Source: Nannocystis sp. RBIL2 (GTDB lineage Bacteria > Myxococcota_A > Polyangia > Nannocystales > Nannocystaceae). From it: a stretch of 64,000 nucleotides of DNA. Position numbers and translations under genes: made by a program. The notes under the pieces were generated by a model that did not search any database, was not told the origin of the DNA, and saw only the letters and a list, made by a program, of their open reading frames with translations. Shown one piece after another: positions 1 to 64,000 of this stretch; positions within the stretch are counted from its first letter, which is position 1; each line of letters opens with the position of its first letter. The stretch covers positions 652,311 to 716,310 of the forward strand of contig NZ_JAPNJW010000001.1 of assembly GCF_026626745.1 (NCBI RefSeq), given 5' to 3'.

Positions 1-657
1 GTTGCTGTTCTTCGCCGCCTGCGCCCCGTCGGCGGTGTAGCACGCCCACTGCATGGGCGGGTCGTGCGACAGCTGCCCGTTGGCGTGCATCATCAGCGCG
101 CACTGCTGGGCCTTGGCGTCGAGCCCCGCGTCGTGCTCGACCGCCGGCAGCCCGGCCAGCCAGCGGTACAGGTTGATCAGCTTGAGCGCGTTGTCGCGGC
201 CCGGCGCGCCAGTGTCGCCCGCCTGACAGCCGGCGACCGCCCCGCTCCATGTCCCTTCGGACATGTCCGTTCGGTCCGCCGTCCAGCGCGCGCACACCTC
301 CGCCGCCGGATCGACCGGCTCGCCGGTCGTGGTGGTGATGTCGCCGGTGGTCGTCGAAGCCGCGCCGGACGTCCCGCTGTCGGTCGGACCTGGCCCCGAG
401 GACACCTCGTCCGGCCCCGTGGTCGTGGTCCCGGCGACGCTCGTGCTCGTCGGCTCCTCCGCGGTCGACGCCTCGCTGGGGCCCGCCGCGCTCGCATCGC
501 TCGTCCCCGGTCCGCTGCTCGCCGCGCTCGCGCCGGCGCTCGTCGCCCCGCTCGCGGTCTCGGGCGCGCCGATGCTCTCGGTCACCTCCGCGACGCCCGA
601 ATAGCAGCCGACGACGAGCATGGACATCGACGCGAGGACGACGCGAAACGGCAGCAT
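1..657 (-). CDS. CAP/SCP (PR-1-like) domain lipoprotein; partial, 3' end lies beyond the window start
   Basis: Manual minus-strand translation gives MLPFRVVLASMSMLVVGCYSG (signal peptide plus lipobox), then a Ser/Thr/Gly/Ala-rich linker, then a CAP-like region (...NALKLINLYRWLAGLPAVEHDAGLDAKAQQCALMMHANGQLSHDPPMQWACY...). The frame is GC3-rich. It runs off the window edge, so it is absent from the ORF track. The antisense plus-strand ORF 64..1026 is an Arg/Ala-rich shadow. Confidence 0.5.
   Translation of the reverse strand, partial: MLPFRVVLASMSMLVVGCYSGVAEVTESIGAPETASGATSAGASAASSGPGTSDASAAGPSEASTAEEPTSTSVAGTTTTGPDEVSSGPGPTDSGTSGAASTTTGDITTTTGEPVDPAAEVCARWTADRTDMSEGTWSGAVAGCQAGDTGAPGRDNALKLINLYRWLAGLPAVEHDAGLDAKAQQCALMMHANGQLSHDPPMQWACYTADGAQAAKNSN
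247..274 (+). repeat. CATGYCC-family repeat, 2 units (CCATGTCCC / GGACATGTCC), inside the CAP lipoprotein CDS
   Basis: Seen in the sequence. Confidence 0.7.
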
Positions 658-907
658 CTCCCCCGAATACGACCCAACCGCGGCGACCGTCAACCCGCGC
701 GCCCAGCGGCTCGCGCCCGCTCGTGGGGTCGACGAGCCGCGACGCGATCGCGCGACCCCGCAGTCATATCCTCGCCTCGGTCGACCCGCGATTGCGACCT
801 GCAGCTCGTTCACCTCGGCTTCGCGTCTGCAGACCGTCGACCCGACAGCGAAGTGTGGACCGACGACGCGCTCCGCAGCGCTCGAGCTCGCGTCGCGCGC
901 CGCGCCG

Positions 908-3232
908 TCAACTCGGCGCCGCGACCTTGCGGCTCTCGGCCACGATCCGCACCAGATCGGCCTCGTCCTCGCACAGCGCCACGATCAGGTCGCCCGGCAC
1001 CAGCGCCTCGTCCGGCCGCGGGTTGACGATCAGCCGCCGCCGCAGCTCCGCGTGCGACGTCCCGCCCGCCGGCGCCTTGCCGCCCGGATCGGCAGCGCGA
1101 TACAGCCCCAGGGGCACCGCGCCGCCGCGGCCTTGCACCTCGAGCAGCGCGCGCCGGGCCTTGCGCCACGGCTGTCCGATGAGCCAGGTCGGCGCCGGCG
1201 CCGTGTAGACCTCGGCGTTGTCGTCGGCGAACGCCACCACGCGGTTGAACAGCTCCGCGAACGCGCGGTCGCGGCACGCCATCACCAGCCAGCGGTGCGC
1301 CAGCGCCTGGCAGTCGACCGGCACCAGCCAGGCCGCGAACGGCGAGAACACCTCCTCGCGCTCCGCCTCCGACGTCTCGACCAGAGTCACCGGCAGCGCC
1401 GGCGCAGTGCGGGCGATCTCCACCGACGTCGCCGCCACCCCGAGCGTCCGCGCCCGCTGACCGCCGCCGATCGGGTCGCGCGCGCACGCCTGATGGACCG
1501 CGCGGGCGATCCGCAGCGGATCGTAGCTGGCCCCCGACCCGTCGCCGTCGCCGAGCACGATCACCCGCGACGCCCGCGGCAGCCGCAGCCCCGCCAGGTC
1601 CTCCGGCACCTCCGGGTTCGAGTGGTGGATCGTCAGCGCCTTGACGCGCGCCAGCTGCAGCCGCACCCGCCGCGGCAGCGCGTCGGACACCACCACGTGC
1701 AGCGGCCGGTGCCGCGTCGGCCCCGGGCTGCGCAGCAGACGGATCAGCGGCAGCATGTCCTCGCGGAAGTTCAGCACCACCAGGTGCTTGTTGAGCCGCC
1801 GCCACAGCCGCGTCTGCTCCTGCGCGAAGATGTTGGTCAGCGTCGCGGTGAACCACGCCAAAAGGCCCAGCCCGAGGATCGTCGCCGCCGCCCCGACCAG
1901 CCGCGCCGTCGGCGTCTTCAGCGTCTCGGTCGTGAAGTTGCCGGTGGCGAACGTGTTCATCTCCCAGAACGAGTCGTTCAGCGTCCGCAGCCTGGCGTTC
2001 GAGTCATGTTCCAAAGACCAGACGATGAACGTCGACAGCGTCACCACGCACGCGAACGCGGCGAACGGCACCAGCGGGTTCGACAGCTGGCTCTCGATGC
2101 CCGCGCCCGGGACCCGCCGCCGCCGCAGCGCCCGGCGCACCAGGTACAGCACCACCCCTAGCGCCGCCGCGAACGCCCCGCCCTGCAGCCACGCCTGCCG
2201 GCGCTCGCTGGTCTCGTGCAGCTCGGCCACCGGGTGGAGCGGGATCGGCTCGCGCTCGGCGAACCCGCGCCACTCCACGCGGACCTTGAGGCTCGCGTAC
2301 TGCTCGTCGCGCGCGAGCTTCTTGAGCCCCTGGACCATCGCCTCGACCGCCAACCGGCGGTCGGCCAAAAAGCCCTCGTCTTCCACCCGCTCGCGCGGCG
2401 TCGCCACCAGCACCACCGAGCTCACGCACACCGTCGGCATGCTGTACTCGAGGCCCGGATACGTCCCGGTCTCGATCGGGCAGATCCGGTAGTACGGGTA
2501 GCCGTCGATCAGGCGGTTCAGCACCGCCTCGGGCAGCGGGTTCAGGGTCGCCAGGCCTGACGCCAGCACGTCGCGGATCTCCGCGTGCCCCGGCTCGGTG
2601 GTCCGCAGCATCGTCAGCAGCTCGCGCCGGCTCATCGCCGCCAGCGCCTCGTCGGCCGTGCCCGTGAACAGCGGCAGCTGCTCCGCAGTGTGACCCGCCG
2701 CGCCGAGGATCACCTTCGCCGTCTCGTAGCTGCCCGAGCCGTCCTTGCCCATGAACAGCGGCTCGCGGCCGATGTCGTCGAACTCCTCGAGGCGCACCGG
2801 CCGGCGCACCAGCACGTGGACCGCCGCGTCGGACACCGCCGCGATCACCCGCAGCTCGGCCTTGTCGGCCTCCTCGGGCGACAGCTTGCACATCCAGCCG
2901 CCCTTCGGGATCCCGCTGTCGCCCGCGTCCGCGTCCGCCTGCCCGGCCTTGAACGCCTCCGCCGCCACGTCGTACTGCACCAGCGCCGCGTCGAGCTCGC
3001 CCGACAGCAGCTTGTGGACGTTCTCGCACGAGCCCTTGGTGGACTCCGGCGCGATCGTCACCCGCCCCTCGCCCTGGACCGCCTCGGCCAGGGCGTGCGC
3101 GGTCACGTCGAACCCGCCCTTCTTCGCCCCCGAGCCGAAGCGGACCACGATCGCCTCGCCCGCCTGCGCCGCACCTGTCTGCAGGAACATGCCCAGGAGG
3201 ACAGGCGCCATCGGCCATGTCCGCGAGGACAT
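908..3232 (-). CDS. TAXI-family TRAP-type substrate-binding domain fused to a 2-TM ion-channel pore and RCK (TrkA-N/TrkA-C) domains
   Basis: ORF 908..3763 trimmed to ATG 3232 (MSSRTWPMAPVLLGMFLQTGAAQA, signal peptide); an alternative ATG lies at 3211. TAXI hallmarks are present (IVVRFGSGAKKGGFDVT...ESTKGSCENVHKLLSGELDAALVQYDVA). Then come TM helices and a pore-like loop (FWEMNTFATGNFTTE), followed by a Rossmann-type RCK (HLVVLNFREDMLPLIRLL) and a TrkA-C-like end (VPGDLIVALCEDEADLVRIV). The N-terminal 177 codons of the ORF are Gly/Arg-rich junk. Confidence 0.65.
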   Translation of the reverse strand: MSSRTWPMAPVLLGMFLQTGAAQAGEAIVVRFGSGAKKGGFDVTAHALAEAVQGEGRVTIAPESTKGSCENVHKLLSGELDAALVQYDVAAEAFKAGQADADAGDSGIPKGGWMCKLSPEEADKAELRVIAAVSDAAVHVLVRRPVRLEEFDDIGREPLFMGKDGSGSYETAKVILGAAGHTAEQLPLFTGTADEALAAMSRRELLTMLRTTEPGHAEIRDVLASGLATLNPLPEAVLNRLIDGYPYYRICPIETGTYPGLEYSMPTVCVSSVVLVATPRERVEDEGFLADRRLAVEAMVQGLKKLARDEQYASLKVRVEWRGFAEREPIPLHPVAELHETSERRQAWLQGGAFAAALGVVLYLVRRALRRRRVPGAGIESQLSNPLVPFAAFACVVTLSTFIVWSLEHDSNARLRTLNDSFWEMNTFATGNFTTETLKTPTARLVGAAATILGLGLLAWFTATLTNIFAQEQTRLWRRLNKHLVVLNFREDMLPLIRLLRSPGPTRHRPLHVVVSDALPRRVRLQLARVKALTIHHSNPEVPEDLAGLRLPRASRVIVLGDGDGSGASYDPLRIARAVHQACARDPIGGGQRARTLGVAATSVEIARTAPALPVTLVETSEAEREEVFSPFAAWLVPVDCQALAHRWLVMACRDRAFAELFNRVVAFADDNAEVYTAPAPTWLIGQPWRKARRALLEVQGRGGAVPLGLYRAADPGGKAPAGGTSHAELRRRLIVNPRPDEALVPGDLIVALCEDEADLVRIVAESRKVAAPS

Positions 3233-3238
3233 GCCCCG
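3186..3238 (+). repeat. CATGYCC-family array, ~4 units at 14-bp period, overlapping the start codon of the TAXI-channel gene
   Basis: AACATGCCC...GCCATGTCC..GGACATGCCCC. Confidence 0.65.
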
Positions 3239-3339
3239 ACGGCCAGCCCACCGCGCGGCCCGTCGCGCCCACGACGAGCTCGCTTTTTCGGCGCGCTCGT
3301 CTGGCGCGGCCGCGCCGTCCTGCCTCCGCTCCCCGCGTC

Positions 3340-4128
3340 TCACTCGGCCTCCCCGGTCAGCACCAGCAGCGCGCTCGCGTCGCGCAGCGGGCGGGCGGGC
3401 GACGGGCTCAGCAGCATCGCGTCCGAACCGCCCTCGCCGGGCGCGAACAGCCCGATCAGCGTCACCGGGCGGCCGCGGCGGTCGACCTCCACGTTCAGGC
3501 AGGCCTCGCGGAACGTCCCCGCGCGCAGCTCCGGCGGCACCGGCCAGGTCTCGACGCGCAGGCGCCCGCCGAGCAGCGCCAGCATGAAGCGGAACGCCCC
3601 GAGGTCGACGCACGCGTGGGCCAGCAGCGCCGCCCGCAGAAAGCCCGGGTAGAAGATCGTCGCCACCCCCAGGCCCTCGAACTCGTGGGTGGCCTCCGGG
3701 TCCTCGACCGCCACCACCACGTGCGGCGGCTTGCCCTTGCAGGCGCGCAGGATCGCCGTGCACACTAGGCGCGAGAACGCGTCGGTCTCGCCGTGGCCGC
3801 GCAGCGGCAGCACGATGATCGCGTCGGCCGCCGGCAAGCCGGCGGTGTCGGCGAAGAAGCGCGCCAGCGCCTCGACCCCGCCGCTCGCCGAACCCTGCCA
3901 GTACTTTTGGACATGTCCCGCGGGCAACTCGGCCAGCGCCGCCGCGACCGCGTCGGCGGGCGCCGGCCCGATCAGCGTCAGCTCCGGCGCCGGCTCTGCC
4001 GCCGCGATCGCGCGCACCAGCCCGAGCGCCTCCGGCGTCCAGTGGATCACCACCCAGCGCGGCCTCGTCGGCCCTAAAAGCCCCGTTGCGAGCTCCTCCG
4101 CCGCCGCAGTGTCCCCGCGCTCCGTCAC
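3340..4128 (-). CDS. hypothetical protein with a Rossmann-like fold
   Basis: ORF 3340..4239. The diverse, GC3-rich part starts near ...PRWVVIHWTPEALGLVRAIAAA.... A candidate GTG start at 4128 is in frame. The far N-terminus of the ORF is Arg-rich junk, so the start is uncertain. Confidence 0.4.
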   Translation of the reverse strand: MTERGDTAAAEELATGLLGPTRPRWVVIHWTPEALGLVRAIAAAEPAPELTLIGPAPADAVAAALAELPAGHVQKYWQGSASGGVEALARFFADTAGLPAADAIIVLPLRGHGETDAFSRLVCTAILRACKGKPPHVVVAVEDPEATHEFEGLGVATIFYPGFLRAALLAHACVDLGAFRFMLALLGGRLRVETWPVPPELRAGTFREACLNVEVDRRGRPVTLIGLFAPGEGGSDAMLLSPSPARPLRDASALLVLTGEAE

Positions 4129-4542
4129 GCCGCCGCAGCGTCCGCCCCGGCGCGCCCGCCTGTCAAGCCGACTCCCCGCCTTTCGTCGCCGACACGATCG
4201 CTCGCGCCGATCGACGCGGCCACCTGTCCTGCCCGGCATCGTCGGCCGCGCGCTCCAGCCTCACGCCGATCGTCTGCGCCACTCGTCGCCGCGCGCGTGC
4301 ACCGAGACCTCGCGAATCCATCTCGCGTGGCGACTCGCCGCAGATGAACATGACCTCATCCAGCGCGCGCCCTCGCTTCGCTGCCACCGCCGCGTTGCGG
4401 GCCGCGCCTGGCTCGGCGCGGCCGCCCGGACTCGCCGCGCGCGTGATAGCGTCGGCGCCTGCGCTCCACCGAGATCCTCGCGCTGGCGCTCATCGCGCTG
4501 GTCTCCTTCGGCCTCAGCTACATCGGCGCCACCGTCGGCCTG

Positions 4543-5250
4543 GTGCTCGGTCAGCTGCGGGTGGCCCTCCTCGTCTACGCCCTCGGCAGCCCCGCCGCCG
4601 GGGCCGCCACCAGCCTCGCCATCTCCACCGCCGGCACCCTCACCGGCACCTGGCGCCACGCCCGCGACGGCCGCGTCAGCCTGTGGCTGCTGGCCAGCGT
4701 CGGCGCGCCCTCGGCCGTCGCCGCCTTCGCCACCGCGCGCTGGGCCGGCAGCGTCGACGCCCGCCTCCTCAAGGCCGCCATCGCCGGCGTCCTCCTGCTC
4801 ACCGGCGCCGCCATGCTGCGCCGCCGGCCCGAGCCCGCCGGTCCCTCCGAACATGTCCCTTCGCGCACCTTCGCCGTCCTCGCCGAGGTCGTCGTCGGCG
4901 CCGTCCTCGGCGCGATCTCGGGCCTCGTCGGCCTCCTCCTCGGCAGCCTGCGCCTGCCGGCCATGATCCGCTACGCCCGCGTCCCCCCGCCCGTGGCCGT
5001 CGGCACCAACATGGCGATCGGCGCAGTCACCGGGCTGTCGGCCGGCGTCGCCACCTTCCTCCAAGGACAGGTCGACCTCACCGCCTTCGCGGTCGTCACC
5101 CCGCTCACCCTGCTCGGCGCCAACCTCGGCGCTCGCCGCACCGGCGACCTCGACCCCGACAGCCTGCGCCGCTGGATCGCCTGGATCCTGCTCCTGTCCG
5201 CCGCCCTGATGCTCGGCGAACTCGGCCTCGAGCTCCGGCGCGCGGCTTGA
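4543..5250 (+). CDS. TauE/SafE (DUF81) family membrane protein (putative sulfite/anion exporter)
   Basis: ORF starts at GTG 4543. It is highly hydrophobic with repeated GxxxG TM helices. The in-frame upstream segment (EILALALIALVSFGLSYIGATVG) also looks like a TM helix but has no ATG or GTG, so the true start may be a non-canonical codon or there may be a sequence error. Confidence 0.55.
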   Translation: MLGQLRVALLVYALGSPAAGAATSLAISTAGTLTGTWRHARDGRVSLWLLASVGAPSAVAAFATARWAGSVDARLLKAAIAGVLLLTGAAMLRRRPEPAGPSEHVPSRTFAVLAEVVVGAVLGAISGLVGLLLGSLRLPAMIRYARVPPPVAVGTNMAIGAVTGLSAGVATFLQGQVDLTAFAVVTPLTLLGANLGARRTGDLDPDSLRRWIAWILLLSAALMLGELGLELRRAA

Positions 5251-5421
5251 CCGGCGACTCTCGTCGCCCGGCCGCGCGGCGACGACTCGTCCGCGAGCTC
5301 CGCCGGCTGACTCGACCATCCGCTCGCAGCGCCTGGCCCCGCGCGACGACTCGGACGCGAGCTCCACTCCCGGCTGGACCGGCCGCTTTCGTCGCCCGGT
5401 CCCGCGCGCTACCTTTCGCCC

Positions 5422-7304
5422 GTGTCCGAGCGCGACCGCTTCCTCGCCTTCGCCGCCCGGGCCGTGCCAGTCGCGTTCGGCGCCCGGCCGGCGCCCGGCG
5501 AGCTCGCCGCGCACTGGCGGGCCGCGACCCAGGCGATCGGCGCTCGCCTCGTCCTCGCCTGCGCGCGCGAGCGCCTCGTCGAATTCGACCTCCAGGACAT
5601 GTCCCTTCGCACATGTTCCTTGAGCCTCCCGCTGCGGCGGCGCCGGGCCTTCGAGCTGCACGCCGCCGACCTCGACGGCCCCGACCTCCCCGACCTCCCC
5701 GACCTCCTCCCGCGCCTCTTGCCCGCGCTCGCCCCCGCGGCTCGCGCCCGGATCGCGCGCGAGCTCGCCGACAGCCGCTGGAACCTCGCGCTCGCCCGCC
5801 TCGCCGCCGACCTGCGCCATCGGACATGCTCCGAAGGCCAGGCTTGGCCCGCCCCGCTCGACCCCGAGAACCTGGTCGTCGACGGCCACCCGTGGCACCC
5901 GATGAGCAAGACCCGGCTCGGCCTGCGCGCCTGGGAGAACCTGCGCCACGGCCCCGACCTCCTGGCCCAGGCGGCAGTCCACGCCGTCGACGTCGCCGCC
6001 GACCACGCCCAGCTGGCCGAGCCGGCCCTCTACGCCGACCTCGCGCGCGCCCTGTTCCCGGCCCCCCCGCCCGGCCTCGTCCGCCTGCCCGTCCACCCCC
6101 TCCAGCTGCGCCGCCTCCCGCGCCTGCTCGGCCCGCTGTGGGGCCGCGAGGTCCGTCCGGCCGGCCTGCCTCCGCTCCACGCGCGCGCCCTGCTCAGCCT
6201 GCGCACCGTCGCCCTCGTCGCGCCCGCGCTGCACCTCAAGCTCGCCGTCGACATCCACACCACCAGCGCGCGGCGCCAGGTCTCGCCCGCCTCGGTGCAC
6301 AACGGCCCGGCGATCGCCGCCCTCCTGGCCGCGATCCAGGCCGCCGACCCGCAGACCCGCCGCGGCCTGCAGATCCAGCCCGACCTCGCCGCCGCCGGCC
6401 TGCACCCCCGCCACGGCCCCGGCGCCGGCCAGCTCGGCGTCGTCCTCCGCCCCGACCCCGCCGCCCTCGCCCAAGAGCTCCACGCCGACCTCACCGCACC
6501 CGCCGACCCATCCGGCGCGACGCCGACCGCCCCCGGCACCGCGCCTGCCCCTGAGCACCTGTCCTCCGCGACATATCCCTCGGAACATGCCCCCGAGGAC
6601 CTGTCCCGTGCGACATATTTATTAGAGCATGTCCGATCGCGCACCCCGCAGCTGGTCGTCTGCGCCGCCCTCGGCGAGCGCCGGCCTGGGGGCGACCTCT
6701 TGTTGCGCGAGCTCGCCGCCGACTACCCCGGCGATCCGCGCGCGCGCCTCGCGGCCTTCTTCGCCGACTACCTCGACCTCCTCGTCCCCGCGGCCCTGCG
6801 CCTGCTCACCGCCCACGGCGTCGCCCTCGAGGCGCATCTACAAAACACCCTCCTCGTCCACGCCGGGCGCCCCTGCGGCTTCGTCGTCCGCGACCTCGGC
6901 GGAGTGCGGCTCCACCGCGGGCGGCTGGCCGCGGCCGGCCACGCCCCCGCGCTCGCGCCCGACTCCTTCACCTTGACCTCCGACCTCGCCGAGGCTCAGG
7001 GCAAGCTGTTACACACCCTCGTGCACGCCCACCTCGCGGCTGTGATCGGTTGGGTCGACGACGCCGGCGGCCCCGACCCCGACGCCCTGTGGCCCGCGGT
7101 GCGGCGGATCTGCCAGCGCGAGTGGGACCGCTGGGCCACCGATCCGGCGCTCGCGCGCGCGTGCGCCGACGATCGCGCGTTCTTCTTCGCGGCTACCTGC
7201 CGCAGCAAGGCGCTGCTGCGCATGCGCATCGACGAACGCGTCAGCGATTACGCCTATACCGAGGTCGCCAACGCGCTCGCCGAGGGGTACTCTTCCCCCG
7301 CCGC

Positions 7305-7308
<4 letters not shown>
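5422..7308 (+). CDS. IucA/IucC-family (NRPS-independent siderophore synthetase-like) protein
   Basis: Family hallmarks are present ([28 protein letters not shown]). The stop overlaps the next start as ATGA. Two in-frame insertions of the CATGYCC repeat lie inside the CDS, at 5595..5619 and 6553..6638. Confidence 0.7.
5595..5619 (+). repeat. CATGYCC-family, 2 units, in-frame in the IucA/IucC CDS
   Basis: GGACATGTCCCTTCGCACATGTTCC. Confidence 0.7.
6553..6638 (+). repeat. CATGYCC-family array, 6 units at exact 14-bp period, in-frame in the IucA/IucC CDS, with an AT-rich segment (CGACATATTTATTAGAGCATGTCC)
   Basis: Core positions fall at 6557/6570/6584/6598/6612/6626. Confidence 0.8.
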
Positions 7309-8237
<929 letters not shown>

Positions 8238-8252
<15 letters not shown>

Positions 8253-8273
8253 ACCCTGTCCCCGGAGACATTG
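8238..8273 (+). repeat. CATGYCC-family array, 3 units, between the prs-like gene and the nadE start
   Basis: GGACATGTCC..CCCTGTCCCC..GAGACATTG; the nadE ATG follows at 8275. Confidence 0.7.
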
Positions 8274-8274
8274 A

Positions 8275-10254
8275 ATGCACCTCGTCCGCGTCGCCGCCGC
8301 CGCCCTCAACCAGACGCCGCTCGACTGGGACGGCAACCAGGCCCGGATCGTCGAGGCGATCCGCCTGGCCCGCCGGGAGGGCGTCGCCGTCCTGTGCCTG
8401 CCCGAGCTGTGCATCCCCGGCTACGGCTGCGAGGACGCGTTCTTCGGCCGCGGCACGATCCTCGAGTCGTGGCGGATCTTGCAGGAGCTCCTGCCCGAGA
8501 CGAAGGGCATGGTCGTCGCGCTCGGCCTGCCGATCATGCACCGCGCCGCCAACTACAACGCGGTCTGCCTGGTCGCCGACGGCCACATCGTCGGCATGGT
8601 CGGCAAGCGCTTCCTCGCCGGCGACGGCATCCACTACGAGCCGCGGTGGTTCAAGGGCTGGCCGGCCGGCAAGTTCGTGCAGTGGGAGCACGACGGCCAC
8701 AGCTACCCGCTGGGCGACCAGATCTTCGAGGTCGGCGGCCTGCGGATCGGCTTCGAGATCTGCGAGGACGCGTGGGTCCCGAACCGCCCCGGCGTCGAGC
8801 TCGCCAGCCAGGGCGTCGACGTGATCTGCAACCCCAGCGCCAGCCACTTCGCGTTCGGCAAGCACGAGGTGCGCAAGCAGATCGTCCTCAACGCCTCGCG
8901 CAGCTTCCGCGCCACCTACGTCTACTCCAACTTCATCGGCAACGAGGCCGGCCGCGTCATCTACGACGGCGAGTGCATGATCGCCTCGTCCGGCCACCTG
9001 ATCGCCGAGGGCCCGCGGCTCGGCTACAAGGACGTCTACGTCACCAGCGCCGTGGTCGACGTCGACCTCGCGCGCATGGTCCACGCGCGCACGACCTACG
9101 CGCCCACGGTCGACGACAACGTCCGCCGGATCACCCGGTTCGACATGCAGCTGCCGACCGCCGACCTGCCGCCGCACGCCAACGCCCCCGACGACGCGCT
9201 GCGCAACGACAAGCGCGAGGAGTTCTCGCGCGCCGTCGCCCTCGGCCTGTTCGACTACCTGCGCAAGAGCCGGTCGCGCGGCTTCGTCGTCTCGCTCAGC
9301 GGCGGCGCCGACTCGGCCGCAGTCGCCTACCTCGTCCACCTCATGGTCACTCTGGCCACGCAGGAGCTCGGCGTCGCGGCGACCTGCGCCCGCCTCGGCC
9401 TGCCCGAGGGTTCGTGCACCACCCCGCGGGCGATCGTGCGTGCCCTCCTGACCTGCGTCTACCAGGCGACCGCCAACAGCTCCGACACCACCCGTAATGC
9501 CGCCCGCGCGGTCGCCGAGGCCGTCGGCGCCGAATTCCTCGAGTTCGACGTCGACCCGCTGGTGCGCGCCTACGTGCGCACGGTCGAGGGCGCGATCGGC
9601 CGCGAGCTCGGCTGGAAGAGCGACGACATCGCCCTGCAGAACATCCAGGCCCGCGCCCGCGCCCCTGGCGTGTGGCTGCTGGCCAACTTGCGCGGCGCCC
9701 TCCTGCTGGCCACCAGCAACCGCAGCGAGGCCGCCGTCGGCTACGCCACCATGGACGGCGACACCTGCGGCGGCCTGTCGCCGATCGCCGGCATCGACAA
9801 GGCCTTCCTGCGCCAGTGGCTGCGGTGGGTCGAGCACGAGGGCCCCGCCGGCGTCGGCCCCACGCCCGCCCTGAGCGCCGTCAACGTCCAGGCCCCGACC
9901 GCCGAGCTGCGGCCCGCCGGCGCCAAACAGACCGACGAGGACGACCTGATGCCGTACCCGATCCTCGACGTCATCGAGCGCGCCGCCATCCGCGACAAGC
10001 TCGCGCCGAAAGAGGTCTACCGGGTCCTCGCCAGCCGCTTCCCCGAGCACGGCCGCGACCAGCTGCTGCTGTGGATCAAGCGGTTCTTCCGCCTGTGGAG
10101 CCAGAACCAGTGGAAGCGCGAGCGCTACGCCCCGAGCTTCCACCTCGACGACGAGAACCTCGACCCCAAGACGTGGTGCCGCTTCCCGATCCTCTCGGGC
10201 GGCTTCGCCCGCGAGCTCACCGAGCTCGACAACGTCGTGCCGAAGAGCGGCTGA
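8275..10254 (+). CDS. nadE: glutamine-dependent NAD+ synthetase (N-terminal CN-hydrolase plus NAD synthase domain)
   Basis: A 659-aa ORF with a nitrilase-type N-terminal half (GFEICEDAW) and an NAD synthetase C-terminal half (VVSLSGGADSAAVAYL). Codon usage is clean. Confidence 0.85.
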   Translation: MHLVRVAAAALNQTPLDWDGNQARIVEAIRLARREGVAVLCLPELCIPGYGCEDAFFGRGTILESWRILQELLPETKGMVVALGLPIMHRAANYNAVCLVADGHIVGMVGKRFLAGDGIHYEPRWFKGWPAGKFVQWEHDGHSYPLGDQIFEVGGLRIGFEICEDAWVPNRPGVELASQGVDVICNPSASHFAFGKHEVRKQIVLNASRSFRATYVYSNFIGNEAGRVIYDGECMIASSGHLIAEGPRLGYKDVYVTSAVVDVDLARMVHARTTYAPTVDDNVRRITRFDMQLPTADLPPHANAPDDALRNDKREEFSRAVALGLFDYLRKSRSRGFVVSLSGGADSAAVAYLVHLMVTLATQELGVAATCARLGLPEGSCTTPRAIVRALLTCVYQATANSSDTTRNAARAVAEAVGAEFLEFDVDPLVRAYVRTVEGAIGRELGWKSDDIALQNIQARARAPGVWLLANLRGALLLATSNRSEAAVGYATMDGDTCGGLSPIAGIDKAFLRQWLRWVEHEGPAGVGPTPALSAVNVQAPTAELRPAGAKQTDEDDLMPYPILDVIERAAIRDKLAPKEVYRVLASRFPEHGRDQLLLWIKRFFRLWSQNQWKRERYAPSFHLDDENLDPKTWCRFPILSGGFARELTELDNVVPKSG

Positions 10255-10266
10255 GCCTGGCTCTCG

Positions 10267-10358
10267 GGGCATGTCCCCGAGGACATCCCCGACCCGCGCG
10301 CCCCCCGCGATCACGCCTGAGCCTGCCTGGCGTTTGCGACATGTCCGGGAAGACAGCC
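10267..10358 (+). repeat. two CATGYCC-family sub-arrays (10267..10290 and 10337..10358) between nadE and pcm
   Basis: GGGCATGTCCCCGAGGACATCCCC and GCGACATGTCCGGGAAGACAGCC. Confidence 0.7.
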
Positions 10359-10456
10359 GCCCGACCGCCGGGAAAATCCCCAGGCGTTCGCGCCTGAGAC
10401 CGCCGCGGCGCAGCGCCTGCGCGGGCTTGCAGCCGGGCGCGCGCTAGCCTGCCCGT

Positions 10457-11158
10457 ATGCGCCGATCGAGCCTCCTGCTGTGCCTGCTCGTCGGGTGCGC
10501 CGCCGCCATGGACGAACCGTCACAAGCCCGCAGCCGGATGGTCGAGCAGCAGCTCGTCGCGCGCGACATCACCGACGAGGCCGTCCTCTCCGCCATGCGC
10601 CGGGTCCCGCGCGAGCGCTTCGTCCCGCCGGAGGATCAGCGCTACGCCTTCGGCGATCACCCGCTGCCGATCGGCCACGGGGCCACCATCAGTCAGCCGT
10701 ACGTCGTCGCGCTCATGACCCAGCTGGCCCACGTCAAACGAGGCGACCGCGTCCTCGACATCGGCACGGGCTCCGGCTACCAGGCCGCAGTCCTCGCCGA
10801 GATGGGCGCCGAGGTCTACAGCATCGAGGTCGTCACCGACCTCGCTGAGCGAGCCGCGACCCTGCTCGCAGAGCTCGGCTACGATAACGTCCACGTGCGC
10901 GCGGGCGACGGCTACCGCGGCTGGCCCGAGGCCGCGCCGTTCTCCGCCATCATCGTCGCCGCCGCCGCACCGACCCTCCCACGCCCGCTCACCGAACAGC
11001 TGGCCGTCGGCGGCCGCCTGGTGATCCCCGTCGGCGAGTTCGTGCAGGACCTGCAGGTCCTGGAAAAACGTCCGCGCGGCGACCTCCACGTCGAGACAGT
11101 CCTGCCGGTCCGCTTCGTGCCGATGGTCGGCGAGGTCGAATCGCAGCCGCGCCACTGA
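10457..11158 (+). CDS. pcm: protein-L-isoaspartate O-methyltransferase, with a lipoprotein-type signal
   Basis: MRRSSLLLCLLVGC signal/lipobox. The PCMT core is present (GATISQPYVVALMTQ, VLDIGTGSGYQAAVLAE). Confidence 0.85.
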   Translation: MRRSSLLLCLLVGCAAAMDEPSQARSRMVEQQLVARDITDEAVLSAMRRVPRERFVPPEDQRYAFGDHPLPIGHGATISQPYVVALMTQLAHVKRGDRVLDIGTGSGYQAAVLAEMGAEVYSIEVVTDLAERAATLLAELGYDNVHVRAGDGYRGWPEAAPFSAIIVAAAAPTLPRPLTEQLAVGGRLVIPVGEFVQDLQVLEKRPRGDLHVETVLPVRFVPMVGEVESQPRH

Positions 11159-11205
11159 GCGCCGGCCCGTTGCGAATCACCCCACGGCTCCGCGGAGAGC
11201 CGCCG

Positions 11206-11922
11206 TCAACCGCGGCCCGCGAGCAGTCGCTCGGTCCAGCGCTGCAGCGCCGCGAGCCGGGCACGCTGCCGCCCGTCGCCGCCCTGCAGCGCCGCGCGCG
11301 TCATGCAGAACACGTCGGACGTGATGGGACCGACCTCGGGGTAGTCCTCGTCGATCGCGCCGAGCTCGACCGCGCCGACCGCCGCGAGCAGCGGCCGGGT
11401 GACGAGGTTGCGCACCGGCCGGGCGACCACGGTGGCGAACACCAGGTCGCAGCCGTCCTCGAGCAGCCGCGCCAGCGCCCGCCACGCCAGGGCCGGCGCG
11501 CACAGCCTGTACTTCGGGTCAGGCAGCACCGCGAGCTGATCGAGGTAGCCGAGGCGCAGCCCCTCGAGCGCCGCGAGCTCGCCGGCGCCCAGGCCCCCGC
11601 CCCAGGCGATATGGGCCCGGCGCTGCCACAGCGCGCTCTGGCGCAGCGGCGGATCCGGCAGCGCGGTGACGAAGCCGACCACCCGCGGGCCGTCGAGCAG
11701 GACATCGACCTGCGCCCCGGCCAGCAGCGCCTCGTACTGCGCGCGCGAAGAGCCGAGCAAGAATCCGCCGCGGCTGCTCTCGGCGCCCCCGGGGTCGGGC
11801 TGCATCCGTAGCTGCTGCTTGATCTGCAGCATCGTCTCGGCGTCGCCGAGGACGCCCGCCCGCAGGCGCAACACCGGAGATGGTGTTTGAGACATGTCTA
11901 TTCGGTCAGCTTCTGGATTCAT
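11206..11922 (-). CDS. hypothetical protein, possibly a GNAT-like acetyltransferase
   Basis: C-terminal 238 codons of ORF 11206..12744. The ATG at 11922 overlaps the upstream desaturase stop as ATGA. The first ~15 codons run through a repeat unit (AGACATGTCT) and use atypical low-GC3 codons, so the true start may lie further downstream (MLQIKQQ...). Confidence 0.45.
   Translation of the reverse strand: MNPEADRIDMSQTPSPVLRLRAGVLGDAETMLQIKQQLRMQPDPGGAESSRGGFLLGSSRAQYEALLAGAQVDVLLDGPRVVGFVTALPDPPLRQSALWQRRAHIAWGGGLGAGELAALEGLRLGYLDQLAVLPDPKYRLCAPALAWRALARLLEDGCDLVFATVVARPVRNLVTRPLLAAVGAVELGAIDEDYPEVGPITSDVFCMTRAALQGGDGRQRARLAALQRWTERLLAGRG
11890..11906 (+). repeat. single palindromic unit AGACATGTCT at the 5' end of the GNAT-like gene
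   Basis: Seen in the sequence. Confidence 0.5.
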
Positions 11923-12908
11923 GGCGCCGCCTCCGGGCGGTCGACGAAGACGGGTCCGCGCAGCTGCTGCAGCACCGCGCCGAGGACGGTGCGGACCTCG
12001 CCGGGCGCCGGCCCGCGCAGGCGCCTCGCAGGCAGCATGTACCACGGCAACCGTGGGTCGCCGTGGTGGGTGCTGTGCTCGTGAAAGTTGAGCAGCAGCC
12101 AGCTGAACAGCCGCCCCGGCGCGAGCGAGCGGACGTTGCCGCGGACGTCGGCGCCGAGCGGCGTGCGGTAGTGATAGATGTAGACCAGCAGCGAATAGAT
12201 CCACGCGAACGCGAGCGTGGGCAGCCCGAGAGTCGCGAGGTACACGTCGCGGCCCCAGGCGCGCCACACCAGCGCATGCACTGCGACCCCGAGGCCGAGC
12301 TCGAGCCAGGCGCGCAGCCGATGCCGCCCGCGCCAGCCCTTGAAGGCCGGGGAGATCCGGCAGGCCACGCGGACCGGCATCAGCAAGAAGAGGACGACCG
12401 AGACCAGCCCGTGGATGTAGAAGCCGCCGAAGAACACGCCGAGCAGCCACCCCGCCCAGCCGATCGCCCACGCCAGGCTCCGCCGCCAGCCGGGCGCGCG
12501 CGGCAGCAGCACGACGTCGAGCGTGGCGATCTTGGGCGCGCGCCGGTTGTGCCCGTGATGGAAGGCGTGGATCTTGCGCACGACGGTCAGCGGCGCGAGC
12601 AGCGGCGCGAGCATCAGCGTGCCGACCAGATCGTTCAGGCGGACGTGATCGGGGAACAGCTTGCGATGCACGGCCTCGTGCCCGACCGTGAACATGCGGT
12701 CCATCCACAGCCCGAGCGCGAACACCAGCGGCGCCTGCACCCACGGCCCCGCCCCCGCCTGCGCCGCCCAGGCCGCCGCGCCGAGGAGGACGCCGTAGAG
12801 GCTGACGGTCTCGAACACCAGCGCCGCCGACAGCCAGTTGTGCGCCGGCGACCGTGCCGACGCCCCGAACACCTCATTCGCCATGGAGCCCTCTCCCCGC
12901 CGCATCAC
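11919..12908 (-). CDS. membrane fatty-acid desaturase family protein
   Basis: Three His boxes are present (HEAVHRK, HAFHHGH, HEHSTHH) with multiple TM helices. Confidence 0.8.
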   Translation of the reverse strand: MMRRGEGSMANEVFGASARSPAHNWLSAALVFETVSLYGVLLGAAAWAAQAGAGPWVQAPLVFALGLWMDRMFTVGHEAVHRKLFPDHVRLNDLVGTLMLAPLLAPLTVVRKIHAFHHGHNRRAPKIATLDVVLLPRAPGWRRSLAWAIGWAGWLLGVFFGGFYIHGLVSVVLFLLMPVRVACRISPAFKGWRGRHRLRAWLELGLGVAVHALVWRAWGRDVYLATLGLPTLAFAWIYSLLVYIYHYRTPLGADVRGNVRSLAPGRLFSWLLLNFHEHSTHHGDPRLPWYMLPARRLRGPAPGEVRTVLGAVLQQLRGPVFVDRPEAAP

Positions 12909-13142
12909 GCCGGCCTCCGGAACGTTGTGACGACCGCGTCCGCCGGCGCATGCGCCGAAGTGGAGCGGTCCACGAGGACAGACCGATCGTCTGGGTCATC
13001 ATGTCTCGAGGCTCGAGCGAGGAGTCGCCGGAGCGGCCCGAAAAATTGCCGGGCCTGGCAATTTTCCGCGCGCAGGCAGCAGCCCGGCCGACCCGCACAC
13101 CCGCAGCGGGCGCCGGCCGGCAGGCGCGCCGCCGCTCCGTCG

Positions 13143-13487
13143 TCAGGTCGCGGTCGCCCTGTCCCAATTGCCGAACGGCATCGGCTTGCCGGTCTCGAGG
13201 ACGGTCTTGAGATTCGACAGGATGCCCGGCCACCCGCGCGACACCCCCGCCAGCACCGTCGTCGGCTCGCAGCGCAGCACCTCGCCGGTGATGTCGGTCT
13301 TGCGGCCCTCGTCGTAGCGGTACACGATCGGCGCCCCCGGCTGCCACGTCGATTCGACCCGGCGCCCGCCCCAGTACTTCTCGGTGAAGTCGCCCTGCGT
13401 CAGCGCCTCCCACAGCTTCTCCGCCGTGGTGGTGATGTACGTGACATACACGAAGCTGGGTTTATCCGTCGTCGTCGTCGTCGTCAT
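13143..13487 (-). CDS. SRPBCC/AHSA1-family (polyketide cyclase-like) small protein
   Basis: ORF 13143..13547 trimmed to MTTTTTTDKPSFVYV at 13487, on a diverse GC3-rich frame. Confidence 0.6.
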   Translation of the reverse strand: MTTTTTTDKPSFVYVTYITTTAEKLWEALTQGDFTEKYWGGRRVESTWQPGAPIVYRYDEGRKTDITGEVLRCEPTTVLAGVSRGWPGILSNLKTVLETGKPMPFGNWDRATAT

Positions 13488-13650
13488 GATCGCGTCTCTC
13501 CTCGAGGCTCGTCTTGAGGGCGGACAGGGCCGCCGAGGCCGTCTCATGCCCTCAAAGACAGCTTCAACCGTGAACCAGCGGATGTGCCATCAGCGATGCC
13601 ATCCGCCGCTCACCCGCAAGCGCCGACCTGCAGCCGGCGCCGCGCGCAGC

Positions 13651-14736
13651 TCACTTCGGCGCTTCGGAGCGTCGGTGCCCGCCGAGCTTGAGCTTCATCC
13701 CGCCCTGCCCCGGGTCCTGCGCCGGCTCGCTCGCGGGCGGCGGCGTCGTCTCTTCGCCCGCGCTCGCCGAAGCCTCGACGCTCTCGCTCGGCGTCGCCGC
13801 CGTTTCGGTCTCGCTCGCCCGCGGCTCTGCGATCCCGAGCCCGCGGTCGACCTCTGCCAGGCGGTCTTCGCGGGCCGCCTTCTCTTCCATCAGGACGAGG
13901 TTGATCCAGCGCTCGTCGGCGAACGACACCGTGCCGTCGGTCGCCACCGTGTACTCGACCTGCGGCGAGATCGGGCGGACGAACGAGTTGGGCGCGCGCG
14001 GCATCTGGATGTCGCGGAGCACCACCGACAGGCACTCCTGGACCTTCTGCGGCAGCGAATTGGGCTCGACGCGGCTGACCAGAGTGTTGCCGTCGCGGTC
14101 GACCAGATTGAGGCCCTCGACCGGGTACGTCCCGGCGCCGACGCGGCGCTCGAGGCAGCCCTTGCCGCGGATGGCCGCGATCGCCTGTTGCCGGCGCAGC
14201 TCGGCCTTGGCTTGCGGCGACTTGTCCTCCGAGCCGTCGCCGAGGCTGACCCAGTAGATCACGTCGAGGTACTGCACCACCCCGCTGCGGTTCTTGATCC
14301 ACTTGCGGCCCTGGATCGCCTCCATGATGCACGGCTCGATCTCCGGGTCCTTGAAGCCCGTGTCGAGCACCTCCGTGCGCAGCACTTCGCCGTCGGGCGA
14401 CAGGCGGGTGCGGATCTTGACCTGGCCCTCGGGCACGTCGAGGTACGACTCTTCGCCGTCGCGCTTGCCTCGCTTCATCGTCTCGATCGCCCGGTTGACG
14501 AAGCAGGCCGCGGCGGGCGGCCGCAGGGCCTGGGCGATCTCGTTCAGGCGCTGCAGGTCGAACAGGTTCTCGGCGCGCTTCGACGGCAGGATGATCACGC
14601 CCTCGCTGCTGCTGCGCACCGCCTTTTGGATGTAGCGCGTGCCCTGGCCGAACGAGTTGAGGCCGGTCGGCGGCGCGCCTTTGCGAGCCGCGCACGCGGG
14701 GGCCAAAAGGGCGAGGCAGGACGCCAGCGCGGCCAT
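13651..14736 (-). CDS. hypothetical secreted protein with an acidic low-complexity C-terminus
   Basis: ORF 13651..14898; the likely start is [17 protein letters not shown] (signal peptide) at 14736, with an alternative at 14796. Composition is diverse. The antisense ORFs 13384..14811 and 13610..14896 are shadows. Confidence 0.55.
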
Positions 14737-14867
14737 CGGCGCGAAATGCGCCGCACGCCTTCGCGGTTTGCTTCCGGGTTCCCTCTCGGAGCGCATCGCC
14801 CCGGGGTGTAGCACGCCGCGGCCCTTCCCGCGGCGGCCGAAGTTGGCTATGGGAACGGGGCAGCACC

Positions 14868-15989
<1,122 letters not shown>

Positions 15990-16085
15990 GCCTGCTGTCG
16001 CTCCGTACCTGTCCCCGAGCACCTGTCCCCGAGCACCTGTCCCCGAGCACCTGTCCCCGAGCACCTGTCCCCGACAACCTGCCCC
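15990..16085 (+). repeat. perfect tandem array (GAGCACCTGTCCCC) x4 plus 2 to 3 degenerate flanking units, in the gcvT-gcvH spacer
   Basis: Four identical 14-mers at 16017..16072; related units at 16005..16016 and 16073..16085. Confidence 0.9.
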
Positions 16086-16096
16086 GAAGTTTCACC

Positions 16097-16486
16097 ATGA
16101 GCAAGATCCCGAGCAACCTCCGCTACACCAAAGACCACGAGTGGGCCCGCCTCGAGGGCGACGGCACCGTCGTCGTCGGCATCACCGACTTCGCGGCCAA
16201 CACCCTCGGCGACATCACCTTCATCGACCTGCGGATCGCCCCCGGCGCCAACCTGACCGCCGGCGCTCTGTTCGGCACGGTCGACTCGGTCAAGTCCGTG
16301 AGCGAGCTGTACGCCCCGGTTGAGGGCGAGGTGGTCGAGGTCAACGGCGAGCTCGACGCCACGCCCGAGGACGTCAACACCGACTGCTACGGCGACGGCT
16401 GGATGGTCCGGATCCGTCCGACCGACGCGGCCGCGTTCGAGCGGCTGCTGACCGCCGAGCAGTACGAGGCCCTCCTCAAGGAGTGA
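16097..16486 (+). CDS. gcvH: glycine cleavage system H protein
   Basis: MSKIPSNLRYTKDHEWARLEG start, with the lipoyl-lysine motif SVKSVSELYAP. The start is trimmed from ORF 15638..16486. Confidence 0.9.
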   Translation: MSKIPSNLRYTKDHEWARLEGDGTVVVGITDFAANTLGDITFIDLRIAPGANLTAGALFGTVDSVKSVSELYAPVEGEVVEVNGELDATPEDVNTDCYGDGWMVRIRPTDAAAFERLLTAEQYEALLKE

Positions 16487-17484
16487 CCGCAGTGGTCGCC
16501 TGGCTCGCGTTCGTCGCTGCGCTCGGCCTCGCGCCGCCCGCGACCTCGACGCCGGCCCCGCAGGGCCCGGCGCCCGCGAGCCCGTCGGCTGCTCCTGCTT
16601 CGACGGGCGGCCAGCCCGAGGGCCCGCGGCCGGCGCCCCCGAGCCCGGCCATCCCCGCCGCGCCCGCGCCCGAGAACATCGAGGCCGAGGGCAACGAGCG
16701 CGCCGAGCCTCCGGGCGGGGTGCCGAAGATCCCCTCGCCGCGGTCCCTCCGGACCTACGGGACAGGTGCTTTCAAACCTGTCTCGGAGGACACCCTCGGA
16801 TCGCTCGGCCTCAAGCGCCAGCGCGACGGCACCATGATGTACGTCGACGCCGGCAAGCGGTTCACCGCCGTGTTCAACGCCGACGGCACCGTGCGCTTCG
16901 GCGACCGCTGGAACCGCGACCAGCACGGCAACAAGGTCAAGGGCTCGCGGGCCGCCATGCGCCAGATCAACATGGCCGGCCTCGGCGTCACGGGCCCGTC
17001 GGAGTGGCTGGTCAAGCTGCAGGACCTGCTCGGCGGCCCCGAGACGGACGCCGCCGCCAAGCGCGAGTTCCTCAACCGGACGCGCGAGCTCCGGACGCAG
17101 ATGGCGATCGAGTTCACCCTGCGGACCTTGACCTACCGCCTCGGCACCCTCGAGCGCGAGCTGTTCGAGCTGTGGAACGCCGGCGGCGACCCGGCGAAGA
17201 AGCGCGAGCTGCTGTTTCAGCGCTGGGACGAGTGCGACGAGGCCTACCGCGTCGAGTTCGCCGGCGAGATCCCCGAGGAGGCCATGTCGGAGATCGATCG
17301 CACCCGCGCCGACGTCGCCGAGCAGGCGCGCCGGATCATCGAGACGTTCGTGCGCCGCCAGCTGCCGCGGTCCGGCCCCGACGGCTTCAGCAAGCGCGAG
17401 CTCGCCGACATGAACGGCCGCCGCACCAGCCGGCAAGAGTTCCGCCCCTACGACATCCACGCGACCCAGAGGACCGCCCAGTGA
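16483..17484 (+). CDS. hypothetical secreted protein
   Basis: The GTG start overlaps the gcvH stop. It has a signal-like N-terminus, a Pro/Ala-rich linker, then a diverse C-terminal domain. An internal hairpin-forming repeat lies at 16751..16796. Confidence 0.55.
   Translation: MTAVVAWLAFVAALGLAPPATSTPAPQGPAPASPSAAPASTGGQPEGPRPAPPSPAIPAAPAPENIEAEGNERAEPPGGVPKIPSPRSLRTYGTGAFKPVSEDTLGSLGLKRQRDGTMMYVDAGKRFTAVFNADGTVRFGDRWNRDQHGNKVKGSRAAMRQINMAGLGVTGPSEWLVKLQDLLGGPETDAAAKREFLNRTRELRTQMAIEFTLRTLTYRLGTLERELFELWNAGGDPAKKRELLFQRWDECDEAYRVEFAGEIPEEAMSEIDRTRADVAEQARRIIETFVRRQLPRSGPDGFSKRELADMNGRRTSRQEFRPYDIHATQRTAQ
16751..16796 (+). repeat. CTGTCC-family units forming the hairpin GACAGGTgctttcaaACCTGTC inside a CDS
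   Basis: A 7-bp inverted repeat with an 8-nt AT-richer loop. Confidence 0.55.
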
Positions 17485-18650
17485 CCCCGATCCTTCCCGA
17501 ACTCCAGCCCCAGCTGGCCCGCTACCGCGACGACTATCCGATCCTCGCCCACTCGATCTACATGAACAGCAACAGCATGGGCGCCATGCCGCGGCAGGCC
17601 GCCGACATGCTGCAGAAGTACGCCGACGACTGGGCCAGCGAGGGCGTCGAGGTGTGGCCGCACTGGCTCGACATCATGCGCGACACCGCCGACAGCGCCG
17701 CGCGCTTCCTGAATGCGCCGCCGGGGCAGACGATCCTCAACCAGAACGTCGCCTACTTCCAGGCCGCCATCGCCTCGTGCCTGGACTATTCGCGCGGCAA
17801 GAACCGCGTCGTCGTCGAGTCGCTGCAGTTCCCCAACGTCCTCTACGTGTGGGAGCGCTTCGGCGACCTCGGGGCCGAGCTCGTGCAGGTGCCCTCGGAC
17901 GACGGCATGACGATCCCGCTAGAGCGCATGCTCGCGGCGATCGACGAGCGGACCGCGATCGTCCCGCTGTCGCACGGCATCTACGTCTCGGGCGCGCTGC
18001 AGGACATCACCGCGATCACGCGCAGGGCCCACGAGGTCGGCGCGCTCGTCATGGTCGACGTCTATCAGACCGCCGGCGCCGTCCCGATCGACGTCGCCGA
18101 GTGGGACGCCGACATCGTCGTCGGCGGCAGCCACAAGTGGCTGTGCGGCGGCCCTGGCACCGCCTTCATGTGGATGAAGCCCGAGCTGCGCGAGCGCCTG
18201 CGGCCGCGCCTCACCGGCTGGATGGGCCACCAGGACCCGTTCGCCTTCGAGCCGCCCCCGATCCGCTTCGCCAGCGACCACCGCCACTTCCTCGCCGGCA
18301 CCCCCTCGATCCCCGCCTACTACGTCGCCCTCGCCGCCTACAAGAACCTGCACGAGATCGGCATCGAGCGGATCCGGGCCCACAACCTCGCCCTGTGCCA
18401 GCGCATCATCGACCGGGCGCAGGACGCCGGCCTCGTCGTCCACTCGCCGATCGACCACGAGCGCCGCACCGGATTCGTCGCCGTCGACTTCGAGGGCAGC
18501 GAGGACGCCAGCAAGCAGCTCATCGAGGAGCGCTACAAGCTCGACTGGCGGCCCAACTGCGGCCTCCGGCTCGGCCCGCACTTCTACAACACCGAGGCCG
18601 AGGTCGAGCGCATGATGGACCGCGTCGTCGCCCTCGCCGGCCGCAGCTAG
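17481..18650 (+). CDS. kynU: kynureninase (class V PLP enzyme)
   Basis: GTG start overlaps the upstream stop. Kynureninase-like motifs are present (YMNSNSMGAMP, GGSHKWLCGGPG, GWMGHQDPFAFEP). Confidence 0.75.
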   Translation: MTPILPELQPQLARYRDDYPILAHSIYMNSNSMGAMPRQAADMLQKYADDWASEGVEVWPHWLDIMRDTADSAARFLNAPPGQTILNQNVAYFQAAIASCLDYSRGKNRVVVESLQFPNVLYVWERFGDLGAELVQVPSDDGMTIPLERMLAAIDERTAIVPLSHGIYVSGALQDITAITRRAHEVGALVMVDVYQTAGAVPIDVAEWDADIVVGGSHKWLCGGPGTAFMWMKPELRERLRPRLTGWMGHQDPFAFEPPPIRFASDHRHFLAGTPSIPAYYVALAAYKNLHEIGIERIRAHNLALCQRIIDRAQDAGLVVHSPIDHERRTGFVAVDFEGSEDASKQLIEERYKLDWRPNCGLRLGPHFYNTEAEVERMMDRVVALAGRS

Positions 18651-18651
18651 C

Positions 18652-18972
18652 ATGCACCCCGACTACGCCCGGATCTACGCCACCATCCAGCGGATCCCCC
18701 GCGGCCGCGTCGCCACCTACGGACAGATCGCCGAGCTCGCCGGCCTGCCCGGGCGCGCCCGCCAGATCGGCTACGCCCTCCACGCCTTGCCCGGGGGCAG
18801 CCCCGTGCCGTGGCAGCGGGTCCTCAACGCCCGCGGCGAGATCAGCCTGTCCGGCCCCTCCGGCGACCGCCAGCGCACCCTGCTGATCGCCGAGGGCGTC
18901 GAGTTCGGCGACAACGGCCGCATCGACCTCGCCGACTATCAATGGCGTCCGCGCGCCGCCCGGCGCCGCTGA
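18652..18972 (+). CDS. MGMT-family DNA-binding protein, probably alkyltransferase-like (Atl)
   Basis: 106 aa. It carries PWQRVLNARGEIS, where Trp replaces the catalytic Cys of the PCHRV motif, as is typical of ATL proteins. Confidence 0.65.
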   Translation: MHPDYARIYATIQRIPRGRVATYGQIAELAGLPGRARQIGYALHALPGGSPVPWQRVLNARGEISLSGPSGDRQRTLLIAEGVEFGDNGRIDLADYQWRPRAARRR

Positions 18973-19085
18973 CCTGTCCTTCGCGCCAGGCGACAATGCG
19001 ACAGCCGGGCCCCAGGCGCGGCCCAGGCGCCGGACTGTCCCTCGCTATGTCCGTCACCTGGCCGGCCTGATGCCCGTCCTGTCCC
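18971..19085 (+). repeat. loose cluster of CTGTCC/ATGTCC units in the long leader region upstream of the CCP gene
   Basis: GACCTGTCC, GCGACAGCC, GGACTGTCCC, GCTATGTCC, CCTGTCCC. Confidence 0.5.
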
Positions 19086-19544
19086 GAAAAACCGGTCCAT
19101 CGGGACGTGGCATTTCAGCGACCTGCCGCGAATCGTCTGCGCCGACGGGCGTACTGCCATTCCCTGTGGCCATCGAACGCCGCTCCGATCGATTGCTCAG
19201 ACCATCCCGGCGGTGCGCGAAGGGTCTGTGCAAGACGGTGCGGCGTGTGCAGCGAGCCACGTTCTTACATGATAGGGTTTTCCCCCAATCAAAGAGCATA
19301 CATCCACCGACCACGCGCAGGTGGAGGGACACGCCATCTCCCTTGCGCCCAGATCGGCCCGGAACGCCTGATTCCCGCGAATTCGCCGTTTCGTCCTGGC
19401 GCTGGAGCCGCAGTCCCAATTGACCCTTTGTCTGGCGCGCGCGGGGGCACCCGATACGTCGTTCTTGCGGCGACACCCGTGGCGACCCGAGCCGACATCG
19501 CCGCGATCACAGCTTTCGCCGCGGTCGCCGCGAATGAACGGAGC

Positions 19545-22154
19545 ATGCGTAATCGTCTGTGTGGATGGTTCTCCACGCTCGCATGCATGGGCATAGGGTT
19601 CGGCGCCCTGGCGACGACTGCATGCGATTTCGTCTTCACCTGGAGCGGCGACGGGGCCCCCGGTCCGGGCGCGCCGCCGGACGAGCCGGACGGGCCGGAC
19701 GAGCCGAACGACGGCATACCCGGCTCTCTGGCGAAGGAGAAGCTCCCGCCGCTGTTCGACAGGATCACCGGCAAGCCCGTCGAGCCCGACCTGATCGTCG
19801 ACAACGACGCCGCGATCGCGCTCGGCAAGGCCCTGTTTTGGGACATGCAGAGCGGCAGCGACGGCCAGGCTTGTGCCAGCTGTCACTTCGCGGCCGGCGC
19901 CGACAACCGCTCGCGCAATCAGCTGTCGCCGGGCCTGCTCGGCGGCAACGGCAAGTTCGATCCGACCCGGACTGGCGGCAAGGGGCCCAATTTGCAGCTA
20001 GTCGCCGGCGACTATCCGTTTCACGTCTTGAAGGACCCCAAGGACCGCGACTCGAAGGTTCTCTTCGACTCCGACGACGTCACCTCCTCGCAGGGCGTCC
20101 GGCGCGCCGACTTCGAGGCCGTCAAGCCCGGCGCGCTCGACGACAAGTGTGAGACCGTCCCGGACCCGCCGTTTCAGGTCGACGGCATCAACGTGCGGCG
20201 GGTCGAGCCGCGCAACGCCCCGACCGTGATCAACGCCGCCTTCAACTTCCGCAACTTCTGGGACGGCCGGGCCAACCGCTGGTTCAACGGCGTCGATCCG
20301 TTCGGCCGCCGCAACAAGGACGCCTTCATCCTCGAGGTCAAGGGCGGCAAGCCGGTCAAGCGCAAGCTAGAGATCGTCAACGGCTCGCTCGCCTCGCAGG
20401 CTGTCGGTCCGGTGCTCAGCCCGTTCGAGGCCTCGTGTCAGGGGCGGACGCTGCCCGACGTCGGCCGCAAGCTGGTGCGCGCGCCCACGGTCCCGCTCGC
20501 GTTCCAGAAGGTCCACCCCGACGATTCGGTGCTCGGCCCGCTGGCCGCGCCGAACAAGGGCCTGGAGACCACCTACGCGAAGATGATCGAGGCCGCCTTC
20601 GCCGCCAAGCTATGGCAGTCGGATCAATGGTTCGACGCCGACAAGAACCTGCTTAAAAACCCGAACTCCGTCCCGGCCGACCAGCGCTTCACCCTGATGG
20701 AGCTCAACTTCAGCCTGTTCTGGGGCCTCGCCATCCAGGCCTACGAGCGCACCCTCGTCTCCGACGACACTCCGTTCGACAAGTACCGCGACGGCCGCGA
20801 CCCCAAGGCGCTCGGCAAGCGCGAGCTCGCCGGCTTCGACGTCTTCCTCAACCAGGGCAAGTGCGTCAATTGCCACAAGACCGCCATGTTCACCGGCGCC
20901 TCGACCCTGCACCTCATCGACGAGGAGGAGGAGGACGGCCTGGTCGAGCGCATGCTGATGACCGAGGAGCAATTTCACTACGGCGTGCGCACCAGCCCGC
21001 CGTTCAAGGTCCTGCCGTTCTCGCAGTGGAAGCCCGGCAAGGGCCAGCGCAGCCTCACGATCGACGTCGAGGCCACCCCCACCGCCAAGAAGGACGACAT
21101 CGTCCCCGGCAAGGCCGTCGGCCAGATCGTCCTCAGCAAGGTCGACGACGACGCCAGCTGCACCTACAAGCCCAAGACCATGACCTTCGGCGCCGACGAC
21201 TCGGCCACTCGCGACATCCGCATCGACGCGGAGCGGGCCGACGGCAAAGGTTGTCCCTCCGCGCTGCGGATCTCCGTCCTCGACGACGTCAAGGTCGCCA
21301 ACGCCTGGCTCGACTTCGTCCTCGTCTACGACGACGAGGGCACCCTCGCGTTCGTCGGCCAGGGCCCCAGCTCGCTGGTCAGGCTGCGTGAGCCGGCCCT
21401 CTACGACAACGGCTTCTACAACATCGGCGTGCGGCCGACCGCCGAGGACATCGGCGTCGGCGGCGAGGATCCGTTCGGCAACCCGCTGTCGTTCACCGAG
21501 CAGTACGTGCAGATGCTGCTCGGCAAGGACGTGCGCGACCCGTTCGAGGTCGACCCGTGCACCTTCGACGTCCCGTGGAACATCGTCGTCGACCGCCCGC
21601 TGTTCCCCGGCGGCTTCAGGGACAAGACCGACTGCAAGGACAAGCTCAAGACCCCGACCGGCGAGCCGAAGAACAACGCCGCCAACAAGCGCTTCATCCA
21701 GAATCTGCGCACCGCCGTCAAGGGCGCCTTCAAGACCCCGACCCTGCGCAACGTCCAGCTCACTGCCCCGTACATGCACAATGGCGGCATGTCGACCCTC
21801 GAGCAGGTCGTCGAGTTCTACAACCGCGGCGGCGATTTCCACCGCAACCTCGAGCTCGACCCCGACATCACCTTCCTCGACCTCGACGCCGACCAGCGCA
21901 AGGACCTTGTGCTGTTCCTGCAGTCGCTCACCGACGCGAACGTCGTCTACCAGCGGGCGCCGTTCGATCACCCGCAGCTGTTCGTCCCCAACGGCCTCGA
22001 CGACGTCGACGACGACAAGCCCGCCGACGGCCGCTCCGACGAGGATCTGCTCAAGGGGGACGGCCTCGAGATCCCCGCCGTCGGCGCCGCCGGCAGCCCG
22101 AAGCCGATCCGCACCTTCCTCAACCTCGAGGGCAACGACCTGCCCCCGCCCTGA
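19545..22154 (+). CDS. di-heme cytochrome c peroxidase (CCP/MauG) family protein, extended (~870 aa), probable lipoprotein
   Basis: Two CxxCH motifs (CASCH, CVNCH), plus PTLRNV and PYMHNGGMSTLEQVVEFY. The start is trimmed from ORF 19107 to ATG 19545 (MRNRLCGWFSTLACMGIGFGALATTAC). Confidence 0.8.
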   Translation: MRNRLCGWFSTLACMGIGFGALATTACDFVFTWSGDGAPGPGAPPDEPDGPDEPNDGIPGSLAKEKLPPLFDRITGKPVEPDLIVDNDAAIALGKALFWDMQSGSDGQACASCHFAAGADNRSRNQLSPGLLGGNGKFDPTRTGGKGPNLQLVAGDYPFHVLKDPKDRDSKVLFDSDDVTSSQGVRRADFEAVKPGALDDKCETVPDPPFQVDGINVRRVEPRNAPTVINAAFNFRNFWDGRANRWFNGVDPFGRRNKDAFILEVKGGKPVKRKLEIVNGSLASQAVGPVLSPFEASCQGRTLPDVGRKLVRAPTVPLAFQKVHPDDSVLGPLAAPNKGLETTYAKMIEAAFAAKLWQSDQWFDADKNLLKNPNSVPADQRFTLMELNFSLFWGLAIQAYERTLVSDDTPFDKYRDGRDPKALGKRELAGFDVFLNQGKCVNCHKTAMFTGASTLHLIDEEEEDGLVERMLMTEEQFHYGVRTSPPFKVLPFSQWKPGKGQRSLTIDVEATPTAKKDDIVPGKAVGQIVLSKVDDDASCTYKPKTMTFGADDSATRDIRIDAERADGKGCPSALRISVLDDVKVANAWLDFVLVYDDEGTLAFVGQGPSSLVRLREPALYDNGFYNIGVRPTAEDIGVGGEDPFGNPLSFTEQYVQMLLGKDVRDPFEVDPCTFDVPWNIVVDRPLFPGGFRDKTDCKDKLKTPTGEPKNNAANKRFIQNLRTAVKGAFKTPTLRNVQLTAPYMHNGGMSTLEQVVEFYNRGGDFHRNLELDPDITFLDLDADQRKDLVLFLQSLTDANVVYQRAPFDHPQLFVPNGLDDVDDDKPADGRSDEDLLKGDGLEIPAVGAAGSPKPIRTFLNLEGNDLPPP

Positions 22155-22188
22155 TCCTCGCGCCTCTGCGAGTTACGATCTGGCTTAT

Positions 22189-22243
22189 GCATGGTTGCCA
22201 GGACATGTCCTTGATGACATGTCCTCGCGGCCATGCGAATTCT
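22189..22243 (+). repeat. CATGYCC-family array, 4 units at 14-bp period
   Basis: Cores at 22190/22204/22218/22232 (GCATGG, GGACATGTCC, GACATGTCC, GCCATGCG). Confidence 0.8.
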
Positions 22244-22352
22244 TGACGCCGGCCGACCGCGCGCGGCTGCTCGCCCCGGGGCGCACGGCGCGCGGTCCGC
22301 TGCGACCGGCGCCGGCGGTCGCCGTCTGCGCTAGGATGGATCCGGTCCGACG

Positions 22353-23447
22353 ATGCCGTCCGCGCTCCTCGCCGCAGTGCTCGCGTTCCAGGTGCCCCAG
22401 CCCCCGTCTGCCGGCGCGATCGAGTGGCAGGCGCCGGCGGGCTGCCCCGATCGCCGCGCGCTGGCCGGGGCGATCGCCGGCCGCCTCGGCCGCGAGCCCG
22501 CCGCCGACGAGGTCTCTCTGGTCGGGCGGGTCGAGCGGGACGGCGCCTCGCAGTACCACCTCGACCTGCGCCTCACCGTCGGCGGTCACGCCCAGACCCG
22601 GCGCCTCAGCGCTCGTCGCTGCGCCGCGCTGGTCGACGCCGCTGCGCTCCTGACCGCCCTCGCGCTCGACCCCACCGCCGCCGAGCGCGGCGGGCCGACC
22701 GATCTGGTCGCGCCGGAGGTCGAGTCCACGCCGACCGAGCCCGAGCCGCCTCCCGGCCCTGAGCCGGCCCCTGGCTCCGAACCCGCCCCGCCCGTCACCC
22801 TCGCCCCCGAGGCCGTCGTCGACGACCCTGCCGCGCCGCTCCAACCGCCCGAACCCGCGCCCGCGCCCGAGCCCGCCGTCGTCACCGCCGACGAGCCGCT
22901 CGCCCCGGCCCCGCCGCCGCGCAAGCGAGGTCCCGGCGCGCTGCTCCGCCTCTCGGCCGGCTTCGAGGTCGGCACCGTCCCCGCGCCCACCGCCGCGCTC
23001 GAGCTCGTCGCCGGCGTCCTGTGGCGGCGCGCTCGCCTCGAGTTCCACGGCGTCCACCTCGTCCCCCAGACCGAGGCGCGCCTGCCCAACGAGGTCCGCG
23101 TCTACCTGCTCGGCGGCGGCGCCCGCGGCTGCGCTCGCCTGTCGCGCGGCCGCTTCGAGTTCCCCCTGTGCGGCGGCGCCGAGCTCGGCGGCCTGCGTGG
23201 CCAGGGTCGCGGTCCGGGCGCGCGCGCGGCCACCGGCCTGTGGGCGGCGGTGCTCGTCTCGGCCGGCGCCACCTGGCGGTTTCACCGGCTGCTCGGCCTC
23301 AGCCTGGCCGCCCAGGGCCTCGTCCGCCTGGCCGCCCCGAGCTTCGACCTGGAGGACACCCCGGAGCCGGTCAACCTGTTCACCAGCGCGCCGGCGAGCC
23401 TGCGCCTGCTCCTCGGCCTCGAATTGCGCCTCGGAGACCCGCGGTGA
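22353..23447 (+). CDS. hypothetical Pro/Ala-rich protein
   Basis: ORF with MPSALLAAVLAF start; it has a central PEPAP-type low-complexity region and a C-terminal hydrophobic region. It is coding-like but has no recognisable domain. Confidence 0.4.
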   Translation: MPSALLAAVLAFQVPQPPSAGAIEWQAPAGCPDRRALAGAIAGRLGREPAADEVSLVGRVERDGASQYHLDLRLTVGGHAQTRRLSARRCAALVDAAALLTALALDPTAAERGGPTDLVAPEVESTPTEPEPPPGPEPAPGSEPAPPVTLAPEAVVDDPAAPLQPPEPAPAPEPAVVTADEPLAPAPPPRKRGPGALLRLSAGFEVGTVPAPTAALELVAGVLWRRARLEFHGVHLVPQTEARLPNEVRVYLLGGGARGCARLSRGRFEFPLCGGAELGGLRGQGRGPGARAATGLWAAVLVSAGATWRFHRLLGLSLAAQGLVRLAAPSFDLEDTPEPVNLFTSAPASLRLLLGLELRLGDPR

Positions 23448-23485
23448 CGGAAACCGTCTCGGCCGGGGACAGCCCCCACGGCCCC

Positions 23486-24979
23486 ATGCTGCTCGCCACC
23501 GACCGAGACGCGCGCTTTCGCGCCATCTACGACCGAGAGTTCCACTTCGTGTGGTCGGCCGCGAAGTACTTCGGCGTCCCCGTGGCCGCCCGCGACGACG
23601 TGGTCCAGGACGTCTTCCTCACCGCCTACCGCCGCTTCGACCAGGTCCACTACCAGGTCTCGGCGCGCGCCTGGCTGTACGGCGTCACCCGCCGCGTCGC
23701 CTCGCACTGGCACCGCGGCGTCGCCCGTCGGACCCGCCGGATCGCCGCCCTCGGCGACCTCACCGGCCACGTCGGCGAGGCCCCGCAGGAGCGCCACGAC
23801 GCCGCCCGCCTGCTCGAGCGCCTGCTCGCCGGCCTGCCTCGCGGCACCCGCGAGGTGTGGGAGCTGACCGAGCTGCTCGGCATGAGCGGCCCCGAGATCG
23901 CCGCCGAGCTCGAGCTGCCGCTCAACACCGTCTACTCGCGGCTCCGCCTCGCGCGCGCCCGCCTGCTCGAGCTGGCCGCCAGCCCCGAGCTGCTGGCCTC
24001 CGAGGTCGCCGAAGGCCGCCGCCGCGAGGCGCCGCCGGCCGACGCCGCCTCGCGCACCTGGGCCGTGATGGTCCCGCTGTTCGGGCACGGCAAGCTCGCC
24101 ACCGTGGCCGCCGCCTGGACCACCGCGCGCGCCGGCGTCATGACCACCCTCGTCGTCGCCGGCGCCACCACCGTCGTCGCGGTCGCCCCGCGCCAGGCCC
24201 CGGGCCGGGCCACCACCGCGCACGTCGAGGACCTGTCCGCAAAGCCATCTGCAGCTCGATCCAGCGGTGACATGTCCCGAGAGACAGCCTCTCTCCCGCC
24301 CGCCGGCATGTCCCGAGAGACAGCGACACTCCCGCCCCCCGACATGTCGCGAGAGACAGCCTCTCTCCCGCCCGCCGGCATGTCCCGAGAGACAGCCTCT
24401 CCCCCGCCCGCCGGCATGTCCCGAGAGACAGCCTCGCCCGCGATCGCCGTCACGTCTCGAGAGACAGCCTCGCTAGCGATCGCCGTCCCGCTCCAGTCCC
24501 ACGCCTCCCCGTTCTCGTTCGCCCACCTCCGCGCGCAGGTCGCCGGCGTGTGGACCCGCGCGACCGCCCCCCTGTCGCCGGGCCCGGCGGCCGACCTATC
24601 CCCGAGGACAGCCTCCCCCGCGCCCGCCGGCCGGGTGACGCGCCCGGCTTACGATCAGCTGCTGTCCCGAGAGACATCCGCGCGCTCGCCCGCCCGCGAC
24701 GACCTCGCCCTCGAGGTCGGCCTCCTCGACCGCGCCCGCGCCCGCCTCGACGCCCGCGACCCGGCAGGCGCCGCCCAGCTCCTCGACGCTCACGCGCGCC
24801 AGTTCCCGCGCGGCGCCCTCGTCGACGCCCGCGAGGCCGCCGCGGTCGAGCTCCTGTGCCTGCAAGGCCGCCCCGCCGACGCCGCGACCGCCGCCCTGCG
24901 CCTGGCCGCGCGCCTGCCCGACTCGGTGCTCGCCCGCCGCTTCGAGCGCTTCGTCTGCCCCGACGACGAGCCGCGCTGA
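23486..24979 (+). CDS. ECF sigma factor fused to (or read through into) a TM segment and a repeat-containing C-terminal domain
   Basis: Sigma-70 region 2 (DVVQDVFLTAYRRFDQ) and region 4 (GMSGPEIAAELELPLNTVYSRLRLARARL) are present. Then comes a TM-like stretch (VMVPLFGHGKLATVAAAWTTARAGVMTTLVVAGA). After that comes 6 x 12-aa tandem repeats MSRETASLPPAG, with no stop before 24979. Confidence 0.65.
   Translation: MLLATDRDARFRAIYDREFHFVWSAAKYFGVPVAARDDVVQDVFLTAYRRFDQVHYQVSARAWLYGVTRRVASHWHRGVARRTRRIAALGDLTGHVGEAPQERHDAARLLERLLAGLPRGTREVWELTELLGMSGPEIAAELELPLNTVYSRLRLARARLLELAASPELLASEVAEGRRREAPPADAASRTWAVMVPLFGHGKLATVAAAWTTARAGVMTTLVVAGATTVVAVAPRQAPGRATTAHVEDLSAKPSAARSSGDMSRETASLPPAGMSRETATLPPPDMSRETASLPPAGMSRETASPPPAGMSRETASPAIAVTSRETASLAIAVPLQSHASPFSFAHLRAQVAGVWTRATAPLSPGPAADLSPRTASPAPAGRVTRPAYDQLLSRETSARSPARDDLALEVGLLDRARARLDARDPAGAAQLLDAHARQFPRGALVDAREAAAVELLCLQGRPADAATAALRLAARLPDSVLARRFERFVCPDDEPR
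24272..24487 (+). repeat. 6 x 36-bp in-frame tandem repeats (ATGTCCCGAGAGACAGCCTCTCTCCCGCCCGCCGGC), each with a CATGTCCC core and a GAGAGacagcCTCTC hairpin
   Basis: Seen in the sequence. They encode a 6 x MSRETASLPPAG-like repeat in the ECF sigma CDS. Confidence 0.9.
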
Positions 24980-25210
24980 GCTCCGAACCCGCAGAGAGCC
25001 GCGCCGCGAGATCGCCGCGGACCGACGCGCTCGTCCGCTGGTCTGCGCGCCAGGGGTGCCCGACCACGTTCTGCGGTGCTCCAGCCCCCGAGCCCCTCGC
25101 GGCGAAGCATCGGAACACCCCGCGAGCACCATCGCCGTGCGTGACCGATGCGAGCGCGTACGAGTCCGCTGTCCGCGCCCTCACAGCCGCACCTCGAGCG
25201 CAGCCCAATC

Positions 25211-25232
25211 CACCTGTCCCTCAGGACATCTC
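25211..25232 (+). repeat. 2 units (CACCTGTCCC / GGACATCTC) next to a lower-GC stretch upstream of the SnoaL gene
   Basis: Seen in the sequence. Confidence 0.5.
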
Positions 25233-25459
25233 ATCTTTGATATCTTTTCCAAGAACGCCCTGCCAGCCGCGGCCGGTGGCGGCCAACTGTCCGCAGCGCC
25301 CGAGGTCGCCCGCAGGCCGCTGCGCCGCGCTCGCCGGGCCGGTCGCGCCTCTTGCGCTCACGCCTCCAAACGCGCTCCTCGGGCCCCGATCGCCGCTTTC
25401 GCCGGCGTGCGAGCCACCGGCGGCTTGCCCTGTCCGGAGGCCCGCTCAATGCCTCGAGC

Positions 25460-25864
25460 ATGACGGCACCGACGAACCCGGAGCGTGACCGCGAGGTCGA
25501 CGCGTTCTTGCACCTCCTCGGGCGCGCGCTGGTGGAAGGCGACGCCCTCACGGTGGCGACGCTGTACGAGACCCCGGCCTTCGTGCTGGCGGACTCCGGC
25601 GCGCAGGCCGTCGCCCGGCGCGAGGAGATCGAGCGCTTCTTCGCCGGTGCGCGGGCGCAGTACCTCGAGCGCGGCGTGACGATGACGCGCCCGGAGGTCG
25701 AGTCGCGCGAGTGGGTCGGCGACCGCGTCGTCCTCGTCCGCGTGGCCTGGCCCTACATCGACCGCGACGGCCGCGAGGTCGGCCTCGAGCGCTCGACCTA
25801 CGCCCTCCGCCGCGACGACTCCGGCGCCCTGCGGATCCGCGTGGTCATGGCCCACCGCGACTGA
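25460..25864 (+). CDS. SnoaL-like/NTF2-like domain protein
   Basis: ATG 25460 (MTAPTNPERD), trimmed from ORF 25352. Confidence 0.5.
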   Translation: MTAPTNPERDREVDAFLHLLGRALVEGDALTVATLYETPAFVLADSGAQAVARREEIERFFAGARAQYLERGVTMTRPEVESREWVGDRVVLVRVAWPYIDRDGREVGLERSTYALRRDDSGALRIRVVMAHRD

Positions 25865-26369
25865 CCTGTCCCCGAGGACATCCATCGCCGGACCCGTCGG
25901 GCGTGAACTTTCCCCACGAATAATCCGGGTGGTCCACCGCGATCATGGTCCACGCTTCCACGCCGGTGTCCTCGTCGACCTCGAACAGCAGGCGGGCGCC
26001 GCCTGGGATCGCCAGCATGCGGCGCTTCTCGCGGTCGCGTCCGGTGATGAAGGGCACCTGCTCGGCGTTGAGCCGCTCGACGACGTCGTCGTAATCGGGC
26101 GCCTCCGAGTCGCCGAGGATCCACGCGTCGATCTCGCGCTCCCCATCCGCTTCGAGCTGGATCAGATAATCGTGATAGAGCGTGTAGACGAGGTCCCCGT
26201 CGAGGAACAGCTCGAAGTTGCCGTAGCGCCAGACCTCGGTGCCGCCGCCGCTGGCCATACGCTCGCTGGGCGGGCCCAGCCGCTCGAGGACGATGTCGCG
26301 GGTGTCGCCGGGTCGCACGCCGCCGAGCTGACCTTCGACCACGAGGCTGCGGATCGAGAACGCGATCAT
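25845..26369 (-). CDS. hypothetical protein
   Basis: Diverse composition (MIAFSIRSLVVEGQLGG...). The C-terminal ~20 codons read through a repeat unit (25863..25883). Confidence 0.5.
   Translation of the reverse strand: MIAFSIRSLVVEGQLGGVRPGDTRDIVLERLGPPSERMASGGGTEVWRYGNFELFLDGDLVYTLYHDYLIQLEADGEREIDAWILGDSEAPDYDDVVERLNAEQVPFITGRDREKRRMLAIPGGARLLFEVDEDTGVEAWTMIAVDHPDYSWGKFTPDGSGDGCPRGQVSRGGP
25863..25883 (+). repeat. 2 units (GACCTGTCCCC / GAGGACATCC) at a convergent gene junction
   Basis: Seen in the sequence. Confidence 0.55.
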
Positions 26370-26427
26370 GGTCCGTCGACGCTACCACGGAGCCGCGAGC
26401 GCGCCGCGAGCCCCACGCGACCGGCCC

Positions 26428-26940
26428 TCAGAACCGCAGCGCGCAGCCGCCTGGATCGCACTGCACCCGCTTCCGCTTGAGCCGCATCGCCCCGATCGAC
26501 GCCGTGAAGAGCAGCGCGCTCGAGATCAGGAGCAGCGACACGCTCACCCCGAGGCCCTGACGGGTCAGGCGCAGCTCGGCGTCCTCGCGCGGGCTCACCG
26601 GCTCGCGCATCGTCACCGCCGCGGCCACCCCTCCGGCCGCGAGCGCGAGCCCCGGCAGCCCGAACGCCGCGAGCCACTTCAGCTTGCGCCGGGCCAGCTG
26701 CGCGTCGCTCTCGTCGCAGCCCCACGCCGCCTGGATCTTCGCCGCCATCTCCTCGTCGGTGGGCGTCGGCGGCGACACGGTGACATCGGGCCGCGGCACC
26801 CTGGGCGGCGGGCACGGCTCCCCCCCCGGCATGCAGCCGCCCGCGCACATCGTCGCCCCCTCCGGACAGGACTCCGGCGCCTCGAGACCCGCCGGCGGCT
26901 GCAGCAGCAGGGCGACCGAGACCAGCGCGGCGACGACCAT
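26428..26940 (-). CDS. hypothetical Cys-rich membrane protein
   Basis: N-terminal TM (MVVAALVSVALLL), a Cys-rich segment and a C-terminal TM. Confidence 0.45.
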   Translation of the reverse strand: MVVAALVSVALLLQPPAGLEAPESCPEGATMCAGGCMPGGEPCPPPRVPRPDVTVSPPTPTDEEMAAKIQAAWGCDESDAQLARRKLKWLAAFGLPGLALAAGGVAAAVTMREPVSPREDAELRLTRQGLGVSVSLLLISSALLFTASIGAMRLKRKRVQCDPGGCALRF

Positions 26941-26987
26941 CCCGCCCAGAGTACCTCACCGGCGGCCGCCCGTCACCGGTCCCTCGG

Positions 26988-27050
26988 ACCATGCCCTCTC
27001 GGCCATGTCCTGGCAGACATGTCCCCGACGACATGTCGCCGAGGCCATCC
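26988..27050 (+). repeat. CATGYCC-family array, 5 units at exact 14-bp period
   Basis: CAT at 26990/27004/27018/27032/27046. Confidence 0.85.
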
Positions 27051-27058
27051 AGAACGAC

Positions 27059-28408
27059 TCACACCGCGTCGCTGACGCTGGCGAAGTGGAAGTCCTTCGC
27101 CACCAGCGGCGGCACCACCGCGACCATCCCGTCGTCAGCCGTGCGCTCGGGCTTGCCGATCGCCACCAGGTTCTTCAGCAGCGCCGCCGGGCTCTCGTTG
27201 TAGCGCATGTTCTTGACCGGCCGCGCGATCTTCCCCTGCTCGATGAGGAACGTGCCGTCGCGGGTCAGCCCGGTCGCCAGGATCTGCCGCGGGTCGAGCA
27301 TGCGGTTGTAGAAGAAGCGCGTCACCAGCACCCCGCGCTCGACCCCGCGGACCAGCTCGAGCAGGTCCTTGCCCTCGGCCGGGTCGGCGGGCGCGAGGAA
27401 GATCGAGCGCGGCCCCGGCAGCGGCGGCTTGCTCTGCTTGTGGGCCCAGAACCGGCTGTAGGCCAGCGCCTTCAGCGTCCCGCGGTCGATCCACGTCGTC
27501 GCCGGCAGCGGCAGCCCGTCGCCCGCGAACGGGATCGACGGCCAGCGCGGGTCGGCCGGGTCGGAGCGCAGCGTCACCCGCGGGTCGAACAGCGCCTCGC
27601 CGATCGCGTTGCCGCCGGGTCGGCTGAAGAAGCTGCGGCCCTCGTCGGCCGCGCGGGCCTGCAGCGCCGACACCAGGAAGCCGAGCAGGTCGGCCACCGC
27701 CTGCGCCTCGAGCACCACGGTGTACGCCCCGGGCGCCAGCGCGTCCGCGCCCTGGCTCGACATCGTCGCCTTGTCGGCCGCTCGCCGCGCCAGCGCCGGC
27801 GCGTCGAGCTCGGCTAGGCGGTGTGACGCGCCGCCGGCCCAGCCGCTGCCCTTGCCGTCGGGCGTGCGCATCGTCGTCGTCAGCGACGCCTCGGTCGCCG
27901 CGTGGAGCGCGAACAGACCTGTCCGATTGGCCAGGACAGTCACCCCGTCCTCGTGCTCGACGATCCCCGAAGCCACCAGCTTGGCCTCGCGCGCCACCTT
28001 CAGCACCCGCGCCACCACCTCGGTGCGCCCCTCGGGCCCGACCTCCGCCGTCTTCGCGTCGCGGGCCGCCACCTTCGCGTACTGCTGCGGCCCCAGCGGC
28101 GGCTCGTGCTCCGGGTCCTTCGGCGCCAGCTTGGCCAGCGCCTCCGCCTCGCGCACCAGCGCCTGCAGCGACGCCGCGTCGCGCCCGGTGCCTGACACCG
28201 TCGCCACCCGCCCGTCCTTCGCCGCAGTCACCGACACCTCGAAGCGCGCCGCCTCGCCGGACGTCGTCGGCGCGCCCGCGGCGAACCGCAGGTACGCAGT
28301 GCGCCGCGCGGTCACTCGCAGGCTCACGTCTTCGAAGCTCGCGGCGGCCAGCGCCGACTTGACCAGCGCCCGCGCCTCGGCCGGGCTCAACGGAGACTGC
28401 GCGCTCAC
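27059..28408 (-). CDS. pmbA: PmbA/TldE-family metallopeptidase modulator
   Basis: TldD/PmbA family architecture. The GTG start overlaps the tldD stop (GTGA). Confidence 0.8.
   Translation of the reverse strand: MSAQSPLSPAEARALVKSALAAASFEDVSLRVTARRTAYLRFAAGAPTTSGEAARFEVSVTAAKDGRVATVSGTGRDAASLQALVREAEALAKLAPKDPEHEPPLGPQQYAKVAARDAKTAEVGPEGRTEVVARVLKVAREAKLVASGIVEHEDGVTVLANRTGLFALHAATEASLTTTMRTPDGKGSGWAGGASHRLAELDAPALARRAADKATMSSQGADALAPGAYTVVLEAQAVADLLGFLVSALQARAADEGRSFFSRPGGNAIGEALFDPRVTLRSDPADPRWPSIPFAGDGLPLPATTWIDRGTLKALAYSRFWAHKQSKPPLPGPRSIFLAPADPAEGKDLLELVRGVERGVLVTRFFYNRMLDPRQILATGLTRDGTFLIEQGKIARPVKNMRYNESPAALLKNLVAIGKPERTADDGMVAVVPPLVAKDFHFASVSDAV
27914..27943 (+). repeat. inverted pair ACCTGTCC-gattggcca-GGACAGT inside the pmbA CDS
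   Basis: Seen in the sequence; possibly a chance occurrence. Confidence 0.35.
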
Positions 28409-30054
28409 TTGTCACCCCCGGTGTTGAGGATGTTGACGACGAAGCGCGCCGGCGGGCACCCGTGGCTGACCGCGTTGCTCTGCGACGGCTCGCCCTTGCC
28501 GTCGCTCATGCTGCCGCCGAGGCGGTACGTGTCTGTCCCTCCGAGCATGTCACACGAGCTCCAGAATTCGACCGTGTTGGCCTGATACGCCACGTCTCGC
28601 AGCGGCCGCGTCAACCGCCCGTTCTTGATCTCCCAGAAGAACTGGCCCGAGAACTGGAAGTTGTAGCGCTGCTGATCGATCGACCAACTGCCGCGGCCCG
28701 TGATCAGCACCCCGTCGTCGGTCGCCGAGATCAGGTCCTCCGTCGTGTAGCCCTCGGTGCCCGGCTGCAGGCTCACGTTCGGCATGCGCTGGAACGGCAC
28801 GCTCGCGTAGCTGTCGGCGTAGCTGCAGCCGCGGCTCGCCTGCTCGCCGGCCGCCGCCGCCAGGTCGCGCGTCGTCTGCCAGCCGACGAACGTCCCCTTC
28901 TTCACCAGGTCCCAGCGCTGCGACGCCACCGCCTCGTCGTCCCACGCGGTCGTCGCCAGACCGCCCGGCTGCGTGCGATCGGCCGCGAGGTTCACGATCT
29001 CGCTGCCGATCTTGACCTTGCCCGCCCTGTCGGGCCCGAGGAAGCTCGTGCCGGCGTAGTTCGCCTCGTAGCCGAGCGCCCGGTCGAGCTCCGTCGAGTG
29101 GCCGATGCTCTCGTGGATCGTCAGCCACAGGTTCGACGGCGCCAGGATCGCGTGCTTTTTGCCCGGCACCGCCGGCGCCGCGTGCAGCTTCTGCAGCGCC
29201 TCCTCGGCGATCTTCGGCGCGCTGCCGACCAGGTCCGCCGCGGTCACGTGCTCCCAGCCGGCCAGCATCGGCGCCACCTCGTGATCACGCCCCGCGAAGC
29301 GACCGCGCCGGCGATCGATCGCCGTCGCGGTCAGCCCGGGAATCACGCGGAAGAAGATCTGGTGGACCCGCGAGCCCTCGCTCGTCATCACCAGCTTCTC
29401 CTCGCGCACGCACGCCACGTTCGCGTCCACGTGGGCCACCCCGGGCACCGCCAGCGCCGCGCGGGCCGCCGCCAGCAGCAGCTCCGCCTTCTCGGCCGGC
29501 GCGATCGAGAACGGGTCGACCTGGAACGGCGACACCCAGCCGCCCTGCAGCACCGGCGCCGGCGCCAGAGTCACCGGCTGCGGCATCAGCAGCGCGCTCT
29601 GGCGAGCCATCGCCACCGCCGCCTTGGCGATCCCCTCGACCGCCTTCGCGCTGCGCTCCGCCGTCGCCGCGAAGCCCCAGCCGCCGTCCGCGATCACCCG
29701 CAGACCGACCCCGTAGTCCTCGCTGCGACCGATCCCGCTCACGTGGTCGTCGCGCACGCCGACCCGCTCGCGGCGCATCAGCACCAGGCGCGCGTCGGCG
29801 TAGCTCGCCCCGGCCTTCGTCGCCGCCGCGAGCGCAGTGCGCAGCAGCGACTCGTCGGCCAGCAAGCGGCTCGCGGCCAGCAGGGCCATGCCCGCGTCTG
29901 CGCTCGCGGGCGCCGACTTCGGCGCCGGGATCCGGCTCGGCGCCGGACCGGCCCACGCCGCGCGCGAGCCGTGGAGCAGCGCCTCGGCCCCACAGAGCCC
30001 CGTGAGCGCGAGGAAGGAGCGGCGAGAGCTCGACATCGGCGCGATGATACCCAT
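28405..30054 (-). CDS. tldD: TldD-family metallopeptidase with a Tat signal peptide
   Basis: Start is trimmed to MGIIAPMSSSRRSFLALTGLCGAEALL (twin-arginine motif), and the HESIGH zinc motif is present. The N-terminal remainder of ORF 28405..30651 is junk. Confidence 0.8.
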   Translation of the reverse strand: MGIIAPMSSSRRSFLALTGLCGAEALLHGSRAAWAGPAPSRIPAPKSAPASADAGMALLAASRLLADESLLRTALAAATKAGASYADARLVLMRRERVGVRDDHVSGIGRSEDYGVGLRVIADGGWGFAATAERSAKAVEGIAKAAVAMARQSALLMPQPVTLAPAPVLQGGWVSPFQVDPFSIAPAEKAELLLAAARAALAVPGVAHVDANVACVREEKLVMTSEGSRVHQIFFRVIPGLTATAIDRRRGRFAGRDHEVAPMLAGWEHVTAADLVGSAPKIAEEALQKLHAAPAVPGKKHAILAPSNLWLTIHESIGHSTELDRALGYEANYAGTSFLGPDRAGKVKIGSEIVNLAADRTQPGGLATTAWDDEAVASQRWDLVKKGTFVGWQTTRDLAAAAGEQASRGCSYADSYASVPFQRMPNVSLQPGTEGYTTEDLISATDDGVLITGRGSWSIDQQRYNFQFSGQFFWEIKNGRLTRPLRDVAYQANTVEFWSSCDMLGGTDTYRLGGSMSDGKGEPSQSNAVSHGCPPARFVVNILNTGGDK

Positions 30055-30623
30055 CCCGCCCGCGGCGCCGCGCCCGAAATGCACGCCTCTACAGCCGCCC
30101 GCGGACCCGAGCCACGCGGAGGATCCCCTGCCCGCGGCGCCTCCCGGGTCGTCCAGCCCCGACGGTCCCCGGATCGACGCCTGGGTCCTCGCCCTGCGCG
30201 CGACCCACCCCGGCGGGCAGCCCCTGCGGAGATCCCCGCGTCCGGCCGCGCCCCCGACGCCGGTCCCCCGCGCCGGTTCGCAATGCATCGACCGTCCGCC
30301 CTCCCTGCAATCACCACTGCCGCCCGGACTCTCCGCGAACCTCGCCACAAGTCCTCCTGTCGCCCTCTCGCGGCCTCTCCTCGCATTCGCCCGCCCCCCG
30401 GGCCTCCGCGCATTCGCATGGCGCCCGTCGCCTCGCGACCCCGCCTCTCGTCTCGTTCCTCGTGCCGGACACATGCTCGTAGCGAGCGCGTCGTCGACGC
30501 GACATCGGACCCCCGCATGCGAAGCCCCTCGGCGCTCCCCCGACGATGGATCCGAACATCCCCGTCCCGATCGCTTCGGTCGGGTACTTGCCCTCATGAG
30601 GGTGATCGTGCGTTCATCGCCCC

Positions 30624-32069
30624 ATGGTCTCCCCTCGTTTTCCGGTCGCATCCATGGCCGTCGCCGGTCTCCTCGTCGCCTGCGGGGACAGCGGGCGCGC
30701 CGACTCGGCCAGCGCCACGGCTCCGACCACCGTGGCGACCAGCATCGGCAGCCTCACCCTGCCGCCCGAGACCACGATGACGGACCCCACGCAGGGCGGT
30801 TCGATGAGCGCCAGCGAGGGCACCGACGGCACCGTCGGTCAGACCGAGGGCGCCACCGGCGACCCGCCGACCACCACCAACGGTTCGATGTCGGGTCCGA
30901 CCACCAACGGCGGCCCCAAGTTCGACCTCGGCGTCACGCCTGACGGCGGCATGGGCTGCGGGGGCGACATGGACATCGACGAGAGCTTCATCTGGATCCC
31001 CGCCACCAGCGACGGCCTCGTCTCCAAGATCAACACCCGCACGATGGTCGAGGAGGCGCGCTACCTCACCGGTCCGAGCGGCGGAACCGAGAGCGTCTCG
31101 CGAACCGCCGTCTCGGGCGACGGTCGGTTCGTCGTCGTCAACGCGCGCGGCACCGGGCGTTCCACCGCCGTCGCCGCCAACATCGCCGATTGCATCGACT
31201 TCAACGGCGACGGCCAGATCACCACCTCCACCAGCGTCGCCGACATCAAGCCGTGGGGCACCGACGAGTGCGTCGTGTGGACCCTCGTCCACGCCAACTG
31301 GTCGGGCCAGTACGTCGAGGGTCCGCGCGGCATCACCTGGACCATCGGCGACTACGACAAGGCCACCTGCACGTACAAGAACCAGAAGGTCTGGCTCGGC
31401 TTCGGCGCCCTCCAGGCCGGCTCTGCCAACATGGTCCGGCTCGACGGCGCCACCGGCGTCATGGAGCAGTCGATGGAGGCCGTCGCGTGGAACGGCAGCG
31501 GCTACGCCCCTTACGGCGGCGCCCTCGACCCGCTGGGCAACGCCTGGTTCACCGGCTTGCGCGGCGAGCTCGCGCGCGTCAACGCCAACGAGAACCCGAT
31601 CACCCTCACCCGGATCCCCCAGCCCGCCAACATCCAGTCCTACGGCATGACCGTCGACCGCAACGGCAACCCGTGGCTCGCCGGCTGCTCCGGCCCGGTC
31701 TCGACCTACGACGTCGCCACCAACCAGTGGATCTCGGTCGCCGGCACCAACGCCTGCCACCGCGGCATGGCCATCGACCACGACGACCACGCCTGGGTCG
31801 CCTCCAACAGCCCGTGCGGCCTCGTCGAGATCGACGTCCCCACCCGCACCCTCGTCGCCCAGCACACCCTCGCCCAGTGCTCGACCCCGATCGGCGTCAG
31901 CGTCGACGTCGACGGCTTCGTGTGGCTGGTCGACCAGGCCGGCTGGGCCTGGAAGATCGACCCGCTCAACGTCCCGGCCATGCAGAACATCCCCGTCGCC
32001 GGCGACCACTATGTATATAGCGACATGACGGGCGGCCAGCTCAAGAGCGTCACCCCCCCGCCGGGCTGA
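30624..32069 (+). CDS. hypothetical lipoprotein (beta-propeller-like)
   Basis: MAVAGLLVACG lipobox (an alternative start lies at 30654) and a Thr/Gly-rich linker. The C-terminal domain has repeated G..W/..D.DG.. motifs. Confidence 0.6.
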   Translation: MVSPRFPVASMAVAGLLVACGDSGRADSASATAPTTVATSIGSLTLPPETTMTDPTQGGSMSASEGTDGTVGQTEGATGDPPTTTNGSMSGPTTNGGPKFDLGVTPDGGMGCGGDMDIDESFIWIPATSDGLVSKINTRTMVEEARYLTGPSGGTESVSRTAVSGDGRFVVVNARGTGRSTAVAANIADCIDFNGDGQITTSTSVADIKPWGTDECVVWTLVHANWSGQYVEGPRGITWTIGDYDKATCTYKNQKVWLGFGALQAGSANMVRLDGATGVMEQSMEAVAWNGSGYAPYGGALDPLGNAWFTGLRGELARVNANENPITLTRIPQPANIQSYGMTVDRNGNPWLAGCSGPVSTYDVATNQWISVAGTNACHRGMAIDHDDHAWVASNSPCGLVEIDVPTRTLVAQHTLAQCSTPIGVSVDVDGFVWLVDQAGWAWKIDPLNVPAMQNIPVAGDHYVYSDMTGGQLKSVTPPPG

Positions 32070-32213
32070 TCGCCCATTCGCAACGCCGAGCCCGCGCAAC
32101 GCCACCGCTCGGCGGGTCGATCGCGGCGCCGCCCAGGCGGCCGAAACACCGCCGCCTGCGGCCGAACAGCGACCACGCGCCTTGCCCGCGCCTACGCGGC
32201 GGTCCACCCCGAA

Positions 32214-32453
32214 GTGCTCTCCGGTCTACCCGCGGAGTTCAAGCCGACTCAGTACGTTCGCTACGCCGGCCGTCTCGTCGCCCTCCTCATCTGGGCCGGC
32301 CTGTACTTCCGCATGCGCGACGAGTACCGGGCCGCGCGGCTGCAGGACGCGCACCTCCCGGGCTGGCGCGAGGCGCTGATGTGGATGCTCGTCGGCTGGG
32401 TGGTCTCGTTCGCTGCCGTGATGGCGCTCGTGGTGATCTTCAAGGCGCTATGA
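32214..32453 (+). CDS. small membrane protein
   Basis: 79 aa, two predicted TM helices, GTG start. It is coupled to the next gene by an ATGA overlap. Confidence 0.4.
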   Translation: MLSGLPAEFKPTQYVRYAGRLVALLIWAGLYFRMRDEYRAARLQDAHLPGWREALMWMLVGWVVSFAAVMALVVIFKAL

Positions 32454-33328
32454 GCGAGCTGCACGGCCTCCAGCACCAGATCGGCAGGCTGCTCGAGGTC
32501 CGGCGGCCGCATGACGCGCGGGCATTGGTCGGCGAGGCGCTCGCGCTCGACCCTGCCGATCCGGACACCCTCTGCCTCGCGGGCCGCGTCGAGCTCGCGC
32601 AGCAGCAGCGCGCAGAGGCCGAGCGGCGCGCCCACGAGGCGCTCGCGCGGGCGCCCGGGCACGACGGCGCCCGCTCGCTCCTGTTCGACATCCTGCTCGC
32701 CGACAAGCGCCACGCCGAAGCCGAGGCCGTCGTGCTCGAGCGGCTGCGCGACGACCCGGCCGATCCGGTCGCCCTCACCGACTACGCCCGGCTGCTCCTC
32801 CACGTCTTTCAGCTCGACAAGGCCCGCGCCCTGGTCGCCGAGGCCCTGCGCTGCGCTCCCGACGACGCGGCCGCGCAGGTGCTCGACGCCGTCCTGCACG
32901 TGATCCAGGGCGACGATCGAGCCGCCGCCGACCGCCTCGCGCGGCTGGTCGCCGCCGACCCCGAGGCCGCGCACGTGGCGTGGACGGCGATGCTCGTGCT
33001 CAGCGAGCGCGGTCATCCCCGGCAGGCGCTCGAGATCGGCCGCCAATTGCTGCGCACGAGCCCCGACAATCCCCGGCTGGTCGACGCGGTGATCGAGCTG
33101 CGACTCGCCAGCCACTGGTCGATGCTGCCGCTGTGGCCGATCCTCCGCGGAGGGTGGGTCGCCAGCGCGGTCCTGTGGGCCGTGGCGGTGTTTGGCCTCA
33201 TCCTCCTGCGGCCGTTCGTCCACGAGGTCGTGCTCCTCGTCCTCGCCCTCCTCTACCTCGCCCTGCTCCTCTATTCTTACGTCGGGCCGCCGCTGCTGCG
33301 CCGGTGGCTGCGCTGGAGGGGATTCTGA
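32450..33328 (+). CDS. TPR-repeat protein with C-terminal TM helices
   Basis: ATG 32450 (MSELHGL). It has repeated A-rich helical TPR-like units and a C-terminal hydrophobic region. Confidence 0.55.
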   Translation: MSELHGLQHQIGRLLEVRRPHDARALVGEALALDPADPDTLCLAGRVELAQQQRAEAERRAHEALARAPGHDGARSLLFDILLADKRHAEAEAVVLERLRDDPADPVALTDYARLLLHVFQLDKARALVAEALRCAPDDAAAQVLDAVLHVIQGDDRAAADRLARLVAADPEAAHVAWTAMLVLSERGHPRQALEIGRQLLRTSPDNPRLVDAVIELRLASHWSMLPLWPILRGGWVASAVLWAVAVFGLILLRPFVHEVVLLVLALLYLALLLYSYVGPPLLRRWLRWRGF

Positions 33329-34536
33329 TGACCAGGAGCCGCCCCGAGCTCGAGCGGGCGCTCGCCGAAGATCCCTTCGACCTCGCCACCCGCAAGGAGT
33401 ACGCGCGTGCGCTCGAGGACGACGGTCAAGCGGCGGCCGCGTTGCGTCAATGGGAGTTGGTCTGCCGACAACAGCCCGACTCGGCTGCGGGGTTCCTCGG
33501 GGCCATGCGCTGCCATCGCGCGCTCGGGGCCCTCGAGCGCGCCGAGGCCTGCCTGCGGGAGGCAGAGGCCAAGCAGGATTTCTCGCCCGAGATCAGGCCG
33601 GCGCGGCCCGCCCCGGCCTTGCAGGTCCTCACGGGCGGCGGCGACGTGCGGCCGGCGGCGGTCGTCCCGTTGCGCCCGGCCGCGGTCCGCTTCGACGACG
33701 TGATCGGGCACGCCGCGCTGAAGAAGACCCTCGAAGTGCGGATCATCGCCCCGTTCGTGCGCCCCGGCCTGTTCGCGCGGTTCGGCAAGCGCGCCGGCGG
33801 CGGCGTCCTCCTGTACGGGCCGCCCGGCTGCGGCAAGACGATGATCGCCCGCGCGATCGCCTCGGAGTGTCGGGCCTCGTTCATCGCCGTCGGGATCAGC
33901 GAGATCCTCGACATGTGGCTCGGCCGGAGCGAGCGCAACCTCGCCGCGGCGTTCGACCGGGCCCGCGAGCAGCGGCCCGCCGTGCTGTTCTTCGACGAAC
34001 TCGACGCGCTCGCCTTCTCGCGCTCCAAGGCCCACACCGATCACACGCGGACCCTGGTCAACGAATTCCTCAACCAGCTCGACGGCGTCGCCCACGACAA
34101 TCAGGGCGTCCTCGTCCTCGGCGCGACCAACATGCCGTGGGACGTCGATCCAGCGATGAAGCGGCCGGGGCGGTTCGATCGCCAGGTGTTCGTCCCGCCG
34201 CCCGACGACGACGCCCGCGCCGAGATGTTCCGCGTCAAGCTGGCCGACGCGCCGACCGGCCCCATCGACGTCCTGCGGGTCGCCCGGGCCACGCCGCACT
34301 GCTCGGGCGCCGACGTCGACGGCGTCATCGAGGCGGCCAAGGAGCGGGTGCTGACAGAGATCCTCGCCGGCGGGCCCGAGCGGCCGATCGCCGAGTCCGA
34401 CCTGCTGGCCGCCGCCAAGGAGGTCCAGCCGTCGACCCTGGAGTGGTTGCGGACCGCGAGGAACCTGGTCAAGTACGCGGGCGACGGCAGCTACCGCGAC
34501 GTCGAGGACTACCTCAAGTCTGCGCGACTGCTGTGA
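33328..34536 (+). CDS. AAA+ ATPase (CDC48/FtsH-like ATPase module) with an N-terminal TPR-like region
   Basis: Walker A (LLYGPPGCGKTM), Walker B (VLFFDELDAL) and a second region of homology (NMPWDVDPAMKRPGRFD). The start ATG overlaps the upstream stop. Confidence 0.8.
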   Translation: MTRSRPELERALAEDPFDLATRKEYARALEDDGQAAAALRQWELVCRQQPDSAAGFLGAMRCHRALGALERAEACLREAEAKQDFSPEIRPARPAPALQVLTGGGDVRPAAVVPLRPAAVRFDDVIGHAALKKTLEVRIIAPFVRPGLFARFGKRAGGGVLLYGPPGCGKTMIARAIASECRASFIAVGISEILDMWLGRSERNLAAAFDRAREQRPAVLFFDELDALAFSRSKAHTDHTRTLVNEFLNQLDGVAHDNQGVLVLGATNMPWDVDPAMKRPGRFDRQVFVPPPDDDARAEMFRVKLADAPTGPIDVLRVARATPHCSGADVDGVIEAAKERVLTEILAGGPERPIAESDLLAAAKEVQPSTLEWLRTARNLVKYAGDGSYRDVEDYLKSARLL

Positions 34537-34676
34537 CCCGGCGGGCGCTCGCGCCGCCTCGATCGCTAGCGATCGCATCACTCCACGCCGAGTCGCGCGA
34601 TCGTCACGCATCCGCGTTCTTCGCGGCGCGCCCCGACGCTCACCGCTCGCACCCGGCTGCTAAGGTGGCCGCGCCG

Positions 34677-36366
<1,690 letters not shown>

Positions 36367-36441
36367 CGGCGCATGGTAACCGCCGGCGCGGCGCGCAACC
36401 AGGCCGCCCGCGCCTGCGCAAACGCCTCCGACCCGCGCGGA

Positions 36442-36822
36442 TCAGCCCCACACCACCATCGAGCGCGACGCGCCGAGGCTGCACGTGATGCGGTCGGAGC
36501 CCGGACCGGACCGCCACGGCCCCAGGCGCTCGCCCTGCCACCTGCAGCGCACCTGCAGCCGCCACTTCACCCCGGGCGTGCCGCCGCAATTCGTGGCCCC
36601 CCAATCGTCGGCCCAGCGGTTGCTGCACGTCATGCCGTGCTGCGATTGCATCGAGCTGCCGCCGCGCGGGGCCACCGGCTCGGCCTCCTCGATCTCGCTC
36701 GTCGCCCCGTCCCATTCGTCCGCCTCGTCGACGAATGTCTGTACCTCCTCGCAACCCGGCGACACCATCAATGGCAGCAGTCCGACGAACACGAGCCCGC
36801 GACGACAGCGACGAATCTCCAT
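36442..36822 (-). CDS. hypothetical lipoprotein
   Basis: MEIRRCRRGLVFVGLLPLMVSPGCEE (lipobox). Trimmed from ORF 36442..36909. Confidence 0.45.
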   Translation of the reverse strand: MEIRRCRRGLVFVGLLPLMVSPGCEEVQTFVDEADEWDGATSEIEEAEPVAPRGGSSMQSQHGMTCSNRWADDWGATNCGGTPGVKWRLQVRCRWQGERLGPWRSGPGSDRITCSLGASRSMVVWG

Positions 36823-37119
36823 GCGTGGCCTCCTCCCCGGCCGCCTCGCGCTCGCGCCTCGCCCCGCGACGTCGCCAGCGCCTCGGCGAAAGCTATCGAG
36901 GCTCTCCACGCGTGCCAGTCCGCCCTCGCCGCCTCACGACCGGCGGACGACCCGCCGGCGCCTCGGCCCCGACATCGACCCACTTCCTCCCCGGCTCGCG
37001 CGCACGCGTCTGCCCGCGAGGCCCCGGCGCTCGGCCCCACGCCGCACTGAGCGGCCCGCGCCGCCCCGCCGTCGAGCGGCCCCGCGCCCGCGGTGCACCG
37101 ATGATGCGTCATCCTCTCG

Positions 37120-37180
37120 ACATGCCGTTCAGGACATGTCCCTATTCACAGGTCTATTCGGACATGTCACCCGACCATCC
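37120..37180 (+). repeat. CATGYCC-family array, 5 units at 14-bp period, between divergent genes
   Basis: CAT at 37121/37135/(CAC 37149)/37163/37176. Confidence 0.85.
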
Positions 37181-37332
37181 AGCCCGCTCCTGACCCGCCG
37201 CCACCGGCCTCGTCGCGTCAGGGCGGGGGCGGCGGGCCCGCCCGCCGGTCGGCGTCGCGCCCGCGAGGACACGGGCGCAGACGGCCTCGTTCCTGCTGCC
37301 CGCTTCGAACAACCTGCCCGCCTCACGTATTC

Positions 37333-40300
37333 TTGGCGAGCGTGCTGCCGGGGGCCGAGTTCACCGAACTGATGGACGACGCGCTCCTCGTCGTCTCGCC
37401 GGCCGGCGCCGTCGAGGCCGCCAACGCCGCGGCCGAGCGTTTGCTCGGGGCCTCGCGCGCCGCCCTGATCGGCCGCGACCTCGCCGCCCTGCTGCCCGTC
37501 TCGGCGCTCGGCCAGGCCTGTCGGGGCGCCGTCGAGGCCCGCTTCACCACCGACGACGGCCGCGGCGCCCGGCTCGCCGTGCGCGTCGTCCCCCGTCCCG
37601 AGGGCGCCTGGATCGTCCTCCGCCCCGAGCCCGCCGCGCTCGTCGCTCCCGACTTGAAGTCGGACCAGCACCTCCGCGCGCTCCTCAGCCAGGCCCCGGT
37701 CGTGCTGTTCGCCTGCGACGCCCGCGGCGTCATCACCTTGAACGAGCCCCACGGCCTCAGCCCGCTGCGCCCGCACCCCGGCAACGACGTCGGCCGCTCG
37801 CTGTTCGAGATCTACGGCGACATCCCATGGGTGGTCGACGCCGCCCGCCGGGCGCTCGCCGGCGAATCGCTGACGGCGGTCGGCCCCCTGCGCGGCGTGC
37901 TCTACGAGGCCCACTACAGCCCGATCCGCGTCGACGGCCAGTTGCAAGGCTTCATCGGCGTCGCCCTCGACGTCACCGAGCGCGAGCAGACCATCGCGCG
38001 CTACGCCAGCCAGCAGGCGGTGTTCAAGTACGTGCTGGCCAACGTCCCGCAGTCGATCTTCTGGAAGGACCGCGACTCGCGCTACCTCGGCTGCAACCAG
38101 CACTTCCTCCAGAGCACCCGCTTCACCAGCCTCGAGGAGGTGATCGGCAAGACTGACTACGAAGTCTGCACCTCGCGCGAGGAGGCCGATTTCTTCCGCA
38201 TGATGGACGACAGGGTCATGCGGAGCGGCGTCCCGATCTTCAACATCGAGGAGCCGTTGCGCCTGTCCGACGGCACCGACACCTACCTCTTGACCAGCAA
38301 GGTCCCGATCCGCGACGACCGCGGCGAGGTCACCGGCCTCCTCGGCATTCACGTCGACATCACCGAGCGCAAGCGCATGGAGCTCGAGCTGCAGCGGGCC
38401 AAGGAGGCCGCCGACGCCGCGCTGCGAGCCAAGAGCGAGTTCCTCACCACCATCAGCCACGAGCTGCGGACCCCGCTCGCGCTGATCCTCGGCCCGCTCG
38501 AGTCGTTGCTCGCCGGCGCCGACGAGCTGCGCGGCGAGCAGGCGCGGGCCGCCTTGACCCGCATGTGGCGCAACGCCTCGCGGCTCGGCAGGCTCGTCGA
38601 CGACATCCTCGACTATCAAAAGCTCGAGGCCGGCAAGCTGCGGCCCACCTGGGAGCCAATCGACGTCCACGGCCTCGTGCTCGACATCGTCCTCGACGCC
38701 GAGCCGGCCGCCCAGGCCGCGGGCATCGACCTGCAGCAAGCCCTGGCGGACGACCTCGGAGTCGTCCCGCTCGACCGGCGCATGTTCGAGAAGATCCTGC
38801 TCAACCTCCTCGGCAACGCCCTCAAGTTCACCCCCGCCGGCGGCACCGTCACCGTCGCGCTCGCCGGCGATCGCAAGCGGCTGCGCCTCACCGTCCGCGA
38901 CACCGGCCCCGGCATCGCCCCCGACGAGCACGAGCGGGTGTTCCAGCGCTTCGAACAGCTCGACAGCTCGATCAGCCGCAAGCACGAGGGCACCGGCCTC
39001 GGCCTGGCGCTCGTGCGCGAGTTCGCCGCGAAGCTCGGCGGCGCCGTCGAGCTCCACAGCGCCCTCGGCGAGGGCGCCTGCTTCGTCGTCGACCTGCCGA
39101 TCGACGCCGATCGCCTCGTCGACCTCGCCGCCGCGCGCGAGCCCGTCGTCACCCGCCGCGGCCGCTTCGACGTCGTCGCCGACGACGTCCTACCCGAGCC
39201 CGCGCCCGACCTGCCGCGCCTCCTCGTCGCCGAAGACAACCCCGACATGCGCGCCTACATCGCCGCGGTCCTCGGCCCCGACTACGCCGTCGAGCTGACC
39301 GCCAACGGCATCGACGCCCTGCAGGCCGCCCGCGCGCGCCCGCCCGACGTCATCCTCGCCGACGTCATGATGCCGGAGATGGACGGCTACGAGCTCGTCA
39401 CGCGGCTCAAGCGCGACGACGACCTGCGCCACGTCCCCGTCGTCCTCCTCAGCGCCAAGGCCAGCCGCGAGGAGACCGCGCGCGGCCTCGACGTCGGCGC
39501 CGACGACTACTTGCCCAAGCCGTTCGCCGCCGTCGAGCTGCGCTCGCGCGTCCGCGCCGCGCTCCGCCTGCACCGCACCCACCTCGAGGTCGTGCGCCAG
39601 AAGCAGGCGCTCGAGCAGGCCCTGCAGGCCCTCCAGGACACCCAGGAGCAGCTGGTCCAGTCGAGCAAGATGGCGGCCGTCGGCGCCCTCGTGGCCGGCC
39701 TGTCGCATGAGCTCAACAACCCGGTCGCGGTGATCCGCATGAGCGCGCAGATGCTGCTGCGCCGCAGCCCCCGCGACCCGTTCGTGCGCCGCGCCCTCGA
39801 GCGGATCGAGCGTCACTCGCAGCGCTGCGCCGCCCTCGTCGACGCCCTGCTCGCCTACACCCGCCGGCGCCCGCCCAGCGCCGAGCGCTGCGAGCTCGCC
39901 CAGGTGCTCCGCTGGCTGGTCGAGCTCGTGAGGCCCGAGGCCGACGAGCGCGGCGTCCGACTGATCGCCGGGTTCACCGGCGCCTCGCTGCCCGCGCTGG
40001 TGGTCCACCGCCCCTCGCTCGAGTCCGCCCTCCTCAACGTGTTCGGCAACGCCGCCGACGCCACCGGCCCCGGCGGTGCGATCGAGATCGAGGCCCGCGG
40101 CGCGCCCGGCGGCGACGGCCGCGAGGGCGCCGAGATCGTCATCCGCGACAGCGGCGCCGGCATCGCCGCCCACGATCTCCCGCACGTGTTCGAGCCGTTT
40201 TACACCACCAAGCCGCCCGGCAAGGGCACCGGCCTCGGCCTGTCGATGGCGCAGAAGTTCGTTCGCGCCCACGGCGGCACCATCCGCATCGACAGCGAGC

Positions 40301-40401
40301 TCGGTCGCGGCACCGTCGTGCGCATGTGGCTGCCCCTGATCCCCCCCGACGCGGCCACGGCCGACGGCCCCGCCACCGCCGCGGCGGCCGAGCCAGCCTG
40401 A
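37333..40401 (+). CDS. hybrid sensor histidine kinase: PAS domains, kinase core, receiver domain, and a second kinase core
   Basis: HisKA boxes at ISHELRTPL and LSHELNNPV. Two HATPase_c regions (GTGLGLALV, GTGLGLSMA). A receiver domain (LLVAEDNPDMR...ILADVMMPEMDGYEL...LLSAKAS). The start is uncertain, with TTG 37333, GTG 37342 or ATG 37372 possible. Confidence 0.85.
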   Translation: MASVLPGAEFTELMDDALLVVSPAGAVEAANAAAERLLGASRAALIGRDLAALLPVSALGQACRGAVEARFTTDDGRGARLAVRVVPRPEGAWIVLRPEPAALVAPDLKSDQHLRALLSQAPVVLFACDARGVITLNEPHGLSPLRPHPGNDVGRSLFEIYGDIPWVVDAARRALAGESLTAVGPLRGVLYEAHYSPIRVDGQLQGFIGVALDVTEREQTIARYASQQAVFKYVLANVPQSIFWKDRDSRYLGCNQHFLQSTRFTSLEEVIGKTDYEVCTSREEADFFRMMDDRVMRSGVPIFNIEEPLRLSDGTDTYLLTSKVPIRDDRGEVTGLLGIHVDITERKRMELELQRAKEAADAALRAKSEFLTTISHELRTPLALILGPLESLLAGADELRGEQARAALTRMWRNASRLGRLVDDILDYQKLEAGKLRPTWEPIDVHGLVLDIVLDAEPAAQAAGIDLQQALADDLGVVPLDRRMFEKILLNLLGNALKFTPAGGTVTVALAGDRKRLRLTVRDTGPGIAPDEHERVFQRFEQLDSSISRKHEGTGLGLALVREFAAKLGGAVELHSALGEGACFVVDLPIDADRLVDLAAAREPVVTRRGRFDVVADDVLPEPAPDLPRLLVAEDNPDMRAYIAAVLGPDYAVELTANGIDALQAARARPPDVILADVMMPEMDGYELVTRLKRDDDLRHVPVVLLSAKASREETARGLDVGADDYLPKPFAAVELRSRVRAALRLHRTHLEVVRQKQALEQALQALQDTQEQLVQSSKMAAVGALVAGLSHELNNPVAVIRMSAQMLLRRSPRDPFVRRALERIERHSQRCAALVDALLAYTRRRPPSAERCELAQVLRWLVELVRPEADERGVRLIAGFTGASLPALVVHRPSLESALLNVFGNAADATGPGGAIEIEARGAPGGDGREGAEIVIRDSGAGIAAHDLPHVFEPFYTTKPPGKGTGLGLSMAQKFVRAHGGTIRIDSELGRGTVVRMWLPLIPPDAATADGPATAAAAEPA

Positions 40402-40483
40402 TGAACCGCCCCGCGCTCGTGTCGCCGCCCCGGACCGCCTATCCTCGAGCGAGCGCTGCGACCTCCCTTCGCCGCCGCCCGCG

Positions 40484-41101
40484 ATGAGGAAGAAGACCGT
40501 CCCCCTGCTGCCGAGCCCGGGCAGCGCCCTCGTCCGGTCCCCCGAGGACGCGCTCGCATATTACGAGCCCGGCCGTCCCGCCCCGCCCGCGCCCGGCGCC
40601 TCCGACTGCGAGTGGCGGCCCTGCGACGCCGAGCTCCCGGTGGTGATGGACGCCCTCGAGTCGCTGGCCGAGAGCCTCGAGCTGCACGACCACTCGTCGG
40701 CCGCCGGCCTGCACTGGCACCTCGACGCCAGCGACATCGGTATCTGGGTCGACGTCACCGCCGTGGCGACCGACAGCGGCACCTCCGTGGGCCTGCAGAT
40801 CCGCCCCGCCAACGGCTATTTCGCCGACAGCCCGTGGTGGCACAACGACTCCTACTTCTGGGGCGAGATCGTGTTCGGCGCGGCCATGCTGCTGGCCCTG
40901 TTCCTCGTCACCGGCGACCTGTGGGTGCTCGCCTTCATCGGCCTCATGACCAGCGCCTTCTTCGTCAGCGTCCTGCTGCTCCTGGTCGTGATCCCCGAGC
41001 ACCGGCGGGCCCTCGCCCAGCGGGCCTGGACCGACCGCTGGCGCCGCGACTTCTGGCCGGCCCTCGAGGCCCGCCTCCACCAGCGCGCGCTCTACCGCTG
41101 A
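40484..41101 (+). CDS. hypothetical membrane protein
   Basis: 205 aa, with C-terminal TM helices (IVFGAAMLLALFLV..., FVSVLLLLVVI). Confidence 0.5.
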   Translation: MRKKTVPLLPSPGSALVRSPEDALAYYEPGRPAPPAPGASDCEWRPCDAELPVVMDALESLAESLELHDHSSAAGLHWHLDASDIGIWVDVTAVATDSGTSVGLQIRPANGYFADSPWWHNDSYFWGEIVFGAAMLLALFLVTGDLWVLAFIGLMTSAFFVSVLLLLVVIPEHRRALAQRAWTDRWRRDFWPALEARLHQRALYR

Positions 41102-41102
41102 A

Positions 41103-41186
41103 AGGACATGTCCTCATGGACATGCCCCCGAGGGCATGCCCGTACGAACATGCCCATGAGGCCATGTCCCTCAGGACACCTCACAG
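41103..41186 (+). repeat. CATGYCC-family array, 6 units at exact 14-bp period, between convergent genes
   Basis: CAT at 41107/41121/41135/41149/41163 and CAC at 41177. Confidence 0.9.
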
Positions 41187-41864
41187 CACGCACCCGAGCT
41201 GCACCAGCTCGGGCGGCGCCGACAGCGTCACCAGGGCGTCGACCGCCAGCGGTCCGTCGGGCGTCTCGACCTCGACGTGCACCTGGGCCGCCAGCCCGTC
41301 GACCTCGGACAGCTTGGCCAGCTCGTCGGGCGGGAACACCGGCACCACTCCCGTCACCCCGCCGTCGAGCTCCTCGCAGCCGATGTAGTACGACTCGCCG
41401 TCGCGCTGGTAGAAGTGCCCGGTCGGCCCGATGTCGTAGCCCTCGACGTCGACCACCACCGACACGTGCGGGTAGTACCCGCCCGGGTCGAAGCCGCCGA
41501 GCGACGGGTACAGGCCGAACATCCACGCTCCCTGCCCGCCGCACTCGAGCGGCAGCACCGCGCCGTCGACCAGCGGCGCCCCGCCCATCACCGCCAGCTC
41601 GAAGAACGGCGCCGGCGCGTCGCGCTCGAACCCCTGGCAGTACACCACCGGCTCCGACGTCGTCGACGCCACCCCGGTCGACGTCGTCGGCGCCGGCTCG
41701 GTCGACGAATCGCCGCTCGTCGTCGAACTCGTCCCCGCGGTCGTCGCCGCAGTCTCGCCCGTGCCAGCCGTCGCCTCGGAGGTCGCCTCGCTCGCCCCCG
41801 GCGACGCCGGCCCGCCCGAACATCCCACCACCACCACGACCCCCAGGACCTGCAACCGGCGCAT
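41181..41864 (-). CDS. hypothetical lipoprotein
   Basis: MRRLQVLGVVVVVGCSG lipobox, a Thr/Ser-rich linker, then a diverse C-terminal domain. Confidence 0.55.
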   Translation of the reverse strand: MRRLQVLGVVVVVGCSGGPASPGASEATSEATAGTGETAATTAGTSSTTSGDSSTEPAPTTSTGVASTTSEPVVYCQGFERDAPAPFFELAVMGGAPLVDGAVLPLECGGQGAWMFGLYPSLGGFDPGGYYPHVSVVVDVEGYDIGPTGHFYQRDGESYYIGCEELDGGVTGVVPVFPPDELAKLSEVDGLAAQVHVEVETPDGPLAVDALVTLSAPPELVQLGCVL

Positions 41865-41969
41865 GCGTCCACCCTATCCGCCGCCCGGCCTCCCGACCAC
41901 CCGCGCGGACGCGAGCGCGACGAGAACTCGGGTTCGTCCGTCGTCCTCGCGCTATCCTGATCCCTCAGC

Positions 41970-43067
41970 GTGCGACGATCCTCCGCCACCGCCTGGCTCG
42001 CCGCGCTCTTCGCCTGCAGCGGCCCGCAAGTGCCCGAGCGGCCGCAGCCGCCCCCGATCTCGGAGTGCGCCGCGATCCTGGTCACGATCCCCTACGCCGC
42101 CACCGCGATGCCCCTGCAGCTCGACGGCGACGGCGCCGCCGAGCTCGACGAGTGGATCGCCCGCCTGCGCGCCGACCCGCAGGTGCGCGTCGAGCTCGGC
42201 GTCCACATGGCCGCGGCCGCGCGCGCCGGCGCCGATCCAGCGCAGGTCTCCGCGCAGATGCGGGCCCTCGGCGCCGACCTGCTCGCGCGCGTGCGCGCCG
42301 AGATCCGGCCTGCGGCGCGGATCGGCCTGGTCGTCCACGGCGTCCCGGGCGGTCCCGCCGACGATCTGTGGGCCGGCAGCTGGGTCCAGCTGCGGCGCGT
42401 CTGCCCGCCCTTCGCCCCTGACCGCGACGCCGACGGCCTCGCCGATGCCGTCGATCGCTGCCGCGACGTTCCCGAGGATCACGACCGCTTCGCCGACGAC
42501 GACGGCTGCCCCGATCGCGACAACGACGGCGACGGTGTCCTCGACGCCGCGCGCTGGACCGGCAGCGAGTGGGTCAACTGCGACGGCAAGCTCGAGCGCG
42601 GCATCCACCGCCGCGACTGTCGCGACCAGCCCGAGACGATCAACGGCGAGCAGGACGACGACGGCTGCCCCGAGGCCTTCGTCGCCGACTGCGGGCGCTT
42701 CGTCGTCCGCCTCGCCTACGACCCGGGCACCCGCGAGCTCGACCCCGAGGGCTTCCGCGAGCTCGACGCGCGGCGCAAGCAGCTCGGCGAGCGCCTCTCC
42801 ACCCGCGGCGTGTTCGTGCTCGAGGGCCACACCGCCGCCGGCATGCCGCCCGCCGAGGCGCGCCAGCTCGGCCTCGACATGGCCGACAAGGCGCGCGCCG
42901 CCCTGATCGATCGCGGCTTCGTCCACCACACCCTCGAGGTGAAGAGCCGCGGCGCCGACCAGCCGATCGCCGACAACGACAGCGAGGAGGGCCGGCGCGC
43001 CAACCATCGCGTCGAGATCGTCGCCGGCCTCGCCTGCCTCGAACCGTCGAGCCCGCTGTGCCCGTGA
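41970..43067 (+). CDS. OmpA-family lipoprotein with thrombospondin type 3 (TSP3) repeats
   Basis: LFACSG lipobox. Asp-rich calcium-binding TSP3 repeats (DRDADGLADAVDRC, DDDGCPDRDNDGDGV). OmpA C-terminal domain (NRRVEIV). Confidence 0.75.
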   Translation: MRRSSATAWLAALFACSGPQVPERPQPPPISECAAILVTIPYAATAMPLQLDGDGAAELDEWIARLRADPQVRVELGVHMAAAARAGADPAQVSAQMRALGADLLARVRAEIRPAARIGLVVHGVPGGPADDLWAGSWVQLRRVCPPFAPDRDADGLADAVDRCRDVPEDHDRFADDDGCPDRDNDGDGVLDAARWTGSEWVNCDGKLERGIHRRDCRDQPETINGEQDDDGCPEAFVADCGRFVVRLAYDPGTRELDPEGFRELDARRKQLGERLSTRGVFVLEGHTAAGMPPAEARQLGLDMADKARAALIDRGFVHHTLEVKSRGADQPIADNDSEEGRRANHRVEIVAGLACLEPSSPLCP

Positions 43068-43265
43068 GCCCGGGGGACTCGCCGGGTGCGGACAGCGAGG
43101 CCCTCGCTCGCCTCTCCTTCATCCACGAAGCGCCGTGCGCCACCGCCTCGTCAGCGAGGCCCCCAGCCCCCGCGCGTGCACGGCGCCGGGCGACGAATTG
43201 CCGGCGATCGGCTGGCGCCGCGCGGCCCGCCCGGCCAATATGGCCGCCACTCGGAGGAAGAACCC

Positions 43266-43967
43266 ATGCTCACCACTCGTTCGAGCCTCGCCCTCGCCGT
43301 GCTCCTCGCTGCTGCTTGCGGCGGCGAGGCGGCCACCAAGCCTGCCCCCGTCGAGGCCGCCAAGCCGGCCGCGCCCGCGCCCGCCGACAAGCCCGTCGAG
43401 GCCGCCCCGGCCAAGCCCGCCGAGGCGCCCGTCCTCGCCGACAGCGGCCTCGGGGTCGGCGGCAAGTTCAAGCCGTTCGAGATCGTCAACTGCGACAGCG
43501 GCGAGAAGTACTGCCAGGTCTGCAAGTTCGGCGGCAGCCCCAAGATCATGGCCGTCGGCACCCTCGAAGACGAGGCCTTCCGCAACGACATCAAGAACCT
43601 CGACGCCCTGGTCCAGAAGTACGGCGAGGACAAGATCAAGGCGTTCGCGGTCATCACCGACATCAAGGACGGCAAGGCCACCACGCCCACCGGTGACCGC
43701 GCGGCGCTCGAGGCCAAGGTCAAGGCCCTGCGCAGCGAGCTCGGCGTCACCATCCCGGTCGTCGTCCCGGCCGACGAGGGCGGCAAGAACGACGCCTTCG
43801 ACGGCTGGTACAACATCACCAAGAGCCGCACCGTCATGTTCGCCGACGGCCGCAACGCCGTGAAGTACTCCGGCGTCGCCCCGGCCGACCTCTCCGGCCT
43901 CAACACCGCCATCCAGGAGGTCCTCGGCGTCCCCGCCGACGCCGCCGAGCCCCCCAAGGCCGGCTGA
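43266..43967 (+). CDS. hypothetical lipoprotein
   Basis: SD GGAGGA 8 nt upstream. MLTTRSSLALAVLLAAACGG lipobox and an Ala/Pro/Lys-rich linker. Confidence 0.55.
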   Translation: MLTTRSSLALAVLLAAACGGEAATKPAPVEAAKPAAPAPADKPVEAAPAKPAEAPVLADSGLGVGGKFKPFEIVNCDSGEKYCQVCKFGGSPKIMAVGTLEDEAFRNDIKNLDALVQKYGEDKIKAFAVITDIKDGKATTPTGDRAALEAKVKALRSELGVTIPVVVPADEGGKNDAFDGWYNITKSRTVMFADGRNAVKYSGVAPADLSGLNTAIQEVLGVPADAAEPPKAG

Positions 43968-43988
43968 GCGCTCGCACGAGCTGCCCTG

Positions 43989-44029
43989 AAAGACATGTCG
44001 CCCGGGCCATGCCCTGGCGACATGTCTTT
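43989..44029 (+). repeat. perfect 14-bp inverted repeat AAAGACATGTCGCC...GGCGACATGTCTTT flanking GGGCCATGCCCT (3 units at 14-bp period)
   Basis: Seen in the sequence. Confidence 0.85.
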
Positions 44030-44140
44030 TTAAAGGGCCGCATCTCGGACCGCGCCCCGTCGGCCCATCTCCGCGAGATCCTCCGCCCCGATCGCAACGC
44101 CCGCCGTCGGCCGGTCGCCGCAAGATCGCGCTCGCTCTTG

Positions 44141-44224
44141 CGAGCATGCCCCTCACGCCATGCCCCTCGTGCCATGTCCCTCGCGCCATGTCCCCGAGGA
44201 CATGCCCCGATCGACATGCCCTTC
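44141..44224 (+). repeat. CATGYCC-family array, 6 units at exact 14-bp period, between convergent genes
   Basis: CAT at 44145/44159/44173/44187/44201/44215. Confidence 0.9.
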
Positions 44225-44233
44225 AGGCCAGCC

Positions 44234-45037
44234 TCAAGGCACCAGGTACGGCAGCCCCGGCGGCGGCGCGTACCCGGGCAGCTCGCCGAGCGTGAGCACG
44301 GCGCGGAGCACCTGCGTCGCGGCGAACATCGCCGCTGGCACCAGCGCGACCACGAACCCGCGGATCGCCGGGATCTGGTGCGTCCCCGTGAGCGCGTTGC
44401 CGGCGACCACGAACGTCAGCAGGGTCAGCGCCCCCAGCCCGCCGAGGTAGACCGGCAGCGTCAGCTGCCCCAGGTACAGCGGCAAGTCGAGCAGCGCCAC
44501 CCCCAGCAGCGCGGGCGCCAGGGCGTAGCCGACGGCCCGCAGGGTCGCGGCGATCGAGCGCGGCGCTCCGCCGGTCAGCGCCAGGGCCACGTGGGTGGCG
44601 ATCCCCAGGCTCGCGTACAGGAGCGGCACCCCGACCGGCGCCATCAACAGCAGCCACAGCGACAGCGCCTCGACCAGGTGCGCGTCGAACAGCGGGATCC
44701 CCTCGTAGATCGCGGCTGTCGGGCCTGCAATCCCCAGCGTCACCAGCAGCGCCGCCCACAGCGGCAATCTCACCGTCAGCAGCAGCCGCAGCGCCGCTCC
44801 GTGGTCGACTGGTTCATGGACGTGTTGAAAGCTCCGCCGCGGCCGCAGCAGCAGCGCCGCCAGCGAGCGACGCACCCGCCAGCCCCAGCCCGGCAGCGCC
44901 GCGGCCGACCCGCCTTCGGCCTCGCGCGGCCACTCTACCGGCAGCGCGCTCCAGAGCACGCCCGAGTCGGCCAGCAGCTCGCGACCCTTCGCTTCCTGGC
45001 GGACGCGCGCCGCGCTCGCTGTTCCAGGCTCAGCCAT
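44234..45037 (-). CDS. putative Yip1-domain membrane protein
   Basis: Trimmed to MAEPGTASAARV at 45037, with five predicted TM helices in the C-terminal part. Confidence 0.45.
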   Translation of the reverse strand: MAEPGTASAARVRQEAKGRELLADSGVLWSALPVEWPREAEGGSAAALPGWGWRVRRSLAALLLRPRRSFQHVHEPVDHGAALRLLLTVRLPLWAALLVTLGIAGPTAAIYEGIPLFDAHLVEALSLWLLLMAPVGVPLLYASLGIATHVALALTGGAPRSIAATLRAVGYALAPALLGVALLDLPLYLGQLTLPVYLGGLGALTLLTFVVAGNALTGTHQIPAIRGFVVALVPAAMFAATQVLRAVLTLGELPGYAPPPGLPYLVP

Positions 45038-45125
45038 CGGCCGCGGAGTGTAGCCGACTCGGGCCGTCCTCGAACTGGCCTCGGGCACTTCCCGCGGGGC
45101 CGGGCTCGCGCGTAAGCTGACGGAC

Positions 45126-45788
45126 ATGTACCGCCCCCTCCTCGCCGCCGTGCTCGTGGTCGCTGCCGTCGGGTGTCGCAAGCGCGAGGTCGTCGCCGAC
45201 ATGGACTACGACGACCCCAAGGCGGCGATCGCCACCATGGAGAGCGAGGGGCGCGAGTCGTGGGAGATGCCCGACCGGATCGTCCGCGCCCTCCCGATCC
45301 CCGACAAGGGCGCAGTGATCGCCGACATCGGCGCCGGCTCCGGCTACTTCTCGCGCCGGCTGGCCCAGCAGGTCCCGACCGGCACCGTCTACGCCGTCGA
45401 CATCGACGACGAGTTCCGGTCCCACATCGAGTCGCAGCGCGAGAGCTGGGGCACCCCCAACATCCAGCCGCACCTCGCTTTCTACGACGACCCGGCGCTG
45501 CCCGAGAAGGCCATCGACCTGGTGTTCGTCGCCAACACCTACGCCTATCTGCGCGACCGCGTGCGCTACTTCAAGAAAGTCCACCAGGCGCTCAAGCCCG
45601 GCGGTCGCCTCGCTATCGTCGACTTCCGGCCCGACGCTCAGCCGCCGGAGAAGTTCGCACCTGACCCGAAGTACAGGCTCTCGCGCGACGCCATCGTCGC
45701 CGAGCTCGCCCAGGCCGGCTTCGCCCTCGAGCGCGAGGAGGACTTCCTCCCGCACCAGTACTTCCTCATCTTCGCCATGAACCCTTGA
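45126..45788 (+). CDS. class I SAM-dependent methyltransferase, lipoprotein-type signal
   Basis: Motif I is present (VIADIGAGSGYFSRRLA). The start codon sits inside a repeat unit (GGACATGTACC). Confidence 0.65.
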   Translation: MYRPLLAAVLVVAAVGCRKREVVADMDYDDPKAAIATMESEGRESWEMPDRIVRALPIPDKGAVIADIGAGSGYFSRRLAQQVPTGTVYAVDIDDEFRSHIESQRESWGTPNIQPHLAFYDDPALPEKAIDLVFVANTYAYLRDRVRYFKKVHQALKPGGRLAIVDFRPDAQPPEKFAPDPKYRLSRDAIVAELAQAGFALEREEDFLPHQYFLIFAMNP

Positions 45789-45790
45789 CC

Positions 45791-46603
45791 ATGCCCGCGC
45801 AGCGTCCGCCCCGTTTCCCTGGCCTCGTCGACACCCACTGCCACCTCGACTACCCGCCGATGATCGACGACCTCGCCGCCACCTTGCAGCGGGCCGCCGA
45901 CGCCGGCGTCGTGCAGATGATCCACGTCGGCTGCTCGCGTGCCAGCGCCCCGCGGGCCGTCGCCCTGGTCGCCCCGCACGCCCACCTGTTCGCCGCCGTC
46001 GGCATCCACCCGCACGACGCCAAAGAGGCCGACGAGGCCGCCCTGGCCGAGATCGCCGCCCTCGCCCGCGACGCCAAGGTCGTCGCCGTCGGCGAGACCG
46101 GCCTCGACTACCACTACAACAACAGCACCCCCGAAGCGCAGAAACGCGCGCTGGCCGCCCACCGTGAGATCGCCCGCGACCTCGACAAGCCGCTGGTCCT
46201 GCACATCCGCGACGCCCACGCCGACGCCCTCGCCATCCTCGACGACGCCCCGGCCCTCCCCCGCGGCGGCGTCGTCCACTGCTTCACCGGCACCCCCGCC
46301 GAGGCCGAGCAGTGGCTTCAGCGCGGCTACCTCCTGTCCTTCTCCGGCATCGCCACCTTCCCCCAGGCCGAGGGCCTGCGCGACGCGGCCCGCCTGTGCC
46401 CCGCCGATCGCCTGCTGCTCGAGACCGACGCCCCCTACCTCGCCCCGGTGCCCGTGCGCGGCCGCAAGAACGAGCCGGCCAACGTCGCCTTCACCTGCGC
46501 GCACCTCGCCGGCGTCCGGCGCGAAGATCCGGCCGCTCTGGCCGTGCAGGCCGGGGCCAACGCCCGCGCCTTCTTCCGCCTGCCCGCCCCCGCCAGCGCG
46601 TGA
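45791..46603 (+). CDS. tatD: TatD-family metal-dependent hydrolase/DNase
   Basis: TatD motifs are present (VDTHCHLD, AVGETGLDYHY, LETDAPYL). ATG 45791; an alternative TTG lies at 45785. Confidence 0.8.
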   Translation: MPAQRPPRFPGLVDTHCHLDYPPMIDDLAATLQRAADAGVVQMIHVGCSRASAPRAVALVAPHAHLFAAVGIHPHDAKEADEAALAEIAALARDAKVVAVGETGLDYHYNNSTPEAQKRALAAHREIARDLDKPLVLHIRDAHADALAILDDAPALPRGGVVHCFTGTPAEAEQWLQRGYLLSFSGIATFPQAEGLRDAARLCPADRLLLETDAPYLAPVPVRGRKNEPANVAFTCAHLAGVRREDPAALAVQAGANARAFFRLPAPASA

Positions 46604-46746
46604 GGCAAATCCGCCGCCGCCCCCTCCCCGGCGCGTACGCAGGTTGACGCCCGGCGCGATCGCGGGCACCTTCCCCGTCCCTGCGGCGCCTCGCTCTTCG
46701 CTGATTCCAACGTGAAGGAAGCCGCGCTGCAGACCTCCGGAGCCAC

Positions 46747-47418
46747 ATGAATTTCCAGATCGGTCTCATCGCCAAAAAGCTTGGAATGACGCAGGTGTTC
46801 AAGGACGAGGGCGACCGCGTCCCCGTCACCGTCCTGCACGTCACCGGCAACACCGTCACCGCTCACCGTACCGACGAGCGCGACACGTACACCGCCCTGC
46901 AGGTCGGCTTCGCCGAGAAGAAGGCCAACCGCGCCAGCAAGCCCGAGAAGGGCGCCGCCGAGGCCGCCAAGGTCGGCACCTTCTACGTCCACAAGGAGTT
47001 CCGCGTCCCCGCCGCGGCGCTCGCCGCCCACCCGGTCGGCAGCCAGCTCGGCGCCGACCTGTTCAAGGAGGGCACCCGCGTCGACATCACCGGCACCTCC
47101 AAGGGCAAGGGCTACCAGGGCGTCATCAAGCGCCACAACATGGAGGGCGAGAAGAACAGCCACGGCCAGCACGAGTTCTTCCGCCACGGCGGTTCGATCG
47201 GCTGCCGCAAGACCCCCGGCCGCGTCCACCGCGGCAAGCGCATGACCGGCCACATGGGCCACGAGCGCGTCACCCTGCAGAACCTCGAGGTCGTCAAGAT
47301 CGACGCCGAGCGCGGCCTGGTCCTGGTGCGCGGCCCGATCCCCGGCCCCAACAACGGCTTCGTGACCATCCGCGCCGCCGTCAAGCCCGCCATCAAGGCC
47401 GGCAACAACAAGGGCTGA
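46747..47418 (+). CDS. rplC: 50S ribosomal protein L3 (divergent, stand-alone copy)
   Basis: MNFQIGLIAKKLGMTQVF... matches L3. A GGAG lies 7 nt upstream. It is not flanked by rpsJ or rplD. Confidence 0.8.
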   Translation: MNFQIGLIAKKLGMTQVFKDEGDRVPVTVLHVTGNTVTAHRTDERDTYTALQVGFAEKKANRASKPEKGAAEAAKVGTFYVHKEFRVPAAALAAHPVGSQLGADLFKEGTRVDITGTSKGKGYQGVIKRHNMEGEKNSHGQHEFFRHGGSIGCRKTPGRVHRGKRMTGHMGHERVTLQNLEVVKIDAERGLVLVRGPIPGPNNGFVTIRAAVKPAIKAGNNKG

Positions 47419-47434
47419 AACCCCGGTTCCGAAG

Positions 47435-47460
47435 GCCCTGTCCTTCGGGACAGGCTCTTG
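47435..47460 (+). terminator. stem-loop downstream of rplC (CCCTGTCC-TTCG-GGACAGG), weak T tail
   Basis: Inverted repeat seen directly in the sequence, though without a strong U-tract. The stem is itself a CTGTCC/GGACAG repeat-family unit. Confidence 0.35.
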
Positions 47461-47515
47461 GAGCCACATCCTTCGAGCCGGCCACGCGCCGGCTCGGCTG
47501 CTTAAGCCCCACGTC

Positions 47516-48136
47516 ATGACCCGCCACCGCCTCAGCGACAAGGCCCACCGCAACGACGCCGCCTACCTGCGCGCCAAGCAAGAGAACTACGCCGCGCGCG
47601 CGGTCTACAAGCTCGAGGAGATCGACAAGCGGTTCCACATCCTGCGCCAGGGCGCGCGGGTGCTCGACCTCGGCTGCTGGCCCGGCTCGTGGATCCAGTA
47701 CGCCGGCGACCGCGTGACCGAGACCGGCTACGTCCTCGGCATCGACCTCAAGCCGGTCGTCCTCAGCTTCCCCGCGCACGTCGAGCACCGCGTCGCCGAC
47801 GTGTTCGAGTGGACCCCCGCCCCCGAGCTGCAGCCGTTCGACGTCGTCCTCAGCGACATGGCCCCGCACACCACCGGGGACCGCCACACCGACGTCGTCC
47901 GCAGCGAGGGCCTGGCCGAGCGCGCCCTCGACATCGCCTGCATGGTTTTGCGCCCCGGCGGCCACTGCGTCGCCAAGGTGTTCCAGGGCGGCGGCTTCGG
48001 CGAGCTGCTCAAGCGCTTCCGCGCCACCTTCCAGGAGGCGCGCCCCTACCACGCCAAGAACTCGCGCACCACCAGCACCGAGCAGTACCTGGTCGGCCGC
48101 GGCCTCAAGGCCAACGCCACCGTCCGCCGGCCCTGA
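47516..48136 (+). CDS. rlmE: 23S rRNA (uridine2552-2'-O)-methyltransferase RlmE/FtsJ
   Basis: FtsJ motifs are present (VLDLGCWPGSWIQY, VVLSDMAP). Confidence 0.85.
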   Translation: MTRHRLSDKAHRNDAAYLRAKQENYAARAVYKLEEIDKRFHILRQGARVLDLGCWPGSWIQYAGDRVTETGYVLGIDLKPVVLSFPAHVEHRVADVFEWTPAPELQPFDVVLSDMAPHTTGDRHTDVVRSEGLAERALDIACMVLRPGGHCVAKVFQGGGFGELLKRFRATFQEARPYHAKNSRTTSTEQYLVGRGLKANATVRRP

Positions 48137-48146
48137 CAGGGCGTGG

Positions 48147-48220
48147 GGGACATGTCTTCCGCGACATGTCCCAAAGCACCTTGCCGCCGGGACATGTCCT
48201 CCACGACATGCCCGAGCGCC
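48147..48220 (+). repeat. CATGYCC-family array, 5 units at 14-bp period, between rlmE and the pseudogene
   Basis: CAT at 48151/48165/(CAC 48179)/48193/48207. Confidence 0.85.
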
Positions 48221-48226
48221 CGCCCG

Positions 48227-48763
48227 TCACAGCCCGGTCGGCAGCGGCCACGACTGCAGCGCCCCGACGTTCAGGTACTTCACCGGCGTGAACCACAGCG
48301 CCCCGCTCGGGCTGACCGCCACCCGACCCTTCGCCGGCATGGTCTCGAACGACCAGGCCGCGCCGGTGAACGGGTGGACCCGCACCACCTCGAGCGTCGA
48401 CAGGCTCGCGTACACGTGGCCGTCGCGTCCTGGCTGAGGCCCGTGACGTCCGCCATCAAGTCGACCACGAACTCGGCCTCGTGGGTGACCACGTTGAAGC
48501 GGTACAGCTCGCCCCCGAGCAGCGCCACCAGGTTGTGCACCGGGCTGACCGGCGCGCTCGCGCTGACCCGGGCGTCGAAGGTGTAGAGCGAGTCGACCGT
48601 CCCGGCTCCGAGGTCGGCGCTGCTGTAGTCGCCGTCGCCGACGGCGTTGCCGGGCTGCTCGCCGAACCAGTCGCCCCGGTATCCCCCGCCCGTCGTCGCC
48701 GCAGCCCGGCACCGCCCAGGCCGCCGCCACCACCACCCCTGTCCGAACCCTGTTCATCGCCAT
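48227..48763 (-). pseudogene. frameshifted lipoprotein gene
   Basis: Three minus-strand frames each carry a coding-like segment. These are a signal/lipobox (MAMNRVRTGVVVAAAWAVPGCG), then GGGYRGDWFGEQPGNAVGDGDYSSADLG...NLVALLGGELYRFNVVTHEAEFVVDLMADVTG, then VYASLSTLEVVRVHPFTGAAWSFETMPAKGRVAVSPSGALWFTPVKY. They are separated by Arg/Gly-rich junk, which implies at least two frameshifts. Confidence 0.4.
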
Positions 48764-49094
48764 CGAGCGCTGCTAGCGGGCCCGACGCTCGCGCCGCCCA
48801 TCGCTTTCGTCAGCTCGCCCGCTGAGCCGCGGCGGCCCGCGCTTCCATTCGCGTAACCCTGCGCCCCTGACCCGGCGGCCGCGGCGCCCTACGAGGCGAT
48901 CTCCCTGTCCCGAAGACCAGCTCGGCGCGCTGCCGCGCCCCGCCGGTCGCGCCGTTGCACGCGCGTCTCCGCCCCGGCCCCGAAACGGCCCACGGGCCGC
49001 TACAGGGGCTTATCTGCTCGTCCGCGCAGTTTTGCGCCGCGCGATTTAGTTTGTCTCCCTCTGATCAAGAGTTCAGGGCAGCCTCGGTGATCGC

Positions 49095-49122
49095 TGGACA
49101 CTGATTGGGTGTTCAGTACAAA
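49095..49122 (+). promoter_or_regulatory. sigma70-like promoter candidate TGGACA-N16-TACAAA
   Basis: Seen in the sequence in a locally lower-GC stretch. An ATG lies at 49132, about at the predicted +1 (a leaderless small ORF 49132..49449, Pro/Arg-rich and of doubtful reality); otherwise this is a long leader for typA. Confidence 0.3.
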
Positions 49123-49551
49123 TCCGATCCCATGCAACGCCGTCGCCGACTGCGGATCACCCCCACGCCGGTCCGTGAACTACCGTCTCCGGACGACCCT
49201 GGGCTGCCGGACGTGGCGCCGCGGCCCGAGCCCGAGCCGGAGCGCGCGCCGCCCGAGCCGAGCGGGCCGGATCTGCCCGCCCCGGTGCCTCCGCGCGATC
49301 CCCGCGACTGCCTGGGCGCGACCGGGGCCGAGCCGCACCTATGGGCGGTCATGCGGGCCCAGATCGACGCCGATCGCCGGAGGACGGCCGCTTTTGCGGC
49401 TGCGCGGCGACCGAACCGACCCCTGTTCGCCCCCGATTCACTCCTGTGACCGTCCTGTCGCCCGAAAATAAGCCCGCGCCGCTCACATCGGCGCGACTTG
49501 CCAGCGCAGCGCCGCCGGGTTTACTTCCCGCCGCCGCCCAAAACGGCGTCT

Positions 49552-51417
<1,866 letters not shown>

Positions 51418-51443
51418 GCCGACGTCGAGCCTCGCCTGCGACG

Positions 51444-51488
51444 AAGCGCGGCCCCTTTGAAAAAGGGGGTCGCGCTTTTTCTTTGCGA
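51444..51488 (+). terminator. rho-independent terminator after typA
   Basis: GCGCGGCCCCTTTG-AAAA-AGGGGGTCGCGC stem-loop followed by TTTTTCTTT. Confidence 0.6.
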
Positions 51489-51503
51489 TGCGTGCGACGC
51501 CGA

Positions 51504-51596
51504 CCCCATCGCAGCGAAGCACCGCGCCTCTCCGGAAGTCGCCGCGGGTTCTTCGTGCAGCGAGCGACGGCGTCATCGCAGCGAAGCACCACGCCT
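51504..51596 (+). repeat. two 24-bp direct repeats CATCGCAGCGAAGCACCRCGCCTC (51504..51527, 51573..51596) downstream of typA
   Basis: Seen in the sequence. A third partial copy (CATCGCAGATG) overlaps the start of the next gene at 51797. Confidence 0.6.
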
Positions 51597-51803
51597 CACC
51601 AGCGCTCCTCGACAGCCCGGCCGCGCGGGCCGGAGCGCCGCCTTCCGATGCTCCTCGCGCCATGTCGGCCGACCTTGCCGCCCCGGAAGCGCGTCCGATT
51701 CGTCGGCCCCGCGAGCGCCCGGATTCGCCGCGTCCGGCCCCCTCCCGCGACCCGCGGCCTCGTCCGTGCGCCTCCGTCCCGGCCGTTGTATCGTCCATCG
51801 CAG

Positions 51804-53150
51804 ATGTTCGCTTCGAACCCGTTCGCGCCGCGCCGTCGCTCGCAAGGCACGGGTCGAAGCCTGGTGCTCCTCCTCGTCCTCCTCGCGGCCTGCCGACGCA
51901 GCACCGAGACCACGGCTCCTGCCAGCGTCGACGCCCCGCAGGACAAGCCGACGAGCGAGCTGCGGCGGACCTACGACCTCCCGCCCGCCGACGCCCCCTG
52001 GACCGCGCAGGACTATCAAAAAGTCCGCGACGCCTTCGTCCGCCTCGAGCGCGAGCGCCCCGAGCTGCTGCCGCGGCTCGACGGACCCGACGGCGAATGG
52101 CTCCGGCGCCTCGTCGCCCTCGACGGCATCGAGGCCGCCGTCCGGAGCACCACCGGCCCCGACGAGCTCACCGCATTGCACCTGGCCCTCGCCGACATCC
52201 TTCAGCTCTACGCCGCCCGGGCCCTCACGCGCGGCGAATACGGACACGAGTACCTCGCCGTCGCCGCGGCCTTTTTCAAAGAGTCCGCCCTTCGCATCGA
52301 CCGGCTCACAAGTGACGACGCCTCTCGCCGCACCTTCGTCGAGGCCCGCTTTCACCTCGCGCGCGGCGTCCACGACGTCCTCGCCAGCGCCCTCTCCCTC
52401 CCGGACACCATCGATCCCGCTGTCGCGGTCGCCACCTTCGGCCCGCTCGGCGACCTCCTCGCTCCGTGGTTCCTCCCCGAGGAGCGCGACCGGATCCTCG
52501 ACCTCGCCGATCGCCTCGCCGCAGTCGACGTCCCCCCCGCCGAGCTCGCCGCCCTGCGCACCGCCTTCGCCCCCGATCGCGAGCCCCACCCGCGCGTCGA
52601 CGCGCTCGCCGAAGAGCTCCGCGAGCACCTCGAGCAGCAGGAGGCCGTGCTCGCCGCGGTCGCGGCCGGGGCGCTCCAGCCGGTCGAGGTCGGGCGCGAG
52701 GGCTCGCAGGTCCGCTGGGCCTTCCCCGACGTCGGCTTCTCTGCCGTCTTCCCCCGGCGGCCCAACGCGCAGCGCCAGAGCTTCACCACCGCCGACGGCG
52801 TGGCCATGACCACCCGCATGCTCGCGCTCAAGCAGCCCGGCGACCTCTCGCGGCTCGTCACCTGCAGCGCGCGCGCCAGGCCGATCGCCGGCCGCACGCC
52901 CGCCGACGAGCTGCGCGGGATCGCCGACACCATGCGCCTCCAGGGCGTGCGTGCGCTCGACGTCGAGGGCACCGCCGGCCTCGAGGGCACCCTCACCACC
53001 GACAATGCCCACGGCCTCGTCCGCGTCGTCACCGTCGCCGACGCCACCTGCGTGATCGTCGGCGAAGTCCCGCGAGCGCAGGCCCGCGAGCGCGCCGACG
53101 AGCTGCGCCGCTTCGTCGATTCGTTCCGCCCGGTCTCCAGCGGCCGCTGA
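51804..53150 (+). CDS. hypothetical lipoprotein
   Basis: MFASNPFAPRRRSQGTGRSLVLLLVLLAACR lipobox. Trimmed from the 991-aa ORF 50175..53150, whose N-terminus is junk. Confidence 0.55.
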   Translation: MFASNPFAPRRRSQGTGRSLVLLLVLLAACRRSTETTAPASVDAPQDKPTSELRRTYDLPPADAPWTAQDYQKVRDAFVRLERERPELLPRLDGPDGEWLRRLVALDGIEAAVRSTTGPDELTALHLALADILQLYAARALTRGEYGHEYLAVAAAFFKESALRIDRLTSDDASRRTFVEARFHLARGVHDVLASALSLPDTIDPAVAVATFGPLGDLLAPWFLPEERDRILDLADRLAAVDVPPAELAALRTAFAPDREPHPRVDALAEELREHLEQQEAVLAAVAAGALQPVEVGREGSQVRWAFPDVGFSAVFPRRPNAQRQSFTTADGVAMTTRMLALKQPGDLSRLVTCSARARPIAGRTPADELRGIADTMRLQGVRALDVEGTAGLEGTLTTDNAHGLVRVVTVADATCVIVGEVPRAQARERADELRRFVDSFRPVSSGR

Positions 53151-53173
53151 CTGGCCCCGCCCCTCCGCTCGAG

Positions 53174-53243
53174 CTTGTCCTCGGGGACATGCCCGATCGA
53201 GCATGTCCATGAGACCATGTTCGAGAGGACATGCCCGCCATCG
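53174..53243 (+). repeat. CATGYCC-family array, 5 units at 14-bp period
   Basis: TTG 53174, then CAT at 53188/53202/53216/53230. Confidence 0.85.
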
Positions 53244-53381
53244 CCGTGCTTCGCAGCGCAGGCCCCGAAGATTCGACGCGTCAACGTCCCTCGCTCGAGC
53301 CACCCCGCCGTCCACGCGTGGACGCCTGCGTATGGCGGCCTCCAGACCTCCGCGCCATTCACGCATCCCTCACATTTAATT

Positions 53382-53410
53382 TTGACAGCGCAGTCAAGAA
53401 CGCTTAGCTT
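53382..53410 (+). promoter_or_regulatory. TTGACA-N17-TAGCTT promoter that contains the palindrome TTGACagcgcaGTCAA (candidate TetR operator); it would give a leaderless tetR mRNA
   Basis: Seen in the sequence. The -35 hexamer is part of a 5-bp-arm inverted repeat. The ATG of the TetR gene lies 8 nt after the -10. Confidence 0.45.
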
Positions 53411-53417
53411 TCCAGCC

Positions 53418-54020
53418 ATGCCCCGGCCACGCGAGTTCGATCGAGACGAGGCCATCGAGCGGGCCATGGCCGTGTTCTGGGAGCACGGCTTCGACGGCAC
53501 CTCGACCGAGCAGCTCCTCCAGGCCATGGGGATCGGGCGCCAGAGCATGTACGCCGCCTTCGGCGACAAGCACGGCCTCTACCTCGCCGCGCTGGAGCGC
53601 TACCAGGCGCGTCAGGGCGCCGACCTGCTGGAGCGGCTACGAGCCGTCGCCTCGCCGCTGGGCGCGATCGAGGACATCCTGCTCGGCGTGGCCGGAGACA
53701 CCGCCGAGGGGCGGTCGCGCGGCTGTTTCGGCATCCAGTCGATCATCGAGATGGCCGGGCGCGACCCCGAGGTCGTGACCCTGGCCCGCAGCGCCACCGC
53801 CCTGTGCGAGGCCGCCTTCGAGCGCATGGTCGCCGAGGCCAAGCGCCGCGGCGAGGTCGGCGCGCACGTCGACGAGCGCAGCGCCGGCCGCTTCCTCCTC
53901 TCCACCCTGCAAGGCCTGCGGGTCAGCGCCCGCACGGGCGCCGCGCCCGAGGCCCTGCGGGCCGTCGCCGGCTTCGCCATCGCCGCCCTCCGGGCCGCGC
54001 CGCCCTCCACCAGTTCTTGA
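53418..54020 (+). CDS. TetR/AcrR-family transcriptional regulator
   Basis: N-terminal HTH (TSTEQLLQAMGIGRQSMYAAFGDKHGLYL). Trimmed from ORF 53175. Confidence 0.8.
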   Translation: MPRPREFDRDEAIERAMAVFWEHGFDGTSTEQLLQAMGIGRQSMYAAFGDKHGLYLAALERYQARQGADLLERLRAVASPLGAIEDILLGVAGDTAEGRSRGCFGIQSIIEMAGRDPEVVTLARSATALCEAAFERMVAEAKRRGEVGAHVDERSAGRFLLSTLQGLRVSARTGAAPEALRAVAGFAIAALRAAPPSTSS

Positions 54021-54043
54021 CTACATAGTCCACAACCTATCGC

Positions 54044-54216
54044 CCCTGGCAACCTGCGACGCACCGCGTGAGCGGCCGTCGTCGACTGCACCGTTCCCAA
54101 CTCACCGCTCGTGACAGCCCGCGACGCACCGCACGAGCGGCCGTCGTCGACCGCATCGTCCACAACCCATCGTGACAGTCCGCGACGCGCCGCCCGGGGC
54201 GGCCGTCGTCGACAGG
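54044..54216 (+). repeat. three direct ~46-bp repeats (core GCGACGCRCCGCNNGRGCGGCCGTCGTCGAC) with ~61-66 bp period between tetR and the AKR gene
   Basis: Seen in the sequence at 54044..54089, 54110..54155 and 54171..54216. Confidence 0.6.
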
Positions 54217-54227
54217 AGTGATTCGCC

Positions 54228-55313
54228 ATGTCTCTCGATCAGTACTACCTGCTCGGCCGCTCCGGCCTGCGGGTCAGCCCGTTCGCGCTCGGCACCTTGA
54301 CCTTCGGCACCGACGGCCCGTACGGCGCCTGGGGCTCGAGCAAGCAGGCCGCGCGCGCCGTGTTCGACCGCTACCTCGCGGCCGGCGGCAACTTCATCGA
54401 CACCGCCGACCTGTACACCCGCGGCACCAGCGAGTCGCTGCTGGGCGAGTTCATCGCCGACGGCAACCGCGATCGCCTCGTGCTCACCAGCAAGTACAGC
54501 TACAACCTCGCCGAGCGCGACCCCAACGCCGGCGGCAACGGCCGCAAGAACATGATCCGCGCGCTCGAGGCCTCGCTGAAGCGCCTGCGGACCGACTACC
54601 TCGATCTCTACCTGCTCCACACCTGGGACCGGATCACCCCCGCCGAGGAGGTCGTGCGCGCCTTCGACGACCTCGTGCGCGCCGGCAAGATCCGCTACGC
54701 CGGCCTGTCCGACGTCCCCGCCTGGTACGCCGCGCGGGCCCATACCTACGCCGAGGCTCATGCCCTCGCGCCGATCGTCAACCTGCAGCTGCAGTACTCG
54801 CTGGTCGAGCGCGGCATCGAGGCCGAGTTCACCTCGCTCGCCACCAACCTCGGCATGGGCATCACCGCCTGGAGTCCGCTCGCCAGCGGCCTCCTGTCGG
54901 GCAAGTACCGCCCCAACAGCGACGGCGGCAGCGGCAGGCTCAGCACCGGCACTGGCAAGTCGCTCAGCCTCTTCACCGAGCGCAACTGGCAGATCGTCGG
55001 CGCGCTCGAGGCAGTCGCCGGCGAGCTCGGGCGCAGCATGGCCCAGGTCGCGCTGCAGTGGGTGCTCACGCGTCCGGGCGTCACCTCGGTGATCCTCGGC
55101 GCCACGCGGCCGGAGCAGCTCGAGGACAACCTCGGCGCGCTCGACCTCCAGATCCCGCCCGAGCTCCTGCGTCGCCTCGACGAGGCCAGCGCGCCGCCCG
55201 TCACCACCCCGTACGCGATGTTCGGCGACCGCTACCAGGCCGCGGTGCACGGCGCCGCAGTCAGCGATCGCCCGCCCGCCTTTGCCCCGCCGGTCCGCGT
55301 CAGCCTCGGGTGA
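54228..55313 (+). CDS. aldo/keto reductase family oxidoreductase
   Basis: SD AGGAGTG. AKR motifs are present (LGTLTFG, NFIDTADLY, LDLYLLHTWD). Confidence 0.85.
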   Translation: MSLDQYYLLGRSGLRVSPFALGTLTFGTDGPYGAWGSSKQAARAVFDRYLAAGGNFIDTADLYTRGTSESLLGEFIADGNRDRLVLTSKYSYNLAERDPNAGGNGRKNMIRALEASLKRLRTDYLDLYLLHTWDRITPAEEVVRAFDDLVRAGKIRYAGLSDVPAWYAARAHTYAEAHALAPIVNLQLQYSLVERGIEAEFTSLATNLGMGITAWSPLASGLLSGKYRPNSDGGSGRLSTGTGKSLSLFTERNWQIVGALEAVAGELGRSMAQVALQWVLTRPGVTSVILGATRPEQLEDNLGALDLQIPPELLRRLDEASAPPVTTPYAMFGDRYQAAVHGAAVSDRPPAFAPPVRVSLG

Positions 55314-55503
55314 AATCATTCGTGTCGGTCGAGGTGGGCCGTCGCCGCGGAACGTCGATTACCGCGGCGCACGGCCGTCGCCCGCGACCCGGGCGAGCCG
55401 CCGACGGGCACGACGAACCACCACGAATCGCACCGGTTCGCGGCGTCATCGATCGCCGCGCGGAATCGTCGCCCCGTGCACCGACGTGGTACCTCTCGTC
55501 GCC

Positions 55504-56004
55504 ATGGGATTCTTCGACAAGGCCAAGCAGTTCCTCGGCGGCAAGAACATGGCGAGCGTCGCCATCACCGTCATCGAGCGTCAACCGGCGGAGACCGCCA
55601 CCTTCCCGGTCACCGACTCGGTCCTCAAGGGCACGATGGTGATCACCGCGCAGCAGGAGTGCACCTTGCTGGCGACCAAGTACGAGGTGTGGCTGTACAT
55701 CAAGAAGGACGACATCGACTCGCCGAACCTCGCCCGCGCCGAGAAGGATCCCGATCCGAACGTCAGCTACTCGGACAGCTGCCTCAAGATGCCCTGCGAC
55801 CTCAAGCCCGGGCAGGTCATCACCCAGCCGTGGCTGGTGAGCGAGGTCGACCTCGCCGGCATCCTCGCGCGCAACGGCTTCCCCGATCCGAACGCCGCCA
55901 CGCGTGATCCGCGGGTGCGGCTCGTCGTCAAATGCATCGCCGACGTCAAGGGCTCGCCCTTCGATCCGAGCGCAGAGGTCACCGTCCGCCTCGCGCCGAC
56001 CTGA
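55504..56004 (+). CDS. hypothetical protein
   Basis: MGFFDKAKQFLGG..., diverse composition. Trimmed from ORF 55282. Confidence 0.5.
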   Translation: MGFFDKAKQFLGGKNMASVAITVIERQPAETATFPVTDSVLKGTMVITAQQECTLLATKYEVWLYIKKDDIDSPNLARAEKDPDPNVSYSDSCLKMPCDLKPGQVITQPWLVSEVDLAGILARNGFPDPNAATRDPRVRLVVKCIADVKGSPFDPSAEVTVRLAPT

Positions 56005-56072
56005 ATCGCGCGCGCCGGCACATGGGCCGCGCGCGCCCCTGCGCGCCGGCCCGTGGCACATTCGCCGGCACG

Positions 56073-56678
56073 ATGAACATCGACCTCGCCAAATTTTTGT
56101 CCGTCGCCGCCCTCATGAGCCAGGGCGTCGCCACAGCCGGCTGCACGATCAACCTCGGCGGTCTCTCCGATACCAACATCGGCCCCGAGACGACCACGAC
56201 CGAGAGCACCGCCGGCACCACGGACGACACGACCAGCACCGGCACGGCGGGCGAGACGACCGACGGCACCGACACCGGCACCAGCGCGCCGACGACCACC
56301 GAAACCCCGACCAGCACCACCGAGGCCACCGCGGGCACCACCGAGGCCACCGCGGGCACCACCGGCGAGGGCTTCGTCTGCAGCGACGGTACCGCACTCG
56401 AGAACCCGGCGTGGGTCTGCGACGAGAACCCCGACTGTCCTGACGGCTCCGACGAGGTCAGCGGCTGCGGCCTCGAGGCCTTCACCTGCACCGACAAGAA
56501 GGAGATCCCCGCGACCTGGGCCTGCGACGAGGTCCCCGACTGCCTCGACAACTCCGACGAGGTCACCGGCTGCGGCCTCGAGGCCTTCCTCTGCACCAAC
56601 GGCACCGAGATCCCGGCGACCTGGAAGTGCGACATGGCCGACGACTGCCCCGACGGCGCCGACGAGGCCGACTGCTGA
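56073..56678 (+). CDS. lipoprotein with three LDL-receptor class A (LDLa) repeats
   Basis: Lipobox (ATAGC) and a Thr-rich linker, followed by 3 LDLa-like units (C.DG..IP..W.CD...DC.DGSDE). Confidence 0.65.
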   Translation: MNIDLAKFLSVAALMSQGVATAGCTINLGGLSDTNIGPETTTTESTAGTTDDTTSTGTAGETTDGTDTGTSAPTTTETPTSTTEATAGTTEATAGTTGEGFVCSDGTALENPAWVCDENPDCPDGSDEVSGCGLEAFTCTDKKEIPATWACDEVPDCLDNSDEVTGCGLEAFLCTNGTEIPATWKCDMADDCPDGADEADC

Positions 56679-56688
56679 GATGATTGTA

Positions 56689-56782
56689 TGGACATGCCCG
56701 AAAGGGCATGTCACCCGCGCGGCCGCCCCCGGCGACCTGAAAATCCACATGACCTCTCGGTCATGTCCCTTCAGGCACATGC
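56689..56782 (+). repeat. two hairpin-forming sub-arrays: GGACATGCCC-GAAA-GGGCATGTCA (56689..56713) and ACATGACC-TCTC-GGTCATGT (56747..56766), plus a further unit
   Basis: Perfect 10-bp and 8-bp stems seen in the sequence, lying between convergent genes. Confidence 0.85.
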
Positions 56783-57963
56783 CAACCTTCGACGAGCCGC
56801 CGCACCTCAGCGACGTCGGAGAACGGCCGCGTCTGCCCGCGCGCCGTCTGCCCCTCCTCGTGGCCCTTGCCGGCGATCACCACCACGTCGCCAGCCCCGG
56901 CCGCCGCGACCGCCTCGGCGATCGCCCGCCCGCGGTCGAGAACGATCGACCACCCCGCGCGACCGCCCTGCAGCCCTTCCACCACTGCGGCCGCGATCGC
57001 CTCCGGCGCCTCGTCGCGCGGGTTGTCGCTCGTCACCAGCGCCACGTCGGCCAGCGCGCCGACTGCCGCGCCCATCGGCGCGCGCTTCTCTGGCGTCGAG
57101 TTGCCACCTGCGCCGAACACCACCAACACTCGCCCCTGCGGCCCCGCCAGCCGCCGCGCCGTCGCGCACGTATGCGTCAGCGCGTCGGGCGAGTGCGCAT
57201 AGTCGACCGCGATCGTCGGCCGGCCAGGCCCGTGGGCCAGCACTTCGAAGCGTCCCGGCACGATCGGGCACTCGGCGATCCCGCGCGCCACCGCCTCGCC
57301 CGGCAGCCCGGCCGCGAGCCCCGCGAGCGCGGCCGTCAGCGCGTTCTCGGCGAACACCTCGCCCACCATCCTCGTAAAGAGCGCCCCGCCGAGCGCAGTC
57401 GCGGCCGGCGACGGGCGCAGCACCACCCGCGTCCCGGTCGCCTCGACCTCGATCGCCTCGGCCTCGAGGTCCGCCGCGCGCAGCCGCGGCCCGCGACCTG
57501 GCGCCGCGAACCACCGCCGCTCCACGTCGGCGGGGATCGCCTGGTCGACGAACAGCGCGTGCTTGTCGGCCGCGTTGAGCACCGCCACGCGTCCGGGCCC
57601 CAGGTGCATGAACAGCTGGGCCTTGGCCGCCAGGTAGTGCTCCCAGCTGCCGTGCGTGCCGAAGTGATCGACCGACAAGTTGGTAAACACCCCGAGGTCG
57701 AACCGCCAGCTGCGCGCGTAGCCCTGCGCCAGCGCGTGGCTGGTGGTCTCGATCACCGCGTGCCTGGCCCCGCGCTCGTGCGCCCGCGCGAGCGTGGCCA
57801 CGAAGTCGGTGAACCGCTTGCCGCGCGGCCACGCCTCGTCGTCGAACGCGACCCCGAGCGTCGACACCCGCAGCACCGACATCCCGGCCGCCCGCACCGC
57901 CGCCGCCAGCATCCACGTCGTCGAAGTCTTGCCGTTGGTGCCGGTGACCCCGAACGAGAACAT
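56761..57963 (-). CDS. Mur ligase family protein (MurE-like, lacking the N-terminal domain)
   Basis: GVTGTNGKTST P-loop two residues after the start, plus DYAHSPDAL and GKGHE motifs. GGAG lies 8 nt upstream of ATG 57963. Confidence 0.65.
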   Translation of the reverse strand: MFSFGVTGTNGKTSTTWMLAAAVRAAGMSVLRVSTLGVAFDDEAWPRGKRFTDFVATLARAHERGARHAVIETTSHALAQGYARSWRFDLGVFTNLSVDHFGTHGSWEHYLAAKAQLFMHLGPGRVAVLNAADKHALFVDQAIPADVERRWFAAPGRGPRLRAADLEAEAIEVEATGTRVVLRPSPAATALGGALFTRMVGEVFAENALTAALAGLAAGLPGEAVARGIAECPIVPGRFEVLAHGPGRPTIAVDYAHSPDALTHTCATARRLAGPQGRVLVVFGAGGNSTPEKRAPMGAAVGALADVALVTSDNPRDEAPEAIAAAVVEGLQGGRAGWSIVLDRGRAIAEAVAAAGAGDVVVIAGKGHEEGQTARGQTRPFSDVAEVRRLVEGWHVPEGT

Positions 57964-58135
57964 CGACTCCGCCCACGGAGCCGCCGCCGGCACCGGCCGC
58001 GAGACGCTCGTCACCCGGCGAGCATACCCGGACCGCCGACGCTCGTCTCGCGCGAGGCCCGAGCGCAGCGCTCGCACGCAGCGGCATCACCCGCGTGCGC
58101 GGCCACGACCCAGCTCCCGGGCGCTTCAGCGGCGT

Positions 58136-58219
58136 CCAACATGCCCATTCGAGCATGCTCTATTAAACATGCCCCGGCAGACATGCCCTTCCGAGCATGC
58201 CCGATCGTTCATGTTGCCG
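58136..58219 (+). repeat. CATGYCC-family array, 6 units at exact 14-bp period (includes the AT-rich unit CTCTATTAAACATGCCCC), between trpF and the Mur ligase gene
   Basis: CAT at 58140/58154/58168/58182/58196/58210. Confidence 0.9.
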
Positions 58220-58838
58220 CGCGACAGGCCGCCAGCAGCGCCACGATCGCCGCGCGGTCCTTCTCTCCGCGGCGCGCCCCCGCCAGCTCCGTCCCGCTGG
58301 CGACGTCGAGCCCGGCCGGGCGGACCTGCGCGATCGCCTGCGCCGCGTTCTCCGGCGTGATCCCGCCGGCCAGCCACACCTCGAGCCCTGCGAGCTGCTG
58401 CACCGCCGCCGCGGCCCAGCCCCAGTCGGTCGTCTGGCCTGCCCCGCCGTAGCCGGGCACCGCCGCGTCGAGCAGCGCGCGCGCTGGCCGGGGCTTCGGC
58501 GGCAGCAGTTCGGCCAGGGCAGGCGTGCCGCGGATCACCCACAGGTACGGCAGCCCGTAGCCCGTCACCTCTTCGGCGCCGACGATCTGCACGAGGTCGA
58601 GCGCCAGCGTCTCGGCCGCGCGGCGGACCTCGTCGGCCGACGGCTCGACGAACACTCCCACGCGCTCGAGCGAGCGCGGCGGGTCGACCGCGCGCAGCAG
58701 CGCCTCTGCCTCGGCCAGCGACAGGCCGCGGCGCGACCCGCTCCACAGGTTGATCCCGACCGCGTCGACTCCGAGCTCGACGCAGGCCGCCAGATCCTCG
58801 GCGCGGGTCACCCCGCACACCTTGAGCTTCACCACCAT
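58209..58838 (-). CDS. trpF: phosphoribosylanthranilate isomerase
   Basis: MVVKLKVCGVT start. Trimmed from ORF 58209..58880. Confidence 0.8.
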   Translation of the reverse strand: MVVKLKVCGVTRAEDLAACVELGVDAVGINLWSGSRRGLSLAEAEALLRAVDPPRSLERVGVFVEPSADEVRRAAETLALDLVQIVGAEEVTGYGLPYLWVIRGTPALAELLPPKPRPARALLDAAVPGYGGAGQTTDWGWAAAAVQQLAGLEVWLAGGITPENAAQAIAQVRPAGLDVASGTELAGARRGEKDRAAIVALLAACRAAT

Positions 58839-58891
58839 GCGGGTACCGACCTGTCCTTCTCGCCCTGTCCAGAAGAACATGTCCCCGAAGC
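58832..58891 (+). repeat. CATGYCC/CTGTCC-family array, 4 units, overlapping the trpF start
   Basis: Cores at 58836/58851/58865/58878. Confidence 0.7.
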
Positions 58892-58944
58892 CAGGCGCTG
58901 CGCGCCCTCGCCTCGCCTCGCCGCACCGCGTCTGAAGGCCAGCC

Positions 58945-59751
58945 TCACAGCGCCATCACCAGGTCGCGCAGCGCCTCGCCCGGCTGGTCGGCGGTCATGA
59001 AGTAGCTGCCGATCAGCAGCGCGTCGGCCCCCGAGTCGCGCAGGCGGAGCGCGTCGTCGATGGTCCGGACCCCGCTCTCGGCCACGTACGTGAAGCTCTT
59101 GGGCACGTACTTGCGCAGCTTGGCCGCGCGGTCGGGGTCGAGCTCGAACGTCTGCAGGTCGCGCGAGTTGACCCCGATCAGCTTCGCCCCGGCTGCCATG
59201 GCGCGATCGATCTCCGCCTCGTCGCGGGTCTCGCACAGCACCTGCATCTCGAGCGTGTGGGAGAACTCGATCAGGTTGCGCAGCTGCGGCGCCGGCAGGG
59301 CGGCGACGATCAGCAGCACGCAGTCGGCCCCGACCCGCTTGGCCTCGACGATCTGGGTCTTCTCGAGGATGAAGTCCTTGGCCAGGAGCGGCAGCGCCAC
59401 GCTCTGGCGCACCGTCCGGAGGTCTTCGAGCGAGCCCTGGAAGTGCCGGTCGCACAGCACGCTCATGCAGGTCGCGCCGCCGGCCGCGTAGAGCATCGCG
59501 ATCTGGCGCGCGTCGGCGCCTTCGCGCAGGACGCCGGCGCTGGGCGACGCGCGCTTGAACTCGGCGATGATCCCCGGGCGCGGGCCCTCGCGCAGCGCGC
59601 CGATGAAGTCGCGCGGGCGCGGGAGGCGGGCGCCGAGCTCGATCAGCTCGCGGTCGGTCAGCGCTCCCGAGCGGGTCGCCCGGGGGGCGGCGAGCTCGGC
59701 CCGCTTGGCGGCCAGGATCTTGTCGAGGTACGTGCTGCCTTTGTCGCTCAT
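58945..59751 (-). CDS. trpC: indole-3-glycerol phosphate synthase
   Basis: ILAAKRAEL... and EFKRASPS motifs. Confidence 0.85.
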   Translation of the reverse strand: MSDKGSTYLDKILAAKRAELAAPRATRSGALTDRELIELGARLPRPRDFIGALREGPRPGIIAEFKRASPSAGVLREGADARQIAMLYAAGGATCMSVLCDRHFQGSLEDLRTVRQSVALPLLAKDFILEKTQIVEAKRVGADCVLLIVAALPAPQLRNLIEFSHTLEMQVLCETRDEAEIDRAMAAGAKLIGVNSRDLQTFELDPDRAAKLRKYVPKSFTYVAESGVRTIDDALRLRDSGADALLIGSYFMTADQPGEALRDLVMAL

Positions 59752-59760
59752 GTCCTGCCC

Positions 59761-60828
59761 TCAGGGTAGCGCAGCGCGGCTGGCGGCGACGAGCCGGTCG
59801 AGCACCGCCGCGGCCCGGCCGTCTTCGAGCGCGGCGCCGATCGCCCGCGCCTTGGCCGGCAGCGTCTCGATGCCGTCGTCGCCGGCCGCCAGCAGGGCCA
59901 GCGCCCCGCTGTACTGCACACTTGTACGGTAGGCCCCCGGCTCGCCGGCCAGGACGGCCCGCAGCGCGCTCGCGTTGCCGGCCGCGTCGTCGCCGGCGAT
60001 CGCCGCGATCGGCACCTCCGGCAGCTCGGCGTCGGCCGGGCGCAGCGTGTACGTGCGCAGCGCGCCGCGGTGCCACTCGGCCACCGTGCTCGGCCCCTCG
60101 GGGCTGAGATCGTCGATCCCGGGCCGGTCCGCGCCGGCGAAGAAGCCGTGGACCACGAACACGCGCTCGCTGCCGAGGGCGCCCAGGGCGGCCGCCATCG
60201 CCTCGACCTTGCCCGGGTCGAACACGCCGATCACCTGCCGGCGCACCCCCGCGGGGTTGCACATCGGCCCGACCAGGTTGAACAGGGTGCGCAGCCCCAG
60301 CGCCTTGCGCGGGCCGGCCGCGTGGCGCATCGCCGGGTGCAGGCTGGGCGCGAACATGAAGCCGACGCCGACCTCGTCGACGCACTGGCCGACGCGCTCG
60401 GGCGGCGCAGTGATGTCGACGCCGAGGGCGGCCAGCACGTCGGCCGAGCCGCACGGGCTCGAGATCCCGCGGTTGCCGTGCTTGGCCACCCGCGCCCCGC
60501 AGGCCGCCGCCGCGATCGCCACCGCGGTCGACACGTTGCGTCGGGCCACCCCGCTGCCGCCGGTCCCGCAGGTGTCGATCGCCCCGCCCTCGCGCAGCGG
60601 CACCGGCACCACCGCCTCTCGCATCGCCCGCACCGCGCCCGCGATCACCGGCGCCGTCTCGCCGCGGATCGCCAGGGCCACCAGGAGCCCGCCGATCTGC
60701 GCCGGGTCGGCCGCGCCGGCCACGATCTCGCGGAAGATCGCCAGCGCCTCGGCCTCGTCGAGCGCCTCGGCGCGGACCAGCCGGCCCAGCCCGCGCCGCA
60801 GCGCCTCGTCGTCTGCCCCTTCGGTCAT
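59761..60828 (-). CDS. trpD: anthranilate phosphoribosyltransferase
   Basis: GTGGSG and KHGNRGISSPCGSADVL motifs. Start is trimmed to MTEGADDE at 60828. Confidence 0.85.
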   Translation of the reverse strand: MTEGADDEALRRGLGRLVRAEALDEAEALAIFREIVAGAADPAQIGGLLVALAIRGETAPVIAGAVRAMREAVVPVPLREGGAIDTCGTGGSGVARRNVSTAVAIAAAACGARVAKHGNRGISSPCGSADVLAALGVDITAPPERVGQCVDEVGVGFMFAPSLHPAMRHAAGPRKALGLRTLFNLVGPMCNPAGVRRQVIGVFDPGKVEAMAAALGALGSERVFVVHGFFAGADRPGIDDLSPEGPSTVAEWHRGALRTYTLRPADAELPEVPIAAIAGDDAAGNASALRAVLAGEPGAYRTSVQYSGALALLAAGDDGIETLPAKARAIGAALEDGRAAAVLDRLVAASRAALP

Positions 60829-61532
60829 GTCGTCACCGCCATGTTCGATGGGACAGGTATCTCGAGGAAGGTGCGCAGCATCGCGTGGCCGTGCTCGCTG
60901 AGCACCGACTCGGGGTGGAACTGGACCCCGTGCAGCGGCCGCGTCGCGTGGCGCACGCCCATCAGCTCGCCGGCGTCGGTGCGGGCGTTGGGGATCAGCG
61001 AAGCCGGCAGCGTGCTCTCGACCGCGACCAGGCTGTGGTAGCGCGTGGCCATGAACGGCGACGGCAGCCCGGCGAACACCCCCGTGGCGTCGTGCAGCAT
61101 CGGCGACAGCTTGCCGTGCATGATCCGCCCGGCCCGCTCGACCCGCGCGCCCAGCACCTCGCACAGCGTCTGGTGGCCGAGGCACACCCCGAGCACCGGG
61201 ATCGCCGGCGCGTCGGCCTCGGCCAGCCGGCGGCACAGGTCCTGGCACACCCCGCTCTCGGCCGGCGTACCTGGCCCCGGGGACAGGACGATGTGGCTCG
61301 GCGCGTCGGCCAGCACCTGCTCGAGCTTGACCGCGTCGTTGCGGTGGACGTCGACCACCGCGCCGAGCTGCAGCAGGTACTGCACCAGGTTGAAGGTGAA
61401 CGAGTCGTAGTTGTCGATCACCAGCACGCGGCAGCCTGGCCGCGGCGCGCCGGCCGGTCGCAGGCGTTGGCCGCCGGGCAGCGGCGGGGCCGCGTCGACG
61501 GCAGTGACCGCGGGGTTGTCGTTCGCGCTCAC
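60825..61532 (-). CDS. trpG: anthranilate synthase component II (glutamine amidotransferase)
   Basis: GTG start with SD GGAGGTG, overlapping the trpE stop (GTGA). Motifs VLGVCLGHQ and HPES are present. Confidence 0.8.
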   Translation of the reverse strand: MSANDNPAVTAVDAAPPLPGGQRLRPAGAPRPGCRVLVIDNYDSFTFNLVQYLLQLGAVVDVHRNDAVKLEQVLADAPSHIVLSPGPGTPAESGVCQDLCRRLAEADAPAIPVLGVCLGHQTLCEVLGARVERAGRIMHGKLSPMLHDATGVFAGLPSPFMATRYHSLVAVESTLPASLIPNARTDAGELMGVRHATRPLHGVQFHPESVLSEHGHAMLRTFLEIPVPSNMAVTT

Positions 61533-63142
61533 GCTGCACCTCCTTCGGCCGCCGCCGCGATCGCGCGCAGCACCGCGCTCGCCTTGACGTGGCACTCGTT
61601 GTCCTCGCCCTCCGGCGACGAGTCGTACACGACCCCCGCGCCGGCCTGGACCCGGAACTCCTCGCCGACGGCGACCAGCGAGCGGATGCAGATGGCGAAG
61701 TCGGCCCCGCCGTCGTAGCCGAGGTAGCCGACGGCGCCGCCGTACCAGCCGCGCGGCGCCGGCTCGAGCGCGTCGATGATCTGCAGCGCGCGGATCTTCG
61801 GCGCCCCGCTCAGCGTGCCGGCGGGGAACGTCGCGCGCAGGGCGTCGAGCGCCGTCAGCTCCGGCCGCAGCTCGCCCTGCACCTCGCTGACGATGTGCAT
61901 CACCCGGCTGTAGCGCTCGATCGAGAACGACTCCGACACCCGCACGCTGCCGGCCACGCTGACGCGCCCGAGGTCGTTGCGCCCGAGGTCGACCAGCATG
62001 AGGTGCTCGGCGCGCTCCTTCGGATCGGCCAGCAGCTCGCTGGCCAGCGCCTCGTCCTCGATCGCGTCGCGCCCGCGCGGCCGGGTGCCCGCGATCGGCC
62101 GCACAGTCACGCGCAGGCCCGACTGCGGGCCCACCTCGCTGCTCGAGGCCCCCGTCACCGCGGGCGCCAGCGCGTCGCGGTCGCAGCGGACCAGCACCTC
62201 CGGCGACGCGCCCGTCAGCGCCGCCGCCGGCAGGTCGAACAGGTACATGTACGGCGCCGGGTTGCCGACCCGCAGCATGCGGTAGACGTCGAGCAGGTCG
62301 ATCCCGTCGCGCTGGCTCACGAACCGCTGCGACAGCACGACCTGGAAGATGTCGCCGGCCATGATGTGCTCGCGCGCGGCCGCGATCGACGCCCGGTACT
62401 TCTCGCGCGACCACGGCGCCGCCACCTCGGTCGCCGGCGGCGCGACGTCGGGAACCCGCCGCGGACCCAGCACCGAGGGTCCGTGCAGCGCCCGCGCCAC
62501 CGCGTCGACGCGGGCCCGCGCGGCCGCCTCCGCCGCCTCCGCCCCGCCCTCGCTCTCGGCGCACGCGGTCGCCAGCACGCGCACGCGGTTCGAGAAGTTG
62601 TCGAACACCACCAGAGTGTCGCTCGCCACCAGCTCGACCGCCGGCAGATCGCTCGACATGACCGAAAGGCCAGGTACGGCCGGGATGGGATCGAACACCC
62701 GCGCCGCGTCGTGGCCCCACACGCCGACCAGGCCGCCCCAGAAGCGCGGCAGATCGGGCCGCGGCGGGCTCTCGTAGGCCCGCTGCAGCGCGGCGATGCC
62801 GGCCAGGCCGCGGCTCTTCGTCTCGACCCCGGGCGGCAGCGAGAAGCCGGGCCCCGGGGTGATCGTCACGTCGAGGTCGTAGCCGTTCCACACCCCGCGC
62901 ACGTGGGCTCGCGCGCCGACGCCGACCACGCTGTAGCGGGCCCACCGTTCGCCGGCCCCGCCCGCGCTCTCGAGCAGGAAGCTGACGCCGGGCAGGTCGG
63001 GCGGCCCCGAGCCGCCGCCGCGCGCGTAGGCCCGCAAGCGGGCGTAGACCTCGACGGGGGTGATGCCGTCGCACAGCAGCTCGCGCCACACCGGCACCAG
63101 CCGCGGCGACGCCGGCTCAATCAAGGGCGGGCCCGCGATCAT
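61529..63142 (-). CDS. trpE: anthranilate synthase component I
   Basis: MIAGPPLIEP start. Chorismate-binding motifs are present (LESAGGA, GTLSGAPKIRA, GYLGYDG). Confidence 0.85.
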   Translation of the reverse strand: MIAGPPLIEPASPRLVPVWRELLCDGITPVEVYARLRAYARGGGSGPPDLPGVSFLLESAGGAGERWARYSVVGVGARAHVRGVWNGYDLDVTITPGPGFSLPPGVETKSRGLAGIAALQRAYESPPRPDLPRFWGGLVGVWGHDAARVFDPIPAVPGLSVMSSDLPAVELVASDTLVVFDNFSNRVRVLATACAESEGGAEAAEAAARARVDAVARALHGPSVLGPRRVPDVAPPATEVAAPWSREKYRASIAAAREHIMAGDIFQVVLSQRFVSQRDGIDLLDVYRMLRVGNPAPYMYLFDLPAAALTGASPEVLVRCDRDALAPAVTGASSSEVGPQSGLRVTVRPIAGTRPRGRDAIEDEALASELLADPKERAEHLMLVDLGRNDLGRVSVAGSVRVSESFSIERYSRVMHIVSEVQGELRPELTALDALRATFPAGTLSGAPKIRALQIIDALEPAPRGWYGGAVGYLGYDGGADFAICIRSLVAVGEEFRVQAGAGVVYDSSPEGEDNECHVKASAVLRAIAAAAEGGAA

Positions 63143-63294
63143 GCCGTCAAGGATACACCGCGTCGGCCGACGCGATCGACGGCGTAGATCGAGCTCCGAG
63201 GTAGGACACGCGTCCGCCCCTGGGGGACGCATCGCGCGGCCGCGCATCGGAGCCTGTCCGATCGCGCAGCCGCCGAGGTCCGCCCGCGCCGACG

Positions 63295-63930
63295 CTAGCG
63301 GCGCCGGGCGCTCGCGCCGGAGTCGGTGTCGACGACCCGGACGTTGCCGAGCGTGTAACCCGCGGACGCCGTCGACGAGGTGTCGAAGCGGACGCTGCCC
63401 GACACCACCGCGGTGCCGGTGGCGTCGACGAAGGCGTAGTTGACGATCAGGGAGTTGTCGGTCGCCGTGCCGACGGCCTGATTCACGACGTAGCCGGCCT
63501 CGGCCTTGGCCCGGATGTCGATCTTGGCCACGTTGTCGACCACCTGGACCCGCGAGTTGTTGACCGCCTGCCGCCACACCCGCTCGAAGGTGTCGTCGGC
63601 CGGGTCGAGCAGGGTCACGGTGCCGGTGGTGGCCGTCGGATCGGTGGTCTGGCGGGCCGTCTTGGTCACCGTCGCCGGCACGTCGGGGCACGGGTTGCCG
63701 ACCAGCTTGATGGTGAGGGCGCCGACGTTCGCGCCGCCGACGTTGAGGAAGGACATCTTGAACTTGGTCTGCTCCTCGGGATCGCTCGAGCTCTCGTCCT
63801 CCCACTTGATCGTCGTCCCGGTCAGCTCGGTCGTGAACGACGCGTTCAGGTCGATGTCGAGGTTGGCCACGGGCCCCGCCGCGACCCCCGTCTTCAGGAC
63901 CAGATCTCGCCTCAGCTTCGGTGTCGGCAT
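63295..63930 (-). CDS. hypothetical secreted protein
   Basis: MPTPKLRRDLVLKTGVAAG..., diverse Thr/Val/Asn-rich beta-like sequence. Trimmed from ORF 63295..63996. Confidence 0.5.
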   Translation of the reverse strand: MPTPKLRRDLVLKTGVAAGPVANLDIDLNASFTTELTGTTIKWEDESSSDPEEQTKFKMSFLNVGGANVGALTIKLVGNPCPDVPATVTKTARQTTDPTATTGTVTLLDPADDTFERVWRQAVNNSRVQVVDNVAKIDIRAKAEAGYVVNQAVGTATDNSLIVNYAFVDATGTAVVSGSVRFDTSSTASAGYTLGNVRVVDTDSGASARRR

Positions 63931-64000
63931 GCTGTCTCTCGCCCGGGCGCAAGTTGCCCGGATCCCCCGCTGAATGAGCGTAGCCCGGGCGGCCAATGGA

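Follow-up and report, generated by a model that had tools for sequence, protein, structure and literature searches.

A palindromic repeat element of Nannocystis is translated in frame in the variable linker of a membrane-anchored ECF sigma factor

The closest described relatives of the locus analyzed here are the intragenic REP and RPE elements and the sigma/anti-sigma fusions (IutY, ECF52 and, perhaps, ECF220). Passages of Di Nocera et al. 2013 (PMC3733652) and of Ogata et al. 2000 (via PMC3184786) present REP and RPE as families of small palindromes that are mostly intergenic and also occur in frame in protein-coding genes. The sigma/anti-sigma fusions include IutY of Pseudomonas putida (ECF243), SCO4117 (ECF52), ECF48 and ECF53 (PMC8999054, PMC5826349). 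Further points of comparison are MIRU-type repeats and the minisatellites (VNTRs) that are translated in frame as part of bacterial envelope proteins (PMC3184786).

The window, a 64-kb stretch of DNA of Nannocystis sp. RBIL2, carries a gene at 23444..24979 on the plus strand, as are all the features given below. The encoded protein has 511 aa if read from the GTG at 23444 and 497 aa if read from the ATG at 23486, and it is 100% identical to WP_267701868.1 (511 aa) and WP_276604502.1 (497 aa) of the same strain. The original prediction, made from the DNA alone, had named it an ECF sigma factor gene, and profile searches agreed. Sigma-70 region 2 (aa 29-95; 23528..23728; PF04542, E = 1.2e-6) scored 28.6 bits, over the gathering score of 24. 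Some 26 aa further on, region 4 (aa 122-174; 23807..23965; Sigma70_r4_2, PF08281, E = 8e-12) scored 45 bits against a cut-off of 25.7. Above their cut-offs were also PF07638 (23.9 against 21.1) and the NCBIfam model TIGR02937, sigma70-ECF (62.5 bits against 42.9), while Sigma70_r1 and Sigma70_r3 were absent from the Pfam matches with E ≤ 1. With sigma2 and sigma4 present and sigma1 and sigma3 absent, the protein is an ECF (group 4) sigma-70 factor.

Region 4 is followed by two conserved juxtamembrane helices (aa 181-213; 23984..24082), modeled by AlphaFold2 at residues 181-195 and 199-213, with R204, W206 and P211 invariant in alignments of 15 and 46 sequences. They may form a short, divergent anti-sigma-like domain (ASD). 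The sigma/anti-sigma-like fusion that had been proposed was seen in part: the C-terminal transmembrane (TM) extension in one ORF is there, but a recognizable anti-sigma domain is not. Searches of Pfam and NCBIfam (E ≤ 1) gave no anti-sigma family (ASD, ZAS or FecR_N) in the stretch of only ~45 aa, two short helices, between sigma4 and the TM helix.

The TM-like segment expected upstream of the repeats was found as a single predicted TM helix (aa 230-248, AGVMTTLVVAGATTVVAVA; 24131..24187), the only 19-aa window with a Kyte-Doolittle value above 1.6 (1.91), situated inside an AlphaFold2 helix of residues 218-246. All repeat copies are held by the disordered linker that comes next (aa 249-416, ~170 aa; 24188..24691). 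The linker is rich in Ala, Pro, Ser and Thr (A 20%, P 14%, S 14%), and the AlphaFold2 pLDDT is below 50 over aa 247-414. The protein ends in a helical domain (aa 417-498; 24692..24937) modeled with pLDDT of 94-98, to which the alignment assigns two invariant cysteines, C472 and C505. Its top Foldseek match in the PDB was the TPR domain of YbgF/CpoB (2xev, TM 0.67, rmsd 2.0), followed by BamD and LpoP; every E-value was > 0.09 (≥ 0.095) and thus not significant, and the label 'TPR-like' rests on the probability, the TM-score and the helix-hairpin pattern. The gene product is, then, a one-component, membrane-anchored ECF sigma factor. It consists of a sigma2-sigma4 part, probably cytoplasmic, a short two-helix segment and one TM helix, followed by the disordered linker and the small TPR-like domain, both of which would be periplasmic.

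Immediately upstream, the ORF list shows a gene of 364 aa (22353..23447) whose stop codon overlaps the GTG start of the sigma gene (GTGA). Its product has a Pro-rich middle and a strand-rich C-terminal half, and no Pfam or NCBIfam family was assigned to it in profile searches. A gene of 354-365 aa with no Pfam family adjoins the sigma gene upstream in the loci L008-L012, L015 and L017. The -1 gene is conserved; the +1 gene is not.

Like IutY and ECF52, the Nannocystis protein continues past its ECF core into a C-terminal extension that crosses the membrane by a TM helix and has an extracytoplasmic portion, and no separate anti-sigma gene is evident; as in SCO4117, a Pro-rich, presumably periplasmic, region precedes the sensor domain. 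Unlike those proteins, it has no detectable FecR-like or zinc-finger (ZAS) anti-sigma domain and only ~45 aa between sigma4 and the TM helix, the sensor is an ~85-aa TPR-like module, the host belongs to Myxococcota, and activation by proteolysis would have to be assumed by analogy. ECF220 is similar in being a group of myxobacterial ECFs with a C-terminal extension and conserved uncharacterized neighbor genes. The group is defined by a score above the threshold of its HMM, a C-terminal extension and TM proteins at +1 and -1; the present gene has the extension and a conserved -1 gene, and it may belong to ECF220. Passages on ECF220-type proteins returned by our searches make no mention of repeats in the extension, and literature searches on palindromic repeats of Nannocystis and on ECF220 gave nothing specific. 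ECF42 extensions are cytoplasmic and long and are not known to carry a TM helix, whereas here both a TM helix and the disordered linker stand between the ECF core and the TPR-like domain. What the two share is a TPR-type helical repeat fused C-terminally to the ECF core (PMC7826278).

The six in-frame 36-bp tandem units that had been described in the sigma ORF (24272..24487) were recovered by two methods. Tandem Repeats Finder reported 24271-24471 with a period of 36, 5.6 copies, 87% matches, no indels and a score of 297; a repeat search showed six copies at exact 36-nt spacing as well as two dispersed copies downstream, at 24597 and 24663. The array is therefore a coding minisatellite, 36 bp x 6 head to tail within an ORF. 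Each unit opens with the core (C)ATGTCCCGAGAGACAGCC, translated as M-S-R-E-T-A.

On the other hand, several details of the original prediction had to be revised. It had given six identical MSRETASLPPAG units, but the units read MSRETASLPPAG, MSRETATLPPPD, MSRETASLPPAG, MSRETASPPPAG, MSRETASPAIAV and TSRETASLAIAV, with pairwise identities of 25-35 of 36 nt (69-97%). The exact family core CATGTCCC, said to be in every unit, is in only four of the six, and the GAGAG-ACAGC-CTCTC hairpin is in units 1, 3 and 4 only. Nor does the hairpin stand out: one unit folds no better than its shuffles (-9.5 kcal/mol, z = -0.85), while the array as a whole has z = -2.5. We make no claim of RNA structure, since the folds of single coding units (z = -0.26 to -1.7) are not more stable than those of shuffled sequence and the bases that flank the arms do not co-vary (A..T 11, C..T 6 and C..G 2 in a hand tally of element copies).

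Besides the array, the ORF (23444/23486-24979) contains all the remaining copies of the gene. The first is a decayed copy at 24230..24247, GAC CTG TCC GCA AAG CCA ('DLSAKP'). It is intact at the equivalent position in other species; in the DNA alignment this position reads GACCTGTCCGCAAAGACAGCT in L008 and GACCTGTCCGCGAGGACAGCC in L001. The two dispersed copies are GAC CTA TCC CCG AGG ACA GCC ('DLSPRTA') at 24593..24613, with positional orthologues in N. pusilla, N. exedens and N. punicea, and CTG CTG TCC CGA GAG ACA TCC ('LLSRETS') at 24659..24679, 12 aa ahead of the TPR-like domain. At the place equivalent to the latter, the distant relatives L018 and L019 have a perfect CTGTCC-N4-GGACAG.

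The core belongs to a family found throughout the window, as had been proposed. We observed CATGTCCC 21 times in the 64 kb, compared to 1.8 expected, and none of 100 shuffles reached 21; the pattern TGTC-N6-GACA occurred 27 times, compared to 0.58 expected, with 21 of these sites outside the sigma gene. The usual form of the element is GAC-A/CTG-TCC-NNN-GRG-ACA-KCC, containing the 14-bp palindrome TGTCC-N4-GGACA. Copies outside the sigma gene lie mostly 5-90 nt after stop codons; at least 14 of the 27 are clearly intergenic, nearly all of them just past a stop codon. Intergenic units are 14 nt long, start with CATG or CCTG and are arranged in arrays with a 14-nt period. Some of these copies fold better than shuffles (z = -3.1, -2.4 and -2.0), while the array at 16007-16087, in which all repeats are direct, shows no folding (z = +0.72). 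No Rfam family matched the window in an Rfam scan.

The element was found in every Nannocystis locus and was absent from the relatives outside of Nannocystaceae (L004-L007). A metagenome scan with the 19-mer CATGTCCCGAGAGACAGCC matched 10 contigs, each with one copy in an unrelated setting. Some of the copies were at the start of a gene, and one followed a TM-like segment within an ORF of 581 aa (L021); with no arrays among these contigs, they carry no population-level data on copy number. Full-text literature searches returned no description of a Nannocystis repeat family with a 14-nt period.

We found that the peptide motif is the translation of this DNA element, a by-product rather than a designed peptide repeat, and the recognition of this is what is new here. 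The argument is based on rare codons and on a fixed codon phase. Read in frame, the element gives [L/M]-S-x-x-T-[A/S]. Among 44 peptide-defined units gathered from 10 loci, Thr was coded by ACA in 40, compared to 3.7% of the Thr codons in the genes of the window, though tandem copies are not independent, so that 40/44 overstates the number of events. Similarly, Ser was TCC in 38 of 44 units (13% background), and Leu was CTG in 21 of 22 and never CTC. The T of TGTC falls on codon position 2 in all 38 in-gene sites of 13 sigma-family loci; that is, only one of three possible reading phases is used. The same phase is seen in a loop of an IucA/IucC synthetase and in two other ORFs of the window. 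The sole other [LM]SxxT[AS] in the remaining predicted genes of the window (~18,000 codons) is also encoded by the element. A protein search with the repeat peptide by itself (77 aa) gave no match, the parent protein included, probably owing to composition filtering.

The Nannocystis element resembles a REP family in being a short palindrome, high in copy number, mostly intergenic near gene 3' ends. Like REPs and RPEs, it is lineage-specific, and most copies follow an ORF in the gaps of unidirectional or convergent gene pairs. A few are read in frame, in loops and linkers of otherwise normal proteins, and clusters can encode tens of residues. There are also clear differences. The core measures just 14 bp and recurs in tandem every 14 nt, compared to 20-40 bp for REPs and 100-150 bp for RPEs; the units lack the GTAG or CGTC tag of REPs, and no RAYT gene was seen within the window. 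Moreover, the intragenic copies have been locally amplified to a coding minisatellite and are retained in one gene family across the genus, in a single phase.

While the motif is common to all orthologues, its copy number is not. Across species and strains we observed copy numbers of 1-8, periods of 27, 36 and 39 bp and linkers of 63-170 aa. Six tandem units are present in the window and in L016, three in L008, L001 and L015, and at most two elsewhere. The expectation that the repeat family can seed larger periods was borne out by the 36-bp period here, the 39-bp period in L013 and the 27-bp period in L010. Spacers are alike within each array and unlike between arrays, even between genomes with 95% identity at 4-fold sites. 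Therefore, of the slippage-prone, length-variable region that had been suggested, variability in copy number and length between strains and species is observed directly, whereas slippage itself we only infer; the variation fits slippage between in-phase cores, as far as the sequences tell. Copy number is polymorphic among related genomes, as in a coding VNTR, and the unit is a multiple of three and homogenized within the array. The differences from VNTRs and MIRU-type repeats are that this array was seeded by a genome-wide palindromic element and that it is in a gene for a transcription factor, not for a surface antigen.

Some copies are very old and have nevertheless kept the rare codons, which counts against the scenario set out below. 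In L013 the 4-fold sites have reached saturation (42% identity), but TCC and ACA are retained, and L018 and L019 have the perfect palindrome mentioned above at the place of the window copy 24659-24679. For such copies a degree of selection on the nucleotides, or of gene conversion, is likely, because a purely neutral passenger should have drifted to ACC or ACG. The constraint appears not to be uniform, because some copies decay: in addition to the window copy at 24230, L009 has CTG GCG CCA GAG ACC TCG and L001 has ATC TCG CGG GAG ACG.

We consider it probable that the locus has evolved by in-frame amplification seeded by the element in the linker of the sigma factor. The 14-bp element, spread throughout Nannocystis and normally in 14-nt-period arrays just 3' of genes, would be tolerated in coding DNA in one reading phase, as [L/M]-S-x-x-T-[A/S]. 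Replication slippage or unequal recombination between neighboring in-phase cores may then duplicate or delete blocks of core plus spacer; these blocks would always be multiples of three because the cores share a codon phase. The outcome would be lineage-specific arrays, 36 bp x 6 in the present case, and a linker of variable length. The sigma factor may be activated by proteolytic release, as in IutY-type fusions, and the main consequence of the amplification would be in the length of the tether, not in a specific peptide function.

Two alternatives to this scenario question the gene itself or the role of the array, and we regard both as very improbable. The first is an artefact, either a mis-assembled repeat or the fusion of a sigma factor gene with its downstream neighbor through loss of a stop codon or a frameshift; in its favor, GC3 falls to 0.62-0.80 within the array. 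However, this dip is accounted for by the A-ending codons that the element itself brings; GC3 is 0.88-1.0 in one frame on either side, and past the array the frame carries on with 0.88-0.95. The original claim that the sigma domain, TM segment, repeats and C-terminal part form one polypeptide holds in RBIL2 and in nine other assemblies and metagenome contigs; in these at least nine independent sources a single ORF runs on although the linkers differ greatly in length, with every linker indel a multiple of 3 and the C-terminal domain kept in frame. This domain is always fused and lacks a separate start signal and signal peptide. We rejected the artefact on the evidence of the orthologues. A contingency locus, with slippage switching the sigma factor on and off, would agree with a tandem repeat inside a regulatory gene whose copy number differs between strains. 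It is at odds with a 36-bp unit that preserves the frame upon every change, with orthologues that are all in frame through the array, and with units just 69-97% identical, far less slippery than homopolymers or short SSRs. The disruptions that do occur are outside of the array. The apparent frameshift in the N. pusilla Na p29 protein (P0008, L001) hits the C-terminal domain, and P0124 is its intact form; the fragmented gene calls of L016 are likely an assembly error, because neighboring genes are split in that assembly too.

Other alternatives assign a function to the repeated sequence. The element could be a functional nucleic-acid signal within coding sequence (dual coding), with a factor that acts genome-wide on TGTCC-N4-GGACA also acting on the sigma gene and the copy number tuning sigma expression through transcription elongation or termination, mRNA stability or the speed of translation after the TM helix. 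We find this unlikely, if worth weighing. It would explain why rare codons (ACA, TCC, often CGA) are kept where synonymous sites are saturated, why the arms are conserved while the 4-nt center varies, why intergenic copies are just past gene ends, as in REP-like RNA or terminator elements (PMC3733652), and why the first copy comes ~30 codons after the TM helix. The folding results given above for single coding units and for the array at 16007-16087 speak against it, as do the absence of co-variation at the arms, the decay of several orthologous copies and the lack of an Rfam match. We know of no factor that binds TGTCC-N4-GGACA. It seems rather unlikely, too, that purifying selection maintains the linker cores for the sake of the nucleic acid itself, with a Nannocystaceae-specific DNA- or RNA-binding factor on thousands of gene-end sites; if so, the factor would pause or terminate transcription, or slow translation past the TM helix, and the number of cores would set the amount of full-length sensor-sigma protein. 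Decidedly unlikely, in our opinion, is that [L/M]-S-x-E/G-T-A/S is a functional short linear motif in the linker (one that, for example, a site-1 protease cuts, that is glycosylated or to which the upstream partner docks) whose copies tune signaling sensitivity. Consistent with such a function, each of 14 close orthologues has 1-8 copies that retain L, S, T and A/S, always in the linker, only one of the three phases is ever used, and proteolysis in the periplasm is what activates known sigma/anti-sigma fusions (PMC8999054). Nevertheless, conservation follows the palindrome, whose arms specify exactly the conserved residues and whose center specifies the variable ones, and within units synonymous positions are as conserved as non-synonymous ones. 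The peptide also appears in two unrelated places, the loop of the siderophore synthetase and a membrane protein, in each case only with the element there, and most paralogues with the same architecture are without it.

Amplification of the element within the linker would be a clear case, open to dating, of intergenic repeats turned into protein sequence: 'junk' DNA that has come to be translated, rather than a system of a new kind. The element would be accepted in one reading phase, land in disordered linkers and loops and drive its own in-frame amplification, so that the tether of a membrane-bound sigma factor may change its length at a far higher rate than that at which the remaining protein evolves. 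If the density in the window is extrapolated to a ~12-Mb genome, there would be roughly 5,000 copies of the 14-nt-period family. When Nannocystis proteins are annotated, 'MSRETA/LSxETA' peptides should be taken for translated repeat DNA and not for a protein motif. The natural linkers of 63-170 aa may serve as alleles for testing the role of tether length in one-component ECF sigma factors.

A tandem array of six head-to-tail 36-bp units occupies positions 24272-24487 (+) of the window, whose G+C content is 72.5%. The spacing found by the repeat search was exactly 36 nt throughout, and Tandem Repeats Finder reported a period of 36, 5.6 copies, 87% matches, no indels and a score of 297. The units, identical in pairwise comparisons at 25-35 of 36 nt, are translated in order as MSRETASLPPAG, MSRETATLPPPD, MSRETASLPPAG, MSRETASPPPAG, MSRETASPAIAV and TSRETASLAIAV. 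The repeat search also detected dispersed downstream copies encoding DLSPRTA (24593-24613) and LLSRETS (24659-24679), while upstream there is a decayed copy, DLSAKP (24230-24247), that is intact at the equivalent position in other species. All copies lie in the ORF of the sigma factor gene, which starts at 23444 (GTG) or 23486 (ATG) and ends at 24979.

The original prediction had assigned a common core and a GAGAG/CTCTC hairpin to every unit. The six in-frame 36-bp units were confirmed, but the exact octamer CATGTCCC was present in only four of them. The hairpin did not hold up: pairing is restricted to units 1, 3 and 4, and a single unit folded no better than its shuffles (z = -0.85). In the whole window the octamer was found 21 times (1.8 expected). 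We observed a strand bias of 16 (+) vs 5 (-), or 12 vs 5 with the array excluded, which did not match the orientation of the adjoining genes and could be due to replication orientation or chance. Elsewhere in the window, a 105-bp tandem repeat (56412-56672; 2.4 copies, 80% matches) reads on the + strand as LDL-receptor class A-like modules (W.CD..PDC.DGSDE...C); a crude GC3 gene map puts the gene on the - strand instead.

The sigma factor and the repeats belong to one ORF, as had been proposed. GC3 was 0.97-1.0 upstream of the array and 0.88-0.95 downstream in an unchanged frame, with a drop to 0.62-0.80 inside the array owing to those codons of the repeat that end in A. The protein matched the 497- and 511-aa proteins annotated in Nannocystis sp. 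RBIL2 with 100% identity. In orthologues from N. pusilla (two strains), N. exedens, N. punicea, N. bainbridge, N. radixulma, strain SCPEA4 and several metagenome contigs, the ORF ran uninterrupted from the sigma domain through the C-terminal TPR-like domain, with linkers of 63 to 170 aa and every indel a multiple of three. The continuous frame, the identity to the RBIL2 proteins and the uninterrupted orthologues make an artefact of separate genes or mis-assembly very unlikely.

Two N. pusilla loci showed disruptions. The orthologue of strain Na p29 (L001, 6001-7365) is frameshifted in the C-terminal domain, and a protein of this type exists in intact form (P0124). In GCA_049060185.1 (L016, 4001-5450) the orthologue is broken into several small ORFs, and the adjoining genes are split as well, which makes assembly error a likelier cause there than pseudogenisation.

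The predicted fusion of a sigma factor with a transmembrane segment was borne out. Pfam matches to Sigma70_r2 (aa 29-95) and Sigma70_r4_2 (aa 122-174), and a match to the NCBIfam ECF superfamily model exceeding its cut-off, are followed in the same ORF by the sole strongly hydrophobic 19-mer of the protein (aa 230-248; Kyte-Doolittle 1.91). The Pfam and NCBIfam searches revealed no recognisable anti-sigma domain. An AlphaFold2 model built from a 46-sequence alignment had a confident sigma domain, two helices in 181-213, and a long helix at 218-246; aa 247-414 had no confident structure (pLDDT < 50), and aa 417-498 formed a helical domain of very high confidence. Modelled by itself, the C-terminal domain formed a five-helix TPR-like module (pLDDT 92). 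Its closest PDB matches were the periplasmic TPR proteins YbgF/CpoB (2xev, TM 0.67), BamD and LpoP, with weak Foldseek E-values (>= 0.095). Residues C472 and C505 of this domain were invariant among the 46 relatives. With a sigma domain that has to reside in the cytoplasm and a single transmembrane helix, the protein is predicted to place its linker and TPR-like domain in the periplasm.

At the orthologue loci, the sigma gene was always directly preceded by a gene of 354-365 aa without family assignment. In the window, this gene spans 22353-23447 (family searches gave no match), and its stop codon runs into the start of the sigma gene; the overlap was 4 nt in several genomes (GTGA in the window). 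The middle of its product is rich in Pro and Glu (PEPPPGPEPAPGSEPAPP), and the C-terminal half, which ends in LLGLELRLGDPR, is rich in strands; the protein may partner the TPR-like domain in the outer membrane or the periplasm.

The linkers of all 14 close orthologues each carried one to eight copies of [L/M]-S-x-[E/G/R]-T-[A/S]; most paralogues of the same architecture had none. For 44 units from 10 loci, picked by peptide alone, the codon use was strongly skewed: Thr was ACA in 40 of 44, Ser was TCC in 38 of 44, Leu was CTG in 21 of 22 and never CTC, and the preceding codon was mostly GAC. In well-supported window genes, ACA made up 3.7% of Thr codons and TCC 13% of Ser codons, with CTC and CTG about equally frequent. 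Therefore, the motif consensus is a DNA motif, GAC-(A/C)TG-TCC-NNN-GRG-ACA-KCC, which corresponds to TGTCC-N4-GGACA or, in relaxed form, TGTC-N6-GACA. The palindrome arms encode the conserved residues and its centre the variable ones. In the other predicted window genes (~18,000 codons by our count), [LM]Sx[EGRQ]T[AS] occurred once, and it was also encoded by the element. The linker motif is translated repeat DNA.

The loose pattern occurred 27 times in the window (0.58 expected) and the strict one 11 times (0.06 expected). Six of the 27 sites were in the sigma gene and at least 14 of the remaining 21 were clearly intergenic, nearly all of them following a stop codon by 5-90 nt in gaps that separate unidirectional or convergent genes. 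These were often within arrays of a 14-nt period (e.g. 16007-16087, 44145-44230, 27006-27045 and 48147-48210). This very abundant, Nannocystis-specific 14-nt family, with units such as CATGTCCCnnnnGA or CACCTGTCCCCGAG, has further sites at 248-274, 41109-41180 and 10270-10355; it fills short intergenic gaps, mostly directly 3' of stops. The array at 16007-16087, made of direct repeats only, takes up most of the gap between the stop at 15989 and the start at 16097.

Every Nannocystis locus examined contained the family, at 5-13 copies per 13 kb, as did one Nannocystaceae MAG. The loci of Polyangiaceae, Myxococcaceae, Sphingomonas and Mycobacterium that encode distant sigma-factor relatives lacked it. 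At the density seen in the window, thousands of copies would be expected in a 12-Mb genome. Full-text literature searches gave no description of a Nannocystis 14-nt-period repeat family. We also observed single occurrences of the 19-mer CATGTCCCGAGAGACAGCC in metagenome contigs of other high-GC organisms: in L023 (615-650) and L028 (2915-2950) it lies inside the perfect palindrome CTCTCGGGACATGTCCCGAGAG of 22 nt, where a gene probably starts (MSRETA...), and in L021 (4568-4586) it comes after a TM-like segment of a 581-aa ORF.

Inside sigma-family genes, the T of TGTC was at codon position 2 in 38 of 38 sites (13 loci). The phase was identical in three other window ORFs. Two copies 42 nt apart (6560-6615) lie in frame between the IucA_IucC and FhuF Pfam domains of a siderophore synthetase gene (5422-7308); they adjoin AT-rich TATTTATTAGAG, where GC3 drops locally and the frame is maintained. 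Single copies encode LSSGTA in a probable membrane protein (35122-35135, ORF 34665-35375) and MSEGTW in a CAP-domain ORF (250-263, ORF 1-693, -). The alternative phases would encode C-P-x-G-(H/Q) or x-V-(P/S)-x-x-D, and we infer that L/M-S...T-A is the sole reading harmless in loops and linkers.

The anticipated length variability was seen between genomes. About six 36-bp units were present in the window and in the close strain L016 (an error-prone assembly), three in three further N. pusilla-type genomes, and two copies at this place in N. exedens and N. punicea. Spacers were alike within an array and unlike between arrays (GCCTCTCYCCCGCCCGCCGG in the window vs GCCAMGCCTTCGYCCGACGA in L008, two genomes with 95% identity at the 4-fold sites of the flanking domains). 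The expectation that the repeat family seeds larger periods is also borne out by two arrays with the window's core: one in N. bainbridge has a 27-bp period (2 units), and one in L013 has a 39-bp period with at least 6 units of KMSVGTxxEVAAN. The latter array, KMSVGT(A/S)xEVAAN on an ATGTCC-N4-GGACA core (L013 1465-1780), belongs to a distant metagenome sigma relative (P0049, 44% identity) and is an independent amplification. The copy-number and spacer pattern suggests that adjacent in-phase cores would undergo slippage or unequal exchange, the duplicated block being a core plus the spacer between two cores; as all cores use one codon phase, its length would always be divisible by three.

Could the element instead be a dual-coding regulatory signal, acting at the nucleic-acid level inside the gene? 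The observations point both ways. L013 keeps TCC and ACA although it is saturated at 4-fold sites with respect to the window (42% identity), and the distant loci L018 and L019 (~50-55% protein identity) have one perfect CTGTCC-N4-GGACAG each, with differing centres, ~12-14 residues ahead of the TPR-like domain, the position of the window copy at 24659-24679. Within Nannocystis, however, synonymous sites are just 5-16% diverged, so much of the similarity is explained by shared ancestry. Several orthologous copies have decayed towards common codons or have altered residues, no co-variation is seen in the bases next to the arms, and neither the coding units, compared with shuffles, nor one intergenic array of direct repeats gave evidence of folding. 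We consider such a function unlikely.

ECFs in which sigma and anti-sigma parts are fused and the C-terminal extension contains a TM helix are known; among them are IutY (ECF243), SCO4117 (ECF52), with its Pro-rich periplasmic region, ECF48 and ECF53, for which proteolytic activation is thought or shown (PMC8999054, PMC5826349). The Nannocystis protein shares the TM-containing extension but differs in having no recognisable anti-sigma domain. Myxobacterial ECF groups with C-terminal extensions are ECF220, annotated with 'transmembrane proteins in +1 and -1', ECF270 and ECF276 (PMC7826278, PMC8999054). Translated in-gene copies are known for the mostly intergenic palindromic Rickettsia RPEs, GTAG/CGTC REPs and BRE (PMC3733652, PMC3184786). 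Unlike these, the Nannocystis element has a 14-nt unit and tandem period and no GTAG or CGTC tag, is locally amplified to a coding minisatellite, and is kept in one gene family throughout the genus. Taken as a whole, it is probably a translated, phase-restricted REP-like element that was amplified by slippage in the disordered, presumably periplasmic, tether of this one-component ECF sigma factor.
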